Part shown: piece by piece, positions 1 to 64,000 of the stretch
Position numbering within the stretch: the first letter of the stretch is position 1
Layout: every line of letters begins with the position of its first letter
Source: a virus
Lineage: Duplodnaviria > Caudoviricetes
Length of the DNA stretch: 64,000 bases
Reading direction: 5' to 3' (one strand)
IMG/VR virus record: IMGVR_UViG_3300014204_000151
Coordinates: 21,938 to 85,937 of that record
The notes under the pieces: generated by a model
What the model was told of the DNA's origin: nothing
Seen by the model: the letters and a program-made list of their open reading frames with translations, nothing else
Database searches by the model: none
Program-made: the position numbers and the translations under genes

Positions 1-134
1 TTGTAAAAGAATATTTATTGTAAATACAACTCAACCAAATATTTATACAAAGGAGGTAAAAGATAAAACGATTTGTTTGCTATGTAAAAGTAAAAAAGAG
101 AAAATTATAAATAAAACAAAAAAGGAGGAACAAA

Positions 135-383
135 ATGATTAAAGTTGTGAGAATGAATACGTTTGAGAACTCGGTTACAAAGGCATTTGTTGATATTAAC
201 TTTAACTCTATTATTATAAAGGGTTTGAGAGTTGTAGAAGGAAAAAAGGGATTGTTTATTGCATATCCTTCAGAAAAAGATAAGTCTGGTAAATATTATG
301 ATACCGTTATTCCTGCGACACAAACGGTTAAAATTGAAATTGAAGATGTAGTATTAGCATATTACAAGGAGAATACAAAATGA
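135..383 (+). CDS. spoVG: SpoVG-family nucleic-acid-binding protein
   Basis: KAFVDINF-IIIKGLRVVEGKKGLFIAYPS-K-YYDTV matches the SpoVG pattern; AAGGAGG SD upstream. Confidence 0.85.
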   Translation: MIKVVRMNTFENSVTKAFVDINFNSIIIKGLRVVEGKKGLFIAYPSEKDKSGKYYDTVIPATQTVKIEIEDVVLAYYKENTK

Positions 384-652
384 AAGAATTATGCCGAGGA
401 GTGTTGGTTGTGATATTATACCCGATTATTGCTGTTTTGGGGTTATTAGATGTAATAAGATCCTTGGGAAGCTCTTCTGGATGTTTCTTAGAGGATTATT
501 GGAGTAAAAAATTTATGGAAAAAATTTTAGGAGAATAAAATGATAATTTATTTTTATCGACTAATTGAGCCGGATTTCGGGATTCATGTTTTTGAAGATG
601 GATTTGAGATTGCTTTAATTTGGTTTAATTTTCTTGTTGACTGGAGAGAATA

Positions 653-1282
653 ATGCAGAAATTAAATATATCTTTAATTGAAAAAAAATTAGGTAAGACT
701 ATACGACAAAATGCAGTCTCAGTTGGGATTGATGTTGCTGAGAATTTGACTGGAGTCGCTTTGCTTCGTACAGATAAAGAATATATTTATGTTGATTATA
801 CTGATGTTATTGCAAGTAATTTAAAAGATGACCATTTTCATAGGGCAGATGATTTTGTCAGTTCATTAGAAAAATTTAAGCAGATATTAAATAAATATAA
901 TGGATACAAAGTACTATGTATTGAGCGTTGTTTTTATGGAGTCAATCCAGAAATTTTAATACATTTGGCTCATTTTGGAATTTTGGCTTATGCTATTTTA
1001 AAAAAAGAGTTTGATTCTTGGCATTATTTGGGGGCAACATCAGCTCGCTCGTTAATTGGGTTTAACCAAAAAAGACAAGAGCAGAACTGTACTATTAAAC
1101 CAACTTATTATACGAGAGATACTAAAGATGCTAAGGGAAAATTAAAACATAAGAAAGGTGAAGCGAAAAAGATTGATTGTAAATCATTAGTACACAACTA
1201 CTTAAAGACTGATTTTGGAGTGGAGTTTGATAGTAAAGACATTGCAGATGGTTGGGTTTTGGCTATGGCTGGATTGTTGTAA
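653..1282 (+). CDS. RuvC-like Holliday junction resolvase (RNase H fold)
   Basis: VGIDVA (Asp), LCIERC (Glu) and C-terminal DIADG acidic motifs in RuvC order. Confidence 0.75.
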   Translation: MQKLNISLIEKKLGKTIRQNAVSVGIDVAENLTGVALLRTDKEYIYVDYTDVIASNLKDDHFHRADDFVSSLEKFKQILNKYNGYKVLCIERCFYGVNPEILIHLAHFGILAYAILKKEFDSWHYLGATSARSLIGFNQKRQEQNCTIKPTYYTRDTKDAKGKLKHKKGEAKKIDCKSLVHNYLKTDFGVEFDSKDIADGWVLAMAGLL

Positions 1283-1297
1283 GGGGAATAATATTAT

Positions 1298-1311
1298 ATG
1301 CTATACTTATA
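1298..1311 (+). promoter_or_regulatory. Extended -10 promoter ATGCTATACTTATA (copy 1)
   Basis: TGn-TATACT; identical 14-mer at 11641 and 17323; intergenic, followed by GAGGAG SD. Confidence 0.65.
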
Positions 1312-1327
1312 GTGAGGAGAGCGAGTT

Positions 1328-1547
1328 ATGTGGAAGGTTATAATTGAAAGAGTATATAATGGATTTAAAGTAGATTTTCGTGGTAACGGGGGAGACCAAT
1401 CGTTATTTGGTGTATCAAGAAAAAGCCGGAGTTGATGAAAATAAAGAGCATATAGTTGAAATGTTCTATGATATTTTAGAACATTTTGGAGAATTTGGTT
1501 CTAAACGCGATGAAAAAAGATTATTTGTAGAATGGAGGAAACAATGA
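1328..1547 (+). pseudogene. Small phage gene interrupted by a +1 frameshift in a G5 run
   Basis: SD+ATG 1328; removing one G of GGGGG (1388-1392) gives a continuous 72-aa ORF ending at TGA 1545-1547, overlapping the next ATG (ATGA). Confidence 0.55.
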
Positions 1548-1729
1548 GTAAAAAAATAAAAGAAGAAAAGTATGAGGTAACATTCAAGGGATTTCTTTCT
1601 ACTATAATAGATAATGATACCTCTGAGAGGATTTGTAGAGAGATTGAGTTGTATGGATACCGAAACAATAAAAACGCAATTTTAATTGATAAAGGTGGGT
1701 TTAGTTTTGTTCATGTAGAAAAGGAGTAA
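1532..1729 (+). CDS. Hypothetical protein (probable start ATG 1544)
   Basis: ORF track; GGAGG SD before 1544. Confidence 0.6.
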   Translation: MEETMSKKIKEEKYEVTFKGFLSTIIDNDTSERICREIELYGYRNNKNAILIDKGGFSFVHVEKE

Positions 1730-1732
1730 ACT

Positions 1733-2617
1733 ATGCAAAAAATACTTCAAGCTCTTGCAATAATTGTACTTGTGATTGGTTTTACACTTAATGGATTTGT
1801 TGTTAATACCATTTATAAAGAGCTTGGGTATCTTACTGAGCAAATGATGTTACTTACTTATCAACAAGAGAAGTTTCAAAAAGAAGTAGCACAAAGTATT
1901 GTTCGTGATATACAAATAGTAAAAGGAGTTTCTAATTTAAGAGAATCTTTAGAGATACGTTCTAAGTTTTTGCAACAATACTCAGAAAAATTAGTATTAA
2001 ATTCTGAATTAAAAAATGAAATTAAGCAAGCAAAAAATAAGTGGATGGAATATAAATTTGCTATGACTAATGTGTTGATTATAAATACAATAAAAAAATC
2101 AAGAGGAAGTGGAACTGCTATTAAGTATAATGGAAAATTTTATATTATTTCTGCTGGACATTTAGTTGATAAAGTTACAGATAAATTAGTAATGGTATCA
2201 GATGAACAAGTTATTTGCAATTTAAAAGTTGTAAAGGCTGATAAAAAGAGTGATTTATTGTTATTGGAGCCGAGTAGAAAAGATATTGTTCCTACTTATT
2301 GGATAGATTTGGCAAGACAAGAACCATTTAAAACAGAAAAAATTTATGTTATAGGTAATCCTTCCGGGGTAGAAGATATTTTATCAGAAGGAAGAGTGAT
2401 TGGATATGACAAAGAGTCTTTTTATTTTACCGGCATTAGCTACTTTGGGGCTTCTGGTGGTGGAATATTAAATAGTAATGGTGAATTAGCGGGTGTAATT
2501 TCTTTTATGAAGGTAGTTAATCCATTTGGGGTATCTATTACCTCAGTTCCTTCTTTTGTATTGAATGGGGCAATTAGGTTGCAAGAAATCTATAAATTTT
2601 TGGAAGGAGTAAAATAA
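1733..2617 (+). CDS. Membrane-anchored trypsin-like serine protease with coiled-coil stalk
   Basis: N-terminal TM; catalytic motifs SAGH, KSDLLLL, GASGG. Confidence 0.85.
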   Translation: MQKILQALAIIVLVIGFTLNGFVVNTIYKELGYLTEQMMLLTYQQEKFQKEVAQSIVRDIQIVKGVSNLRESLEIRSKFLQQYSEKLVLNSELKNEIKQAKNKWMEYKFAMTNVLIINTIKKSRGSGTAIKYNGKFYIISAGHLVDKVTDKLVMVSDEQVICNLKVVKADKKSDLLLLEPSRKDIVPTYWIDLARQEPFKTEKIYVIGNPSGVEDILSEGRVIGYDKESFYFTGISYFGASGGGILNSNGELAGVISFMKVVNPFGVSITSVPSFVLNGAIRLQEIYKFLEGVK

Positions 2618-2755
2618 TGTATATTTCAGAAAGTACATTAAATGTAATAAAAATTACTTTAATTCTATCGGGAGCTTTTTGTGTATGTTTCATTGATTTA
2701 ATCATAATAGAATTTGCCAAGTTCTTGACCAAATTAATAAATAAAGGGGATAAAA

Positions 2756-3013
2756 ATGAGTAGAGGAGAATTGAAAGTAAACGAGCCGCATCCTTCAGCA
2801 TTTAGAGCAAAAGAATATTTATTTTCTTTAGGGGTTGAAAAATTGTTTGTTTATCAATCATCCTATTCTTCTTGTGCTATTGAAGGAAATAGACTTGCTG
2901 AGATATGTTCAGAAACCCTGAGTCGTTTATTAAGTGGAAAGACGGTTAGTGATAGATATTTATTAGGTCTAGCTTGGTCGATAAGAGAAATGGAGGATAA
3001 TCGTGAGAATTGA
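2756..3013 (+). CDS. Hypothetical protein
   Basis: ORF with SD, coupled to neighbours. Confidence 0.6.
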   Translation: MSRGELKVNEPHPSAFRAKEYLFSLGVEKLFVYQSSYSSCAIEGNRLAEICSETLSRLLSGKTVSDRYLLGLAWSIREMEDNREN

Positions 3014-3242
3014 AGAGATAGTGTTCGAGGCTATTGATAATCATTTTTTTCTTGATGAAATAACTCCAGATTTAAAAATTAAGAATGTTATTGTTGATTT
3101 TAACAATCAATGGGGAAAGGTGCTTGATGATATTGAAGCAGAAACCGATGTTCATATTTCAGATCAAGAATTTAAAGAAATGGAAACCGTTCAGGATATA
3201 ATCAATTTTGTAAACCAAGACTTGATGGGAGGTTTGAATTAA
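3003..3242 (+). CDS. Acyl-carrier-protein-like protein lacking the phosphopantetheine Ser
   Basis: Acidic 79 aa; ungapped similarity to ACP (EIT...IE.E.D..I.D.E.....TVQD.I..VN); the DSL position reads FNN. Confidence 0.7.
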   Translation: MRIEEIVFEAIDNHFFLDEITPDLKIKNVIVDFNNQWGKVLDDIEAETDVHISDQEFKEMETVQDIINFVNQDLMGGLN

Positions 3243-3469
3243 TGGCTGATAAATTGGTAGAAAAAATAAAGAAACTAAATGAGATTTATCAGAGTATGCG
3301 AGATAATTATTCTGCATTAAAAAAGATGTTTAAGAATCATAGCTCAATAAAACAGAAAATAATTTTAAGTGAAGAAATTCTAATGCAGGTATATGGATTA
3401 ATTGGAGAAAAGTTAGAAGAAGTTGAAACAAAAAGGGAATTTAATAAAATAATGAAAGGAATAAAATAA
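3242..3469 (+). CDS. Hypothetical coiled-coil protein
   Basis: ORF coupled by TAATG overlaps. Confidence 0.6.
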   Translation: MADKLVEKIKKLNEIYQSMRDNYSALKKMFKNHSSIKQKIILSEEILMQVYGLIGEKLEEVETKREFNKIMKGIK

Positions 3470-4197
3470 TGACAAAGTGTGTTGACTGTGGGCAATCACT
3501 GAGTTTGTCTGCCAAATATAGCGGAGCTAAAAGATGTAAGAAACATGCGTCAATCCATAGGATGCTTCATATAAATTATAAAGGCAAAAACAATCCTAAT
3601 TATACCCACGGGGAGTCTCTAAAAAAGCACTGCTGTATTGTTTGTAAGCGTAAAATCCACTGGCAGACCGCAATCACTGGGTCTGGTATGTGCCGTTCAT
3701 GCTCAACAAAAAGCAGATATAAAAATAAACACGGTTCTCGCTGGCAGGGAGGAAAACCGCATTGTAAAAACTGCGGCAAAAAGATATGGTATGGACGTAT
3801 TAGATGCAAGTCATGTAATACTAAAAATCGTCATGCAACCGGAAGTCTTAATAACAGGGGAGTATTAAATGGAAATTATATTACCGGGGAGGGATGGTTT
3901 CCATATACCAAAGAGTTTACTCTGAATTTGAAAAGAACAATCCGCAGACGGGATAGCTATAAATGTCAGAATTGTGATATGACCGAAGAAGAGCATCTTA
4001 TGACTTATGGAAAAAACTTAGACATCCATCATATTGACTATTGCGGGTATAACTGCACACCAAAAAATCTAATAAGCTTGTGTCGTAAATGCAATATTCA
4101 AGCCAACTACAGTCGAGACTACTGGTTTGCATATTATACTTATATAATAGAGGAATTCAAGAAATTCAATCAGATAATCAAAGCTGGTACGAAATAA
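3469..4197 (+). CDS. HNH homing endonuclease with CxxC zinc-finger repeats
   Basis: RRDSYKCQNC...LDIHHIDY...NLISLCRKCN; GKNNPNY motifs. Confidence 0.85.
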   Translation: MTKCVDCGQSLSLSAKYSGAKRCKKHASIHRMLHINYKGKNNPNYTHGESLKKHCCIVCKRKIHWQTAITGSGMCRSCSTKSRYKNKHGSRWQGGKPHCKNCGKKIWYGRIRCKSCNTKNRHATGSLNNRGVLNGNYITGEGWFPYTKEFTLNLKRTIRRRDSYKCQNCDMTEEEHLMTYGKNLDIHHIDYCGYNCTPKNLISLCRKCNIQANYSRDYWFAYYTYIIEEFKKFNQIIKAGTK

Positions 4198-4207
4198 AAA
4201 TATAATT

Positions 4208-5002
4208 ATGTTTGAAAATAAAATTACATTATATTGTGGAGATTCTGGAGAAGTATTGAAGTCTTTTCCTGATAATTGTATTGATTTGACAGTAACTTCA
4301 CCACCTTATGATAATTTAAGAAATTATCAAGGATTTTCTTTTAATTTTGAGTTGATTGCTCAACAATTATTTAGAGTTACTAAGTCCGGTGGGGTTGTGG
4401 TTTGGGTCGTGGGAGATTCTACAATTAAGGGAAGTGAAAGCGGTACAAGCTTTAAACAAGCCTTATATTTTAAAGAAATAGGATTTAATTTGCATGATAC
4501 TATGATTTATGCAAAAAATAATCCAGTTCCGCTTACTCATAATAGATATGAACAACAATTTGAATATATGTTTATTTTGAGTAAAGGTAAACCTAAAACT
4601 TTTAATCCCCTTAAACAACCAACTCAAAAACCAGGAAATCCCGTTTCCAGGAAACGGGAAAATAGAGAATATGATAAAGATTCTATTAGATTTAGGGACG
4701 AAATAACAATAACAAAATCTGAAAAATATAAATTTAATATTTGGTTTTATTCTATTGGTAAACGTTTTGGTATAGGTAATAAACATTCCGCCGTTTTTCC
4801 TGAAGAATTAAGTAAAGACCATATATTATCTTGGTCAAACGAAGGAGATATTGTTTTAGACCCCTTTACTGGAAGTGGAACTACATTAAAAGTAGGATTA
4901 GAATTAAATCGTAAAGTAGTAGGAATAGAAATATCCCAAAAATATATAGATGAAATAATTATACCAAGATTAAAACTTGTTACAAATAAGGAACAACAAT
5001 GA
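4208..5002 (+). CDS. DNA amino-methyltransferase, beta class (probably N4-cytosine)
   Basis: TSPPY catalytic motif precedes the DPFTGSGTT SAM-binding motif. Confidence 0.92.
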   Translation: MFENKITLYCGDSGEVLKSFPDNCIDLTVTSPPYDNLRNYQGFSFNFELIAQQLFRVTKSGGVVVWVVGDSTIKGSESGTSFKQALYFKEIGFNLHDTMIYAKNNPVPLTHNRYEQQFEYMFILSKGKPKTFNPLKQPTQKPGNPVSRKRENREYDKDSIRFRDEITITKSEKYKFNIWFYSIGKRFGIGNKHSAVFPEELSKDHILSWSNEGDIVLDPFTGSGTTLKVGLELNRKVVGIEISQKYIDEIIIPRLKLVTNKEQQ

Positions 5003-5319
5003 TCTTTATTCTAAAATACATCTTTGCTTTTGGATTAGGTTTAATAGAAAGTTTTGGTTTGCAATTAGAAACCAAGTTTCTCCAAAAAAACTCCGAAATT
5101 CCGACTTGTATGATGATAGGATGGAATACTTTTTTATGGTTTGTAGTATTTGATTTGTCCTGGAATAGTATGGAACAATGGTGGCTCCGCTGGACGTATA
5201 TTATTGGTATGGTATTAGGTGGTTTTTTCGCTATTAAGTTTGATAAAAAATTAGATGCGTTAGCTAAGTTTAAAGGCATTAAAATATCAAAAAAGAAGTA
5301 TAAGAGGAAAAAGAAATGA
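4999..5319 (+). CDS. Small multi-TM membrane protein (DUF2179/DUF5698-like)
   Basis: Three hydrophobic segments, YIIGMVLGGFFAI, basic tail. Confidence 0.5.
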   Translation: MIFILKYIFAFGLGLIESFGLQLETKFLQKNSEIPTCMMIGWNTFLWFVVFDLSWNSMEQWWLRWTYIIGMVLGGFFAIKFDKKLDALAKFKGIKISKKKYKRKKK

Positions 5320-5455
5320 AATATCTTAAAAAAACCTTTTCAGTATTTATGACTGGCTCTTTTTATGATAAGAATTATGATAGGATATTTCATAAGTCCT
5401 GGAGAGAAAAAATTAAATTATGGTTTGATAAACTTTTAACTAAACTATTTTTAGA

Positions 5456-5782
5456 ATGATGCAAACTTTTTTATTTATCATAATCTTGGGTGTAGGAATT
5501 TTAGATGAGCTTAAATTATTTCCTCAATGGAAAAAGATTAGGAATACTAATAAATTTTCAAGCTTATCAAAAAGAACATTTATAATTTCTGTATTTAGTA
5601 AATTTATTGTATTTATCTATTCTTTGATACAACATTTATGGTTATTTTCTATTCTTTATTGTTTTGGATTGGTAAGTTCTTTTTTGGTTATTATGGAGAT
5701 ATATAAGAGATGTAATATTAAAAACAAAACGGTAAAGAAGTTTATATTAAAATCGTTTCATTTAAAAGGAGGAATAAAATGA
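5456..5782 (+). CDS. PQ-loop / SemiSWEET-like membrane protein
   Basis: TM followed by FPQWKKIRNTNKFSSLS, then two TMs. Confidence 0.65.
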   Translation: MMQTFLFIIILGVGILDELKLFPQWKKIRNTNKFSSLSKRTFIISVFSKFIVFIYSLIQHLWLFSILYCFGLVSSFLVIMEIYKRCNIKNKTVKKFILKSFHLKGGIK

Positions 5783-6054
5783 TAGAAACTTTACAGCAAA
5801 AGTTAGAAGAAAGAGCGATGTCTAAATTTAGAGCATTAATCAGAAAAGAAATACAACGTGTTTCAGATTTATATGGAGAAGAAATTTATTTAGATGTGGA
5901 AGCTCGCAAATATTCTATTTCAGAATTATTAAATATTATTAAAGACTCCATAATTAAACAAGAAAGTTCTATAATTTGTAAAAAAGAAATAGAAACTTTT
6001 TTAGAAACGGTAGAATCTTGTAAAGAACAATTAGATTCATTAAACCAACAATAA
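5779..6054 (+). CDS. Hypothetical protein
   Basis: AAGGAGG SD, ORF track. Confidence 0.6.
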   Translation: MIETLQQKLEERAMSKFRALIRKEIQRVSDLYGEEIYLDVEARKYSISELLNIIKDSIIKQESSIICKKEIETFLETVESCKEQLDSLNQQ

Positions 6055-6213
6055 AATGGAAGAACAATTTGATTTATATAGGACAGAATATGATAAAGAA
6101 TCCGGATTTTATTCTATTCACGATTATTTACACCAAGAGGTAATAATTCTGCGAGAAGACCAGTTAATTGAATTGATTAAAATGTATTGTAAAATTACAG
6201 GAAGGAAGGTTTT

Positions 6214-6447
6214 ATGAGTCCAGTTTATGTTTATTCTTGTGATAAATGTAAAAAAGAATTTGATGTTTTGCAGGGAATAAATGACAAAACACTAACCAAA
6301 CATTCAGACGCTACCGAAGGTCATTCTGGACTAAAAGAAGTTTGTGATGGTAACATAAAAAGAATAATACAACCTTGTTCATTTTCGCTCCGTGGATCTG
6401 GGTGGACAAATAAATTCTTTCGCGGTAAAAAAAGAGGAAAAAAGTAG
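6214..6447 (+). CDS. FmdB-family zinc-ribbon protein
   Basis: PVYVYSCDKC..EF...Q...C...RII...F.L.GSGW. Confidence 0.8.
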   Translation: MSPVYVYSCDKCKKEFDVLQGINDKTLTKHSDATEGHSGLKEVCDGNIKRIIQPCSFSLRGSGWTNKFFRGKKRGKK

Positions 6448-6455
6448 GAGATAAT

Positions 6456-7049
6456 ATGACTAATACTTTTGATGGATTTGAAGAATTATTTAAGAAGTTT
6501 AAACTTATTACTTATTTGATAGGTAGTATGGAAAAGACAGCCTTAAATGACGATGGGGGTGGTCAGCGATTATATTTGTATAATGAGTTATTATTAAGAG
6601 GGGTATATCCTATTAATCCTGTTTTATTGGAGACAGTTAAAACCGGAATACCAACTAAAGAGATGAAAGAGAAGATGAACGGGTGGGTTTCTTCCGGTAA
6701 TTGGGAGTTATTCGGAGAAAGTTCTAATAAAATATGGAATGGAGTTTGGTTGTATAATGAGAAGTTTGGGCCAATTTATATTCCGGGAGATTGTGAATAT
6801 GTACGATTATCTAATTTTATTATATTTAGTTATCACAAAGGCGACTTGCCCTGCGGGAGTTTTTTTGAGGCTGGACTGTCCGCATATAGAAATAAATCAT
6901 TATATCTTATTACTGATATTGCAAAAAAAGATTTACCAAAAAGTTTATTACAATGGCTATGTATTTCCAAAGGAGAAGTATTTAAAACTGATAATGAATT
7001 TTTAACTTTTGTTGATAAAAAATATAATTTAAAGAGAAAGGCCAATTAG
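6456..7049 (+). CDS. Nucleoside 2-deoxyribosyltransferase-like (N-glycosidase fold) protein
   Basis: YLIGSME start, INP, GSFFEAG catalytic-Glu motif followed by K.LYLI. Confidence 0.65.
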   Translation: MTNTFDGFEELFKKFKLITYLIGSMEKTALNDDGGGQRLYLYNELLLRGVYPINPVLLETVKTGIPTKEMKEKMNGWVSSGNWELFGESSNKIWNGVWLYNEKFGPIYIPGDCEYVRLSNFIIFSYHKGDLPCGSFFEAGLSAYRNKSLYLITDIAKKDLPKSLLQWLCISKGEVFKTDNEFLTFVDKKYNLKRKAN

Positions 7050-7484
7050 ATGGATAATAACCTAAAATCCACGAATCCTAAAGACATAGTTGGTAGTGAT
7101 AAAATGCCGATGCATTTATTTCCAAATACTGCTATAATTTATGGAACTTTGGGACTTTTGGAGGGGATGCTCAAGTATGGAAGGACTAATTGGAGATTCG
7201 CGGGGGTACGGGCTTCGATATATTATGATGCTTTAATGAGGCACATGCAAGCTTGGTTTGAGGGAGAAGAAAACGCTCCAGATTCAGGATTACCACATTT
7301 AGCACATGCTTTGGCGTGTATAGCTATTATTATAGACGCTAAAGAAGCTGGTTTGTTAAAAGATGATAGATTGTATCCTGCGGAGTATAGAAAAACCATA
7401 GATACTATGACAGAACACGTTAAAAGATTAAAAGAAAAATATAAAGATAAAAACCCAAAACACTACACAATTGAGGATAAATAA
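7050..7484 (+). CDS. dATP/dGTP diphosphohydrolase-domain protein (DUF5664-like)
   Basis: G..KYGRTNWR, ALMRH..AW.EGE..D SGLPHLAHALAC. Confidence 0.85.
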   Translation: MDNNLKSTNPKDIVGSDKMPMHLFPNTAIIYGTLGLLEGMLKYGRTNWRFAGVRASIYYDALMRHMQAWFEGEENAPDSGLPHLAHALACIAIIIDAKEAGLLKDDRLYPAEYRKTIDTMTEHVKRLKEKYKDKNPKHYTIEDK

Positions 7485-7756
7485 AATGTATAACTTATTT
7501 TTTATTTTAATGCTTATTGGTTATGGGGGTTTAACTTTTTGTGCAAACGATTTAAAATCAAAAATAATAGGAGGATTACTTCTTTTAGCCAATTTCTTGA
7601 TATTCTACAAATGAGAGGTTACTATGCCTATTTTTTTTAAGTGTGATGATAACCACGAGAAAACAACTCTATTTGCAATAGAATATTATAAAAGAAAAGT
7701 TTATACTAAAGATTCGATTTATTTGAAAAGAACAATAACATTAGTATTTATTAAAC

Positions 7757-8080
7757 ATGAATTCTCTATTATCTTTCAAGCCGATGCTAAAAAATAAAGA
7801 TTGGAAAACCGATTCCGAGCTTTTGGAACAGATTCATACTTTTGCTTCATACACGGATTTATATAATTATAGGGGAATAAAAGCTTTAATATTCGATAGA
7901 TATAAATTAGTTTTGGTCAGAGTAAAAAAAGTAATTAAGCATAATGAAGACTATACAAATGTGATTACTGCTATTAGATTTTCATTTGAAGAAGAAACAG
8001 TTTGGTGTTTATTATACAGTTTTCTTAATGATAAGAATGGAGATCCGATTGATAATCAATTGTATTATTTTGAAAACTAA
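7757..8080 (+). CDS. Hypothetical protein
   Basis: ORF track; true start may be a downstream ATG. Confidence 0.5.
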   Translation: MNSLLSFKPMLKNKDWKTDSELLEQIHTFASYTDLYNYRGIKALIFDRYKLVLVRVKKVIKHNEDYTNVITAIRFSFEEETVWCLLYSFLNDKNGDPIDNQLYYFEN

Positions 8081-8167
8081 TAAAATGGCGGGAATTAAAT
8101 GCACTAAAAAATTTACAAACCCAATAAAATTAAGCGATATTCCAAACTTTGGAGAATAGGAGGATAA

Positions 8168-8866
8168 ATGAATGAAATTTTAAAAGATATACTGATGGTG
8201 GTGGGAGGAATAATAGGAGGTTATTTATTCATTAAGATTAGACAAAAAATAATAAATTCTGCTAAAGAAACGGTTTCTGAAAAGTTTAGTTTATCTAAGT
8301 TTTTGAGCGGTATATTTAATCTTGGTTCTGCTGTTGATTGGGCAAAAGACGTTAGCTCTATTTTTAATCTGAGGAAAATCTGCATTGTAGGAGTTATTGT
8401 TGGAGTTATTTATGGATTTGGTTGGTATCAAGGAAAAATTGGAAAAGAAGTATTATTTGATATGAGAGGAAAGGAGGCAAAAATAAAACTAAACGAACAT
8501 TTTTTAAAAATAGAAAAAGAGGGAACTGCTAAGGTTGTAGATAAAGATGGAAAGGTATTAAAAACTATAAGAGTTAAAGATGTTGATGGATTGAGGCAAG
8601 CTCTTCGCCCCTACGGGTTTCAGCTAAAACCTGTGGGAATTATCGGAGGAAGCGTTGGTGGAGAATCTTCTGGATTTGAGGGTGGGGTTGGAATTAGTTG
8701 GTTTAAATACTTTAAATGGAACTTAGATTCTTTTCTTACAAACCGAGGAATTTATCCATTAGCCACTTCTTATCAAATTACCGATAATTCTGGGATTGGA
8801 TTAGGAGTTGGGTGTGGATACGATTCAGAAAAAAGAATAATTGTATATTATCGCTGGAAGTTTTAA
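8168..8866 (+). CDS. Membrane protein with two N-terminal TMs and C-terminal amphipathic beta-strands
   Basis: Hydrophobic helices near aa 8-24 and 71-89; Gly/aromatic strands ending YYRWKF. Confidence 0.55.
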   Translation: MNEILKDILMVVGGIIGGYLFIKIRQKIINSAKETVSEKFSLSKFLSGIFNLGSAVDWAKDVSSIFNLRKICIVGVIVGVIYGFGWYQGKIGKEVLFDMRGKEAKIKLNEHFLKIEKEGTAKVVDKDGKVLKTIRVKDVDGLRQALRPYGFQLKPVGIIGGSVGGESSGFEGGVGISWFKYFKWNLDSFLTNRGIYPLATSYQITDNSGIGLGVGCGYDSEKRIIVYYRWKF

Positions 8867-8910
8867 GTGATAAACCATTTGGATTGGAGTATAATAATAA
8901 GGAGGATTCT

Positions 8911-9075
8911 ATGAAATCTAAAAAATTAAAGCCAAAAGCTCCAGAGGATACCGCTCTAAGATGTTATAAATGCGATTTTGAATGGAGAGCTATTGTAAAT
9001 ATTAACGATAAGCTTTACGAATGGTATTGTCCTAATTGTAAAAAATGTACTGTTGAACTTAATTTAGGAAAGTGA
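8911..9075 (+). CDS. Small zinc-ribbon protein
   Basis: AAGGAGG SD + ATG 8911; CYKC...CPNC. Confidence 0.65.
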   Translation: MKSKKLKPKAPEDTALRCYKCDFEWRAIVNINDKLYEWYCPNCKKCTVELNLGK

Positions 9076-9584
9076 GGGGATCGATGTCTTTTACTAAAAG
9101 AAAGATAAAAGAATATCATTATTATATGAAAAAACGCAAATATTTTGCGGGAATATTTAATACTTTAAAAACCTATAACAAATCTAGTTTAAACTGCTTT
9201 ATTAATAAATATCACCATAAGCCTATATTGTGGAGCAATAAATTAGCATATTTAGCAGGATTAATTGATGGAGAAGGATATTTTAAAATAGAAAAGTGGG
9301 GAACCATTAGATTAATAATTGGAATGTGCGATAAAAAAACAATATATTGGATAAAGAAAAATTTTGGAGGAAATGTTACTATTCAAAAAACTCAAAAGGG
9401 GAGGCTTTTCTATGTTTGGAGGTTAAATCAAGGAAAAGATTTATTTTATTTAATGCTCTGCGTTATTCCTTTTTTAGTAAATAAAAAACATATTGCATTG
9501 AGATATTTTAAAGTAATAATCAATAAAATAAGAAAGATGGAGCATACATTATATCCTCCATCTCTTATAAACAAGGAGGAATAA
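9072..9584 (+). CDS. Free-standing single-motif LAGLIDADG homing endonuclease
   Basis: LAYLAGLIDGEG motif; FGG and YVWRL downstream. Confidence 0.85.
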   Translation: MRGSMSFTKRKIKEYHYYMKKRKYFAGIFNTLKTYNKSSLNCFINKYHHKPILWSNKLAYLAGLIDGEGYFKIEKWGTIRLIIGMCDKKTIYWIKKNFGGNVTIQKTQKGRLFYVWRLNQGKDLFYLMLCVIPFLVNKKHIALRYFKVIINKIRKMEHTLYPPSLINKEE

Positions 9585-9585
9585 T

Positions 9586-9945
9586 ATCCCATATATTAAA
9601 TCTGGAGATGGGCGTAGAGAAGCGTTGCAAAGAGGAGAAAGAGCTTTAACTGCTGGTGAGCTTAATTATCAAATCTTTTATTATTGCAAGCATAATAATA
9701 TTGATGGAGAATTTACTCAAGACGATTTTATTCAGATAAAAATGTTCGTTAATAATTTCTTGGGAAAGTCTCCGAATTACCAATTATGGAATGACATCAC
9801 AGGAGCTTTAATCCGATGTGGATTTGAATTAAAAAGAAGGTTAGATATTGATGCAGATATATTAACAGATGTATTATTATCTTATAATGGAAAAATTGAT
9901 GAGTACGAAAATTTTAAAATTCTCGAAAATGGCGATGTGGAGTAA
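9586..9945 (+). CDS. Conserved phage protein (DUF6899-like), apparent ATC start
   Basis: AAGGAGG 6 nt before ATC-CCA-TAT-ATT-AAA (xPYIK); TAGELNY motif, two similar halves. Confidence 0.6.
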   Translation: MPYIKSGDGRREALQRGERALTAGELNYQIFYYCKHNNIDGEFTQDDFIQIKMFVNNFLGKSPNYQLWNDITGALIRCGFELKRRLDIDADILTDVLLSYNGKIDEYENFKILENGDVE

Positions 9946-9949
9946 AAAA

Positions 9950-10114
9950 ATGGTAAAGAAAAAGAAACTAAATAAGTTTGAAGCATATTTAAAACTTTGG
10001 AGAAAGTGGACTATATCGCCGGTTACAAAAGTTAAAAAGAGCAAAAAGATATATAATAGAAAAAAAGAAAAGCAGAAATTTAATAATGAGGTTTCTAATG
10101 CCAGATTTAATTAG
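9950..10114 (+). CDS. Small basic protein
   Basis: Lys-rich W.ISPVTKVKKSKKIYNRKK; ATG 9950 in the tracked frame. Confidence 0.55.
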   Translation: MVKKKKLNKFEAYLKLWRKWTISPVTKVKKSKKIYNRKKEKQKFNNEVSNARFN

Positions 10115-10433
10115 AACTCCCAATGAAATTAAAACCACAATAAATAGTATTTTTCTAAAGGTATTGGAGGAATCAAAATTATCTTTAGATATTCCAAAAT
10201 TGTTGTGGTTTAAACATTTATTAATAGAAGAAATTAGTTATAAAATATTTGGATTATTATGCGAAGAGGAAAGGAGTTGCTTAGAAATAGAGAAATTAAA
10301 ACACGAGGATTTTATTAAAAAACAAATAGTGAATTATTTTAAATTTAAAGAACAAAAAAAATATGAACAATCTGATTTAATCAGGAATTGGTTGTTGGAG
10401 ATATATGATATTAATGTTTCTGAATTAAAATAA
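10086..10433 (+). CDS. Hypothetical protein (probable start 10098), C-terminus CysRS-anticodon-domain-like
   Basis: KKYEQSDLIRNWLLE..I resembles the CysRS C-terminal K.F..AD.IRD.L pattern. Confidence 0.45.
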   Translation: MRFLMPDLIRTPNEIKTTINSIFLKVLEESKLSLDIPKLLWFKHLLIEEISYKIFGLLCEEERSCLEIEKLKHEDFIKKQIVNYFKFKEQKKYEQSDLIRNWLLEIYDINVSELK

Positions 10434-10446
10434 AAGGAGGTTATTT

Positions 10447-11478
10447 ATGCACATTTGTATAGAAAAGGGTTGTGGTAATACCGTGGGTCGAGCAAACGTT
10501 CGATGCAGAGATTGTTATGATAAATTAATTGCTTCACGAAAAAAAGTTATAGTAGAAAAAAAGTTAGATAGTAATATTCCCAATCTTATTGTAGAATCTT
10601 TAAAATCTGAAATAAAGAAAGTAAAGCCTTACAACGCTATTCCAAATGCAATTACTCGGAGTGGAGATACTTGCGTTATTCAATTATCAGATTTACATGC
10701 GGGAAAGGTAACTAAAGACCCAGATGGAAATATTCTTTACAATGAAGAAGTTTTTAAGCATAGGATAAATGTTTTGTGTGGTCAAATTCTTAAAATATTG
10801 GATAAGAACATAAGACAGTCTACTCCTATTACAGATGTTGTTATTTTATCTACAGGAGACCAGGCTAATGGTGAGGATATTTATGAAACTCAAGTTTATG
10901 AACAAGAAATGGCTCCGCCGAGACAGGTGATGATAGTGGTTGATGCTATAATTGGATTGATTTTAGCATTATTAAAACGAGGGCTTCCTGTTAGCTTTTT
11001 TGGCGTGAAAGGGAATCACGGTCGTCTTGCTAAAGACGCAAATCCATCCGCCAACTGGGATTTAATGATTTACTTGGTGTTGGAGTTTTGGGCAAAAACA
11101 ATATTGAAGAATAAAAACTTAACTATTAAATATGCCGAAACTGATCACATGATAGTAAACATAAAAACTAAAAAATATATGATTCGGCATATTGCTCCTG
11201 AAAATTCTGATACTCCTTCAGGGCGAGTAAAATTTAATGAATGGGCAAGAAAACATAAACTTGATGCTATTGTTTATGGACATTGGCATCACTTTGGAAT
11301 TACAGACGTTGATGGTATTCGGGTATTTCGAGGTGGGTCTGTAAGTGGTGAAGATTCATTATCGGAAAGCATGGCAAAACATTCAGAGCCGGTACAGCTA
11401 ATTTGGGGGGTTAATAAGGATAGGGCTATGACCTTTCTTTATGCTGTAGACCTGCGCTTGGGTCAAACTACGGATTAG
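10447..11478 (+). CDS. Calcineurin-like metallophosphoesterase with N-terminal zinc finger
   Basis: LSDLH, TGDQ, GNHGR, GHWH motifs; C..GC...CRDC. Confidence 0.85.
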   Translation: MHICIEKGCGNTVGRANVRCRDCYDKLIASRKKVIVEKKLDSNIPNLIVESLKSEIKKVKPYNAIPNAITRSGDTCVIQLSDLHAGKVTKDPDGNILYNEEVFKHRINVLCGQILKILDKNIRQSTPITDVVILSTGDQANGEDIYETQVYEQEMAPPRQVMIVVDAIIGLILALLKRGLPVSFFGVKGNHGRLAKDANPSANWDLMIYLVLEFWAKTILKNKNLTIKYAETDHMIVNIKTKKYMIRHIAPENSDTPSGRVKFNEWARKHKLDAIVYGHWHHFGITDVDGIRVFRGGSVSGEDSLSESMAKHSEPVQLIWGVNKDRAMTFLYAVDLRLGQTTD

Positions 11479-11487
11479 TAAAAATAA

Positions 11488-11512
11488 TGCCTCTGAGGGC
11501 TTCGTAGAGGCA
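11488..11512. terminator. Intergenic hairpin TGCCTCT-N11-AGAGGCA
   Basis: 7-bp inverted repeat just after the stop of 10447..11478; no clear U tract. Confidence 0.35.
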
Positions 11513-11640
11513 AGAATCATAAATGGTTGAAACTATTATAGTTACAAATAGTAGTTAACTTATTGAAATTAAATGGGTTACAGCAAAAAACAAGAAAAAG
11601 AGCCAAAGCAATTAAGTTTGCCAAAGAGAAATAATATCTT

Positions 11641-11654
11641 ATGCTATACTTATA
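11641..11654 (+). promoter_or_regulatory. Extended -10 promoter ATGCTATACTTATA (copy 2)
   Basis: Identical to the 1298 and 17323 copies; AAGGA SD follows. Confidence 0.65.
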
Positions 11655-11670
11655 ATGAAAGGATGATTAA

Positions 11671-11856
11671 ATGAACGGAGCAAAAAGAATGATGAAAATA
11701 AAATCTAAGCAATCAATTACAAAGAGAACATATTCCACCATCTGTCAAAAATGTAAAGAACAGATTGGTGGCTATTGTGATAATCCGAATAAATGTAAAA
11801 AATTAAAAACAGAAATAAATAGACCGGCTATGTTTACATATATTGGTGTTGGATAA
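11671..11856 (+). CDS. Small Cys-rich hypothetical protein
   Basis: CQKC...C....C. Confidence 0.55.
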   Translation: MNGAKRMMKIKSKQSITKRTYSTICQKCKEQIGGYCDNPNKCKKLKTEINRPAMFTYIGVG

Positions 11857-11864
11857 TAAAAGAT

Positions 11865-12089
11865 GTGCAATGGGAAGAGTTGGATGGGAGTGGGACTACG
11901 AGAAAGAGTGATTTGATAATGATTAAAAAATTGTTATGCAGATTAGGTTATCATTCTCCAGTTATAGAACCTACTATTTCTTTGAGTAAAGATACTAAAG
12001 AAACTAAGTTTATGGTACAATATGGAATTATTAAATGTAAAAATTGTAATTATGTATTTTCTACGGTTGTATTAAATATTACAATATAA
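11865..12089 (+). CDS. Hypothetical zinc-binding protein (start uncertain)
   Basis: LLCRLGYHS...CKNC. Confidence 0.5.
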   Translation: MQWEELDGSGTTRKSDLIMIKKLLCRLGYHSPVIEPTISLSKDTKETKFMVQYGIIKCKNCNYVFSTVVLNITI

Positions 12090-12090
12090 T

Positions 12091-12546
12091 ATGCCATATA
12101 AAGATAGACAAAAACAATTAGAATATGGAAAAAAATGGGGCAAAATAAATAAAGAGAAAAAAAAAGTTTATGATAAACAGTGGAGAAAAAATAATAAAAA
12201 AATTTTAAAAGAAAAGCAAAAAAACTATAGAAAACAAAACTATAAACAAATTCAAATAGAAATAATTAATTGGAGAAATAAATACCCGTGGATAAAAAGT
12301 TGTTATCCGGCAAAACAACGGTGTAACAATCCCAAAAATAAACGCTATCATAGATATGGTGGTAGAGGAATTAAGTTCTTGATGACATCCGCAGATTTTG
12401 AATATTTATGGTTTAGAGACAAAGCTTATTTAATGAAAAAACCCAGTATTGATCGCATTAATAATGACGGAAATTATGAGTTGAGTAATTGTAGATTTAT
12501 AGAATTAAGTGAAAATATTAGAAAAAGTAATAAAAGAATTAGGTAA
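12091..12546 (+). CDS. HNH-like homing endonuclease
   Basis: KQRCNNP...Y.RYGGRGI...SIDRINNDGNYELSNCRFI. Confidence 0.8.
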   Translation: MPYKDRQKQLEYGKKWGKINKEKKKVYDKQWRKNNKKILKEKQKNYRKQNYKQIQIEIINWRNKYPWIKSCYPAKQRCNNPKNKRYHRYGGRGIKFLMTSADFEYLWFRDKAYLMKKPSIDRINNDGNYELSNCRFIELSENIRKSNKRIR

Positions 12547-12572
12547 ACTTATAATTGATGTGAGAGGATAAT

Positions 12573-13766
12573 ATGAGAATTTTTTCTTTATTTGATGGGA
12601 TGTCATGCGCTCAAATAGCTATAAATAAATTAGGAATAAAAGATTATACTTATTATGCGTCTGAAATTGATAAATATGCTATAGCAGTTACTCAATATAA
12701 CTATCCTAATACTATTCAAATTGGAGATATTACTAAATTAAAAGGAGAAGATTATAGGGATATTGATTTGTTGATTGGAGGCAGTCCTTGCGTTGGATTT
12801 TCAAACGCCGGTAAAGGATTGAATTTTGAAGATAAACAAAGTAAATTATTTTTTGAATGGCTACGATTATTAAAGGAAATTAAACCTAAATATTTTGTAC
12901 TTGAAAATGTTAAAATGAAAAAAGAATGGAAAGATCAAATTTCAGAATTAGTAGGTATAGAGCCGATACTTATAAACGCGACATTAGTTTCTGCTCAGAA
13001 TAGAGAAAGAAATTTTTGGACAAATATTACAAATATTAAACAACCAGAAGATAAACATATTTATTTAAAAGATATTATTGAAAGCGGAATTACAGAAAAG
13101 GATAAATCTTACTGTATTGATGCTAATTATGCTAAAGGTACTTCTTGCGAAAATAATTTTCGCAAGAAAAGAAGGCAAATAATTTTTGAAAAATATATTT
13201 TATCAAAAACAGCATTAGAAAGAATAAAAAGACATAATTACAATGTTCCAAAAATTATGCCTGAGAAAACAGGAACTTTAAATACTAAAAATAATAGTGG
13301 ACAATTGTCTTTAGATAGTGGTACAACTTTGATTCCAATAAAAACCTTACCACATGGATACATTAAATCAAAAACTCGGTACTATAGTAAGTATCCAACT
13401 TTATGTGCGCAAAATCCAGGAACTAAATATTTGATTAATCCCAATAGATGTATTCAAGTAGGCGAGGCAAATATTTCTGGAAATGACCAAATTAAACGAG
13501 TTTATGATATTAGTGGTAAGAGTCCGACTCTTACCACCATGACTGGAGGTCATAGACAACCAAAAATAGCGTTGGATGAATTATATTATCGTCGATTAAT
13601 TCCGTTGGAATGTGAAAGACTGCAAACGGTTCCAGATAATTATACTTCTAAAGGAAGTTTTAATGGAACAATTAAACCAATAAGCGATTCTCAACGATAT
13701 AAAATGGTAGGTAATGGATTTTGTGTTGATGTAATAAAACATATTTTATCTTTTATGGAGCTATAA
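12573..13766 (+). CDS. DNA (cytosine-5)-methyltransferase
   Basis: SLFDG (motif I), GGSPC (IV), ENV (VI), QNRER (VIII), ECERLQ/GNG (IX-X). Confidence 0.95.
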   Translation: MRIFSLFDGMSCAQIAINKLGIKDYTYYASEIDKYAIAVTQYNYPNTIQIGDITKLKGEDYRDIDLLIGGSPCVGFSNAGKGLNFEDKQSKLFFEWLRLLKEIKPKYFVLENVKMKKEWKDQISELVGIEPILINATLVSAQNRERNFWTNITNIKQPEDKHIYLKDIIESGITEKDKSYCIDANYAKGTSCENNFRKKRRQIIFEKYILSKTALERIKRHNYNVPKIMPEKTGTLNTKNNSGQLSLDSGTTLIPIKTLPHGYIKSKTRYYSKYPTLCAQNPGTKYLINPNRCIQVGEANISGNDQIKRVYDISGKSPTLTTMTGGHRQPKIALDELYYRRLIPLECERLQTVPDNYTSKGSFNGTIKPISDSQRYKMVGNGFCVDVIKHILSFMEL

Positions 13767-14692
13767 TGAACAAATTTATTTTTACAGATTGGCATATTAA
13801 AGAAAAAGATTTGCAAGAGTGCCAACTTATTGCAGATGAATTACTTTGCTTAATTAAAGAGTTCTCAATTAATGAGGTTTGTAATATTGGAGACTCGTTC
13901 CACGTAATTAAGCCCTCTAATTTGGAGTTAGACTTCTTCGCCAATTTTTTACAAAGCTTACCAGTACCAATGAAGATGATTGTAGCTTCAAGCCATGAGT
14001 CTGTGAGCGAAAATAATCATATACTAAATCACTTTTCTATATTACATAATAAAATAGAATTATATCCTACAGATTGGACTGATGGGAATTTATTATTGGG
14101 ACACTACATTTGTGCAGAGGCATTAAAAGGATTTCATTCTTCTATTACTAAAAAAGGGTTAATGGATAGAAGTAAATTAGCACTATTGGGTCATCAACAT
14201 ACTTTTGAAGAGCTTGAGCCTAATCGAGTTTATCAATTGGGGTCATGCCGCAGTGTAAACTTCGACGAGTCTGGAGAGAAAAAAAAGATTGCTATTATCA
14301 TTAATTATGGAACAAAAAATCAGAAGTTAGAATTTATACCATTATCTTCTCCTTATCCTATGAAAACATTAACTTTCGTAGCCGGAGTTACATTTCCAGA
14401 TTGGAAGAAAGAGAATCCACTCACAAAAACAAGATATATTTTTAAAGATTTGGATTCATATAAGAATTTTATTCCTTTTGAGCAAAAAGTAAAAAATTAT
14501 TTTACCATGTTTAAGGTAGAATTTGACCTTACCAAAAAAGATTATATTGCTAATGAAGAAAAGAAAGAATCTATTACTCTCGAACAATCATTTAAAGATT
14601 TTTGTGTAAAAAATAAAGTGGATAATAGGATAGCTAATATTATTAACCGGGCAATAACAACTTCTGGAGAAAATAATGAAGTCAAAAGCTAA
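13766..14692 (+). CDS. sbcD: SbcD/Mre11-like nuclease
   Basis: FTDWH, IGDSF, SSHE, GH, LGHQH motifs; upstream of an SbcC-like ATPase. Confidence 0.8.
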   Translation: MNKFIFTDWHIKEKDLQECQLIADELLCLIKEFSINEVCNIGDSFHVIKPSNLELDFFANFLQSLPVPMKMIVASSHESVSENNHILNHFSILHNKIELYPTDWTDGNLLLGHYICAEALKGFHSSITKKGLMDRSKLALLGHQHTFEELEPNRVYQLGSCRSVNFDESGEKKKIAIIINYGTKNQKLEFIPLSSPYPMKTLTFVAGVTFPDWKKENPLTKTRYIFKDLDSYKNFIPFEQKVKNYFTMFKVEFDLTKKDYIANEEKKESITLEQSFKDFCVKNKVDNRIANIINRAITTSGENNEVKS

Positions 14693-15242
14693 AAAGCAAG
14701 TAGAAGAATGGGATGAAGAAGCCAGACTTACACCTATTGAAGCTACATTATTAAGAACAAGAACGGTATTTCTTACAGAAGAGATAGACTCAGATGTTAT
14801 TTCTGATTTAATGGCTACTATTATTGCTTTAGATCAACGTAATGTAGCTCCTATAAATATGTTTATTAATTCTCCCGGGGGAGAAATTATGGCGGGATTA
14901 GCTTTGATTGATTTGATGGATATGATAAAAAGTCCTGTAAATACTATAGTTATGGGAGAAGCTTGTAGTATGGCTGGTATAATTTCTATTTGTGGAAAGA
15001 CTCGTAGTATTTCAAAAAACTCCGTAATTATGTTCCATGAGGGATTTTTTTCTACGCAAGATTATTCGCAAAAAATGAAGTGCCGAGCTGTATTTTTTGA
15101 TAAATTAGAAGAAAGAATGGATATTATAATTAAACAAAAAACTAGATTGACAGACAAAGACATCGAAACTATGAAAAATGGAGAATTATGGTTGTTTGCT
15201 CAAGACGCCGTAATTAAAGGAGTTGCGGATAAAATAATTTAA
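14676..15242 (+). CDS. clpP: ClpP-like serine protease
   Basis: INSPGG, GEACSMAG (Ser), MFHEG (His), AVIKGVADKII. Confidence 0.9.
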   Translation: MKSKAKKQVEEWDEEARLTPIEATLLRTRTVFLTEEIDSDVISDLMATIIALDQRNVAPINMFINSPGGEIMAGLALIDLMDMIKSPVNTIVMGEACSMAGIISICGKTRSISKNSVIMFHEGFFSTQDYSQKMKCRAVFFDKLEERMDIIIKQKTRLTDKDIETMKNGELWLFAQDAVIKGVADKII

Positions 15243-15246
15243 AACC

Positions 15247-17316
15247 ATGATAAAAACTTTAAGCGTAAAAAATTTTCGTTTATTAAAAAACTGCAAGTTT
15301 AATTTTAGTCAAATTAACTTAATAGACGGAATCAATAAAGATGTAAGTGATTGTCCGGCAAATAGTTCGGGGAAGTCAACCTTAGTCCAAAGTTTGCTCT
15401 TTTGTTTAACGGGTGATGTTTATAAAATCACTCAAAAACAAATACTGCATAAAGGAACTAAATCCGCAGAAGTTACCATACAAGCAGAAGAAAATGGACA
15501 TTTGTATGATATTACCAGGTCTATTCCTTCTGATTTATCCATTAAAATTGATGGTGAAGATTTTAAAGCTAATACACCAACACTAAAACAGCCGGAGGTT
15601 GATAAACTCTATGGAGATAAACAATTTATTAAACAATTCCGCAACATGGGAAAGGATAAAGAAACAGATTTATTGGCTATGGGGCCAGTTTCTATTCGTA
15701 AGGTTTTAATGGGGTTTGTAGACGATTTATTTGTTAATGCAAGACAGCAACTTTTAGACGAATTAAACCATAGAGAACAATATTCTATAACCAAACGACC
15801 TTATTGTTTTTATTTATCAGAAAAAAGGTTACAAGTATTAAAAGAATCTTTAACCAAATTAAAACAGAATCAATCTAACTTAGAACAAATAACTCACAAT
15901 CAACAATTGCTCATTCAAAACATTAAAACTGATATAGCTAAAAAAGAATTGGTTGAAAAGCAATTAAACTCTCAAATTAAATCAAATGAGGACTCTGTTA
16001 TAAAAAATAAAACCGCTATTGATAATTATAAAACAAAGATAGAAGATATAAATAATATTACTCTTACTCTTCCAGAAAAAATAAATTATACGGAACAAAT
16101 AGAATCAATAGAATCGGATATATCAAATTTTGAAGAGTTGATTGTAGAAATCCAATCCGAGTATGATGTTAAATATAACATTTTTGAGAAATTAAGATAT
16201 TCTCAATCTGACTTAGAATTAAAGATAAAAGATTCGCATAGTAAAATTGCCGATTGTGAAATAGAAATAAAAACTATTACTAAAGCTGTAAGCGGACAAA
16301 AATGTAATAAATGCGGCTCTTTAATTACAGAAGATAATAAATCCATTTATATTGCAGACCAACAAAAATTGATTGAAGATTATACTGTTCAAAAAAATGG
16401 ACACGAGTCTAATTTATTAGACATTAATACAAAACTATCAGAAATAGAAAAAGAATTAAATACATTAAAATCCCAGATACAATCGCATAACAATGAAATA
16501 AGCCGGTTTAGATTAGAAGTTAAAAACATTACCAATAAAAACACCAATCAAGAAGAACTTATCAACGAGTCTGCTCAACTGAATACAAAAAAGATTGCTG
16601 AAATAGAAAAATATAATTCTTTAATTACTTCTCTTAATGATACAATTAATTCTTTATTCGCTTCAAATCAAGAATTAGAGAACCAGTTAAAAGATATTCC
16701 TAATGAGTTAATGATATTGAAAGAACATTTGATAGAAGAAGAATCTTCTCTTTCTGACCAAATTAAATCTAATACGCTTGTACAGAATAAAATAAAAAGA
16801 GTGGAATCTTTTATTATGAAATTATCAGAGTCATTCAAATTTTCTGAGTATAAGTTTACGGGGGTAGATTTATTTGAATACAAAGAATCAATTAAATTAT
16901 TGGATAATTTTGCGGCTTTTTATGTTGCAGAATTTTTACAGAATCTGGAGATTGTAATAAATGGAATGATTTCTATTATCAATATGTCTATAAAATTTAC
17001 AACGGATAAATCCTTTCTTACTATTAAAGATGGGGAAGAAGAGTATAGTTATGACGAATTAAGTTCTGGACAGCAAGCGGTGTTGAATATTATTTTCAAA
17101 AGTGGGGTTTTAATGACTCAAGGTATTCACTCCGGTTTCATTACCTCTGACGAGGCGTTAGATACGCTCCATAATACCAATTTTATTAAGCTTGTGGAGA
17201 TATTAAAAACTCTTCCCTATCAGTACTTCTTAGTCAAACAAAATCCCCCAGAATTAGAAGGAGTTAATATTATAAAATTAGTTAGAGAAAATGGGGCAAC
17301 TTCGGTTCAGGAATAA
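15247..17316 (+). CDS. sbcC: SbcC/Rad50-like SMC ATPase
   Basis: Walker A NSSGKST, long coiled coil with CNKC zinc hook, LSSGQ signature, SDEALD Walker B. Confidence 0.9.
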   Translation: MIKTLSVKNFRLLKNCKFNFSQINLIDGINKDVSDCPANSSGKSTLVQSLLFCLTGDVYKITQKQILHKGTKSAEVTIQAEENGHLYDITRSIPSDLSIKIDGEDFKANTPTLKQPEVDKLYGDKQFIKQFRNMGKDKETDLLAMGPVSIRKVLMGFVDDLFVNARQQLLDELNHREQYSITKRPYCFYLSEKRLQVLKESLTKLKQNQSNLEQITHNQQLLIQNIKTDIAKKELVEKQLNSQIKSNEDSVIKNKTAIDNYKTKIEDINNITLTLPEKINYTEQIESIESDISNFEELIVEIQSEYDVKYNIFEKLRYSQSDLELKIKDSHSKIADCEIEIKTITKAVSGQKCNKCGSLITEDNKSIYIADQQKLIEDYTVQKNGHESNLLDINTKLSEIEKELNTLKSQIQSHNNEISRFRLEVKNITNKNTNQEELINESAQLNTKKIAEIEKYNSLITSLNDTINSLFASNQELENQLKDIPNELMILKEHLIEEESSLSDQIKSNTLVQNKIKRVESFIMKLSESFKFSEYKFTGVDLFEYKESIKLLDNFAAFYVAEFLQNLEIVINGMISIINMSIKFTTDKSFLTIKDGEEEYSYDELSSGQQAVLNIIFKSGVLMTQGIHSGFITSDEALDTLHNTNFIKLVEILKTLPYQYFLVKQNPPELEGVNIIKLVRENGATSVQE

Positions 17317-17322
17317 TAATGT

Positions 17323-17336
17323 ATGCTATACTTATA
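17323..17336 (+). promoter_or_regulatory. Extended -10 promoter ATGCTATACTTATA (copy 3)
   Basis: Identical 14-mer upstream of the sigma-like gene. Confidence 0.65.
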
Positions 17337-17381
17337 GTAGAGAATAGATAAAGTTAAAGCACATCTACGGTGGAGGCGTGA

Positions 17382-18029
17382 ATGGAAACAAAACTGACAA
17401 GTTTGGCAAAAGAATACAAAAAAACAAAGTCCGATAAAGTACTAAACGATATTTTTAAAGAATTAGAAGAACCATTAAGAAAAAAAGCAAATTTTGTATA
17501 TTATTCCCAAAGATTTGTTAAATCCAAGTTTTCTACTAATGATATTAATATTAACACAAAGAAAAGAGAATTTAAAAATAAGGTTAAAACTTTTAAGTTA
17601 AAAGATGTTAGAGGAATAGAAATAGAAGATATTCAGCAAGAACTATATTTACAAGTATTGCTTTTATTAAAAAATTATAATACTAAATCTCCTTTTGATA
17701 ATTACTTATTTGGAACATTAAAAAAATGGCGACCTTCTTTTCTTCGAGAAAATAATTTTATTAAAGATTTAGATACTATTAGAGAAGATAAGTTATTTAA
17801 TGAAGATGATTGTGGTGGAATTAATATTTTAGGAAAATCAGAAGAATCGGCGATAGAAATTCTTGATTTCTTTGAACCTCTAACAGATGAAGAAGAAAAA
17901 TATATCCAGTTAAAAATAAAGAATCCAAACTTAAAAAAATCAGAAATAGAAAAGCGGTTAGGAATAACACCTACAAACCTAAACAAATTAATAAAAAATA
18001 TAAAGAATAAAACGTTGCGAGAGGAGTAA
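17382..18029 (+). CDS. Phage sigma70-family sigma factor-like protein
   Basis: Region-2-like EDIQQE...LL..Y...F..Y; region-4 HTH LTDEE...SEI...LGIT. Confidence 0.7.
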   Translation: METKLTSLAKEYKKTKSDKVLNDIFKELEEPLRKKANFVYYSQRFVKSKFSTNDININTKKREFKNKVKTFKLKDVRGIEIEDIQQELYLQVLLLLKNYNTKSPFDNYLFGTLKKWRPSFLRENNFIKDLDTIREDKLFNEDDCGGINILGKSEESAIEILDFFEPLTDEEEKYIQLKIKNPNLKKSEIEKRLGITPTNLNKLIKNIKNKTLREE

Positions 18030-18032
18030 GCC

Positions 18033-19217
18033 ATGAAAAAGATAATACTAATACTTTTAATTATGATATTTAGTTTTTCAGAAGTTATTTTTGCAGGGAA
18101 TTTCAATTATGGAAATGATGTTTATGAAAAGTGGGATGATATATTGATAATTAATTCTTTAGGTGATAATACTTCTATTTCTACTTTTGGAAAATTAGGG
18201 GCAAATGACTACATCCCAGAAAATAGCTTTAAAAATTTATTGGCGTACGAAGGATATTCCGTTGCTTATGATTATAACCCAAATTATGATGGATATTATT
18301 CCGATATTTATAATCAAAAGCTTCCTGATGAAAAATTAACTAAAATTACAATAGCGGGATTAGCGGGAGATCCAAGCGCAACGCAAGATGTTTATGTTTT
18401 AACTTCTGAGTATAATAGATTATCCGCTCAGGGACAAGCTGAAAGTATTGATAATTTAAACTATGGTTTATCTTCCGAAGTTATTAATAGAATCAATGGA
18501 GATAAAGCTCTCTATACTAAAACACAAAATTTAGCGGATTATGTTGACTATATTTCTGATTTAAATTATGATGAACACTTAGAAATCAATGGAAAGATAA
18601 CCAATGTTGAAAATAATTTAGATACCGAAGCCTCTCAACGAATAGCCAATGATACTTTTATAGCTAATTCTGTTATTGATGAAATTAATAATAGAGTTAA
18701 TGCTGATTTACATTTGCAAGAAAACATAAATACCATTGATACTAATAGTAAAACACGAGATGGAATATTAAATGATAAAATATCAATAGAAACTCAAAAT
18801 AGAATAATCGGAGATAATCAATTACAGAACAACATTAATGTAGAAACTAACAATCGGGTGAGTGCAGATAATCAGTTAAATGATAAGATAAATAATGTGG
18901 ATAATAGAATAAGCCGGTTGGAGAAAACTCAGTATAATTTGAGAACCGAAATAAAATTTATTAAGCAAAAAAGGTTGGAAGTAGGAATTTATGGTGTTTA
19001 TAATACGAATAGAAGAGTATGTTCTGAGGTAGGAATAAATATTGTAATACCTGTTGGAGAGAGTTATCAAGATAAAGAAAATAAGAAAATTAATCAACGC
19101 TTGGCGAATATTGAAAAAAAGTTGGGCAATGCTGTTGTTATGGAAAAAGTTGTTAATGAAAAAGGACAAGTAATCAGTATAAACATTGGTAGTTTTGATG
19201 TAAAAAATTCTTTCTAA
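18033..19217 (+). CDS. Secreted coiled-coil repeat protein, trimeric-autotransporter (YadA)-like architecture
   Basis: Signal peptide MKKIILIL...IFA; repeated E..R..(A/G)D..L units; C-terminal beta-strands, terminal Phe. Confidence 0.5.
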   Translation: MKKIILILLIMIFSFSEVIFAGNFNYGNDVYEKWDDILIINSLGDNTSISTFGKLGANDYIPENSFKNLLAYEGYSVAYDYNPNYDGYYSDIYNQKLPDEKLTKITIAGLAGDPSATQDVYVLTSEYNRLSAQGQAESIDNLNYGLSSEVINRINGDKALYTKTQNLADYVDYISDLNYDEHLEINGKITNVENNLDTEASQRIANDTFIANSVIDEINNRVNADLHLQENINTIDTNSKTRDGILNDKISIETQNRIIGDNQLQNNINVETNNRVSADNQLNDKINNVDNRISRLEKTQYNLRTEIKFIKQKRLEVGIYGVYNTNRRVCSEVGINIVIPVGESYQDKENKKINQRLANIEKKLGNAVVMEKVVNEKGQVISINIGSFDVKNSF

Positions 19218-19397
19218 TACGGGAGATTATATGCAAGCAAAAGTAGTTGTGGAATTTACAATAAAAAATATCTGTCATCCAGAAGATTTAACTGGAAAGG
19301 TGGATACCCTATATAAAATGGTTCGATATTTAATAAAAGAAGAAGGATTGTTTGGAATCGTATCAGATAAATACAAAATATTAGAAATAAAGGAGGG

Positions 19398-19616
19398 TTG
19401 ATGTTTAAAATTATTTGTTCCTATTGCGGGAGATTAACAAAAGCAAGAACCGATAAACTTCCATTTGCTCTAAGAGAAAATAATAAAGTAACTGGGTATG
19501 TGTGTAACAAATGCATTAAAAAAATACAGTTTAAACAACTAATTAAGAAATATAAAATAGTAGAAAATGGAATTCCTTTTAGGCAACAATTACAAACCGC
19601 TATAGCTGAAAGTTGA
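19398..19616 (+). CDS. Small zinc-finger protein
   Basis: CSYC...CNKC; AAGGAGG SD. Confidence 0.6.
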   Translation: MMFKIICSYCGRLTKARTDKLPFALRENNKVTGYVCNKCIKKIQFKQLIKKYKIVENGIPFRQQLQTAIAES

Positions 19617-19637
19617 AATACTAATTAATAAAATACT

Positions 19638-19844
19638 ATGAAAAAATATAATCAAAAGCTTATAAACAAGTTAAATGAAGTATGGAAAGAAAATCCAGAG
19701 CTTAATTTTATACAACTATTGATTAATGCTATAACTTATAGATTGGAAACTCATACTGATTTTTATTATATTCAAGATGACGATTTACTTTTTTACCTAA
19801 AAGAATACCAAAAACTTTGCAAGTCTCTTAAAAAGGAGGATTAA
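19638..19844 (+). CDS. YihD/DUF1040-like small protein
   Basis: L..VWKENPELNFIQLL pattern. Confidence 0.45.
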   Translation: MKKYNQKLINKLNEVWKENPELNFIQLLINAITYRLETHTDFYYIQDDDLLFYLKEYQKLCKSLKKED

Positions 19845-20209
19845 TGTTCATCTTAAAAATTCCTATAGCCTCCGCAGATAAACTTTTTAACGGAATTTCT
19901 TTTTCGGAAGACGCTCTTAAAGATATGGTGGCAAAGTTTAAGGTTAATAGCAGTCTCCTGGGAGTTTCTTATGTTGTTCCTAATACACAAGTTTCTTTGC
20001 CTTTAGGAGTAATACACGATTTAGAATACAACGAATCAAATAAAACTGTAGAAGCCACTCTGCACATATCACTTAGTTTTAGTTTAGGAGGACAAGCAGT
20101 AACAAAATTATCAACTCCTAACGGAACTCGTATTACCGAATTTTCACTCAAAGGACTTGGTGCTTTTTTTACAATTCCACAACAACCACAATCAAAAATA
20201 ATAAAATAA
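19844..20209 (+). CDS. Hypothetical protein, possibly a degenerate prohead-protease fold
   Basis: D...NG..FSEDAL and SFSLGG...I.EF.L resemble assemblin-type strands; no catalytic His recognised. Confidence 0.3.
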   Translation: MFILKIPIASADKLFNGISFSEDALKDMVAKFKVNSSLLGVSYVVPNTQVSLPLGVIHDLEYNESNKTVEATLHISLSFSLGGQAVTKLSTPNGTRITEFSLKGLGAFFTIPQQPQSKIIK

Positions 20210-20234
20210 TTTGGTAAGACTACGGAGAACTAAA

Positions 20235-20486
20235 ATGCCACGAGGAAGACCGAAAAAAGAACCTGAGATTAAGCAAGAAATAGATTTAATCACTGAGCCA
20301 GACTCAGAAAGTAATCCACCAAAAGATATAGAGAGTGGTTTTAGCGATGTCAACAACCTTTGTAAAAAATGTACTCAAAAATGTAAACAATATAAACAAA
20401 TCATTATTATTCACTGTCCAAACATAATTAGAAAACCAGAAGTTGTAGAGGAAATAATTGCTGAAGAAACAAATACGGATTTTTGA
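20235..20486 (+). CDS. AT-hook-like, Cys-cluster hypothetical protein
   Basis: MPRGRPKK start; CKKC..KC. Confidence 0.5.
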   Translation: MPRGRPKKEPEIKQEIDLITEPDSESNPPKDIESGFSDVNNLCKKCTQKCKQYKQIIIIHCPNIIRKPEVVEEIIAEETNTDF

Positions 20487-20760
20487 TATAACTCATTTAT
20501 TTTCAAGGATTTATAACATATTTTTTAAATATCATAACCTATTGAATAATAAGGACTTACAATAAGGGTTAAAAAATCGAGCTACGACGGCTCAGGATGA
20601 ATAATCTTTAATCGAACGAGGTTATCTATGGACGGCCAGAATTCAAGCTCAGAATACGAATTTGGAAAGTGTAGGCTTTGCAATAAAGATACAGTATTAT
20701 TCAAGGGGTTGTGCATTGATTGTCAAAATACGGATGTTCCTGATTTTTTAAAAGAACTAT

Positions 20761-21030
20761 TTGACAAAAACCAATAAACCTATGATTGTAACCTATTGTG
20801 ATCTCTGTGGTTGTCCTATTCGTGAAGAGGTTATTTCTTTGAATATTTCAGAATTTATGGGTGATAATAATGATTCTTTTTCCAATTCTAAAGGAAAATA
20901 TAATACTTCAGAATACGAGATTTGTTCAACTTGTAAAAATATTATCTTTGAAATTTTTAAAAAGAGAATGATTGGAATATTGAAATTATCCTCGGATTTA
21001 AAAACGATTTATAATCTACCGAATAAATGA
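20761..21030 (+). CDS. Zinc-finger hypothetical protein
   Basis: CDLCG...EICSTC. Confidence 0.6.
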   Translation: MTKTNKPMIVTYCDLCGCPIREEVISLNISEFMGDNNDSFSNSKGKYNTSEYEICSTCKNIIFEIFKKRMIGILKLSSDLKTIYNLPNK

Positions 21031-21575
21031 ACATATTTTTTTCGTCCGATTTTCACATTAATCATAAAAATATAATTAAATATTGTAATAGACCTTTTTC
21101 TGATGTAGAAACCATGAATTCTACTATCATAAATCGTTGTAATGAAAGAGTTAAAGAAGATGATCTGCTATTTTTCTTAGGAGATTTTATTTTTAAATCT
21201 GGGAGTGGACGTGGAGAAGGGGAACCTTATAAAGCTATAGATTATAAAAAATTAATAAATTGTAAAAATATTGTCTGGTGCGGTGGCAACCATGACCGGA
21301 ACAACACATTAAAAACACCAATTAAAAAAATTATTATTAATCATGGTGGTAGAGACATCTGTCTGGTACACAACCCTTTACATATTGACTGGAATTATAA
21401 TTTTCATATTACCGGGCACGTCCACGAAAAATGGATGTTCAAGTCTTTTGAAAAAAATGGAAGAGTGGTACACTGTTGTAATGTAAGCGTAGAGCAATGG
21501 AATTATTATCCCGTAACTTGGGAAAAAATAAATAAAGAGTATCAAAAATGGTTGAGGTCAAATAAAAATGTTTAA
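21027..21575 (+). CDS. Calcineurin-like phosphoesterase
   Basis: SDFH, LGDF, GNHD, GHVH. Confidence 0.9.
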   Translation: MNIFFSSDFHINHKNIIKYCNRPFSDVETMNSTIINRCNERVKEDDLLFFLGDFIFKSGSGRGEGEPYKAIDYKKLINCKNIVWCGGNHDRNNTLKTPIKKIIINHGGRDICLVHNPLHIDWNYNFHITGHVHEKWMFKSFEKNGRVVHCCNVSVEQWNYYPVTWEKINKEYQKWLRSNKNV

Positions 21576-21701
21576 AATTATTATTTTATTTTTTATTCTT
21601 TATTTTATTATAGTTCCTTTATTTATTGCTTTTTTATTTGCTGGTTTAACTGTAGATGGAATAAAAAAAACCTATAAAGTAATTTTTGGAGAAAACTTAA
21701 A

Positions 21702-22439
21702 ATGACGCAAGAAAATTTTTGGAAAACTCGGTCTGAAAAATATAATCAACTCAAATGGGTTAAAGATGATGATTATTTAGATAAAATAATCTCGGTCTGT
21801 AAACCTAAAAAATCTGATTTAGTTTTAGATGTTGGAACAGGTTCTGGGAAAATAGCTAAAACTTTAAAATCCCATTGTTACCATGTGGTAGGAATGGATA
21901 TTTCTGTGGATATGATGTCTTATAATGAATGGGATGGGATGTCAAAAATTTGCAATGATATTCTTTCTCCTATTTTTAAAAATAATACCTTTGATTTAAT
22001 AACCGCCAGAATGGTATTTCATCATGTTTCAGATGTTCTTCTTGGACTTAAAAATTGTTATAATCTTTTAAAACCCAGCGGAAGAATAATAATAGCGGAA
22101 AGCATTCCACCATCAGATAATCCTGAAGTAATTAAATGGTGGAGCTATGCTCGCAGTTTTAAAGAACAAAGGCATACTTTCTCTTCAAGAATTTTACAAG
22201 AATATTTAAAACAATCTAATTTTAAAAATATAAAATCTTCCTATTATTATCAATCAAAAGAAAAATCCAGCACCAAAGAATGGTTGGCTAACAGTAGGTT
22301 ACCTAAAGATAAACAAAATACTATTTATAATTTACATGTAAACGCTCCTGAAATAGTTAAAACAGCTCATAAAATGATAATAACAAAAAACGATGTTTAC
22401 TGTGAACACCGGCATATTATTATTTTTGGAGAAAAATAA
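21702..22439 (+). CDS. Class I SAM-dependent methyltransferase (UbiE-like)
   Basis: VLDVGTGSG, GMDIS, FDLITARMVFHH, LKPSGR. Confidence 0.9.
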   Translation: MTQENFWKTRSEKYNQLKWVKDDDYLDKIISVCKPKKSDLVLDVGTGSGKIAKTLKSHCYHVVGMDISVDMMSYNEWDGMSKICNDILSPIFKNNTFDLITARMVFHHVSDVLLGLKNCYNLLKPSGRIIIAESIPPSDNPEVIKWWSYARSFKEQRHTFSSRILQEYLKQSNFKNIKSSYYYQSKEKSSTKEWLANSRLPKDKQNTIYNLHVNAPEIVKTAHKMIITKNDVYCEHRHIIIFGEK

Positions 22440-23086
22440 TGGACAATAATCAATCTTTTTGGGATGATTATGTTAAAGATTTCGAATCTAATCCTGAAAA
22501 TAAAAAATATAAACACTTGGGTAACAATTGGAAAGGTGAAAATATTTTTATTTCTTTACTAAAAAAATATTCATCAATAGATAAAATCGCACTGGAAATT
22601 GGATGTGGTGGGGGAAGAATTACGGAAATAGCAAGTCCTCTATTTAAACAGATTATAGCCACGGATATTTCCCCAGAAATGATAAATAAAGCCAGGAAAG
22701 AAACACCAGAAAACAACATACAATGGCAAACTAATAATGGCTTTGATTTTAATGATTTTTCAAATTTAAGTATTGATTTTGTTTATTCACATGATGTTTT
22801 TGTTCACTTCTCATCAATGCAAACTTATCCTTATTTAAAACATATTCATAGAATTTTAAAACCTTCAGGAATTGGCATTATTTCTTTCTACAACTATGTA
22901 CATCATTTTAATTTATTTAAAAATGAGAGCTGGAGATTCAATCAACATAAAATATTTCCACCTTCAATGCGACATCACTTTGTCACGCAACAAATGATTG
23001 AATTAATGTTAAACGATTTAAATTTCAAAATAGTCGAATTTAATTTAACCAATTTTTTAATTGTGGTGTTCTCAAAAAATGATTAA
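22439..23086 (+). CDS. Class I SAM-dependent methyltransferase
   Basis: ALEIGCGGGR, ATDIS, DFVYSHDVFVH, RILKPSG. Confidence 0.9.
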   Translation: MDNNQSFWDDYVKDFESNPENKKYKHLGNNWKGENIFISLLKKYSSIDKIALEIGCGGGRITEIASPLFKQIIATDISPEMINKARKETPENNIQWQTNNGFDFNDFSNLSIDFVYSHDVFVHFSSMQTYPYLKHIHRILKPSGIGIISFYNYVHHFNLFKNESWRFNQHKIFPPSMRHHFVTQQMIELMLNDLNFKIVEFNLTNFLIVVFSKND

Positions 23087-25922
23087 AATTGTCCAACTGT
23101 CACCCAATCCAGTATCCTGCTCTCCTTGGGAATTATATAATTTATTAAAGAACTCTTCCAAGGTAGATTGCCGTCTTATACAAGGAACTTGCAAATATTC
23201 AGAAATAGAAGGAATTCCCGCTCGTTGTTTTCCTTACGATTTATTATGGAACGAGAATAAAGAAGAATGTATTAAATTAATTAAAGAAGCTGGCATTTTA
23301 CATATTCACAATTCTCTTTTTCCAGAAAATTTGGAAGAATATATAAATCCAAATCAAATAATTATACTGCAGCTATATTCTGTTTATAGAGAAAAATTAC
23401 AACCATTAATTGATAAATGTGCAAAATTTAATCCTATAATTGTTATAGCAGACCAACCTTGGCAAAAAAAAGTATATGAGGATATTAGTAAAACTTATTT
23501 ACCTTTAGTAAAAACTGATTATTGTGAAAATACAACGCAAGATGTTCCGGTTATTGTTTATGCCCCTACTAATAAATTACCCCTTTCTCATATATACAGC
23601 AAAGGATATTATGAGGTCTTAGAAATTCTGTATAGACTAAAACAAAAATATGTGTTTAATTTAAAAATTATAGAAAGTGTTCCCTATGAAGAAAATTTAA
23701 AATTAAAACAAAACGTTGATATTATAATTGATGATGTTATCAATGAAAATGCTATACATGGTACAAGCTTAGAAAGCTGTTGTTATGGAGCTGTACCATT
23801 AACCAACTATTCTGGAGAAGATTATCCATTTAAAAAAACCAATTTACAATCATTAGAAAAAACAATAGAAAATTATCTCATTTCTCCAGAGTTATTAGCC
23901 CAAGATAAAAATAAAATAACCGAATGGCAAAAAAATAATTATACAAAAGACATATTATTGAATAAGTATGAATTGTTCTATGAGAATTGTATAGTTCAAC
24001 AAAAAACTAAAATATTAAATATAGATAATCCTTATGAACAATCAGAAAGGATGGAAAAAGCAAAAACAAAACTTTTTCAATTAATGGTGGATTGGCTCAA
24101 TAAAAATAATATTCAATTTTTTCTTAGTTTTGGTTCGGCATTAAAAGCTTATAGAGATAATGAACACGCTTTAGATGCTGATTTTGGAGTATTTTATGAA
24201 TATAAATGGCAAGTTAAAAAAGCTATAGAAACATCTCTTCCAGATGAAATAATGGTGAATTGTATTTGGAGAGGAGAAATTACATTTAGATTTAAAGATT
24301 CAAAGTATCCTAAATTAGATATTATCTTTTTTGATAAGCAAGATGATTATTATAGATGTAATATTTATAGTAGAAATCCAATGAATGGATTGATTACTTG
24401 GGAACGAGGAATTAAAATTTCACATGAAGCTTTGAATAAATTTAAACAAATAGAATTCAAAGGCCGAACGGTTGATATTCCAAAAAATATTAAACAATAT
24501 TTAACAGAAAATTATACAGAAGAATGGAAAATACCTTTACCTAAAAAAACTATGGGGTGGGGCAGTAGGCCTTGTGCTGACTATAATCACCGGCAAATAG
24601 CTATTATTATCCCAACTTTTATAAGAGAAAATAAAGTAACCGAATGTATTAAATCTGCTTTGCAAGTTTATCCAGAAGGGATGATTAGAATTTATGTAGG
24701 AGACCAAAGCGATGTAATATCTGAATCTATGCTTGAGTTTTATAAAGAGTTACAGTCTAAAGGTCATGTATTTATTAAATTACCATTTAATTGTGGCTTA
24801 TCCTATGCTCGAAATTTTCTCATATCACAAACAAAATCAGAACCTTATATTATGATTATAGATGATGACTTTATTTTTACTCCCAAAACTGATTTAAGTA
24901 AATTCATAGATGTATTAGAAGAAAAAGAATCCCACGGAATAGCTGGTGGATGTATAGAAAATAGATACCATTATGCAGGATGGTTGGAGTATCTGCCATC
25001 TATTCAAAAAATACTTAAAATTGATATTTTTTCAGTTCCCCAAACTATAAATTTAACAACCGAATATAATTATAAACAAAGAAAAATTGCTTATTATTAT
25101 AGCGATATAGTTCTTAATTTTTTCTTAGCTAAAAAAGAAATTTTTAAAGATATACAATGGGATAATAATTTGCCACTTGTCGAGCATACCGACTATATGC
25201 TTCGATTAAAGCAACTTAATAAGTGGAGGGTTTGTTATGTTCCAGAGGTATCTATTAACCACTCATCACACGCAAACGAAGAAAATTATAAAAACTATAG
25301 ACACAACGAAAATAAAAATATCGGAATTGAAAGATTCTGTAAGAAATGGAATTTAAATGGTCTTAATGATATTTGGAGACTATCTGATAAGTTAAAAGTC
25401 CAACCTCAAGAGGATATTTCTTTATTAAAAGAACTTGAGCAAAAAGAAAATAATATCGCCGCACAATTAAAAAAAGAAGAACCTGTAATTAATCCAGAAG
25501 AAATTGTTGTAGAAACCGAAGTAGTAAAAAAAGAACCAATTAACAATATTACTTCTATTAATTTGTTTAGAGAATTAACAGAAATATTAGAAAAAGAAAA
25601 TATTACTTTTTGTCTTTTAAAAAATACCTGTTTAAATGTAGTTTTAAATAGAGATTTTACAGAAATAACTTCTAATTTATACCTGAGTATTTGTGTGTCT
25701 GATAAATTAAAAGAACTGCTTAAAAAAATGGATTATATTATAGAACCAGATAAAATATCAAAAAATAATATATTCGTATATTTAGGTTCCATGCCATCAA
25801 AAATGAAAAAATGGACGGTTGGAAGTAAAACAATGAACGTTCCTTTTCCATTAATAAAGTACTTAGAAGATACCTTTAAAAAATCTTGGACAGAAATACA
25901 AAAAAGTGTAAAAAATGAATGA
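23061..25922 (+). CDS. Multidomain GT4-like / LicD-like / GT2 / degenerate LicD-like protein (probable start 23079)
   Basis: DIIIDD...G..LES...G.VP (GT-B); FGSAL..YRD...DADFG (nucleotidyltransferase); IIIPTF...GDQ...ARN...IDDD (GT2). Confidence 0.75.
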   Translation: MWCSQKMIKIVQLSPNPVSCSPWELYNLLKNSSKVDCRLIQGTCKYSEIEGIPARCFPYDLLWNENKEECIKLIKEAGILHIHNSLFPENLEEYINPNQIIILQLYSVYREKLQPLIDKCAKFNPIIVIADQPWQKKVYEDISKTYLPLVKTDYCENTTQDVPVIVYAPTNKLPLSHIYSKGYYEVLEILYRLKQKYVFNLKIIESVPYEENLKLKQNVDIIIDDVINENAIHGTSLESCCYGAVPLTNYSGEDYPFKKTNLQSLEKTIENYLISPELLAQDKNKITEWQKNNYTKDILLNKYELFYENCIVQQKTKILNIDNPYEQSERMEKAKTKLFQLMVDWLNKNNIQFFLSFGSALKAYRDNEHALDADFGVFYEYKWQVKKAIETSLPDEIMVNCIWRGEITFRFKDSKYPKLDIIFFDKQDDYYRCNIYSRNPMNGLITWERGIKISHEALNKFKQIEFKGRTVDIPKNIKQYLTENYTEEWKIPLPKKTMGWGSRPCADYNHRQIAIIIPTFIRENKVTECIKSALQVYPEGMIRIYVGDQSDVISESMLEFYKELQSKGHVFIKLPFNCGLSYARNFLISQTKSEPYIMIIDDDFIFTPKTDLSKFIDVLEEKESHGIAGGCIENRYHYAGWLEYLPSIQKILKIDIFSVPQTINLTTEYNYKQRKIAYYYSDIVLNFFLAKKEIFKDIQWDNNLPLVEHTDYMLRLKQLNKWRVCYVPEVSINHSSHANEENYKNYRHNENKNIGIERFCKKWNLNGLNDIWRLSDKLKVQPQEDISLLKELEQKENNIAAQLKKEEPVINPEEIVVETEVVKKEPINNITSINLFRELTEILEKENITFCLLKNTCLNVVLNRDFTEITSNLYLSICVSDKLKELLKKMDYIIEPDKISKNNIFVYLGSMPSKMKKWTVGSKTMNVPFPLIKYLEDTFKKSWTEIQKSVKNE
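24779..24818. repeat. 40-bp exact direct repeat, copy 1 (copy 2 at 26109..26148)
   Basis: ATTACCATTTAATTGTGGCTTATCCTATGCTCGAAATTTT identical in both GT2 domains. Confidence 0.9.
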
Positions 25923-26721
25923 CCAAACTTTAGCAATACTTGTTACCACTTTTATAAGAGATGAGTTGTTATATAAAACCATACAAAATATTGTAGATAA
26001 CTTTCCAAAAGATTCCATTCTTCTTATTGCCGACCAGGGACTTCCCTCTACAGATAAAGATAAACAAATTGAAACCTTTAAATCAAAAGTTCCCTTAGAA
26101 TACTTTCTATTACCATTTAATTGTGGCTTATCCTATGCTCGAAATTTTTTAGTTAAAAAAGCCTCAGATTTAAATATTCCTTATGTATTAATGTCTGCCG
26201 ACAGTATTCAATTTACTAAACCATATAACTTTCAATCATTTATAAATTTTTTAGAACAAGATATAAGACGAGGGCTTATAGGATTTAATTTATTAGGAAG
26301 TAAATGTCCCTGGGAATTTTTAATGGAATTAACCACGCAAGGAATACTATTTGATACTTCTACTATTTTTATAGAACATGAAAATATTATCTATAAAAAA
26401 TGTGATATAGTAAGAAATATATTTTTAGCAAAGACTAACACTCTTCTTAATTTGTGGGATAATAATTTACATCTTTGTGAGCATGAGGATGCTTTTATTA
26501 CTTATAAACAAAAAGGTTATGAGGTTTACTGGACAAATTATATTTCATTTAAAAAAATATCTACAGATAATTCTGAAGAATATAAAACACATAGAAGCCA
26601 ATTCTCAGAATATCAATCACTGTTAAAGAAAAAACTAAATATTAAAACCTGGGTAATATACAGTCCAGAAGCTATGAGAGAAATAAGAAATTACAAAAAG
26701 GAGCAAAATGATACAAATTAA
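25915..26721 (+). CDS. GT2-family glycosyltransferase
   Basis: ILVTTF, IADQG, LPFNCGLSYARNFL, CEHED. Confidence 0.8.
   Translation: MNDQTLAILVTTFIRDELLYKTIQNIVDNFPKDSILLIADQGLPSTDKDKQIETFKSKVPLEYFLLPFNCGLSYARNFLVKKASDLNIPYVLMSADSIQFTKPYNFQSFINFLEQDIRRGLIGFNLLGSKCPWEFLMELTTQGILFDTSTIFIEHENIIYKKCDIVRNIFLAKTNTLLNLWDNNLHLCEHEDAFITYKQKGYEVYWTNYISFKKISTDNSEEYKTHRSQFSEYQSLLKKKLNIKTWVIYSPEAMREIRNYKKEQNDTN
26109..26148. repeat. 40-bp exact direct repeat, copy 2
   Basis: Identical to 24779..24818. Confidence 0.9.
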
Positions 26722-27004
26722 TTCTAAAGTGTTATGTAAACTTAACAATACCTTAGTACAATGCACGGTTACTCAACTATTAGGAGAAGAATTAGAATTA
26801 AATTATAATGATCAAGTATTTAAAAAATTTTATTGGGAGGTAATACCGGAGGATAAATACAATGATAAACTATTTAAATAAGTTAGAAGATAAAATAGTA
26901 GATGTTATTCTTTTTTGTGGTTTTACAATAATAACCTTAGTCATATTAGGAATTTGGAAAGTGTTTGAAATCATAATTTGGCTTTTTAAACTTGGAATAA
27001 ATTT

Positions 27005-27535
27005 ATGTGTAAAATAAAAAATATAATAAATGCTCCATTAGCTTTTATGGGGGGAATATTAGGAGCTTTAGGCGGAAGCTCTAATTCATCAAAACTTTAT
27101 AGAAGAATCGGATTCCCTTTGTTAATAACCATAATAGCCACATCTAAATTACACTCATTATGGTTATTTTCTACTACGATTATGGTATTTTGTTTTTTTA
27201 TTGGATACGGGATCCCAGATAATAATACGGGAGATGAAGGAAGCTGCTTGGGACGATTTTGGTTTAAAATATGTAATGGTAATAATTTCTTTACAAATTT
27301 CTTTACCAGGGGTTCTGTGGGGATATTAATTTCCTTCTCTTTGATTAGTATCCCAATAATTAAACATAATTGGCTTATTTATTTTTTATGTAGTTCGGGA
27401 ATATTTATCTCCCAAGCTCTGATTTCTTGGATGGGATTTGGTTCTATCTCATTTAAAAATAAAGAGTTATGTATTTCTGATTTAATCAATTACAGTATAA
27501 TAACTGGATTATCTATCACACTTGTTTATGCGTAA
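27005..27535 (+). CDS. Multi-pass membrane protein
   Basis: About five hydrophobic segments. Confidence 0.6.
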   Translation: MCKIKNIINAPLAFMGGILGALGGSSNSSKLYRRIGFPLLITIIATSKLHSLWLFSTTIMVFCFFIGYGIPDNNTGDEGSCLGRFWFKICNGNNFFTNFFTRGSVGILISFSLISIPIIKHNWLIYFLCSSGIFISQALISWMGFGSISFKNKELCISDLINYSIITGLSITLVYA

Positions 27536-27646
27536 GCCTAAGAATATAAAATATTTATGTAAAATTTGTAAAAGAACTGTTCCTAATATAAAGTTTTTAT
27601 TAAAAATCGGCTGTATTTGGTGTAATTCTAATTATCATAAAAAATA

Positions 27647-28372
27647 ATGGATATTGTAATCTGGGCTGGAGGGCAAAGCATTGAAATTGGGCTTAATTTA
27701 GGGATACAAAGCCTCCTGTTGAATCGTTTTGTTGTAGGCGTCAACTACTCTTTCCTAACATTTAAACCTACCATTTTAACCTTTACAGACCTAAATTTCT
27801 ATAAATCCTCTGATTTAACTCAAAACCCGGATATTTATAATCAATTAAAAGAACTACCCCTTATTGTAGGTCTAAATCATCAACAAGAATTACAATCTGT
27901 TATTCATCCTAATACCCACCTCATTTCTTTTCCAAAAATCATAGGATTAAATAATTGTCCATTAACTGGTATATTTGCTATTGCTTTAGCTCTAAAATTT
28001 AAACCAAATAAATTATTTCTCTTAGGATTTGATTGGACTATTCGGGATAAAAACTCTTTTGTTATAGATAAAAATTATACCGGTAAAACTAATCTAAATA
28101 TTCATTATTATAAAGATATAAAACATCGAGGAATAGGAGATATTCATTTTTATGAGAAACATAATCCCGATTATTATTTCAATCAATTTAAAAATACAGA
28201 AACTACTATTTATAATGTATCCCCCAATTCTAATATTAATACATTTCCAAAAATAGATTATCCTACCTTCTTTAATCTATTAGACTCGACTACATATAAC
28301 CAACAAGAATTAATAAACCTTTCATTATCCACACTACAACCATTCTTCTCTACAACAAAAAAACCGAGCTAA
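27647..28372 (+). CDS. Maf/MptE-like (sialyltransferase-like fold) transferase
   Basis: GGQS, VVGVN, FTD, TGIFAI, LFLLGFD, IYNVS motif series. Confidence 0.6.
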   Translation: MDIVIWAGGQSIEIGLNLGIQSLLLNRFVVGVNYSFLTFKPTILTFTDLNFYKSSDLTQNPDIYNQLKELPLIVGLNHQQELQSVIHPNTHLISFPKIIGLNNCPLTGIFAIALALKFKPNKLFLLGFDWTIRDKNSFVIDKNYTGKTNLNIHYYKDIKHRGIGDIHFYEKHNPDYYFNQFKNTETTIYNVSPNSNINTFPKIDYPTFFNLLDSTTYNQQELINLSLSTLQPFFSTTKKPS

Positions 28373-28386
28373 ATTTATAACTCGGT
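28356..28386 (-). terminator. Intrinsic terminator ending the leftward structural operon
   Basis: ACCGAG/CTCGGT stem (28363-28386) followed on the - strand by a long T run, at the convergence of the two arms. Confidence 0.55.
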
Positions 28387-28451
28387 CTACAAAAACACCA
28401 GCTTTTCCCCGCAAACATAATTGCTTTTACTGTTTTACGTTTTTTTCGTTG

Positions 28452-28523
28452 TAACTCCTTTAGTTTCAACACTTTAATCTATGTTTTTTGCTATGTTGTA
28501 ACTCATTGTGCGTCAATGGCTTA
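28452..28523. repeat. Pair of 25-bp palindromes TAA-N4-TTK-N5-CAA-N4-TTA
   Basis: 28452..28476 and 28499..28523; same pattern at 11556, 20489, 20535, 59634, 59702, 61842, 61938. Confidence 0.65.
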
Positions 28524-28586
28524 CATTCGCCACAAGAAAAAACCTCGTAGGAAGCCCTCAGACACATTATTATTGCTAATGTGGGG

Positions 28587-29105
28587 CTAACCACGCTTAT
28601 TAACAAATTTAAGCTGAAATGGGTTGTAAATTTGAATTATTAACTTCTCTCGGATTGGAGTTGTAAAGCCTTCTCCCGCTTGAAAAATTGTTGAATAAAA
28701 TAATTGAAATCCACTATTAACTTCTTGAATACTTTCAGAAGTAGTACCCCATACATTCTCTTGCAAAGTTTCGTATACCACAAATACACTTAAATAAGAT
28801 AAAAATATTTCTGGAATAAATAAATTAACTATAAAATTTAGATACCTCGGAATAATTAATGTATAAGAAGGAAGCCCCCCCATAATCCACTCAGTATAAT
28901 TACTTATAACAGTTCCATCTCCAGATGTTCCTATTGTATCTATCCATTCCGACTCATAGGTAATCAACTTTTTATTTATACTTCCACCAATAGTAACATC
29001 ACTTAAATAAATATTTGAATTATTCTGATTTAGTATATTAAGAATATCTTTTTCTTTATTGTATTCTTTTTGTATTTTATATTTATTTTCATTGTATAAC
29101 ATCAT
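28587..29105 (-). CDS. Putative tail-tip protein
   Basis: Last gene of the tail module; shares N-terminal coil and YE(S/T)(E/D)W motif with 29105..29833. Confidence 0.4.
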   Translation of the reverse strand: MMLYNENKYKIQKEYNKEKDILNILNQNNSNIYLSDVTIGGSINKKLITYESEWIDTIGTSGDGTVISNYTEWIMGGLPSYTLIIPRYLNFIVNLFIPEIFLSYLSVFVVYETLQENVWGTTSESIQEVNSGFQLFYSTIFQAGEGFTTPIREKLIIQIYNPFQLKFVNKRG

Positions 29106-29833
29106 TACCTCGGACTAACTATAGACATTATTATTTTTCCATAAATTTTTATAATCGGGGGAGCATAAAAATTAGCAGTTACATCTACGGGAGGAACACT
29201 CCAAGTACTTGTGCATCTTATCCAACCATTTAAAATTCCATCTCCTTGATAAGAAGCAGAAATAATAAAGGAGTAATTTCCATCATAATCCACTGTCTTA
29301 ATTATAGGAGCCGGTAATTCCATAGAAGAATAAACGCCTAAATTGTTTATCTCTAATGATGGTTCTCCCACTCTTTTAAAATTATAATAAAATGCTTGCC
29401 CCCACTTTAATTTATTTTGATAAACTTCATCAGTTTTAAATATTACTTTATAATTGACATAGGGCTGTAGATTAGTTGGAATATTTGTAGAAATATCTAT
29501 AGTTTTACTATATTCTCTAATTGATAAATTTTTACTTGCCTCCAACTGCGGAATAAACTTTGCCCAATGATAATCTGTATAAGTTTCTCCAGTATCAGAA
29601 TCATAATAATAATAAGTAATCCCCCCAGAATAAACATGAGTAAAAAAATAACTATCTATTATCTCTAACTCTACCCAATCGGTCTCATAACTATAAATTT
29701 TCTTCTTTAATAATTCCTTATTAGCCGTTGACTTATTAGAAAAATCAATAAAAAAATTGGTAGACTTATTTTTTAAATCTATCAATTTATTATCAATAGC
29801 TCTAATCTTATTCTTTTCTTCTTTATAAATCAT
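29105..29833 (-). CDS. Putative tail-tip / receptor-binding protein
   Basis: Position after the hub gene; aromatic-rich beta composition. Confidence 0.4.
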   Translation of the reverse strand: MIYKEEKNKIRAIDNKLIDLKNKSTNFFIDFSNKSTANKELLKKKIYSYETDWVELEIIDSYFFTHVYSGGITYYYYDSDTGETYTDYHWAKFIPQLEASKNLSIREYSKTIDISTNIPTNLQPYVNYKVIFKTDEVYQNKLKWGQAFYYNFKRVGEPSLEINNLGVYSSMELPAPIIKTVDYDGNYSFIISASYQGDGILNGWIRCTSTWSVPPVDVTANFYAPPIIKIYGKIIMSIVSPR

Positions 29834-29835
29834 AT

Positions 29836-30105
29836 CTACCTTGGATTAATTATAAAATCTATTGAAGAAAAATAATATTTATTATCCTTAAATCGTACTA
29901 CACGAGATGTCTTAATGTAAAAAGAAAGATTATTTAATACGGTTTCTCCTAATCCTACTTGAGACTTTTTAATTCTAACATCACTCTTACTTTTTTTTGG
30001 AGAAACCAATTCTACAACTTCAAAATCTTCATATTGCTTATTTAGATTGATTTCTCCATCCCATAAATACAAGATTTTATTTTTCGTATCAGCATATAAT
30101 CCCAT
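29836..30105 (-). CDS. Hypothetical tail-module protein
   Basis: ORF coupled to neighbours. Confidence 0.55.
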   Translation of the reverse strand: MGLYADTKNKILYLWDGEINLNKQYEDFEVVELVSPKKSKSDVRIKKSQVGLGETVLNNLSFYIKTSRVVRFKDNKYYFSSIDFIINPR

Positions 30106-32738
30106 TAGAATACATCCTCTTGATTTTTTGGATTAACTTTTTGATACAACTTTACACTATATTCCGCAATTTCATCGGTTAGTTTTGGAGCATACGATGT
30201 TGGCGATTCTGGAACAAATTCATGAACATTAATAAACAAAGACCAACCCTCAATAGAACTTTTAGAGCTATTTAATTTTATAATTGCAGACATATTTTTT
30301 GAGGAAATTGTAATTGCTTTTATTGATAGAGGAAATCCTTTTGTATTTTTAAATATATTTGATTGAGTAGTATTAACTATATTTATTTTATCTACCAATT
30401 TTAAATTATAAAATAATAAAGCATCTAAAGTTAAAATTAATTCTACATCGGTTTGATATAAGTCTAATTTATTATATTCCGCAATCGCCATATTTTTAGC
30501 ATACTCGGAATAATCATAACTTACTTCCTTTGTTTCATACAATCCATCATCTTTATCCTCATATTTGTATGCACTTTCATAAATACCATTTTCAGCAGAA
30601 ATAACCTTATATGGTTCAGAACCTTTTGTATACCAACCCAGATCGGTTTCAACTACATCATAAACTCGTTGCCAAAAAACAACAACTCCGGTTAAGGTCT
30701 CTATCTGCCACAAATCATCGGTTAATGACAGGGATGTCCCGATGTAATCATTTACTAACTGTTTCTGCCCGCTCTCAGAAAAAGGTTCGTCTAACGTGGC
30801 ATTTACTACATAGAAATAATCTACATTTTCTTCTGGAACCCAAGTATCAATTTCTTCCCAACTTTTTAATGTAAACCATCCCCTAACCACTCGCTCAACT
30901 TTTTTTGTTCCTAAATGAACTGCTACTCCCCTGTAAAAACCGTTATCTTCTCCCGCTTCTGTATGACTAAGCGGGCTACCAACATTTATAGATGCATGAA
31001 TAACATCGTATAATCCCAACTGTTCATTTTTTGTTACCAGAGGTAAATTTACGGTCTTTCCCGTATACCAAAGTACATTACAAACGCTCCCCTTATTGTT
31101 TATTGTAAACGGAGTCTTATCCTCTACCCACGGAGTAGCATTTTTCTCTCCTTCTGCCGTTACTTCTACAGATTCCTGCTCAGAAGATTCAGATAAATTA
31201 GTTATGTATCCCTCAAACCATAAAATACTATTAAAATAAATCTGCACCAAATTATGTTCAGTAACTTCTGATAAACCCCCCTCTAAAGTATAATTGGGAT
31301 TATCAAAATTTCTAACCAAAGTAAAATTAGCGATTGGTTGTGTATCTACCACAGTATTTATCTCAATAGAATCAGATATTACATCATCAATAGTAACTCC
31401 ATCTATTTTTACAACAAAAGAATCCACTGAGAATGGCTCTAAACTTTCATACGGATTTTGACCGGATGGAACTCCTCCAACTGGCTCTTGTAAATATCTA
31501 AAGTCTGTATTGATATAATTCTGAGTTTCTTTCTTTACATTAAATTTAGTATTTGCTATAAAAAATCTTTTTGTCCAATTTAATACGGTATTTATAGCAT
31601 GAGAAGCTTTTGAAATTCTTGTTCTAAAATCAGTATTAATTATATTTTTTACAGAATCGTCTATAACAAATAACTGTCCTTCAGAATCATCATCCGAAAT
31701 GTAAACATAACTATTATTATTTAATGTTGCTATTGCATATAATTGATTTGATTCTGCCGTATTTAAAATAGATTGACTATTCAAATCATCATAATCCACT
31801 TTTGCAACTTGACCATCTTTCGATGAAATATAAATGAATTTATTACTTTTTCTTATTGACAAATTTTTTGCGTTATCAATATCGGTTAAAGAATATTTTG
31901 TGTAAGTATGAGCATCTAAATCAAACTTTATAATTTCAGAACCAATTTTATCCGTAACTATATAAGCATAATTTTCACATATAAATTTATTTAGATAAAC
32001 ATTAAAAATGTCATCGGATATTTCACAATCAGAATCTATATCTAATTGGGCGGTTTCAGACCTAATAATCGCATCAGAATTTATTGTTTGAGTAGCAGAA
32101 CCTAATACCACTGCGTCAGAATAAATTCTTTGTGTTTTTGTATTAGTTACTTCAGAATCAGAATAAAGAGATTGATTTACTTTTGCAAATACATTTGTAT
32201 CAGAATAAATAAACTGAGAGTGATAACCAGAATCTCCACTTTGTAATTCTATTCTTCTTACCCCCTCACTTCCACCCCCCCAACTATCAGCAAATTTAAA
32301 AGCATAATAACGATATGCTGTAGTGTTGGTTACTATTATATATTTTGGATCTGCTTGATCTAATTCTATATGTTCATCAAAAGTATTCTGTGCTACAGTT
32401 AATTCTGTCCAATTAGTGTCTATCCCATAAGTAAGCTCCGAAAACGCCCCCGCAACATTAGATCCCCAAAATGTAAAATTCTGAACCCCTCCATCTACAG
32501 CAATACCAAAATAATGATAATTTTCATAATAAATGCGAGTAATTATTTTTGCAGAACCCAAATCTATGTGAAATCTCTGGAATTCAAAATTTCCCATCCA
32601 AGCATTATCTGTAGAATCTCCAATTAAAGATAGTGATGGGTCTGTTGCCATATATGCCATAAAATCAATAGAAGCTTCAAAAGTAGCTTTCACATAAGTA
32701 TCACTAAATGCTGGTGGATATTGAGAAGTATAACCCAT
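30105..32738 (-). CDS. Tail hub-like protein with N-terminal discoidin (F5/8)-like domain
   Basis: HIDLG...QNFTFWGSN...AYRYY.F discoidin pattern; xSDx repeats; propeller-like segment; ANFTL...QIYF...FEGYI hub pattern. Confidence 0.6.
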   Translation of the reverse strand: MGYTSQYPPAFSDTYVKATFEASIDFMAYMATDPSLSLIGDSTDNAWMGNFEFQRFHIDLGSAKIITRIYYENYHYFGIAVDGGVQNFTFWGSNVAGAFSELTYGIDTNWTELTVAQNTFDEHIELDQADPKYIIVTNTTAYRYYAFKFADSWGGGSEGVRRIELQSGDSGYHSQFIYSDTNVFAKVNQSLYSDSEVTNTKTQRIYSDAVVLGSATQTINSDAIIRSETAQLDIDSDCEISDDIFNVYLNKFICENYAYIVTDKIGSEIIKFDLDAHTYTKYSLTDIDNAKNLSIRKSNKFIYISSKDGQVAKVDYDDLNSQSILNTAESNQLYAIATLNNNSYVYISDDDSEGQLFVIDDSVKNIINTDFRTRISKASHAINTVLNWTKRFFIANTKFNVKKETQNYINTDFRYLQEPVGGVPSGQNPYESLEPFSVDSFVVKIDGVTIDDVISDSIEINTVVDTQPIANFTLVRNFDNPNYTLEGGLSEVTEHNLVQIYFNSILWFEGYITNLSESSEQESVEVTAEGEKNATPWVEDKTPFTINNKGSVCNVLWYTGKTVNLPLVTKNEQLGLYDVIHASINVGSPLSHTEAGEDNGFYRGVAVHLGTKKVERVVRGWFTLKSWEEIDTWVPEENVDYFYVVNATLDEPFSESGQKQLVNDYIGTSLSLTDDLWQIETLTGVVVFWQRVYDVVETDLGWYTKGSEPYKVISAENGIYESAYKYEDKDDGLYETKEVSYDYSEYAKNMAIAEYNKLDLYQTDVELILTLDALLFYNLKLVDKINIVNTTQSNIFKNTKGFPLSIKAITISSKNMSAIIKLNSSKSSIEGWSLFINVHEFVPESPTSYAPKLTDEIAEYSVKLYQKVNPKNQEDVF

Positions 32739-33178
32739 TATTCTACTCCAATTATAGAATTACCATCTTTATCTATCTGCAATAATAATTTTCGATTATT
32801 TCCATTTTTATCATTATACTGAAGACCAATAAAAAAGAATACTTGAACATTATCATCTCCTAAAGTCATTACGTGGTGTTTAAAATATATTAACCTTATA
32901 TTCTTTTTTTCTTCTTTAAAAAATTTATCGGATATATATTCTCCACCATTGTGAAAAATAATTCCTCGAAGAATTTCTACTGTAAAAGAAATATCCTGAG
33001 TTTTATGTTTAAGTGTAAAATATTTTAACTCATCAAACCTATGAATTACTTCTTGAAATTTATGTTCTACACCATTTTCAAATTGATTTAAAAATTCTCG
33101 ATTATTAAACTCTGCTACCCAATAAAAATTAGATACTATTTTTTCTTTATCAATAATTATGTCCATTGAATTGTTCAT
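32738..33178 (-). CDS. Hypothetical tail-module protein
   Basis: ORF track, synteny. Confidence 0.55.
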   Translation of the reverse strand: MNNSMDIIIDKEKIVSNFYWVAEFNNREFLNQFENGVEHKFQEVIHRFDELKYFTLKHKTQDISFTVEILRGIIFHNGGEYISDKFFKEEKKNIRLIYFKHHVMTLGDDNVQVFFFIGLQYNDKNGNNRKLLLQIDKDGNSIIGVE

Positions 33179-33205
33179 TATATTCTTTCCTTTTTTTAAT
33201 AAGTC

Positions 33206-33688
33206 TTAATATTCATCCCAGGAGATAGAGATTGTTTTAGTATTTAATCCCCCAGGGGGCGTTGAAGTTGTTGTTTGAAGCTGAATAACAATATACTTTG
33301 AATAACCAGGTGTAGTAAATTTTGTAGGATCGACTTCTCCACTCTCAATAGCTAAACCAGCTCCTTCACTCGTAGGAATAGCAGAAACCGCTTTAGTAGA
33401 AGTAACCGTTGTTGGAGTTGAAAATGTTTGATTTGCTATCGCTTTTACCACTTCTCCTGTTTTCAATACTCCCGCAGATTTCCAAATAACTAAGTTAGAA
33501 ATCTCAGTAAAAGTACCAGAAAATTTAATTCTAACATACTTCTCATAAGCATTATTCCCAGCGGTTATTTTATAAGTTGCCGCCACCAAGTTAGCAGAAT
33601 CGCTGTTTCCCATATTTAAATTAGTCAGTCCATCCGTAACCACTTCTCCTGCGGTATTCGATTCAGAAAATTGAACTGTTGCACTCAT
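33206..33688 (-). CDS. Putative minor virion protein (beta-sandwich)
   Basis: Thr/Ser/Gly-rich beta composition, SKYIVIQL motif, AAGGAG SD. Confidence 0.55.
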   Translation of the reverse strand: MSATVQFSESNTAGEVVTDGLTNLNMGNSDSANLVAATYKITAGNNAYEKYVRIKFSGTFTEISNLVIWKSAGVLKTGEVVKAIANQTFSTPTTVTSTKAVSAIPTSEGAGLAIESGEVDPTKFTTPGYSKYIVIQLQTTTSTPPGGLNTKTISISWDEY

Positions 33689-33710
33689 AACCTTCTCCTT
33701 TTTTAAAAAT

Positions 33711-34286
33711 TTAACTTAATGTATAACTTGTAAAATTCCAAACATCTCCTGAAGTTAAATAAACCTCGGTCAAAATCGGAGGGTCTATTTCTGAAATCAC
33801 CCACAAATGACCGTTTTCGTCTTGACTTATTTTATTAGCATTAAATACTGTAGTCAAATCTATGGTTTCTATATAAGCCCACGTTGTTCTATTATATTTT
33901 AATATTTTAGCATTGTTACCAGAAGTTAGTCCAGAAATTAAAATATAAATATAATCTGTATCCATCACAAAATCAATAGCATCTTCATTTATTCCCACCG
34001 GCTTATTTATATAAGTAATATAAGAATAAGGATTTAATTTTAATGTTGTAAAAAATAATTTTGTTGCAGAACTATCTATTCCATAAACATAATTATCATC
34101 TACAACCAAATTAATTATATCATTAACTTCTACTGGAACATTAAAATAAATTGAATCTGGATTTAAAACTTCTACTTTTTTTAAATAAGTAGAATTATCT
34201 GAACCTAAAAATCCTAACCATAAATAGGTTCCATCAATACATAAACTTGATATTTTAGTTGAATCAAAATTATATTGATTTTTCAT
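33711..34286 (-). CDS. Putative beta-propeller-fragment tail protein
   Basis: Repeated D..Y(L/V/I)(W/Y) blades. Confidence 0.45.
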   Translation of the reverse strand: MKNQYNFDSTKISSLCIDGTYLWLGFLGSDNSTYLKKVEVLNPDSIYFNVPVEVNDIINLVVDDNYVYGIDSSATKLFFTTLKLNPYSYITYINKPVGINEDAIDFVMDTDYIYILISGLTSGNNAKILKYNRTTWAYIETIDLTTVFNANKISQDENGHLWVISEIDPPILTEVYLTSGDVWNFTSYTLS

Positions 34287-34299
34287 TTTTTATCCTAAA

Positions 34300-34929
34300 T
34301 TATTCTGTATATTTAACTACCCATACCGGCTGAGACAATCCAGAAGCAGATGCTGTTGCCGGAATAATAATCTTAAAATTAATGTAACAAACTCCAGCAG
34401 CTCCTAACGCCCCATTTCCAGCATTTAAATTTATAAAATGGTCTGCGGTAGCCCCCGCCAACTTTTTACCAACCCAACCAGCTCCAGGCAAACCTCCAGT
34501 TGTACAAATACCATTATACCAACTGTTAGCAGGAGTTCCAGCTCCTAAAACTTCTAATAATGCACTATTCAATCCACTATCATCCCAAATTTCTAAAGTT
34601 GGCTCTGAGGCTGTTGCTCCATCAAAAACAAAAGCAAAAACATACCTTTTGTTCTGATTTCCTGCATTATGTATTTCTTTTAAAATACCCTCACTTATAT
34701 CAGCTAAGAAATATTTAGGAACTATTATTTCTGTTCCTGATAATAAAGCCGAAGCTTGTGTTAATTCCGAAGCGGAAGGAATCGGCTCTCCATCGGCAAC
34801 CGCATCACTTCCATTTGAGAAAACAAAATAATCATTAACCAAATCCATCTTAACCCAATCTATACCAGAAGTTCCATAAGGCGAATCGGATGTATCACAA
34901 TTTACATATAAATCAACTAAAGTAGCCAT
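34300..34929 (-). CDS. Putative minor virion protein
   Basis: Gly/Ala-rich, AGGAGG SD, tail module. Confidence 0.55.
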   Translation of the reverse strand: MATLVDLYVNCDTSDSPYGTSGIDWVKMDLVNDYFVFSNGSDAVADGEPIPSASELTQASALLSGTEIIVPKYFLADISEGILKEIHNAGNQNKRYVFAFVFDGATASEPTLEIWDDSGLNSALLEVLGAGTPANSWYNGICTTGGLPGAGWVGKKLAGATADHFINLNAGNGALGAAGVCYINFKIIIPATASASGLSQPVWVVKYTE

Positions 34930-34954
34930 TTTTTATTCCTCCTATTTATTTTTA

Positions 34955-35362
34955 TTAAAAAGCATTTACTCTCAACGTACAGACGTATTCCATATAATTA
35001 GTCCTCAAATTATCAGGGGTATATTCTATTGGTAATATACGTTTAACATTATAAGTGTAAAAAGTTGAAACTGTTTTATTTATTTTAAGAACATATTTCG
35101 TATTTAATTGTATTGCGGTTTCCATCGCATCTATAAGAACAGTTAATGCCTCATAATCGTTTGCTAACATTACGCCCCGCAAAGTTAAATCCCAAGGAGT
35201 TTCTCCCCCATCAATAACAATAGAACCTTTTCCTCTCACATTTTTATGCTCTATTAAATTCTCTTCACTATGCGGATAATTTGCAGAAAAAACTACTGGA
35301 AAAGTATAAATTAAAGATACTCCGGTAGAATCATATAATTTAAAATAAACGGTTGTAGACAT
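34955..35362 (-). CDS. Putative distal tail (Dit-like) protein
   Basis: Directly after the tape measure; G...WDLTLRG, YVCTL pattern. Confidence 0.5.
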   Translation of the reverse strand: MSTTVYFKLYDSTGVSLIYTFPVVFSANYPHSEENLIEHKNVRGKGSIVIDGGETPWDLTLRGVMLANDYEALTVLIDAMETAIQLNTKYVLKINKTVSTFYTYNVKRILPIEYTPDNLRTNYMEYVCTLRVNAF

Positions 35363-35373
35363 TTCTTTTCCTC

Positions 35374-38300
35374 CTAATGTTCCTCAATCTTCTCATCTAT
35401 TTTTCTACTTAACTCACTTAATTTATCCGATAATGCTTTATTTATTTCTTTTTTTGTTTTTTCCATAATCATCTCAGCGTCATTTACTTTAACTTCAACT
35501 TTTACCGGAGCAACGTTTACTCCAATAACCCTATTTATAATTTGTTTATTTCTTTCTTCCGCATATTTTTCAGGAAAAATTAATTGATTTTTTAAATTAG
35601 GATTATAAACCCGGCCTTCTAAATTTTTTTCATATAATTCTCTCGCCCGTTTTGATTGCTGTTGTCCATAAATATTAGGAGTTCTCTGCTCTGAAAAATA
35701 ACGACTTGCTAACGCTTCTTCATATAAATTTTTATTTTCAGATTTAACTATTCTTCTTGCGGTTGTTGATAACTCTTCTATTGGCTTCATATTAGCAATA
35801 AAAGCAGAAACCTCTTGAGCTACATCTTTTCCATATTTCTTTGATATTTTCCACAACTCAACCAAATAAGCAGATTTTTTATTCTGATTATCCATTTCTT
35901 TAGTAAGAGCTTCTGCCAATCTTAACTTATCTACCATTATAGTTTTTAAATAACCCTCTCCCAATAAAATAGACTTAGAAACCATCTCATTTTTAATTAT
36001 CTGAGACTCCTCAGCACCTAATAACCTTAAAATATCAGACCTAACTCCTATTTGAGTTTTTGCTAATTCATTTGCTTCACCCTGTTTTTCTATTGTTATT
36101 TGAGATTCTAATTCTGATAATTTTAAATTTTTTTCATGCTCATCATAAACAAATTTTGATTCTTTTACTAATTGTTTTTCTAACTCCAATAATTCAGAAG
36201 TAGATTTTTGTCCTCTATTCTTCTCAACCCCCAATTTAGTGGCTATTGAAATCTGCTCCTCTTCTTTTTCTGTTAAATCGTTTGCATATTGTAGTTCTAT
36301 TTTTTGTAACTCCTTTGCTTGATTCAATAAATCATTCTTCTTTTTCTTTTCTCTAACTTGTTTATTTATTTCTTCTGATTGAAGTTTATCCAGTTCATTT
36401 AATTCTTTTTGTTTCTCAGCTTCACCAGCTCTTGCTTCTTTTGCAAGCGGAAGTTGTTTTCCAACTCCTTTTAATAAGCCAGTTCCTTCTCGAAACTCCG
36501 CCTCTTTCCTAAATGCTTCTCTCTCCTTTTCTAATTGCTCCCGCTTTGGTTGATATTTTGCAATTACATTTATAACAATTTCTTTTGTAGAAATAACTTT
36601 TGATAATTCATCTAACTTGTTATTAACAACATCTATATCAGAAGTATCAATATTTAATAATAACGGAGATTTATTCTGCATTTTCTCTATATTTTCATTA
36701 ACCAAATTCAATGCTTCTACATTTTCAGGAGTTTGTTTTGCTTTAGATAAAGATTTTCTTATTTTTAATAACTCCCTAAAATTAGCAATTTCTGATTTTT
36801 GAGTGTCCACCAACGTTTTTTCTTTTGCATAACCTTTTGTTAATTCTGCTTGATATACTTTATAACTATTAATCAAAGTAACAAACCCAGAAACTAAACC
36901 ATTCAAACTGTCTAAAGTCGATTTAAAAACCCCAGTATCCCCCATCACAACTGTAAGTAAATTCCAAGTTGAAGCCAGTTGTTTCATTTTATAAACCGTT
37001 GTTTCTGTAATAATACTTAAAGCTCTTTCAGATTGCCCGGCAGATGCTAAAGCCTCAACCCTTGCTAATAACGCATGATTATAATTTTGCATTAAAGCCA
37101 AAAATGGGGTCATCTGTTTTTTAGACGCAACCGATTGCGCTATGTCAAATTTTTGCTTTTCTGTTAGTGTTACCCAAACCCCCGATAAATCATCCAAAAT
37201 ATCAGTAATACTTCTATAGTCTTTTTTAACTTCATTTGTAGCTTTTCCTGTTGCATCTAAATAAAATGGAATTTTGGTAATAGATTCTATTGTCTTTTTT
37301 GCTATAGTATAAAATCTCGCATACATGAAATTTAAAGCGTTTCCCGCTGCTGTACCAGATTTTCTCGTAACCTCAATAATAGAAGTGATATGCCCCAAAA
37401 AAGCATCAATCGAAACCCCCAACTGATTTGCAGCCGCACCGGTGGTTTTGGTAGCATCTGCTAAATCTTGTGCAGTTACCGCAAACTGTCTTTCTACGTT
37501 AATCCACTTATCAATTATCATTATACTATTTTCTACGGGAATGTTAAAACCCTCTACAGCCGCTGTAAGATTGTTCACCGTAGTTTTTATATCAGTACCT
37601 AAAATCTGTGCCCCAATCATAGCAATTTTAGTTAATTGAATAGATTCAGCAACCGTCCTACCCTGTTGCGAGTTCCCAGACCAATGACAACGACCGCTCC
37701 TACGGACATATATAGAATTATACTTAGTAGTAACACAATATATTCTACCATTATATTTTATTTTTTTTAATCGTTTTTTTAACATTAAAAAATCTTTAGA
37801 TAAACTTTCAATAATACAATATCCTAATGAATTTTTAAAACCACTGTACCTGGAATATAAATAAGCGTAATTACCACTTTTTAAAATTAATTCTTGTAAA
37901 TCATTGGATAAATTTTTTGAAGACGTAAAATAACAATTAACATTGGTGGACATTTTTTGGCCATCTCCTTTGACAAATGTATTTAAAAATACTTTAATTT
38001 GTCTGGAATCTGCCGATTTTAAAAAAGAAGGAATACACTTTGTATGTGAATTATAATTTACTCCAATATAACAATTTTTTCTTAAAAAATCTGCCAACTC
38101 TGTATTATTACATCCAATTGCTTTACAATTATTTCGTTTATCAGTTGAAATATGATATTTATATCCCAATTTATTAAATAAAAAACAAATATTATCAACA
38201 TTATCTGAATTTTTTTGATAAATTACAACTTCATTGGTTTTATGAATATATCCCTCAGATATAAACCATCCTAAGAATTGAATAAAATCATCAGTATAAT

Positions 38301-39111
38301 TCTGATTTATACCAGACCATTCTATAGATTTTTTTATTCGCTCAGCCGAGCCAATATTTTCTATTTTTTTAAATATATATTTATTATTTTTCCTATAATT
38401 TAATTGGCAAATCATATTATGGTTGGGGGTTACACAAAAATTCATTTTAGGAGTATCATATAAATACATTTCCCCACTATATGGCTCATCAATATAAGCA
38501 CTAACTTCCTGAAACGATTGAGATCCTAAATCTAAATCCCAACTCCACACCTTTTCTGTTTTATCTAAATCTTTAAAATATTTCCATCCTTTGTCAGTAA
38601 ATATTTCTGTTTTATCATCAAAACAAAAAGTCTTACTTGCCTCCAACGCCTCAGAAGCCGTACTCCCATAAGCTTGGGCCAAACCAATCAAAGCTATTTT
38701 CATGTGGTCATATTCTTCAGCCGTTCCTTTTCCAACAATTTGAATATGAGCCATCGCGGTTTCCATTTCAACTAAAAATTTTATCTGCTCCTGAAATAGT
38801 TTTTGAATACTAACCATAACGGATCTCAACGCCATCCACACGGGAGCTACAATAACAGCTCTCCGCATCGCATTTATAAAATCATTACCTTTAGTTTTAG
38901 CTTTATCAGTTGCATTTCCTATATCTTTAAATGTTTCTTCTATTTGTTTTCCAGTAACCAATCCAGACTTATCAAAAGTAGTAATAACCTTAGTACTGGT
39001 GAGCTTTTTCATTGATTGGTCTATCTGATTTAAACCAGAAACAACTTGCTCTTTTCCATCTAAAGCTATCTTTATTTTTCCTAAAAATTCACCATTACTC
39101 GAAATAGCCAT
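35374..39111 (-). CDS. Tail tape measure protein with an in-frame intein
   Basis: 1245 aa helical; TP901-type core E.AMA.I..V...L...YG...; follows the chaperone genes. Confidence 0.88.
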   Translation of the reverse strand: MAISSNGEFLGKIKIALDGKEQVVSGLNQIDQSMKKLTSTKVITTFDKSGLVTGKQIEETFKDIGNATDKAKTKGNDFINAMRRAVIVAPVWMALRSVMVSIQKLFQEQIKFLVEMETAMAHIQIVGKGTAEEYDHMKIALIGLAQAYGSTASEALEASKTFCFDDKTEIFTDKGWKYFKDLDKTEKVWSWDLDLGSQSFQEVSAYIDEPYSGEMYLYDTPKMNFCVTPNHNMICQLNYRKNNKYIFKKIENIGSAERIKKSIEWSGINQNYTDDFIQFLGWFISEGYIHKTNEVVIYQKNSDNVDNICFLFNKLGYKYHISTDKRNNCKAIGCNNTELADFLRKNCYIGVNYNSHTKCIPSFLKSADSRQIKVFLNTFVKGDGQKMSTNVNCYFTSSKNLSNDLQELILKSGNYAYLYSRYSGFKNSLGYCIIESLSKDFLMLKKRLKKIKYNGRIYCVTTKYNSIYVRRSGRCHWSGNSQQGRTVAESIQLTKIAMIGAQILGTDIKTTVNNLTAAVEGFNIPVENSIMIIDKWINVERQFAVTAQDLADATKTTGAAANQLGVSIDAFLGHITSIIEVTRKSGTAAGNALNFMYARFYTIAKKTIESITKIPFYLDATGKATNEVKKDYRSITDILDDLSGVWVTLTEKQKFDIAQSVASKKQMTPFLALMQNYNHALLARVEALASAGQSERALSIITETTVYKMKQLASTWNLLTVVMGDTGVFKSTLDSLNGLVSGFVTLINSYKVYQAELTKGYAKEKTLVDTQKSEIANFRELLKIRKSLSKAKQTPENVEALNLVNENIEKMQNKSPLLLNIDTSDIDVVNNKLDELSKVISTKEIVINVIAKYQPKREQLEKEREAFRKEAEFREGTGLLKGVGKQLPLAKEARAGEAEKQKELNELDKLQSEEINKQVREKKKKNDLLNQAKELQKIELQYANDLTEKEEEQISIATKLGVEKNRGQKSTSELLELEKQLVKESKFVYDEHEKNLKLSELESQITIEKQGEANELAKTQIGVRSDILRLLGAEESQIIKNEMVSKSILLGEGYLKTIMVDKLRLAEALTKEMDNQNKKSAYLVELWKISKKYGKDVAQEVSAFIANMKPIEELSTTARRIVKSENKNLYEEALASRYFSEQRTPNIYGQQQSKRARELYEKNLEGRVYNPNLKNQLIFPEKYAEERNKQIINRVIGVNVAPVKVEVKVNDAEMIMEKTKKEINKALSDKLSELSRKIDEKIEEH
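37672..38625 (-). mobile_element. Intein (318 aa) with LAGLIDADG endonuclease inside the tape measure
   Basis: Starts CFDDKTEIFTDKGW, block B VTPNH, FLGWFISEG and FVKGDG motifs, ends YCVTT...WSGN followed by Ser +1. Confidence 0.93.
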
Positions 39112-39452
39112 TATGATACCTCTTTTTTAAATTTTATAGTTCTCGCAGGAATTAAATGTATCTCTCTTTGCTTATCTTCTGGTTTATCTTTACTCTTATC
39201 CTTTTTCTTATAAACCACATAAGCTTCTGCATAAACATCATCCAATAAAACTTTATCACTTACAGAATTGCTCATTACATCGGTTATTAAATTTTCATAG
39301 AAATATAAATAATTAATAAATACCTGTTGTATCTTCGATAAATCTAATTCATTATTAAATAATCTAACTCCAAAAATCTCTCTACTCGCAGAGAATAAAT
39401 TTTGAGTTTTATTTTCTTTAGCTAATTGTTTTAATCCGTCATAAATTTGCAT
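39111..39452 (-). CDS. Putative tail assembly chaperone (second part)
   Basis: Immediately upstream of the tape measure. Confidence 0.5.
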   Translation of the reverse strand: MQIYDGLKQLAKENKTQNLFSASREIFGVRLFNNELDLSKIQQVFINYLYFYENLITDVMSNSVSDKVLLDDVYAEAYVVYKKKDKSKDKPEDKQREIHLIPARTIKFKKEVS

Positions 39453-39458
39453 AATCTA

Positions 39459-40088
39459 TTAAAATTGTAATAACATCGAATTCATTCCAGCTTTATTTAT
39501 CAATTCCTCATCCATATAATTATCAAATTCTTCTATAGACTTAAACATTCTTTCCCACTTTTCATCTTTTAATGTATCTAACGATAAATAAGTTGTAATT
39601 GCCGCGGTATAATTCAAAAGCTGATTCTCAAGAGAAAATTCTAATAATAATGTTTTTTGAGTTTCTAATGTCTGCTTCTCTTTTATTAACTCATCTAATT
39701 GTTTTTTATATTCTTTCAAAATTAAATCAGATTCCTTTTTAGATAATGATTCTCCAAGTTTTAACTGTACATCTAAAATTTTTGCTTGTAGTTTCTTCAC
39801 GGGATTGTCTATCTCGGATTCTATATCAATTCCTTTTAATTTATAATTCTTAATGAGTTCTTTTTCCAATAAAATATCTTTATCCTGAAGAAGTTCTCCA
39901 AACTTTTTTCTTCGCAATCCATCCAATTCTATTTTTTCTTTATAAGATAATAAATGTACTCTATATTTTAATTCGTTATGCTCAAAAATTATAAAATTGT
40001 TCTTAACCATCTCCGCTATTTCATTTAAATTTATTTCTTTATTCATAGATTCTACTATTTCTTTTGCTTCTACCATTCTATCTTCCAT
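39459..40088 (-). CDS. Putative tail assembly chaperone
   Basis: Between tail tube and tape measure; acidic coiled coil. Confidence 0.5.
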   Translation of the reverse strand: MEDRMVEAKEIVESMNKEINLNEIAEMVKNNFIIFEHNELKYRVHLLSYKEKIELDGLRRKKFGELLQDKDILLEKELIKNYKLKGIDIESEIDNPVKKLQAKILDVQLKLGESLSKKESDLILKEYKKQLDELIKEKQTLETQKTLLLEFSLENQLLNYTAAITTYLSLDTLKDEKWERMFKSIEEFDNYMDEELINKAGMNSMLLQF

Positions 40089-40091
40089 ACA

Positions 40092-40343
40092 TTACTCCTT
40101 ATTATCTATGCGGGTTTGTAATAAAATTTTTCCATCTGCAAAAATATCATACAGATTTCTACACCACTCGTACTGTAGCTCCTTAATTGCTCGCTTGATG
40201 TCCTCTTTATTATCAGAAATCTCGAACCTCTTCATAGAAGTACCAATTAGTTTTTTACTCTCTTGATTTAAAATAAATTTAAATGTGTCTAAATTTATGG
40301 TAATTTTATTGTCCATTGTAACTCCAAAAGCAAAAAAGCGCAC
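40092..40343 (-). CDS. Hypothetical protein (probable start ATG 40316)
   Basis: GGAG SD before MDNK. Confidence 0.55.
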   Translation of the reverse strand: MRFFAFGVTMDNKITINLDTFKFILNQESKKLIGTSMKRFEISDNKEDIKRAIKELQYEWCRNLYDIFADGKILLQTRIDNKE

Positions 40344-40379
40344 CTTGAGCCATCGACCCAGTCAACGCCCTTAATGCGC
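40332..40379 (-). terminator. Long imperfect GC-rich hairpin with U tract after the tail tube gene
   Basis: - strand GCGCATT..GGGC..TTGAC-TGG-GTCGA..GCTC..GGTGCGC followed by TTTTTT. Confidence 0.55.
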
Positions 40380-40478
40380 TCTGCATAATTATGCTATTAT
40401 TTTTAGAAATACCTAAATAATTATTCATTATAAATTCTCCATACAAAAACATTTTTCACCATACATTTGAAACTTTGG

Positions 40479-40502
40479 GAGGGGAGAAATTAATCTCCCC
40501 TC
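40479..40502. repeat. Conserved hairpin GAGGGGAGA-AATTAA-TCTCCCCTC, copy 1
   Basis: Near-identical copies at 45539 and 56387. Confidence 0.85.
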
Positions 40503-40518
40503 TTAAAAAAACTATCAC

Positions 40519-41736
40519 TTATGAAAATACGATCTCACTTTCCTCATCACTAATAGTCATGTTGTCAGTAGTAAGAGAATTGGTCATTTTTCCATAATCC
40601 TGCTGTGCTTGAGAAGTTCCTAAAGACGCTGGAGAAATTCCGGTCATCAGGTATCCAATTTTGAATGTGGAATGTTCCTTCTCATTATAAACCTTAACCA
40701 TAAGCTGAATATTATCCACAAAATCTCTTGGATTGATATAAGGATATGTTGGATCTCCTGCCAAAATTTCTTCCAAAGAAAAATTCTCGGCATACCTATC
40801 CAAAGAAATTGTTACCGTGGTATCTTTTACACCAAACTGAACCATTTCAGAATTACCAATCTCACGATAATCAGTTCTGTCAAACTTTACATCCAATCCA
40901 ACCGATTGAAGCCTGTATATTCTCTGAGAAGTACCAACTTTCATAAGAATTTCGCAGTTCTCGGCTATCAAAGCCGCTGGATCTGAATTGTTATCTGTCC
41001 ACGTGGTTGTATAAGCTGTATCAGAAGGATAAAATACTTTTACAACATCTCCAAGTAAACAACTTTGAACCGTAACCTTATGCGTAGAATTGCTATAAGC
41101 ATAAGTATCATCACCAGTTCCTTCAGCAATTTCAGTTACCACTCCACTCCTAATTCTTAATACTCTAAAAATATAATTAGTAGCAGTAAATAAAATAGCT
41201 ATAGGAGATAATGTTACTTCCAAAGGAGCTTCTCCAGAAGTTACTGAAGTAGCAGTTTCATAAGAAAAATATTTTTCTGGTATGATTTTAAAATCTTCAC
41301 CAACCAAATCAAATTTCCTCTGCATTATAGCATCAGGGGTGGAAACATTCAAAGAAAATCCACTCACCCTAAGTTTTGGAAACCAAATACTTCCAACGAA
41401 AGTATCATTATCATCGGTCAAAAAAGCGGCCATCTCTGTTGCTGTAGACTTGAAATCATCTAAATCAACATAGTGGTCATCCCCCGACCCCGGTGTTACC
41501 TTATTAGCTAAAGACCTCCAAAAAGACATTGACCCGTATTCTTCCTGAGTCATAGACCAAGTTAAATTCGGAGTCTTCTTTATCCATCCAACCAACTTCT
41601 CACGCCCAATTTCATTTACTTTTTCCCTATTCAAAGTCAAATCGCCACCAATGTCCTGAGACCTATCAATTTGTTCTGGCGGTCTGATTGAATTCCAGGG
41701 AAACACCCTCGGTTTGTAATATTTTGCATTAATCAT
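40519..41736 (-). CDS. Putative major tail (tube) protein with C-terminal Ig-like extension
   Basis: 405 aa, position between neck genes and chaperones/tape measure. Confidence 0.65.
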   Translation of the reverse strand: MINAKYYKPRVFPWNSIRPPEQIDRSQDIGGDLTLNREKVNEIGREKLVGWIKKTPNLTWSMTQEEYGSMSFWRSLANKVTPGSGDDHYVDLDDFKSTATEMAAFLTDDNDTFVGSIWFPKLRVSGFSLNVSTPDAIMQRKFDLVGEDFKIIPEKYFSYETATSVTSGEAPLEVTLSPIAILFTATNYIFRVLRIRSGVVTEIAEGTGDDTYAYSNSTHKVTVQSCLLGDVVKVFYPSDTAYTTTWTDNNSDPAALIAENCEILMKVGTSQRIYRLQSVGLDVKFDRTDYREIGNSEMVQFGVKDTTVTISLDRYAENFSLEEILAGDPTYPYINPRDFVDNIQLMVKVYNEKEHSTFKIGYLMTGISPASLGTSQAQQDYGKMTNSLTTDNMTISDEESEIVFS

Positions 41737-41865
41737 TTTTGAAAATCCTCCTCTGATTTTTTTAATGATTGGTTTCTACTCTTCTTCATAAGAGTATTTT
41801 TATCCTACCTTACATTTATTAAACATATAATTTATCTTTTCTATGTTTTATTAATACCATACAAT

Positions 41866-42117
41866 TTAATTTCCATGATTAGCACTACATCTCCCTTCCT
41901 GTTTGGCTATTCTTTCAGATGTGCGTTCTTGCCTATCTTCAATTCTAAGCAAAGAATCTTTAATTTCTTTTTGATTTATAGCCATCTGAATCTTCATATC
42001 TTCTTGACTTTTTTGCAAATGGAGCATGTCGTTGAATTTGATTATACAGAAGCAAGCAACATTAAATCCTGCAATAATCAAAGCCGAAGCACTAAAAATA
42101 ACTGTTAACCAATCCAC
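41866..42117 (-). CDS. Single-TM coiled-coil protein, holin/XhlA-like
   Basis: N-terminal TM then coiled coil ...IAKQEG. Confidence 0.45.
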   Translation of the reverse strand: MDWLTVIFSASALIIAGFNVACFCIIKFNDMLHLQKSQEDMKIQMAINQKEIKDSLLRIEDRQERTSERIAKQEGRCSANHGN

Positions 42118-42129
42118 AAATCCCTCCTT

Positions 42130-42663
42130 TTAAGTTAAAGCAATTCTACACTTCAATGAAATCTTTTGCCTATAACGGTCTTCCTTCTCTAATGTATTTG
42201 GATCTGTATTATTGAATTCTTTTTTATCCTCTAAAATCTTTTCTATTACTATTTTTCCTTTTAATGTTTTATTTATTACTATTCCATTATCAATTTCGTA
42301 TTCATAATAATCTGGATTATGCTCAAAAATCCCATGTTTACCAACTAAAAAATCATCGAGATCTTCTCTAATCCCATCTCCCGTCCCAAACACCCTGATA
42401 TAAACTACATAATAACGCAAATTTCTATGTCCACCAATCTCTAATGGTGTAAACGTCCTGTCAACAATATTTATTAAAATACACGGAAGCTCTCCTTTAT
42501 AAACTTCAGACATCGTTTTTACAACACGAATCTCAGTCCAGTCTTCTTCAGCCAATTCTTCAGAAAGAAAATCCAAAAGGCTGGCCTCAATATTTCTACA
42601 CTCGCGATACTTTCGCATGGATAATCTCCTCATAATATTTCTTCCAGTATTCTCTTTTTCCAT
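42130..42663 (-). CDS. Putative tail terminator/completion protein (start probably downstream of 42663)
   Basis: Acidic, LPCILINI pattern, position before the tail tube. Confidence 0.5.
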   Translation of the reverse strand: MEKENTGRNIMRRLSMRKYRECRNIEASLLDFLSEELAEEDWTEIRVVKTMSEVYKGELPCILINIVDRTFTPLEIGGHRNLRYYVVYIRVFGTGDGIREDLDDFLVGKHGIFEHNPDYYEYEIDNGIVINKTLKGKIVIEKILEDKKEFNNTDPNTLEKEDRYRQKISLKCRIALT

Positions 42664-43456
42664 TAGTCATAGAATGACAACTTCTACAAAGAGAAATCAA
42701 ATTATATATATCACAGTTTTGTTTATTATAATCAATATGATGAATATCTAACATTTTTCCATTTTCTAATTGAGAACATCCACAACCTTGACATCTATAA
42801 TTATCTCTAAATCTAACTCGTTCTTTTAAATCTGAATCAAATTCTTGACTATATTCTCCAAATGAACTCCCATTATTCCAATTTGGATTTAATTTTCCCT
42901 TTAAATTTTCTGTTTTCCATAAATAGAAACGTTCTTTATTACAAAAAAAATCTTTTGTATATTTTATACGATTTGGATATATTTCTATTATTTTTCCACA
43001 ATAGGAACAATTAATTTTTAATTTTTCTTTATAATTTGGATTATTTATACCAGTTATGTATAGTCTTTTTTTACCGAACATAGGATTTAATTCGCCTATA
43101 TGGCAATACCCCCTAGATTCAATTTTAAAATACTTAAACCTCCGACAAACGGCTGATTCAGAAATTTTATATTTATCTGCAATTTCTTGCATAGTTAATT
43201 TATTAACATAATATTCTTCAATTAAACTATCTTTTGTTAATTCTTTAGCATTGTTTCTAAATTTCCAATATTGAATTAATTTTGATTCTTTATTATTTCT
43301 AACTTCTATATTAAATTTTCTTAAAAATTTTAAAACCGTATCATCACTACAAAAACATTCTTCTGCAATTTTCCTGGCCGATTTTTGATTTTTTATATAT
43401 TCTTGAACTAAAAAACTTTCGGTTAATATTTTTTTAATTAGTTTATTTCTCACCAT
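42596..43456 (-). CDS. HNH homing endonuclease with HTH repeats
   Basis: RFRDNYRCQGCG...LDIHHIDYNK...NLISLCRSCH; paralogous to 3469..4197. Confidence 0.85.
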   Translation of the reverse strand: MVRNKLIKKILTESFLVQEYIKNQKSARKIAEECFCSDDTVLKFLRKFNIEVRNNKESKLIQYWKFRNNAKELTKDSLIEEYYVNKLTMQEIADKYKISESAVCRRFKYFKIESRGYCHIGELNPMFGKKRLYITGINNPNYKEKLKINCSYCGKIIEIYPNRIKYTKDFFCNKERFYLWKTENLKGKLNPNWNNGSSFGEYSQEFDSDLKERVRFRDNYRCQGCGCSQLENGKMLDIHHIDYNKQNCDIYNLISLCRSCHSMTNGKREYWKKYYEEIIHAKVSRV

Positions 43457-43458
43457 AT

Positions 43459-44010
43459 CTATTTCCCCATTCCTTGTATAATAGAACCACCAAATTTAAT
43501 TATAATATCATCCAACTCTGTTTCCAATTTTCTCAATGCAGAATCTATATAATCAATACCTTCTATTGCTTTTTTTGCTTTAAACGTAAATTTACCGCCT
43601 CCAACTTGCCACTGTCCTTCTCTAAAATTTGCTGGATTTGGCTCTGCTACTCCCGGAGCAAAAGACCCAAGGGGAACAAAATTTCCATTATTCGGAATAA
43701 ATCCGCCGGAATCCAAAACCTCGAAATATGGGGCCTCTGTTTTTAATTTATCAACATTACCAATTCCAATTATAAGTTCTTTACCGGGATTATTTAAAAC
43801 TTCTTCCCAATCTATAGCATTTTCTAATTTATGTGTACCTAAATCCGGTCTTTTTTTATTTTCTACAATAGTATTTCTCATTCTTTCTACTGTAGTTTCT
43901 GCTAACCCAGTCGCCTCAGCTTCTAATCTAACAAAAGACAAATTTTCTATATACCTAATAAGCCTCTTAAATCCTTCTTTTCCTGCCCATTCTACAGATA
44001 AATTTAACAT
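43459..44010 (-). CDS. Putative neck protein (HK97 gp10-like)
   Basis: Y.EVLDSGG pattern; position in the neck cluster. Confidence 0.5.
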   Translation of the reverse strand: MLNLSVEWAGKEGFKRLIRYIENLSFVRLEAEATGLAETTVERMRNTIVENKKRPDLGTHKLENAIDWEEVLNNPGKELIIGIGNVDKLKTEAPYFEVLDSGGFIPNNGNFVPLGSFAPGVAEPNPANFREGQWQVGGGKFTFKAKKAIEGIDYIDSALRKLETELDDIIIKFGGSIIQGMGK

Positions 44011-44013
44011 ATT

Positions 44014-44418
44014 TTACTCAGTAAAATTGTCTATGTTAACATTTTTTAATTTTAAAATAACCACCAAATAATCTGCCCTCGAAATTATTCCAAACCCTTT
44101 ACTATCATCGTGATATACTTTAAAAAACTCATCGCCAATCTTTATTTTATCTGCCGTTGTTAATAATGTTTTATATTTCTTTTCACAAAGAATTTCTTTT
44201 GACCCTATCGGCATATTACCATAATATTTCCAAGTTAACGCTTCTGTAGATACGTTTCTAACATAACCCAAAATAGTTAAAGGATTCAAAAAAGTAATAT
44301 CCTTTGTTTTTTCATAAGGGTCATTTTCTACTTTTACTGAAGGATATACTAATATTTTATCAAGCTTTCCTTCATTTTTAAGTAAATCAAAAATATTAAT
44401 TCTCTTATCAATACTCAT
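44014..44418 (-). CDS. Putative head-closure protein
   Basis: Size and synteny after the adaptor. Confidence 0.45.
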   Translation of the reverse strand: MSIDKRINIFDLLKNEGKLDKILVYPSVKVENDPYEKTKDITFLNPLTILGYVRNVSTEALTWKYYGNMPIGSKEILCEKKYKTLLTTADKIKIGDEFFKVYHDDSKGFGIISRADYLVVILKLKNVNIDNFTE

Positions 44419-44427
44419 TTTTATCCT

Positions 44428-45027
44428 TTATTCTGAATCCTGGTCTTCGTATACTTCCCAAGTATAATCCAAATCCACATATTTCATAGTTCCATAATTT
44501 TTTGAGAATTTACTAATACAAGACTTTATTTTTTGCTCAACAGATAAACTCTCACCAAATACCAAATTTATTTCCGGTGTTCGATAAGACCTAACATTTC
44601 CACTTATTAAAATAGAAGCTACTAACGCTATTAAATTTTCTTGTGGAACAGTTGGAACTGGAGAAATTGTTTCTCCAGAAACTATTATAAATTGTCCAAA
44701 TTGTTCAACCGATAAACGATACAAAGCCGCTCTAATAAATCCGCTAATCTCATTTTCAGAGTACTTCTGATAATAAGAATACGTAACCGTCAACACATCT
44801 CCCACAGTAATTGTTCCTGTTACCGTAATAGAAGCTGTATCATCATCGTAGGTATAATTAGTTCCCGCCCACAAAGTTCCATTTTTATAAACCTTTATAC
44901 TGCTTGACTCCACATTTCCAGAAGATAATGTAAAAACTTTAGATGTTATATACTCAAAAACATCTCTTCCATTGGTTTGCAAAATATCGTTTATCAAATC
45001 TCTAACTTTGGAAATAATGGCTTCCAT
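44428..45027 (-). CDS. Putative head-tail adaptor with inserted Ig-like domain
   Basis: FTL...IKVYKNGT...YTYD...ITVGD.LTVTY insert; VR..I.D N-terminus. Confidence 0.5.
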   Translation of the reverse strand: MEAIISKVRDLINDILQTNGRDVFEYITSKVFTLSSGNVESSSIKVYKNGTLWAGTNYTYDDDTASITVTGTITVGDVLTVTYSYYQKYSENEISGFIRAALYRLSVEQFGQFIIVSGETISPVPTVPQENLIALVASILISGNVRSYRTPEINLVFGESLSVEQKIKSCISKFSKNYGTMKYVDLDYTWEVYEDQDSE

Positions 45028-45036
45028 ACTATCCCC

Positions 45037-45498
45037 TTATTTTTTATTTAAAATAATCAAAATTTCTTTTCCTCTAAATCCACCTATTGAAAATCCTTCT
45101 TTTGGAATATATCTTTTTTGGCTACCGATCATTGTAGTATTTAATAATTCATTTACTATAGGATTGTTTTGCTTAACTTTAAGATAAAGCTCCATATTAC
45201 TAAAGTTTGACTTTAAAAAATCTATATAAATTTTATAATCACAATTATTCTTTACCAAAAATTTAATATAAGGACGAAATGGCTTTTTTATGTATAATAA
45301 CATTAATGATTCTATTTCTTTATTTTTTATAGCAAATACTTGCTGACTTTTTAATAATTTCTGTATTAATGTTGAGTCTTTTCTTAAAAAAATTCTCTTA
45401 TTATTTTTTGTAATATAAAAATCAAAGTAAACATCTTTGGTTTTATTTACAAAATCTAATACGTCTAAAGTATCTTTAATAGAAAGTTTTTGTATCAT
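45037..45498 (-). CDS. Hypothetical protein
   Basis: ORF track. Confidence 0.55.
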   Translation of the reverse strand: MIQKLSIKDTLDVLDFVNKTKDVYFDFYITKNNKRIFLRKDSTLIQKLLKSQQVFAIKNKEIESLMLLYIKKPFRPYIKFLVKNNCDYKIYIDFLKSNFSNMELYLKVKQNNPIVNELLNTTMIGSQKRYIPKEGFSIGGFRGKEILIILNKK

Positions 45499-45538
45499 AT
45501 TATCCTGTGAAATTGATTTTTTATAATTTTATATTTGG

Positions 45539-45566
45539 GAGAGGGGAGAAACTAATCTCCCCTCTC
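45539..45566. repeat. Conserved hairpin, copy 2 (after the capsid gene)
   Basis: GAGAGGGGAGA-AACTAA-TCTCCCCTCTC. Confidence 0.85.
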
Positions 45567-45581
45567 TTTGTTAACTATAGC

Positions 45582-46499
45582 TTACGCTATGATAGTATCG
45601 CTAAAACTAATCGCTCTGTAGTTAGTAAGAACAGAAATTTGCGACTCGTATCCGAAACAAGCATACCCGAGAGTATTCTTTCCATCCGCATTGATAACCG
45701 AAGGAGTTTTCGCAATATCAATCAAACGAACTGCACCTTCAGTAGCACCGCTCAACTCAGCTATTTCTTTTGAAAACTTCCTACGAAGCAAAGTCAACGG
45801 TTTTCCCATGGCAAGAGAAGAATCCCTACCAACCAATATTGCTTTACCAGCCGCCAATACCGGAGTAGCATTAACTTCACCTATTACTTTAACTACTTTT
45901 TCAATTCCCAGCGTCTTAAACATATCGAAAATTGAAAGTTTATAGTTAAAAGTAGAAACATTATCCTTATCATAAGTTTCAATAGCATTAGCTACATCGG
46001 AAGCGACCATCAATACATAGTTGGTAGCATAATTAGAAACTAACTGCTTCATCCTTATGACAACATCCAAAAGATCTTCCCCTGAAACTTTGGTAATTTC
46101 CTGAGAAGGTACTCCAAGACAAAGATTAAATATGCGCCGAACCTCTTCTTTGTCCATAGAACGAATTATTCCATCTTTCTTAGCCGCTAATGCACTCTGA
46201 TCTTTTGAGTTGAGAATCTCATCAATCAAAATGGTTTCAAGCTTTGACTGCTCTCCAACAAAGGCAATAGGAGTAACCGTTCCAAGAGTAATTTTGTGAT
46301 ACGTCAAACTACCCGCTGCATCCGCAGTATAAATATCATCTACGTCCGCCCTATCGCTCGCAAAATACTCAACCGTTTCACCCGCTTCTGATTCTTTGTA
46401 ATTCACGATGTCCTGCAACTCCACAGGACAACGCAGATTCGGGTCAATAGGTTCATTTATTAACTGATACGCCCTGTCAATAACATCTTTTCTTTCCAT
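45582..46499 (-). CDS. Major capsid protein (probable HK97 fold)
   Basis: 305 aa directly after the protease/scaffold gene; typical capsid composition. Confidence 0.7.
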   Translation of the reverse strand: MERKDVIDRAYQLINEPIDPNLRCPVELQDIVNYKESEAGETVEYFASDRADVDDIYTADAAGSLTYHKITLGTVTPIAFVGEQSKLETILIDEILNSKDQSALAAKKDGIIRSMDKEEVRRIFNLCLGVPSQEITKVSGEDLLDVVIRMKQLVSNYATNYVLMVASDVANAIETYDKDNVSTFNYKLSIFDMFKTLGIEKVVKVIGEVNATPVLAAGKAILVGRDSSLAMGKPLTLLRRKFSKEIAELSGATEGAVRLIDIAKTPSVINADGKNTLGYACFGYESQISVLTNYRAISFSDTIIA

Positions 46500-46515
46500 T
46501 TGTATATTCTCCTAT

Positions 46516-47901
46516 TTATTTCTGGTGTTTTCGAGCTATGATTTTATTAATTTCATCAGCTCTCTGTTTAATTTCATTGTTATCTTTAACTTCTGCATTT
46601 CCAATAGTTAACTCTGGAGTAGAATTATTAACATTTTCCTCAGCTTTAACTTTGGTCAAATTAGCTATCTCTTGATTTTTAGAATCAAGACTTGTTTTAA
46701 TACTTGCAATTTCTTTATCTTTTTCCTGCAACACCTTTTCTTGCTCTGATTTAAGAATAGCAATTTCGGCATCTTTTTCAGATTTAACCGCATTTACTTT
46801 TTCCTCTACCTCGGCAAAAGAATAGGTTTGAACCAAAACACTTTCTTCCTCAACCTCATCTTTAGTCCCATCACTATACTCTGTTACCTTTTTACGATAA
46901 CATTTTCCTTCTTCAGTTCCAGAAGGAGTTCCATCCACAAAAGTAGAAGTTCTTACTTCTCGATATTCAGAAGTAATCTTTACAACCACTTTCGGTACTA
47001 CAGTTGTTACTTCTTGCGCCACAACCTCTTCTTTGGCTTCAACTACCGGAGTCTCAACTTTCGTTTCAGCGTCCTCAACGGACTTGGTTTCTGTTGATTC
47101 TTCAGCAACCTTAACCTCGGAATTGACTGCTTCCGCATTTATAACAACCTCATCTTTCTTTTCTTCACTATCCTTTACTTCTACATTCTCCACAGCATTT
47201 ACCTCCTTTATTATATTTTCTAAATTTTTAATTTCATTTAAATTTTCTACCGCCAAAGAAGCATAACATAAATCATTTTCAAATACTTTTTCAGAAATAT
47301 TATTAATCTCTTTATTATCTTTATTAGCAACCAATTTAAATATTTTAGCCTGTGGACACGCTGGTGGATGGGTCAATAAAAGTCCAGTTCCCGAACAATG
47401 TATCTTCGTAAGTTCATAAGTACCATCTGATAATTCTTTTACTATTGACTTTTTGGTTTTTACATCTATATTATAAATTTCAAATGATACAGCCGCTTCT
47501 TTAGTCTTTATTTTTTCTACCAATTCATCAAATTTATCTGGATAAAGAGAACGATAAAAAACTTGAATACACTCAATAGTATCATCTTCTACTTTTACCG
47601 ATAAACAAAATCCGCATACATTATAAGCCCCTAAATGCTCAAAATTCAAATTCTTTCCAACCAAAGTTTGAATTCCATCATTTACGGCTTTTTGGGGAAG
47701 TCTTACTCCATTCAAATTAACTTCTCCAACTTTAGCCCAGATAGTTTTAAAAATAGCAAAATCTGGAGATGGTATAACCAACCCCATTTTTTTAGCCGCT
47801 TCTACTATTTCTTTATCTAAACTTGCATCTTCAACTAAAACTGTAGTAGATTGTTTGGCTATTTCTAATAATAATCCTGATATTAATTTTTTATTCTCCA
47901 T
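46516..47901 (-). CDS. Prohead protease fused to scaffold
   Basis: NLNG, NFEHLG (His), AVSFE (Ser), followed by an acidic coiled-coil scaffold. Confidence 0.75.
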   Translation of the reverse strand: MENKKLISGLLLEIAKQSTTVLVEDASLDKEIVEAAKKMGLVIPSPDFAIFKTIWAKVGEVNLNGVRLPQKAVNDGIQTLVGKNLNFEHLGAYNVCGFCLSVKVEDDTIECIQVFYRSLYPDKFDELVEKIKTKEAAVSFEIYNIDVKTKKSIVKELSDGTYELTKIHCSGTGLLLTHPPACPQAKIFKLVANKDNKEINNISEKVFENDLCYASLAVENLNEIKNLENIIKEVNAVENVEVKDSEEKKDEVVINAEAVNSEVKVAEESTETKSVEDAETKVETPVVEAKEEVVAQEVTTVVPKVVVKITSEYREVRTSTFVDGTPSGTEEGKCYRKKVTEYSDGTKDEVEEESVLVQTYSFAEVEEKVNAVKSEKDAEIAILKSEQEKVLQEKDKEIASIKTSLDSKNQEIANLTKVKAEENVNNSTPELTIGNAEVKDNNEIKQRADEINKIIARKHQK

Positions 47902-48049
47902 TGTAACCCCTCCAAATAATTTGACTATACTATACTGGTTATTTGACCATTTGATACTGTTGAACTATCTACAAAGAAAAAGTTCTGATTACCAAAATTT
48001 ATACTTTTATCAATTAATCCTGACATAATATTAATCTCCTCATTTTTAT

Positions 48050-48574
48050 TTAATAGGTTACATACGTTTTAAAATAACAATCTTCACCTGTTCTTTGAGT
48101 CCAAATATTTGCTTCATCTCTTTCACAAGAACTCCCGTTCTCATAACCACCATTTGGATATTTTGCACGAACGTAAAATCCATCGCCAAGAACACTAAAC
48201 ACAATAGCATAAGAGGTTCCATTAACAACGTCCGGTGGAGTACTAAAAACTACCTCCACCTCAGCTCCTGGACTCTCTGTAGATAAACTTTCTCCAGAAA
48301 TATGTTTAAAAGCTAAAATATCTTCATCATTTGGTAGCCCATCAACAACACCTTGAATTTTTACTGTTACATCATTAATTCCCGATGGTTTCCATAATTT
48401 AACAACAACCCTAGTTAAGCTCCCAGTAACTCCCACTTGAAATATTTGAGCTTTGAATCCTGATTCCCCAACATATAAATCTGACGACTCTTCCAAATAA
48501 GACTGATCTAAATGCTCTTCAGGAGTAGGTGAAGATCTAAAAAACATCGGCATAGGACTATTTTCTCTTGACAT
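48050..48574 (-). CDS. Putative head decoration / beta-sandwich protein
   Basis: AQIF...G.LT.V.V.L...GLP...V.F..P......YAIVF pattern. Confidence 0.5.
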   Translation of the reverse strand: MSRENSPMPMFFRSSPTPEEHLDQSYLEESSDLYVGESGFKAQIFQVGVTGSLTRVVVKLWKPSGINDVTVKIQGVVDGLPNDEDILAFKHISGESLSTESPGAEVEVVFSTPPDVVNGTSYAIVFSVLGDGFYVRAKYPNGGYENGSSCERDEANIWTQRTGEDCYFKTYVTY

Positions 48575-48590
48575 AATATTTTACTCCTTA

Positions 48591-50231
48591 TTATTTCTTT
48601 TTCCAAGTTTTAGATTCTTTATCGTAAACATATCCCTGTTTTTTCATACATCTCTGAGCCGCGGAATTAGCTATACTTAAACTTTTAGCCTCATTCCCAG
48701 TCTCTTCATAAACAGAATTAAAAGTAGCCATAAATGTTTCTTGACATTTTACTGTCATTTTTTTTATATATTCGGGAAGTTCATCTAAATTTTTATAAGG
48801 AGCTTCCTCTAATACTTTTTCCGCTTTATTCATAGTAGTCGGCTTCTTTTCTTTTTCAGTATTTTTTTCAATCTGTTTCTTTGTAGTTGGAATAACTGCG
48901 TCCACACCTTTATCTTCACTATTTTGAATCAAATGCGGATAATAAATTTCTCTTAATCCATCAGACCACTCTTTTTTCATTCTCTCCAATTCCTGGTCTG
49001 GATCTATCCCCAATACCTCTTGATAAGTCTGAACACTTATTGTACCATAAATATAAGCAGAACGAATATCATCTAAAATTAATGAGGTATTTATATTCAA
49101 CGGCGTATTAACAACTTTCAAATAATTTTTATCACTAAATAATTTTTTATGGTCATATTTATTTTCAACTATAATTAATCGAATAACATCCATTAACATA
49201 GACTTAAATCCATCAACCCCCGCATTAACCTCAGCAACAAACGGTTTTGGATTTATTACTTCCTGCTCTCTTGTATTTCCAACTCCTTGCATTACACCCA
49301 CAAAACCTAAACCGGCAAGAATCGCTCGGTATCCCTGCCGATACAATTCCTCAGACAACATACCCTTTAAATCTGGAATCAAATGACTATATTTTTGGTC
49401 AAATGGAACCGCGTTTACCGGAATATCACCTTTATAACCCTTATATTTTTCTAAAGCAGTTTTAAAACTGTCTACCAATGTTTTTAATTCATCATTAGTA
49501 TAATCTACATCTTTTTGTAAGAAAACATCTTTATCTCCCTTTTCAATCATAAATAAATAAGGAAGAACTTTACTAATAACCTCATCAGACTTTTCTGATA
49601 AAACTTCCAACCCTCTAAAATTTTTATAAACACCCTTTTTAATTAAATAACTCGTGGGATATTTAGTATACCACCGAGAATATGGTTTTTGTATAATAAT
49701 CTTTTCTTCTTTTTTTGCCGGAACGCTTATTTTCATTGCTTCATCTAAATAATAAGCATCTGAGCCTAATTTAAAATTCTTTTCATTTGTTCTCTTAATA
49801 AAAACAGACCCACCATTTACAAACCATAAAACCGTAGGAACTGTTATAGAATTGTTTCCAATTGATATTTTTTTCCATTGACTCAACCTCATTAAACACA
49901 AAGAAGAACCGGCCCAGCGTTCTTTATAATATTCTAAGGCCAACTCTTTTATTCCTGTAGGAACTCCATCTATATTTACATTTATATTTTCTAACCAAAG
50001 AGATAATAAATCTTCCAAAGTCTGATCTGAGCTTTCAATTTTAAACTGTGCTTCGGATGCAGAATTAATAGCATAATCGGTAATTGTTGATATTACTCCG
50101 GTTATATCATTTCCAAGCATTATATTAACAGCACTAACCTGCCCGTGAAAATCTGAAGGAATAGAAATTTCACCGGTCTTATAAAGATACTCTAAAAATT
50201 TTTCAAATAATCCAGTCGCTAATCCCGCCAT
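48591..50231 (-). CDS. Portal protein with C-terminal ChaB-like domain
   Basis: Directly after terL, 546 aa; tail APYKNLDELP...Q..F...FNS.Y...A matches ChaB. Confidence 0.7.
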   Translation of the reverse strand: MAGLATGLFEKFLEYLYKTGEISIPSDFHGQVSAVNIMLGNDITGVISTITDYAINSASEAQFKIESSDQTLEDLLSLWLENINVNIDGVPTGIKELALEYYKERWAGSSLCLMRLSQWKKISIGNNSITVPTVLWFVNGGSVFIKRTNEKNFKLGSDAYYLDEAMKISVPAKKEEKIIIQKPYSRWYTKYPTSYLIKKGVYKNFRGLEVLSEKSDEVISKVLPYLFMIEKGDKDVFLQKDVDYTNDELKTLVDSFKTALEKYKGYKGDIPVNAVPFDQKYSHLIPDLKGMLSEELYRQGYRAILAGLGFVGVMQGVGNTREQEVINPKPFVAEVNAGVDGFKSMLMDVIRLIIVENKYDHKKLFSDKNYLKVVNTPLNINTSLILDDIRSAYIYGTISVQTYQEVLGIDPDQELERMKKEWSDGLREIYYPHLIQNSEDKGVDAVIPTTKKQIEKNTEKEKKPTTMNKAEKVLEEAPYKNLDELPEYIKKMTVKCQETFMATFNSVYEETGNEAKSLSIANSAAQRCMKKQGYVYDKESKTWKKK

Positions 50232-50242
50232 AATTTATCTCC

Positions 50243-51877
50243 TTAGAATGACCCCAACCCCGGCTTTTTTGGATCTTTTTGTACTGTTAATATTGGTAAT
50301 TGCTCTGTCAACCACTCAAGAACCGCGAACACCTGCATCCCTTGCAAATAGTGATCCTCAGTAGTAGAACCGTAAACTATCCTATTACCGGAAACTGTAC
50401 TAACATAAGAAGAAAATTGATTATCAAATTTATAATCATCATCCGGTATGTCAAACTTTCTATCAAAAAATAACTCGTTCAATCTTCTTACTGAAAAAAC
50501 TAATGCATTTTCTTTTTTTTCTATAACATTGCCTTTGTTATCTCGTATAACTCTTCCTTTTTCGTTTTTTTCAAATCCTGTAACTATATCTTCATTAAAA
50601 GCACAATAATGAACTCTTCTATTAACCTTAGTCAACATTCCTTTATCATCGAATTCTTTATCATTAAGCCTTTCACTTAAAATTTCATAAACCGGCTTAC
50701 CTAAAATTGTCGAGTCAACGGCCAAAAAGTTTCCACCAACTTGTCTAAAAATATATTCTATAACATCCGGCAATTCTTGTGTCAAAGATAAACGATACGT
50801 AGTAATATTATAAATTAAATGATATTTTTTATTAATTAAAGCTATAACACATATTTCTGTTGCCGCTGTATCTCCAATATCAGCCGTTACAAAGATTTTA
50901 CTTGCTTGTGGTAATCTATCTAAAACTAATAAAGATTTAAAATAGTTAATATTATTCTTGGTTATTTCAAATCTTTTAATTGTACGCTTTTTATTATAAC
51001 AAGCTCTTACATTTTCCAAATCAAAGGCCCCGGATGCCCCCTCGACTAAATCTGCCGCCACATTAATTTTATAACTGGAGGTTTCTTTTCCTCCATAGTC
51101 TCTAATTCTTCTTTCTTTAGTTGCTTCATCCCATAAATGACTAACATATTGAGGTAGTCTAATTAAACTTTTTTTAAAACTTCTATCATGCAAAATCCTA
51201 CCAAGGGGAGATGTTTTTGTAACCAACGGAATTCCACAAAAAATTTCTAAACTTCCAAAATCAGAAACAGCGTCCACTTTATGTGTATAAGCCGTTTCTG
51301 TCTCTGCTTGAATTTCATCTTGAAAAATTATATGGAAATGGTGTCCCCAAAAATTTTCGCCGGGGGATTTTCCCTTTGTAGTTTCATTGATACCAAACAA
51401 TTTATTCCCATTTTTTGTTTCTATTAAATATTCTGGGCTTCCTGTTATTCTTTGTTTATAACTTTTATAAAAATTATGATAACCAATAAACTCTTTAACA
51501 CTATCCATTACTTTAGAAACATGTTTTTCATCATAACTTGCCATTGCAATTTCTAAATCACTGTAATGAACAATCTTCATTAAAATGTTTGCAACCAAAC
51601 CGCAAAAGGTCTTACCTATCTTCCTCGCCGACACTATAATTTTCGTTCCTACTGCTATACGTTTTCTAAAATTTTCTAACTCTGATAATCTATCATCATC
51701 TTCTAACGCAGAATCAAATCCGAAAAACGGCCTTTGGTATGCCCTAATAGAAATACACGGTTTTTTATCGTTCCAATTTTTAGGCGTTCCTTTGGAAAAA
51801 GTTGATTCTATAAAACACCTAACATCAAAAAATCGTTCACAAAAAAATAATTCTTCTTCTGTTAAATTTTTTATCAT
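50243..51877 (-). CDS. terL: Terminase large subunit
   Basis: Walker A SARKIGKT, Walker B IIFQDE, RNase H-like ADIG and EDH acidic motifs. Confidence 0.88.
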   Translation of the reverse strand: MIKNLTEEELFFCERFFDVRCFIESTFSKGTPKNWNDKKPCISIRAYQRPFFGFDSALEDDDRLSELENFRKRIAVGTKIIVSARKIGKTFCGLVANILMKIVHYSDLEIAMASYDEKHVSKVMDSVKEFIGYHNFYKSYKQRITGSPEYLIETKNGNKLFGINETTKGKSPGENFWGHHFHIIFQDEIQAETETAYTHKVDAVSDFGSLEIFCGIPLVTKTSPLGRILHDRSFKKSLIRLPQYVSHLWDEATKERRIRDYGGKETSSYKINVAADLVEGASGAFDLENVRACYNKKRTIKRFEITKNNINYFKSLLVLDRLPQASKIFVTADIGDTAATEICVIALINKKYHLIYNITTYRLSLTQELPDVIEYIFRQVGGNFLAVDSTILGKPVYEILSERLNDKEFDDKGMLTKVNRRVHYCAFNEDIVTGFEKNEKGRVIRDNKGNVIEKKENALVFSVRRLNELFFDRKFDIPDDDYKFDNQFSSYVSTVSGNRIVYGSTTEDHYLQGMQVFAVLEWLTEQLPILTVQKDPKKPGLGSF

Positions 51878-51880
51878 AAT

Positions 51881-52633
51881 TTATTCTGACTTCTCTTCTT
51901 CAACTTCAGATTTATCTTTATCAATAGGATAATTTAATTGTATCCATTGAATGTAGTCTTGTGAAGCATTTAAATATCTTGCCGCTTGGTCAATAGAAAT
52001 TTTCTTTAATTCTAAATCAATAAAAATTTGCTTATTGAATAAAATACCTCCATCTATAAACCACGGATGAGATACTACTTCATCTTTTTCTTTATCCAAC
52101 CTTCTTCTAATTAACATTATTTCACCACAAGAACTACACGCTACCTCAAAATTACTCCGGTTCTCCGGTCTATTTATCCATTTATGAAATCTTTCTTTTA
52201 AATCTTCTATTACATGAGAAGAATCTTTTTTTTCACCCTTTTTTTGTACTAATCCTAATCGCTCCTTTAAACTCATTATTTGGTCGTTTAAAGAAGCCAT
52301 CTGGTCTAACATCTGTAACGGTATTGCTCTATTAACTTTTTGATATTCTATATTTAATAATAATTTTACTCTTTCTATTACTATTTCTAAATCTATTAAT
52401 TGTCTTAATGTATCTTTATCTACTGTAGTTTCTATGCTTCCTTCTTTTAAATATTGTTGTAATAATTCTGACGCAAATTTTCTTTCGTCATCATTAACAC
52501 AAAAAGTTAAACTTCCTAATATTTCTTCTCTCTCAAACTGTTCTTTTGCCAAAATATTAATTTCTTCTTCTGGCTTATCTTTATTTTGTTTGAGATTCTT
52601 TATTCTTTTTTTTATTGATTCAAAATTTGACAT
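51881..52633 (-). CDS. Putative terminase small subunit
   Basis: Helical, immediately upstream of terL; synteny only. Confidence 0.4.
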   Translation of the reverse strand: MSNFESIKKRIKNLKQNKDKPEEEINILAKEQFEREEILGSLTFCVNDDERKFASELLQQYLKEGSIETTVDKDTLRQLIDLEIVIERVKLLLNIEYQKVNRAIPLQMLDQMASLNDQIMSLKERLGLVQKKGEKKDSSHVIEDLKERFHKWINRPENRSNFEVACSSCGEIMLIRRRLDKEKDEVVSHPWFIDGGILFNKQIFIDLELKKISIDQAARYLNASQDYIQWIQLNYPIDKDKSEVEEEKSE

Positions 52634-52634
52634 A

Positions 52635-53864
52635 TTAATTTGATACTCCTGATATTTTTTTTATAGAAGCAATTGCTATTCCACTTATTTTCAAAATAGA
52701 AGATTTAACAACATTTATTACTTTTTTAATCAAAGAAGTATCCCCATACATATTATCAATATAAAACGTATTTGCCGCATCTGCGTTTTCTATTGTAAGT
52801 ATAATCTTATCAATTGCATTTTTATTTTCGTCAGAAACTGCTGATATATCCAAAACTACTTCTTGGAAAGTATCTGCTGAAACTATATTCGGAGTAATTT
52901 CAGTAGTTGTACCACCTGAATCATGTAGCCCCACCTTAATATTACTTCCTGTCCTACTTGCTCTTGCGTCAAACTTTACTGTGTTTTTACCTGATAAATC
53001 TATTGGTGAAGAAATAGTACGAGTTAAAGTTTTATTGAGGCTGTCTGTTTGTGCGGCTATTCCTTTGAGAGAGTAAGAACCTTGTGTTTTAATGGTGGAT
53101 TCGGAGTAAGCCAATAAATTATTTGTAGAAGGACTATACGGACTCGTAGGAGGAGTAAAATTAGAAGTCCAACGAGCTATACCTTTTGATATACGAAATT
53201 CATCTATCCATCCATTGACATAACTCAGAACATGACCTATTGATAGACTCACGGATAAATTTCCCACATCATTAGTACTAAAAGACGTATACGTAGTTAT
53301 TGTTTGCGCTACACCATTTACAAATATATATGCACTAGATCCATTTCTTACAAAAGCAAGATGATACCAAGTATTAGTACTTGGGCTCCAATTACCAGTC
53401 ATTTGATAATTACCTCTCCAAACTCCGCCAGAGATAAAATTCATAGTGAGTTTATGCCCATTCGGGGCATTACACTTATATAATACCCACATATTATTAT
53501 CGTCAACTCTTTGACCTATAAAATCTGCCCAATCTGAAACATCTGCCCATTTCACCCAAAAATCTACAGTAAAATTTCCTGTACCAAAATACCAATTATC
53601 AGAATCAGGCAAAGACACGTAATCAGAATTACCATCTAATAAAAGTGACGCATTTTCAAATACACTCTGGGCAGTATCAAGTTGAGCTGTGCCATAAAAA
53701 GTATATGCTCCTGCTACAGGGTCTGTAAAAGAGGTTGCTCCATCATCCCCATCAAAATGACTAACTAGTTTAGTATAACTATCATAAGTATCACTTGTTA
53801 CATATTTTGCTTGTATCAAACCATTTGAAGAATACTCATAATAATCGAGTTCTATTATAGACAT
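52635..53864 (-). CDS. LamG/concanavalin-like lectin-domain virion protein
   Basis: YTKLVSHFDG, FTVDFW, WYHLAFVR, GWIDEFRISKG. Confidence 0.85.
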   Translation of the reverse strand: MSIIELDYYEYSSNGLIQAKYVTSDTYDSYTKLVSHFDGDDGATSFTDPVAGAYTFYGTAQLDTAQSVFENASLLLDGNSDYVSLPDSDNWYFGTGNFTVDFWVKWADVSDWADFIGQRVDDNNMWVLYKCNAPNGHKLTMNFISGGVWRGNYQMTGNWSPSTNTWYHLAFVRNGSSAYIFVNGVAQTITTYTSFSTNDVGNLSVSLSIGHVLSYVNGWIDEFRISKGIARWTSNFTPPTSPYSPSTNNLLAYSESTIKTQGSYSLKGIAAQTDSLNKTLTRTISSPIDLSGKNTVKFDARASRTGSNIKVGLHDSGGTTTEITPNIVSADTFQEVVLDISAVSDENKNAIDKIILTIENADAANTFYIDNMYGDTSLIKKVINVVKSSILKISGIAIASIKKISGVSN

Positions 53865-53955
53865 ATTAGAGTCCCTTTGTTAACTTCTTTACCAAAATGT
53901 AATAATAGGTGTGTATAGTATGCCATTATTTTGTTTGTTTATACCTTTTTTCAAT

Positions 53956-54636
53956 TTACACATGCTCCACCTGAACTAACGAAGGATTAAAAAATATTAA
54001 CTTCGTTGTTTTTGCCCATCCCAATACTTGAATAACATTATTTGTAGCACTCGGAGCAGTATTTGTCATTTTTCCCGCTGTTGCTGCACTTAAATATATA
54101 AAACTTCCTGCTGTTAAAGCATCCCAAGAATCATTTCTTGCAAATCCTAATACTAGAAATGTTTTAGTATCTGAAGCATTTCCAGCCTCTGTTGCTAATA
54201 CTACTGCTGAAGCATTTGCTATTGCATCTGCTTTAGCTAATTGCGCTTCTCCATCAGCATTTATATAACACACATCTCCTTGTGCTATTGTTTCATGGCA
54301 TACTAATGTTGTTTTTATTCCTTCAAAAGTATCATCTGCTGGAGTTGAGTTTATTATTAAATTTGATAATAATTTTTTCCAAGAAGAAATATATTCATAA
54401 TGTATTCCTTCATCAACTACATAAACAACCATCCCCGCAATCGCAGAAGTAGAATCCCAAGTAGAACCATTATACGTAACTATTTTTCCATCTAATCCAG
54501 CCCATGCTCCAGACCCCGTTCCATAAATTAAATACCTATCGCCCTTTGATGCCGCTGGAGGCGATGTTAAATCTTTATCTATAACAGACTTTTGCCAAAG
54601 AAAACTATCAAGGCTTGGGATTTTATAACTCGACAT
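53956..54636 (-). CDS. DUF2793-like domain plus capsid-cement-like domain protein
   Basis: KGDRYLI...GAWAG...W; GDVCYI...A.ADA...G...L...G..T pattern. Confidence 0.65.
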   Translation of the reverse strand: MSSYKIPSLDSFLWQKSVIDKDLTSPPAASKGDRYLIYGTGSGAWAGLDGKIVTYNGSTWDSTSAIAGMVVYVVDEGIHYEYISSWKKLLSNLIINSTPADDTFEGIKTTLVCHETIAQGDVCYINADGEAQLAKADAIANASAVVLATEAGNASDTKTFLVLGFARNDSWDALTAGSFIYLSAATAGKMTNTAPSATNNVIQVLGWAKTTKLIFFNPSLVQVEHV

Positions 54637-54648
54637 GATTTTTCTCTC

Positions 54649-56376
54649 TTATAATTTGATACTGTCTACTAATAATATATAACTTCCTGTCAATTCTCCA
54701 CCTTCAAACCATCCGTTGTTTTTCCAATTAAAACGAATTATATTTTTTATTTTCAGAACATCTTTGTATCTAAGATAAACTAATTTATCGCTATAAGTAC
54801 GAAGATGTGCCACATCTGAAAATGATGGAACAGAAAATAAAACTCTTTTTCCACTTTCAATATTTTGTAAAATTTTTAAATCATCTAAATGCTCAAACGT
54901 TTCTGTTGAAACAAATGTATCATAATTACCTTTATAATTTTTTTTGTTGTAAGCATCCCCCTGCCAAACATTTTTATTATTTGAAATCTCTACTGCTTTT
55001 GGTGAGAAATCAAATCCACTATAATTTTGTACAAACTTTTGTAGAAATCCACAACCACAACCAATATCTAAAACTTTTTCTTCTCCTACCATTTTACCTA
55101 TTTTATCATAAAGTTGATAATATCTTAGCATATTACTATCAGAACTAAATAAATTATCATAATAATCAGAACATTTTTCTACTTTCTTTCTTAACGTTAA
55201 AACATTATTACTATTTGCCAAGTTTGCATATTCTGTCCACTTTGCTTTATTATTTGGCCCACATAATTCTGCCATAAACTCTAAAGCCTCTGCAAAATCA
55301 GCATTTATTTTTATTGCTTGTAAACAGGCGTCTTTTGCTTCATCGTTTTTATTTATTGCCCAATAACATCTCGCCAACATCAACCAGGCTTCAGACCATT
55401 CTGGTGGCCAAAACGCTCTTGTTAAATAATCTTTATACCAATAAATAGCCGTAATATAATCTTTTCTATACCAGTACTCTCTTGCTAAATAAAAAACTTC
55501 TCTTACTAATTCTGGATTTTTTTCAACTTCTTTTTTTAAAATTCTTAAGGCCCTATCTGGGTCATTCTCATGTGCTTTACTATAACCATAAGTTATTTTT
55601 ATATCGGACTTATTGTTGTCTGAAACATTTAAATAATTATGAATAGCTCCACACCAATAAACTTCTTCGCATTTTTTAAATAGTCTTGGAAAGAAAAATT
55701 CGCTTCCCTCGATATTTGCAACCATTATAATATTGATAGTTTTTTGATTATTATTTTCTGCAACATCAATTGCTTTTTTTATTCTATCAACGCCATTTTC
55801 CATCAAAACTTCATCACAATCAATTGATAATACCCAATCTCCACTTGCTTTAGATAATGCTAAATTTCTTGCCTCTGCAAAATTATCATTCCACTTGTAT
55901 TCATTTTCAAAAACTTTATCAGTATAGTTTCTTGCTATCTCACAAGTTTTATCAGTAGAACCTGTATCCAAAATAATAATTTCATCTATACCAACTAAAC
56001 TTTTTAAACACTTTTCAATACAAGACTCTTCATTCTTACAAATTAAAACCGCTGATAATTTTAATTCTTGTTTCTCTATTTTTTCAAAATGAAATCCGCA
56101 TCCTTCAAATAAATTTTCTGGCAAATAAGGAAACATTGAACACAGCGTACATCTTTTTTCATAATTATTACATTTTTTTGTTTCTAAATCTAAATGAATA
56201 CATGGAGTATTAGCAATATCAATAACATCCATTGTGTTTTTTTCTAAATTAGTTGAATAAGATGTAACCGGATTGCAACACCGACCACAATTATTACATT
56301 TGCCAACTAATTTCAACCCTCTGGATTTTCTTGCGTTCTCTATAAAAGATTTAAATATTTTATCTTTATTTTCCAT
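54649..56376 (-). CDS. YkgJ (CxxCxxCC) - GT2 - TPR - SAM methyltransferase fusion
   Basis: CNNCGRCC; ICKNEE, DTGSTD, F..ARN, SIDCDE; TPR helices FYLAREY; VLDIGCGCG, ETFEHL. Confidence 0.88.
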   Translation of the reverse strand: MENKDKIFKSFIENARKSRGLKLVGKCNNCGRCCNPVTSYSTNLEKNTMDVIDIANTPCIHLDLETKKCNNYEKRCTLCSMFPYLPENLFEGCGFHFEKIEKQELKLSAVLICKNEESCIEKCLKSLVGIDEIIILDTGSTDKTCEIARNYTDKVFENEYKWNDNFAEARNLALSKASGDWVLSIDCDEVLMENGVDRIKKAIDVAENNNQKTINIIMVANIEGSEFFFPRLFKKCEEVYWCGAIHNYLNVSDNNKSDIKITYGYSKAHENDPDRALRILKKEVEKNPELVREVFYLAREYWYRKDYITAIYWYKDYLTRAFWPPEWSEAWLMLARCYWAINKNDEAKDACLQAIKINADFAEALEFMAELCGPNNKAKWTEYANLANSNNVLTLRKKVEKCSDYYDNLFSSDSNMLRYYQLYDKIGKMVGEEKVLDIGCGCGFLQKFVQNYSGFDFSPKAVEISNNKNVWQGDAYNKKNYKGNYDTFVSTETFEHLDDLKILQNIESGKRVLFSVPSFSDVAHLRTYSDKLVYLRYKDVLKIKNIIRFNWKNNGWFEGGELTGSYILLVDSIKL

Positions 56377-56386
56377 TATTTTTTTT

Positions 56387-56412
56387 GGGAAGGGAGAAAT
56401 TAATCTCCCCTC
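56387..56412. repeat. Conserved hairpin, copy 3 (after the collagen gene)
   Basis: GGGAAGGGAGA-AATTAA-TCTCCCCTC. Confidence 0.8.
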
Positions 56413-56431
56413 TTTTATTGTAACTATATTT

Positions 56432-57517
56432 TTACCAAGTGGTTATGATTAAACATCCGTAATCGGAGTCAAACGTGGCTCCAGCTAACCCAGTTGCACC
56501 TTTTGCACCTGTGGCTCCAGTAGCCCCAGTTGCACCTGTGGCTCCGGTAGCACCAGTTGCACCTTTAGTACCCTGCGCACCCTTCGTACCCTGAATACCC
56601 TGGTCACCCTTAGTACCCTGAGCACCTGTTGCGCCTGTAGCTCCGGTTGCGCCTGTGGCTCCGGTTGCACCAGTTGCACCTTTAGTACCCTGCGCACCCT
56701 TCGTACCCTGAATACCCTGGTCACCCTTAGTACCCTGAGCACCTGTTGCGCCTGTTACACCTTTTTCAACAAATAAATCCCAATGTTCTGTATCTGTAGG
56801 AAGTTCTGTTGTAGCTGAAGCAATACAAATATATCCACTACCTAAATATTCTACACAATCATTAACATCATAAGGCCCAGGAGAAACCCAAGCACCCTTC
56901 CAAACATATTGAGTACCATCAGCACCTGTTGCGCCTGTAGCTCCGGTTGCGCCTGTGACCCCGGTAGCACCAGTTGCACCTTTAGTACCTTGCGCACCCT
57001 TCGTACCCTGAATACCCTGGTCACCCTTAGTACCCTGAGCACCTGTTGCGCCTGTAGCTCCGGTTGCGCCTTTAGTACCCTGCACACCCTTCGTACCCTG
57101 AATACCTTGATCGCCCTTAGTACCCTGAGCACCGGTTGCGCCTGTAGCTCCGGTTGCGCCTGTAGCTCCGGTTGCGCCTGTGGCTCCGGTTGCGCCTTTA
57201 GTACCCTGTGCACCCTTCGTACCCTGAATACCTTGCTGACCTAAATATTCTGACCAAGCAGACCCGTTATATTTCCAAAATTCACCAAGAGCAACTATCC
57301 AAGCAACCATTCCTGCTCTTGGAGTAATAAATTGCCAAGTCGCTCCATCATAATAAGTAATATAATTCTCTTTCCCAGCCCAAGCATCTTCTGCTGTAGC
57401 AATAATTAAATACCTATTACCTTTTGTTGGAGTTAACCCAACCGGAGTATTTCTACGAGAAATAACACTCTCTTGCCACTCGAATTGTTCCAAAATTGGC
57501 ACTCTGTAATTTGCCAT
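56432..57517 (-). CDS. Collagen-like virion fibre with DUF2793-like N-terminus and internal carbohydrate-binding-like module
   Basis: Two Gly-X-Y tracts of GAT/GTK/GAQ; WKGAW...YDVND.V.Y.GS.YIC...HWDL insert. Confidence 0.9.
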
Positions 57518-57834
57518 TTTTTATTTTCCTCTAATCATAATTATCTTTTTTTATTTTTATAATATTTTATCTTTTGTTATTATTAATCCTAATTTTTTTA
57601 TCTCATCAATATTAAATTCCCTTATCTTTACCAAATTAAATTAATATGGTTTTTTAGGGGTTCCAGATTAAGTAACAACGAAGATCCTCATCATATTCTA
57701 TATCCGAATAATACAAAAAATCTTGCGCCCATAATCTTATTACTTGCTGGATAGTAGTAATAACATTCTTTCTTTCTAAAACTATTGTTGATTTTTTATA
57801 ATCAATACTATAAGAACTTCGCATAGTTAATTCC

Positions 57835-58218
57835 TTATTCTTTATCAGTCCAATCTATCAGCGTCGGTAATAATCTAAAACAATCTAATGGTAGTGTATA
57901 TTTTTTACCATCTGACTTTTCTATTTGTAACTGGAATTCATAATCTTGAGGGGCGGGAAGCGCACCCGATTCTTCCCCCGTTATCATTACAATAAAAGTA
58001 CCACTCGTAGCATCTGTTATTAAAATTTGGTCATCTCCACCGCCGGTAACATTTGCTGTTGCTTTTTTTATTTCAACTGTTGTATCCACCAATTGAAAAC
58101 GAATCTTTGCTCCAGTTAAATCCCAATAAACATCGTTACGTTTATCGGTATATAAAACAAATAAAAGTTCAATACTATCGTCAGTATAATAAATGTGAGA
58201 AGCGGGAACCCCAGCCAT
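57835..58218 (-). CDS. BppU-like (baseplate upper protein N-terminal) protein
   Basis: DLTGA.I.F...I...SG.F.V.I..E...L...YEFQLQI pattern. Confidence 0.65.
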   Translation of the reverse strand: MAGVPASHIYYTDDSIELLFVLYTDKRNDVYWDLTGAKIRFQLVDTTVEIKKATANVTGGGDDQILITDATSGTFIVMITGEESGALPAPQDYEFQLQIEKSDGKKYTLPLDCFRLLPTLIDWTDKE

Positions 58219-58231
58219 GTTATTTTTCCAA

Positions 58232-58417
58232 TCAAAAATTTATGTTATCAGGTTCAAATTTTAATTTTTTATAGTAATCTTCTTTATCTTTTTTTGTTTT
58301 ACAAATAGAAACACTTTCCTGCTCATTTGCAGAACAGGAATCACAAATATATGAACAAAAGTATAAACACTTTTTACAATTTACAATTTTACTCATTAAC
58401 TTTTTCTTCCACTTCAA
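58232..58417 (-). CDS. Small Cys-rich protein
   Basis: CKKC..C...CDSC. Confidence 0.4.
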   Translation of the reverse strand: MKWKKKLMSKIVNCKKCLYFCSYICDSCSANEQESVSICKTKKDKEDYYKKLKFEPDNINF

Positions 58418-58589
58418 AAACCGTTTCTTTTTCAGGAATAACTTCTAATTCAGTTGTACCGACTGTAACAATTTTATTTTTACTACCAACCGGTCGCCCT
58501 CTTTTTCCTTTTGGTTTATCAGCTAACATTTTTAAGTAAGCTTCTTTTTCTTCCGGTGTACGATTTTTACTTCCTTTTCGACGGGACAT
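58389..58589 (-). CDS. AT-hook-like DNA-binding protein
   Basis: RKGSKN and KRGRPVGSKNK motifs; AAGGAG SD. Confidence 0.6.
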   Translation of the reverse strand: MSRRKGSKNRTPEEKEAYLKMLADKPKGKRGRPVGSKNKIVTVGTTELEVIPEKETVFEVEEKVNE

Positions 58590-58609
58590 TATTATCTCCT
58601 TTTTATCTT

Positions 58610-59023
58610 TTAAAGATTTGAAGTAGAATTATTAACATTTTCCGACGAGTTGTTTATATTAGAATCTGAATTTATTGTGGAACTTACTGTCTTAGATTTA
58701 GTGAATTTTGATTTTATACAAGAAATTATATTTTTTATTTTAGCAACAATAATTGAAAAATATTTTACTATAGTTGAAAAAATAGTTGGATATTTTTTAT
58801 ACACAAATATTAATCCACTGAACGCTGTCGTCAATAAAACTAAAAAATTTCTTTGTGTCTTTACACTTCTAACTTTTTTATCAAGTGCTCTTACTTTTTG
58901 TTCTAATACAATTGATTGCTTTTGACATTCAACCAAAGAAGTTATTGGTTTCGTTGTATGAGTGAACATGCAACCAGAAAAAAACAAAATACATACTAAT
59001 CCAAAAAGTTTAAGATTTTTCAA
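58610..59023 (-). CDS. Lipoprotein with an internal TM (spanin-like topology)
   Basis: TTG start with GGAG SD, lipobox FSGC, coiled coil, TM FLVLLTTAFSGLIFVY. Confidence 0.55.
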   Translation of the reverse strand: MKNLKLFGLVCILFFSGCMFTHTTKPITSLVECQKQSIVLEQKVRALDKKVRSVKTQRNFLVLLTTAFSGLIFVYKKYPTIFSTIVKYFSIIVAKIKNIISCIKSKFTKSKTVSSTINSDSNINNSSENVNNSTSNL

Positions 59024-59056
59024 AATTATTTCTCCATTTGTTAAATATTACAAAAG

Positions 59057-59291
59057 CCCCTTTGAGGTTAATCGCTAAATTAACAAGTCAAAGAAGCTGT
59101 AAGTATTGGTGGGCGGCCCCCGCTACGCAGTAACCGCCCTATAAAAACCGCCAAATAATAAATGTGGCGGTATGAATTTATTGAATTTTTAAGACCAATT
59201 TTAATTTATCTTTTTAGCCGGGACTTCGCACAAAAGCGAACCATTCGCTAATAATAGTTTAATTGTCCTAAACGGACTTGTTTTGTCTTAT
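59057..59291 (-). ncRNA. Putative structured RNA leader with intrinsic terminator
   Basis: Multi-stem domain 59190-59291, terminator ACCGCCA/TGGCGGT+T run 59143-59171, hairpin GGGCGG/CCGCCC 59111-59139; GC-rich in AT-rich DNA. Confidence 0.5.
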
Positions 59292-59324
59292 AAAATTCTA
59301 AAATTTTTAATTCAAAGAACAAAA

Positions 59325-59531
59325 TTATTCATTACCCAAAAGAGAAAATCCATCTGCTAATCTACGATTATAATTTCCATCAGAAATCTCAACCATGGTA
59401 TCATTAGCAAACTCGTTAATATTTGCGGAAACAACTCCGGCACAACGCTTACACCGTTGTTGGCCACTTTTCCAAGTTTTATGGCAAATCTCTTTTTTAC
59501 AATCTATGCAATAATATTTAGTTTTTTCCAT
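59325..59531 (-). CDS. Small zinc-finger protein, first gene of the leftward operon
   Basis: YCIDC..EI......RCKRC. Confidence 0.55.
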   Translation of the reverse strand: MEKTKYYCIDCKKEICHKTWKSGQQRCKRCAGVVSANINEFANDTMVEISDGNYNRRLADGFSLLGNE

Positions 59532-59578
59532 ATATTTATTTTTTATTTATATTTTTCCCCAAGGCGTTTACACTATAG

Positions 59579-59608
59579 AATATAGCAAAAAATTGGTCGT
59601 TCGTGCAA
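59579..59608 (-). promoter_or_regulatory. Leftward promoter TTGCAC-N18-TATATT with TGn extension
   Basis: - strand TTGCAC...TGCTATATTCTATAGT, resembling the TGCTATACTTATAGT motif. Confidence 0.55.
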
Positions 59609-59619
59609 CTTTTTTTAAA

Positions 59620-62070
59620 ATATTTTTTTGTTGTAACTTGTTTAATTGCAAATAATTATGTAAAATGAAAAAACTTTTTTAAAAATAAAAAAATAATTCC
59701 CTAACTCTTTTATTTTCAATGGTTTACAATAAATGACTTTTTTGTTGTAAATTATTGCAATTACTTACTTTATAGGATATAATAAAAATAGATTCTATTT
59801 TGATTATTTTTTTCCCCTATTTTCTACCAAAATTAATTAAAATAGATTTTTTAAATTATTGTAGGATAGATTAATTTCTAAATTTAAAAAAGGTAGATAT
59901 GGGCTTAATTGCCTCTGGTAGATAACCGGAAGATACCTATAAATCGTTGCGGAACTAGGACTATTGAAAAATATAAAGTAAAAAAACACCGAAAAAAACT
60001 GATTGCATATAGATTATTCATATTATTATAATATATATAATAATCAATCTAGTATATTCATATTATTAATTATAAATAATTAAGATAATAATATATATAT
60101 ATAATAATATATTATAATAAAGTAATCAATAATCAATATAATATATAATAATAAATAATAATATATAATAAAAACAAATAATTAAGATTAATTAAGATAA
60201 TAATAAAAGCTTTTATTTATTTGTAGTTTTTAATTATAAAACCTAATTAAAAACTAGAAGCAAAGATGTTTTGAGTTAAAGCTCTCAAAACTGAAATTAG
60301 TAAAAAACCTACTAATTTCTAAAACCCATTATTGATCTTTACCAAGAAAAAAAGAAATAGTATGAATATTATTTACTTTGGTAAAAAGAATCCATAGGGC
60401 AAGGGAACCTTCCCCCCAGTTCCGTGAACCCCCCTTCCGGCAGAAAAAAAGAGTAATTTTATGATAGTTTACTTTCTGGATGTAAAATTGGGTATGTCCA
60501 GCGATATTAGAATGCCTCAAAAAACGACAAGGAGGTACCTACAATCAATTATTTTAATAAAATGGTACCCAACCACAGGTTCGGTTTTTTGCTATTTATG
60601 TAAATATTTGTAATTATTATGTTTGTGTTATATCTAAAAAAAATATCTAACTTTTTTCCGCTTTTTGACTTTTTTCGCCTTTTTTGTATAACATACTATA
60701 TTTAAACAAATTATAAAAATATAGAAAATTTAAAAAATACAAAAAACCTCGTAGGAGGCTCTACAATCAACGATTTCGTATTTTTTTGGGTGTGATATTT
60801 TTGTTTCCAAAGGTTATCATTTTTGATAATTTACAGAAACAGAATTTAATGGATAAAAAGATAAGAATATCAACATTTCATATTTTGCTCTAATTGGCGT
60901 GAAAAGTTAAATCAATATTAATTAATTTTTTTGATGATACCCTGAACGAGTTTTATCGTAACGAGATTTATCGTAACAGGTAGATAGAAGGTAGATTATA
61001 CAACCATATTAAATTATTAGAGTTATGAAAATATTACCAATAAGATTTTTAAAAATTAGAAACCATGAAAAATCAATCTACACTGTTGCAATTAAAGGAG
61101 TTAAGTATAATATTGTTGTAAGTTGTTTATTTGTAATAGGTAGATAAAAAGTAGATAAGTGATATTTGTAACAAAAAGTGTATATTATTTGTTACAGAAT
61201 AATACCCGAAAAGATACAAAAGATAAAAAAGAATGAATAATACTATTTAAAATGATTTTATTTTGGATAATTATACCTGATTGGAGATAAAAATTTGATA
61301 TTATTGAGTTAAAATATCAAGTATCTACACCTAAAAAGTAGATGCGGTAGGTATCCGGTAGATATAAAATAACTTGTTTATTTAGTAGTGTTTGTAAAAT
61401 TAATAAAAACAATGTTTGAAAAGTATCTACAGGGTAAATTTATAGAGAAAAAATAAAAGTAAAGAAATGATATTATAATCAATTCCCCAGTGATAGTAAT
61501 TAATTTATTTTGGTAAGCAGAAAGATAAAGAATTATTGATATTATTACCAAATTACCGATAATTACCGAAGGGTATCCGAGCTAAGCGTAATGGTTGGTC
61601 CGAAGGTATTATTGTGGAAATTAAATATAAGTGTAATAATTGCAATAAGTTAAATATGATTTTTTGATGATTTTATGTGCGCCGATAATGGGTTTTGATG
61701 GGTTTTTAATTTTGAATTAATAAAAAAATATAAAGTGTTGTAGAGTAATGAGTTGTGTAAAAATTTTAATTGATAAATGGAAATAGTGGTGTACCGATTT
61801 TGAAAGCCGGTTTTTTTGCTAAAAGAAACCCCGCCCCATTGTAACCCGTTGTGATACAATAACTTATAGCTTTTATTTGTCGGTTGTTTTGCATTATACT
61901 TATAATAGTATAATGATGAAAATTTGAGTTTTTGTTGTAACTCCTTTAATTGCAATAACTTATAACTTTTTCCTTTTTAACTATTCTTTATAACTTCTTT
62001 TTTTTCAATACTTTACATTTTCTTCTCTTCAACCACTCTAGCACAAGTAATAATTTATTTTATTTTTTTT
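59620..62070. other. Large non-coding divergent region, candidate replication origin / packaging control region
   Basis: No credible ORF; near-pure AT tract about 60000-60240; at least 10 GTAGAT copies; tandem 15-mer at 60946 and 10-mer at 61541; paired palindromes at both ends. Confidence 0.55.
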
Positions 62071-62071
62071 C

Positions 62072-62100
62072 TTGACAAATTTAAAATTGTATGTTATTAT
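62072..62100 (+). promoter_or_regulatory. Consensus sigma70 promoter TTGACA-N17-TATTAT (TGn extended)
   Basis: A/T-rich UP element upstream; AAGGAGG SD and ATG 62127 downstream. Confidence 0.85.
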
Positions 62101-62126
62101 TGTATTGTACTACAAAGGAGGCTAAC

Positions 62127-62261
62127 ATGATTAAACTAATTAAAGAGTATAAAGAGGGATTAAAAGAATTTTTCTGTTCTTCTTGTGGACACAAATTTAA
62201 CATTGCGAAGGATAATAAAAAAAACAAATGCCCGTATTGTGGAGAGGATAAATTGATTTAA
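62127..62261 (+). CDS. 44-aa zinc-ribbon protein (below the ORF track cutoff)
   Basis: AAGGAGG SD; CSSCG...CPYCG. Confidence 0.65.
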   Translation: MIKLIKEYKEGLKEFFCSSCGHKFNIAKDNKKNKCPYCGEDKLI

Positions 62262-62440
62262 TTTTTTGGGGTAAAAAAAAATGAAAAAACTTGACAATAT
62301 AGTTAACTTCCTGCGGGCAACAATACCGGGCAAAATCAATCAATCATATTGGATCTGTGCGCTAATAAAATTGGGAGATATAACCGAGGCGGAGGCGGGA
62401 TATATATTTAACCAATTGTAAAAAAATAAAAGGGGGCAAT

Positions 62441-62695
62441 ATGAACACTACAAAAGAGCAATTAGTTTTTGATCTTGCACAATTAGGATATAAGATAGAA
62501 GAAGAGAGCAGTTTTAACTATTATAATACTGCTAACGAAGACAAATGGTTGGCCCGCTCATGTTACATAATTGAGATTGATACTAGACTAAGTTTTGCCA
62601 ATATAAATGCTCGCCGGGATGATAACTTTAAAAAACTGCAAGCTTTGCGAACTGAGCGAGATTATATTATTAATGGTAGACGGTACGAACTATAA
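62441..62695 (+). CDS. Early hypothetical protein
   Basis: AGGGGG SD, ORF track. Confidence 0.6.
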   Translation: MNTTKEQLVFDLAQLGYKIEEESSFNYYNTANEDKWLARSCYIIEIDTRLSFANINARRDDNFKKLQALRTERDYIINGRRYEL

Positions 62696-62710
62696 AATAA
62701 GGAGGTATCC

Positions 62711-62893
62711 TTGTATCTCAAAACCACAATACAACAAGCCGGGGAGCGGATCAGAGCAATCAAAAAAATTGATGCCGGTATTACTCAAGCGGTATTGTAT
62801 ATTGATGCTGTGCCGTCGGTAGTAATTACCAAACAGGGAAAAAACAAATTTAGTAATATAACCCAAGCTAATATGTATATGAGGAGGGTATAA
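62711..62893 (+). CDS. Early hypothetical protein (TTG start)
   Basis: TAAGGAGGT SD. Confidence 0.6.
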   Translation: MYLKTTIQQAGERIRAIKKIDAGITQAVLYIDAVPSVVITKQGKNKFSNITQANMYMRRV

Positions 62894-62897
62894 TATT

Positions 62898-63050
62898 ATG
62901 GATTTTTTTACCGTTGAATATTATCGGGATAGATGGGTTACTATAGGGAGGCATTTGTCGATTGATGAAGCATATAAATTCGCTGGTAGTGTTGCAGGAG
63001 GATTATATACTAAGGGAAAATATTGTATTGTTAAGATAATAGCAGAATAA
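62898..63050 (+). CDS. 50-aa early hypothetical protein
   Basis: GGAGGG SD, open frame 62898-63050. Confidence 0.5.
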   Translation: MDFFTVEYYRDRWVTIGRHLSIDEAYKFAGSVAGGLYTKGKYCIVKIIAE

Positions 63051-63057
63051 TTTTTTC

Positions 63058-63085
63058 TTGACAAATTTAAAAATCGTGCTATACT
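63058..63085 (+). promoter_or_regulatory. sigma70 promoter TTGACA-N16-TATACT (TGn extended)
   Basis: Shares TTTTTTCTTGACAAATTTAAAA with the 62072 promoter. Confidence 0.8.
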
Positions 63086-63117
63086 TTAATTAAGTAAATC
63101 TAAAAAAGGAGGGAGAA

Positions 63118-63516
63118 ATGGATTATCAAAAGCGGGGAAGTGATTTTTTAAAGAAACATGATATTGTAATGAAAGTTAAATTTTTACGTCACGGGCCGCA
63201 TTTTATTGATGATAAAGAAAGCCGGGATATATTCAAAGTTGTTTTTTCGCGAAATAAACAAAAATACTTTTTAACTTTCGGACAATCTATTGCAGAGAGT
63301 ACCGGCTCAGGAGGAAAACCGCCAACAGCCTATGATGTTTTGAGCTGTCTTACAAAGTACGATCCGGGAAGTTTTGATAATTTTTGCGATGCTTATGGTT
63401 GTGATTCGGACAGTAGAAAAGCGGAAAAATTTTATAAATTAGTTAAAAAAGAATGGAATAATATCGATAAATTTTTTACCGTGGCAGAGGTTGAGGAATT
63501 AAAAGAAATACAATAA
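63118..63516 (+). CDS. Early phage hypothetical protein
   Basis: AAGGAGG SD; PTAYDVL.CL.KYDPG.F..FC motif. Confidence 0.7.
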   Translation: MDYQKRGSDFLKKHDIVMKVKFLRHGPHFIDDKESRDIFKVVFSRNKQKYFLTFGQSIAESTGSGGKPPTAYDVLSCLTKYDPGSFDNFCDAYGCDSDSRKAEKFYKLVKKEWNNIDKFFTVAEVEELKEIQ

Positions 63517-63531
63517 TTAAAGGGGGTAATT

Positions 63532-63831
63532 ATGAAAGTAAAATTTATCTGTGTGACTGTAAAGTGGTTTGATAAAGTAAATGGTAATACCTATCACAGC
63601 GTAAGAATTACCAGGATTAAGGATAATGCGGTTGTTGTAGGAGCATTTCAGTATGGTTATGGGGATCAGTATCAATATACCGCATTTGAGGCCATGTTTA
63701 AAGCCGGATGGATTCCTAAGAGGTATAATAAGGATAATGTATATCTCTATGAGAGGGAAAACAATTATCCTATCTATTGGGATTGTAGAGAAGGCAAAAA
63801 GCGGGAATGTATTGACAATGGGATATTGTAA
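63532..63831 (+). CDS. Early phage hypothetical protein
   Basis: WFDKVNGNTYHS...FQYGYG.QY motif, GGGGG SD. Confidence 0.7.
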   Translation: MKVKFICVTVKWFDKVNGNTYHSVRITRIKDNAVVVGAFQYGYGDQYQYTAFEAMFKAGWIPKRYNKDNVYLYERENNYPIYWDCREGKKRECIDNGIL

Positions 63832-63864
63832 TTACTTGGTAAAAAAATAAGGAGGGGTGATACT

Positions 63865-64000
63865 ATGAAAAACTACCAAAAGCAAATAGGAGACGGTAAA
63901 TTACCAAATAAGTATTGGGTATTTCAATATGATCAGAAATATAAAAGAGTAAAGGACGGTGATATTATAACCCTGGAGGTAATTTCAGAGGATAAAGAAA
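63865..64000 (+). CDS. Partial early gene running off the window
   Basis: AAGGAGG SD, ATG 63865, open to the end. Confidence 0.5.
   Translation, partial: MKNYQKQIGDGKLPNKYWVFQYDQKYKRVKDGDIITLEVISEDKE

Follow-up and report, generated by a model that had tools for sequence, protein, structure and literature searches.

A Thr-rich collagen fibre gene beside a predicted SgtA-like glycosyltransferase gene in the genome of an uncultured phage

Gene content of the locus

The locus lies in the 85,937-bp genome of an uncultured phage, available as a single contig; the stretch analyzed here (the window) comprises 64,000 nucleotides of it. Four genes, to which the domain coordinates given below belong, follow one another on the minus strand: a gene encoding a collagen fibre protein with an N-terminal DUF2793 domain (56432..57517), a gene for a four-domain enzyme (54649..56376), a second DUF2793 gene (53956..54636), and a gene for a LamG-domain virion protein (52635..53864). 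The intergenic gaps measure 55, 12 and 91 nt in this order, and no terminator-like site was found between these genes on the minus strand. The enzyme gene is set in the late structural operon. The original prediction, made from the sequence alone, holds in all its coordinates and gene contents: domain search and translation bear out a Gly-Ala-Thr/Gly-Thr-Lys collagen gene followed by a gene for a GT2, TPR and methyltransferase protein, and the DUF2793 N-termini on either side of the enzyme are indeed paralogous (both PF10983; BLASTP between them, 7e-19). The LamG protein of 409 aa matches PF13385 (6.9e-18) as well as PHROG structural and baseplate families. Across the whole genome there is a single collagen gene and a single GT2-TPR gene, which are each other's neighbours.

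A terminase gene had also been proposed nearby. For the product of 50243-51877, the assignment comes from the language-model Atlas only (score 0.99 to Terminase_6N/6C clusters), whereas Pfam, PHROG, NCBIfam, PDB and GenBank-phage searches all returned no match; the portal candidates likewise had no family or PDB match. No flagellin gene was found among the scanned ORFs of the window; in the 21.9 kb preceding the window, the search covered collagen, GT-core and fibre-domain ORFs. As a hint to the habitat only, a landfill metagenome contains 95% of the sampled words of the sequence, and two groundwater runs contain small shares.

The collagen fibre protein

The predicted glycosylation substrate is a protein of 361 aa (PF01391, E 1.3e-33; PF10983, E 1.4e-14). 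Its N-terminal DUF2793 domain (residues 1-92; 57242..57517; Pfam) is of a known fibre-attachment type; in the literature, DUF2793 is the part by which tail fibres are joined to the virion (PMC5026251, PMC8265664, bioRxiv 10.1101/150227). In the two DUF2793 proteins of the locus, the Pfam matches span residues 17-88 (54.1 bits) and 13-82 (48.2 bits), both above the PF10983 gathering cut-off of 27 bits. According to the translation, two collagen blocks follow. Block 1 (residues 93-200; 56918..57241) consists of GAT, GTK and GxQ triplets and contains DNA repeats of 90 nt and 117 nt; block 2 (residues 251-349; 56471..56767) is followed by just 12 C-terminal residues. The blocks are separated by a globular insert (residues 201-250; 56768..56917) that weakly resembles CBM5/12 modules (CBM_5_12, E 0.011, under the cut-off) and occurs in the collagen ORFs of six related loci. 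The protein has 60 Thr overall, 47 of them within the 69 G-X-Y triplets to which the two blocks add up: Thr occupies position Y in 32 triplets and position X in 15, which corresponds to a Thr-at-Y fraction of 0.46, and Lys occupies position Y in a further 15.

Domain architecture of the enzyme

The enzyme of 575 aa is predicted to be soluble: the highest Kyte-Doolittle average over 19 residues is 1.2, and no membrane segment is present. A role in O-antigen conversion, as for GtrB, was considered and ruled out, given this lack of a membrane segment and a match to phrog_841 at only E 0.001. At the N-terminus, a CxxCxxCC metal-cluster domain with eight invariant Cys (residues 26-93; 56098..56301; PF03692, E 5.5e-6) adds to the original prediction, which did not mention it. 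The domain is kept in the three closest full-length homologues (P0001-P0003); it is missing from the other homologues listed, which begin near residue 100 and span roughly 80% of the query, and all forms obtained in the metagenome scan begin near this position. The GT-A/GT2 catalytic domain (residues ~105-265; 55582..56064; PF00535, E 1.4e-18) is modelled with a pLDDT above 90 and carries a DxD motif at D186/D188. Directly behind it, the model contains the helices of a TPR domain (residues ~266-386, helices at 267-386; 55219..55581), with TPR_14 and TPR_19 matches at residues 328-371; this is presumably the acceptor-binding part. The C-terminus is formed by a class-I SAM methyltransferase domain (residues 400-575; 54652..55179; Methyltransf_23, E 2e-7). 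Neither the methyltransferase nor the Cys domain had an informative sequence match in the PDB; for the methyltransferase, all hits were to generic families. The Lys content of the linked collagens shows no difference between enzymes with and enzymes without the methyltransferase (p 0.89), which lends no support to an action of this domain on Lys.

TPR domains bind proteins, collagen fibres need help in trimerisation, and the window collagen has no C-terminal trimerisation domain. It is conceivable from this that the enzyme is mainly a folding or assembly chaperone of the fibre, in which glycosyl transfer was lost or is incidental. Yet D186 and D188, together with many other residues of the GT-A core, are invariant across 32 sequences of 46-67% identity, and the LDxGCG SAM motif is invariant or nearly so in the same set. 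This conservation argues for retained catalysis, and we consider a mere chaperone very unlikely.

Relatives of the enzyme

By sequence and model comparison, the closest characterized relatives of the enzyme all act on proteins or peptides. The top sequence match among solved structures is the GT domain of GmaR (E 3.8e-26 to residues 107-284). In Foldseek searches, the glycocin enzymes ThuS and SunS match across the GT and TPR domains at 1e-17, versus 1e-9 for teichoic-acid or polysaccharide glycosyltransferases. The likeness to SunS is one of fold alone: the SunS family model TIGR04195 scores 56.8 bits, compared with a curated cut-off of 350 bits. The first computational check proposed with the original prediction comes out in its favour, the nearest characterized proteins (GmaR, SunS/ThuS) being protein- or peptide-directed enzymes of the GT-A plus TPR type.

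Relatives are abundant in environmental phages: at least 514 IMG/VR contigs carry one, and 733 homologues are found in the protein database. None of these belongs to a cultured phage, and no close homologue of the enzyme was found in cultured phages. In an unrooted FastTree phylogeny of viral and bacterial homologues, the viral enzymes form a separate, well-supported clade, whose sister group consists of Bacillota enzymes of about 355-365 aa. Of the 54 tree rows in the viral clade, 32 have an adjacent collagen gene, as do 31 of the 59 in the Bacillota clade. The window enzyme is 30-35% identical (E 1e-28 to 1e-36) to the collagen-adjacent Bacillota enzymes of SgtA size. Among the best 80 bacterial loci, mostly from Bacillota, 41 possess a collagen ORF; as a rule it lies immediately downstream of the enzyme gene, and the Thr-at-Y fraction of these collagens is 0.60. 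The namesake of this type, SgtA, is a GT-A plus TPR protein of 358 aa encoded immediately upstream of bclA3, and in vitro it transfers beta-O-GlcNAc onto Thr of GPT collagen repeats (PMC7157674).

Phage glycosyltransferases often act on DNA, and the genome contains a second cluster of glycosyltransferase and methyltransferase genes (21702-26721), one product of which weakly resembles a TET-associated glycosyltransferase (E 0.0076). The enzyme might accordingly glycosylate and methylate phage DNA as an anti-restriction hypermodification. Its position within the late structural operon, its fold and sequence nearest to TPR-containing peptide and protein glycosyltransferases, and its linkage to collagen genes rather than to base-modifying enzymes all speak against such a role, which we regard as the least probable of the readings discussed here.

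Conserved linkage of collagen and glycosyltransferase genes

The adjacency noticed in the window is conserved in related phage contigs. Our analysis includes 81 viral loci with a homologue of the glycosyltransferase; of at least 514 IMG/VR hits, the best 80 were covered. A collagen ORF is present in 57 of them; in 47 it lies within 2 kb, and in 44 of these 47 on the same strand. When the glycosyltransferases are clustered at 60% identity, the nearest collagen ORF is no more than 2 kb away in 24 out of 36 clusters, and no more than 500 bp away in 19. By comparison, 120 random viral loci (1.03 Mb) contain three collagen ORFs, in three loci. The adjacency is enriched about 30-fold over the background, across diverse phage contigs.

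The linked collagens are also of a particular kind. The median Thr-at-Y fraction is 0.685 in 45 viral collagens adjacent to a glycosyltransferase, versus 0.097 in 104 viral collagens sampled regardless of this gene (Mann-Whitney p 3e-14). Conversely, only three out of 119 general collagen loci contain a homologue of the GT core, and the collagen ORFs there have Thr-at-Y fractions of 0.76, 0.70, 0.46 and 0.0. Most of the linked collagens are more typical in this respect than that of the window, with its fraction of 0.46 and its 15 triplets with Lys at Y; this weighs against the window collagen as an acceptor.

The question is whether the collagen is the acceptor, or whether the two genes merely share a variable fibre module while the enzyme glycosylates something else: the 226-aa product of the second DUF2793 gene, the LamG protein, the capsid, or a host surface protein such as flagellin, the last of which would serve altered adsorption or a superinfection block. 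GmaR, the top sequence match, modifies flagellin (PMC9638930), and mycobacteriophage glycosyltransferases act on the capsid, as PMC11256854 states with reference to Freeman et al. 2023. About a third of the viral glycosyltransferase clusters (12 out of 36) have no collagen ORF within 2 kb, with many of these contigs being just 4-6 kb long; the closest relative (L006) possesses a short, Thr-poor collagen (Thr-at-Y merely 0.07); and the pair sits in a fibre and host-recognition module, where unrelated genes cluster too. However, if the genes did no more than share a variable module, the specific Thr-at-Y richness of the linked collagens would not be expected. Besides, the pairing recurs in Bacillota, where SgtA demonstrably acts on collagen, and the two genes are typically direct neighbours on the same strand. 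A different acceptor is therefore unlikely in our view, if less so than a chaperone function or DNA modification.

A decoration fold in the neighbouring protein

The second DUF2793 gene encodes a protein of 226 aa, in which the DUF2793 domain (54361-54636; PF10983, E 9.8e-13) is followed by a C-terminal domain (53959-54360) that had not been assigned before. In the structural model, this domain (residues 95-225) has the capsid-decoration, or "cement", fold: decoration proteins are matched at Z 11.5 to 7.7 (best values 11.5, 11.0, 10.9 and 10.3), and the twelve best structural matches are all chains of phage capsid or procapsid entries. The fold is that of the decoration proteins of HFTV1, Pam3, Adjutor and TW1, the base of phi29 gp8.5, and lambda gpD. 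Foldseek agrees (8saj, 2.5e-5), and the Pfam families Phage_cement_2/3 match at E 0.03-0.05, under the cut-off. In six loci, the decoration-fold domain is fused behind the collagen and forms the end of the collagens adjacent to the glycosyltransferase. Both the fusions and the neighbouring DUF2793 protein with its decoration fold suggest that capsid anchoring is frequent in this system; some of the fibres are probably head fibres, and that of the window may be located on the head rather than on the tail. A fusion also involves the LamG protein: in L006, the counterpart of its C-terminal half (4e-47) is preceded by a DUF2793 N-terminus.

A more far-reaching reading likens these fibres to the hairy nap of the exosporium: they would cover the phage capsid with a "nap" of glycosylated collagen, and the enzyme would be a full tailoring machine. 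Besides Thr glycosylation and capping of the sugar, the 8-Cys domain would then perform a FliB-like, iron-sulfur-cluster-dependent methylation of Lys in the G-T-K triplets. We know of no precedent in any virus for a collagen modified in three ways. According to PMC8598068, FliB has an N-terminal Cys cluster that resembles the PF03692 motif. Taken as a whole, this extended reading seems to us quite improbable: it ranks somewhat below a different acceptor, yet above a chaperone.

Proposed function and significance

The explanation we prefer, with a probability of roughly 0.7, is that the enzyme performs an SgtA-like O-glycosylation of Thr in the collagen fibre. Several lines of evidence lead to it: the closest characterized relatives act on proteins or peptides, the DxD and SAM motifs are conserved, the linkage is conserved, the linked collagens bear the Thr-at-Y signature, the same pairing exists in Bacillota, the sole collagen gene of the genome adjoins its sole GT2-TPR gene, and the enzyme has no membrane segment. 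The original prediction of a protein glycosyltransferase with a collagen substrate is hence supported by relatives, linkage and signature alike.

According to this model, the protein would be a cytoplasmic O-glycosyltransferase of the SgtA/GmaR type, combining GT-A catalysis with acceptor binding by the TPR domain. Late in infection, it would transfer a sugar to the hydroxyls of many Thr of the collagen protein encoded 55 nt upstream, before or during the zipping of the chains into the triple helix. By analogy, the donor would be a host UDP-sugar, most likely HexNAc; the fused SAM methyltransferase would then most likely O-methylate, and thereby cap, the sugar. The outcome would be a collagen fibre covered with glycans and fixed to the virion by its DUF2793 N-terminus; it could serve as a shield or as mimicry.

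To our knowledge, glycosylation of phage virion proteins has been established experimentally essentially in mycobacteriophages only. The pair described here is different, compact and widely recurring: an SgtA-like glycosyltransferase beside a Thr-rich collagen. Its recurrence suggests that phages commonly carry sugar-coated virion fibres, which have so far escaped study. If the model is true, glycan-coated collagen fibres are frequent on environmental phage particles, with effects on adsorption, stability and recognition, and phages and spore-forming Bacillota share one ancestral logic of collagen-surface decoration. The two adjacent genes would also provide a ready-made test system and a possible tool for glycosylated collagen-like materials.

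Comparison with known systems

In the mycobacteriophages Che8 and Rita, as is proposed here, phage glycosyltransferases modify the phage's own virion proteins and produce a glycan shield, but PMC11256854, with reference to Freeman et al. 2023, names proteins of the capsid and the tail tube as acceptors instead of collagen. The searches revealed no detectable relation between the window enzyme and the mycobacteriophage glycosyltransferases. Mimivirus, as is proposed for the phage pair, produces collagen-like surface proteins together with its own enzymes for their glycosylation; it differs in being a eukaryotic giant virus with hydroxylysine-linked chemistry and unrelated enzymes. As regards the fibre, SPP1 gp12 is a collagen-like trimer on the capsid, and the capsid-binding base of phi29 gp8.5 shares its fold with the C-terminal domain of the 226-aa protein (Z 7.1; PMC7602432). 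Unlike in the system proposed here, neither is reported to be glycosylated in PMC7602432, and the domain order differs, since the decoration fold is C-terminal in the window protein.

On the side of the enzyme, Listeria GmaR, a flagellin O-GlcNAc transferase and MogR anti-repressor, has the same succession of a GT domain and a TPR domain (PMC9638930), but behind these it has a linker and an anti-repressor domain, and its substrate is flagellin, whereas the window enzyme ends in a methyltransferase. SunS and ThuS, the best structural match over the GT and helical domains, are peptide-directed GT2 enzymes as well; these S-glycosyltransferases modify Cys of small bacteriocins, however, and a gene for a peptide of this kind is absent here.

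The closest parallel is the SgtA-BclA3 system of Clostridioides difficile, with a soluble GT-A plus TPR enzyme whose gene lies beside that of a collagen-like protein with Thr at Y. This likeness is drawn from the description of SgtA, whose size and architecture are matched by the Bacillota relatives of the window enzyme, half of them collagen-adjacent. In contrast to SgtA, the window enzyme is phage-encoded, belongs to a separate viral clade, 30-35% identical to the Bacillota enzymes, and has in addition the N-terminal 8-Cys cluster and the C-terminal SAM methyltransferase. Its presumed substrate, unlike BclA3, is not a spore-surface protein but a fibre of the virion, anchored by DUF2793.

Gene organization and domain architecture

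The window forms the final 64 kb of one contig of 85,937 bp (~30% G+C) from the genome of an uncultured tailed phage with a tape measure gene. This phage has very few families in common with known phages, and its terminase-like gene is recognized by Atlas alone. Its leftward late operon starts with four genes on the minus strand: a collagen gene (56432-57517, 361 aa); the gene of a 575-aa enzyme (54649-56376), starting 55 nt downstream of the former; a gene starting 12 nt past the enzyme gene and coding for a 226-aa protein with DUF2793 and a C-terminal domain (53956-54636); and the gene of a LamG-domain structural protein (52635-53864). Coordinates, domains and spacing were checked; the original prediction therefore described layout and domains of the region 53956-57517 accurately. 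On the same strand, an HNH endonuclease gene (42596-43456; phrog_8446, 1.1e-34) lies within the structural gene block, and the 546-aa protein in portal position (48591-50231) has no family match beyond a sub-threshold ChaB-like C-terminus (E 9.7e-5).

The 361-aa protein consists of DUF2793 (residues 1-92), 36 collagen triplets, a globular insert of 50 residues with weak CBM5/12 likeness (E 0.011), 33 further triplets and 12 C-terminal residues. Within the 69 triplets, position X is occupied mostly by Ala (40) and Thr (15), position Y by Thr (32), Gln (20) and Lys (15). The collagen gene is made up of DNA repeats of 117 nt and 90 nt with 91-94% identity (56505-57165); the repeat number likely differs between strains.

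The enzyme combines a CxxCxxCC domain (PF03692), a GT2 glycosyltransferase domain (PF00535), TPR repeats and a class-I SAM methyltransferase. No hydrophobic segment was found in its 575 residues, and from residue 100 on its AlphaFold model has good confidence (mean pLDDT 86). Among solved structures, the GT domain of Listeria GmaR gives the top sequence match (3.8e-26), followed by ThuS and SunS, the S-glycosyltransferases of glycocins. A structure search places ThuS/SunS first at 1e-17, while wall-teichoic-acid and polysaccharide GT2 enzymes begin at 1e-9. GmaR is the flagellin O-GlcNAc transferase of Listeria (PMC9638930). Thus, the close characterised relatives are all GT-A plus helical-repeat enzymes with protein or peptide acceptors. 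Across 32 aligned homologues (46-67% identity), little or no variation is seen in the DxD motif (D186, D188), in many residues of the GT-A core and in the SAM-binding LDxGCG, and judged by this conservation both catalytic domains look functional. The 733 enzyme homologues come from metagenomes only and mostly have ~470 aa (GT2-TPR-MT) or ~290 aa (GT2-TPR). Relatives are encoded on at least 514 stretches of IMG/VR; among phage records in GenBank, the top match reaches just 28-30% identity over most of the GT2-TPR core.

Linkage to Thr-rich collagens

We scanned the ORFs of 81 fetched viral loci for G-X-Y runs. A collagen ORF is present in 57 of the 81 GT loci; in 47 it lies less than 2 kb from the GT gene (same strand in 44 of these) and in 30 less than 500 bp. 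Many of the collagen-negative loci are on contigs of just 4-6 kb. Grouping the GTs at 60% identity yields 36 clusters, of which 24 have a same-strand collagen within 2 kb and 19 within 500 bp. A background sample of 120 viral stretches (1.03 Mb), fetched with an arbitrary 14-mer, contains three collagen ORFs, a density ~30-fold below that of the GT loci. The adjacency of collagen and GT2-TPR genes is conserved.

In C. difficile, SgtA, whose gene lies just upstream of bclA3, puts beta-O-GlcNAc on Thr of the BclA3 GPT repeats (PMC7157674). If the phage enzymes act likewise, the linked collagens are expected to be Thr-rich at Y. The median share of triplets with Thr at Y is 0.685 in 45 GT-adjacent viral collagens versus 0.097 in 104 general viral collagens drawn by a Gly-periodicity DNA pattern (p 3e-14). 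Of 119 general collagen loci, just three carry a GT-core homologue, and the collagen ORFs there have shares of 0.76, 0.70, 0.46 and 0.0. GT and collagen genes could lie together merely as parts of a variable fibre module, but co-location alone does not predict the Thr signature; the enrichment is for this reason the strongest argument for the proposed enzyme-substrate relation.

Bacterial relatives and phylogeny

The 80 best bacterial loci belong mainly to Bacillota (Clostridia, Bacilli, Paenibacillus), and their proteins cluster at 355-365 aa, matching SgtA (358 aa) in size. In 41 of them a collagen ORF is found, mostly directly downstream of the GT and with 60% of its triplets carrying Thr at Y, suggesting that the SgtA/BclA3 arrangement seems to be widespread in Bacillota. 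Examples of an SgtA-sized GT2-TPR gene directly upstream of a Thr-rich collagen gene are the loci L259 (7155-8777) and L219 (7196-8236); collagen-linked loci include gut Lachnospiraceae and Oscillospiraceae as well as soil Bacillus and Paenibacillus.

In a phylogeny inferred with the quick method FastTree and rooted at the midpoint, whose rows do not include SgtA, GmaR and SunS, the viral enzymes form one clade (54 rows, support 100), which holds one MAG contig and groups the window enzyme with its closest relative (locus L006; support 99). A second clade (59 rows, support 99), apart from the viral one, comprises the main Bacillota enzymes. Rows with an adjacent collagen are spread over the two clades (32 of 54 viral and 31 of 59 Bacillota), and from this distribution the GT-collagen association looks older than the split. 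Many Woesearchaeota and Nanoarchaeota MAG contigs (L431-L466) match the Bacillota GT in its N-terminal half, with 40-64% identity over ~100-150 residues.

Fibre attachment

According to published descriptions, DUF2793 is the conserved N-terminal part with which tail fibres are attached to the particle, for example in RcGTA rcc00171, alterophage R7M ORF41 and Pseudomonas phage DMS3 gp49 (PMC5026251, PMC8265664, bioRxiv 10.1101/150227). The DUF2793 of the 226-aa protein is paralogous to that of the collagen protein (7e-19). The C-terminal domain (134 residues) of the 226-aa protein is modelled with a capsid decoration protein fold: in VIA-align, the chains of the 12 best matches are all from phage capsid or procapsid entries (Z: HFTV1 11.5, Pam3 11.0, Adjutor 10.9, Patience 10.3; then XM1, FCWL1, Sf11, BB1, E217, TW1), with Z 7.1 for the base by which the phi29 head fibre binds the capsid and 5.3 for lambda gpD. 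Foldseek concurs, and Pfam Phage_cement models give sub-threshold matches. The domain is C-terminal in all 97 homologues, 76 of which lack a detected DUF2793 or collagen part, while it follows DUF2793 in 11 and collagen in 9.

Six GT-adjacent collagens of other phages carry the decoration domain at their C-terminus, with N-termini of only 21-112 residues. At least in these phages the collagen, predicted to be glycosylated, probably forms a head fibre that the decoration domain anchors; this recalls SPP1 gp12 (PMC7602432). In the window phage, collagen and decoration domain are on two separate proteins with DUF2793 common to both; its collagen may be tethered to the head via the 226-aa protein, or may be mounted on the tail. 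The order in L006 (7341-11139) is DUF2793-collagen, GT-TPR-MT, and a DUF2793 protein carrying the LamG protein's C-terminal half; with modules shuffled in this way, DUF2793 serves as a shared adaptor to which exchangeable outer parts are joined. The L006 collagen is short and Lys-rich (191 aa, behind DUF2793), and, as read from the alignment, the last protein has a putative discoidin-like middle between DUF2793 and the conserved C-terminal half.

Methyltransferase, Cys domain and a second cluster

The methyltransferase is fused to the GT in 24 of 81 viral enzymes and a separate gene in two more; among the SgtA-sized enzymes of Bacillota no methyltransferase was observed. Only generic class-I families match the viral domain, and its presence does not correlate with the Lys content of the linked collagen. 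The simplest reading would be methylation of the transferred sugar. The eight-Cys domain occurs in four known sequences only, where all eight Cys are invariant. Salmonella FliB, a flagellin Lys methylase with a [4Fe-4S] cluster, has an N-terminal Cys motif described as PF03692-like (PMC8598068). This likeness, together with G-T-K triplets, suggests, speculatively, a third modification of the collagen linked to the eight-Cys domain.

A second cluster (21702-26721, plus strand) encodes two SAM methyltransferases (E 4.7e-22, 1.3e-18) and two further proteins: one of 953 aa with a GT2 domain (E 2.6e-15) and weak similarity to LicD in one part (E 0.005), the other of 268 aa with weak GT2 (0.0017) and TET-associated-GT (0.0076) matches. 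The cluster may serve to lengthen the glycan of the fibre or to modify DNA; an earlier Maf-like assignment is without Pfam support.

Comparison with known systems

The original prediction that the enzyme glycosylates the collagen withstood those comparisons that were able to contradict it. We put the probability at about 70% that enzyme and collagen form a phage counterpart of collagen O-glycosylation pairs such as SgtA-BclA; its chemistry and biological role we infer. This predicted pair is widespread in uncultured phages. Compared with SgtA-BclA, the phage enzyme has two added domains, and the phage pair is probably linked to capsid-anchored fibres.
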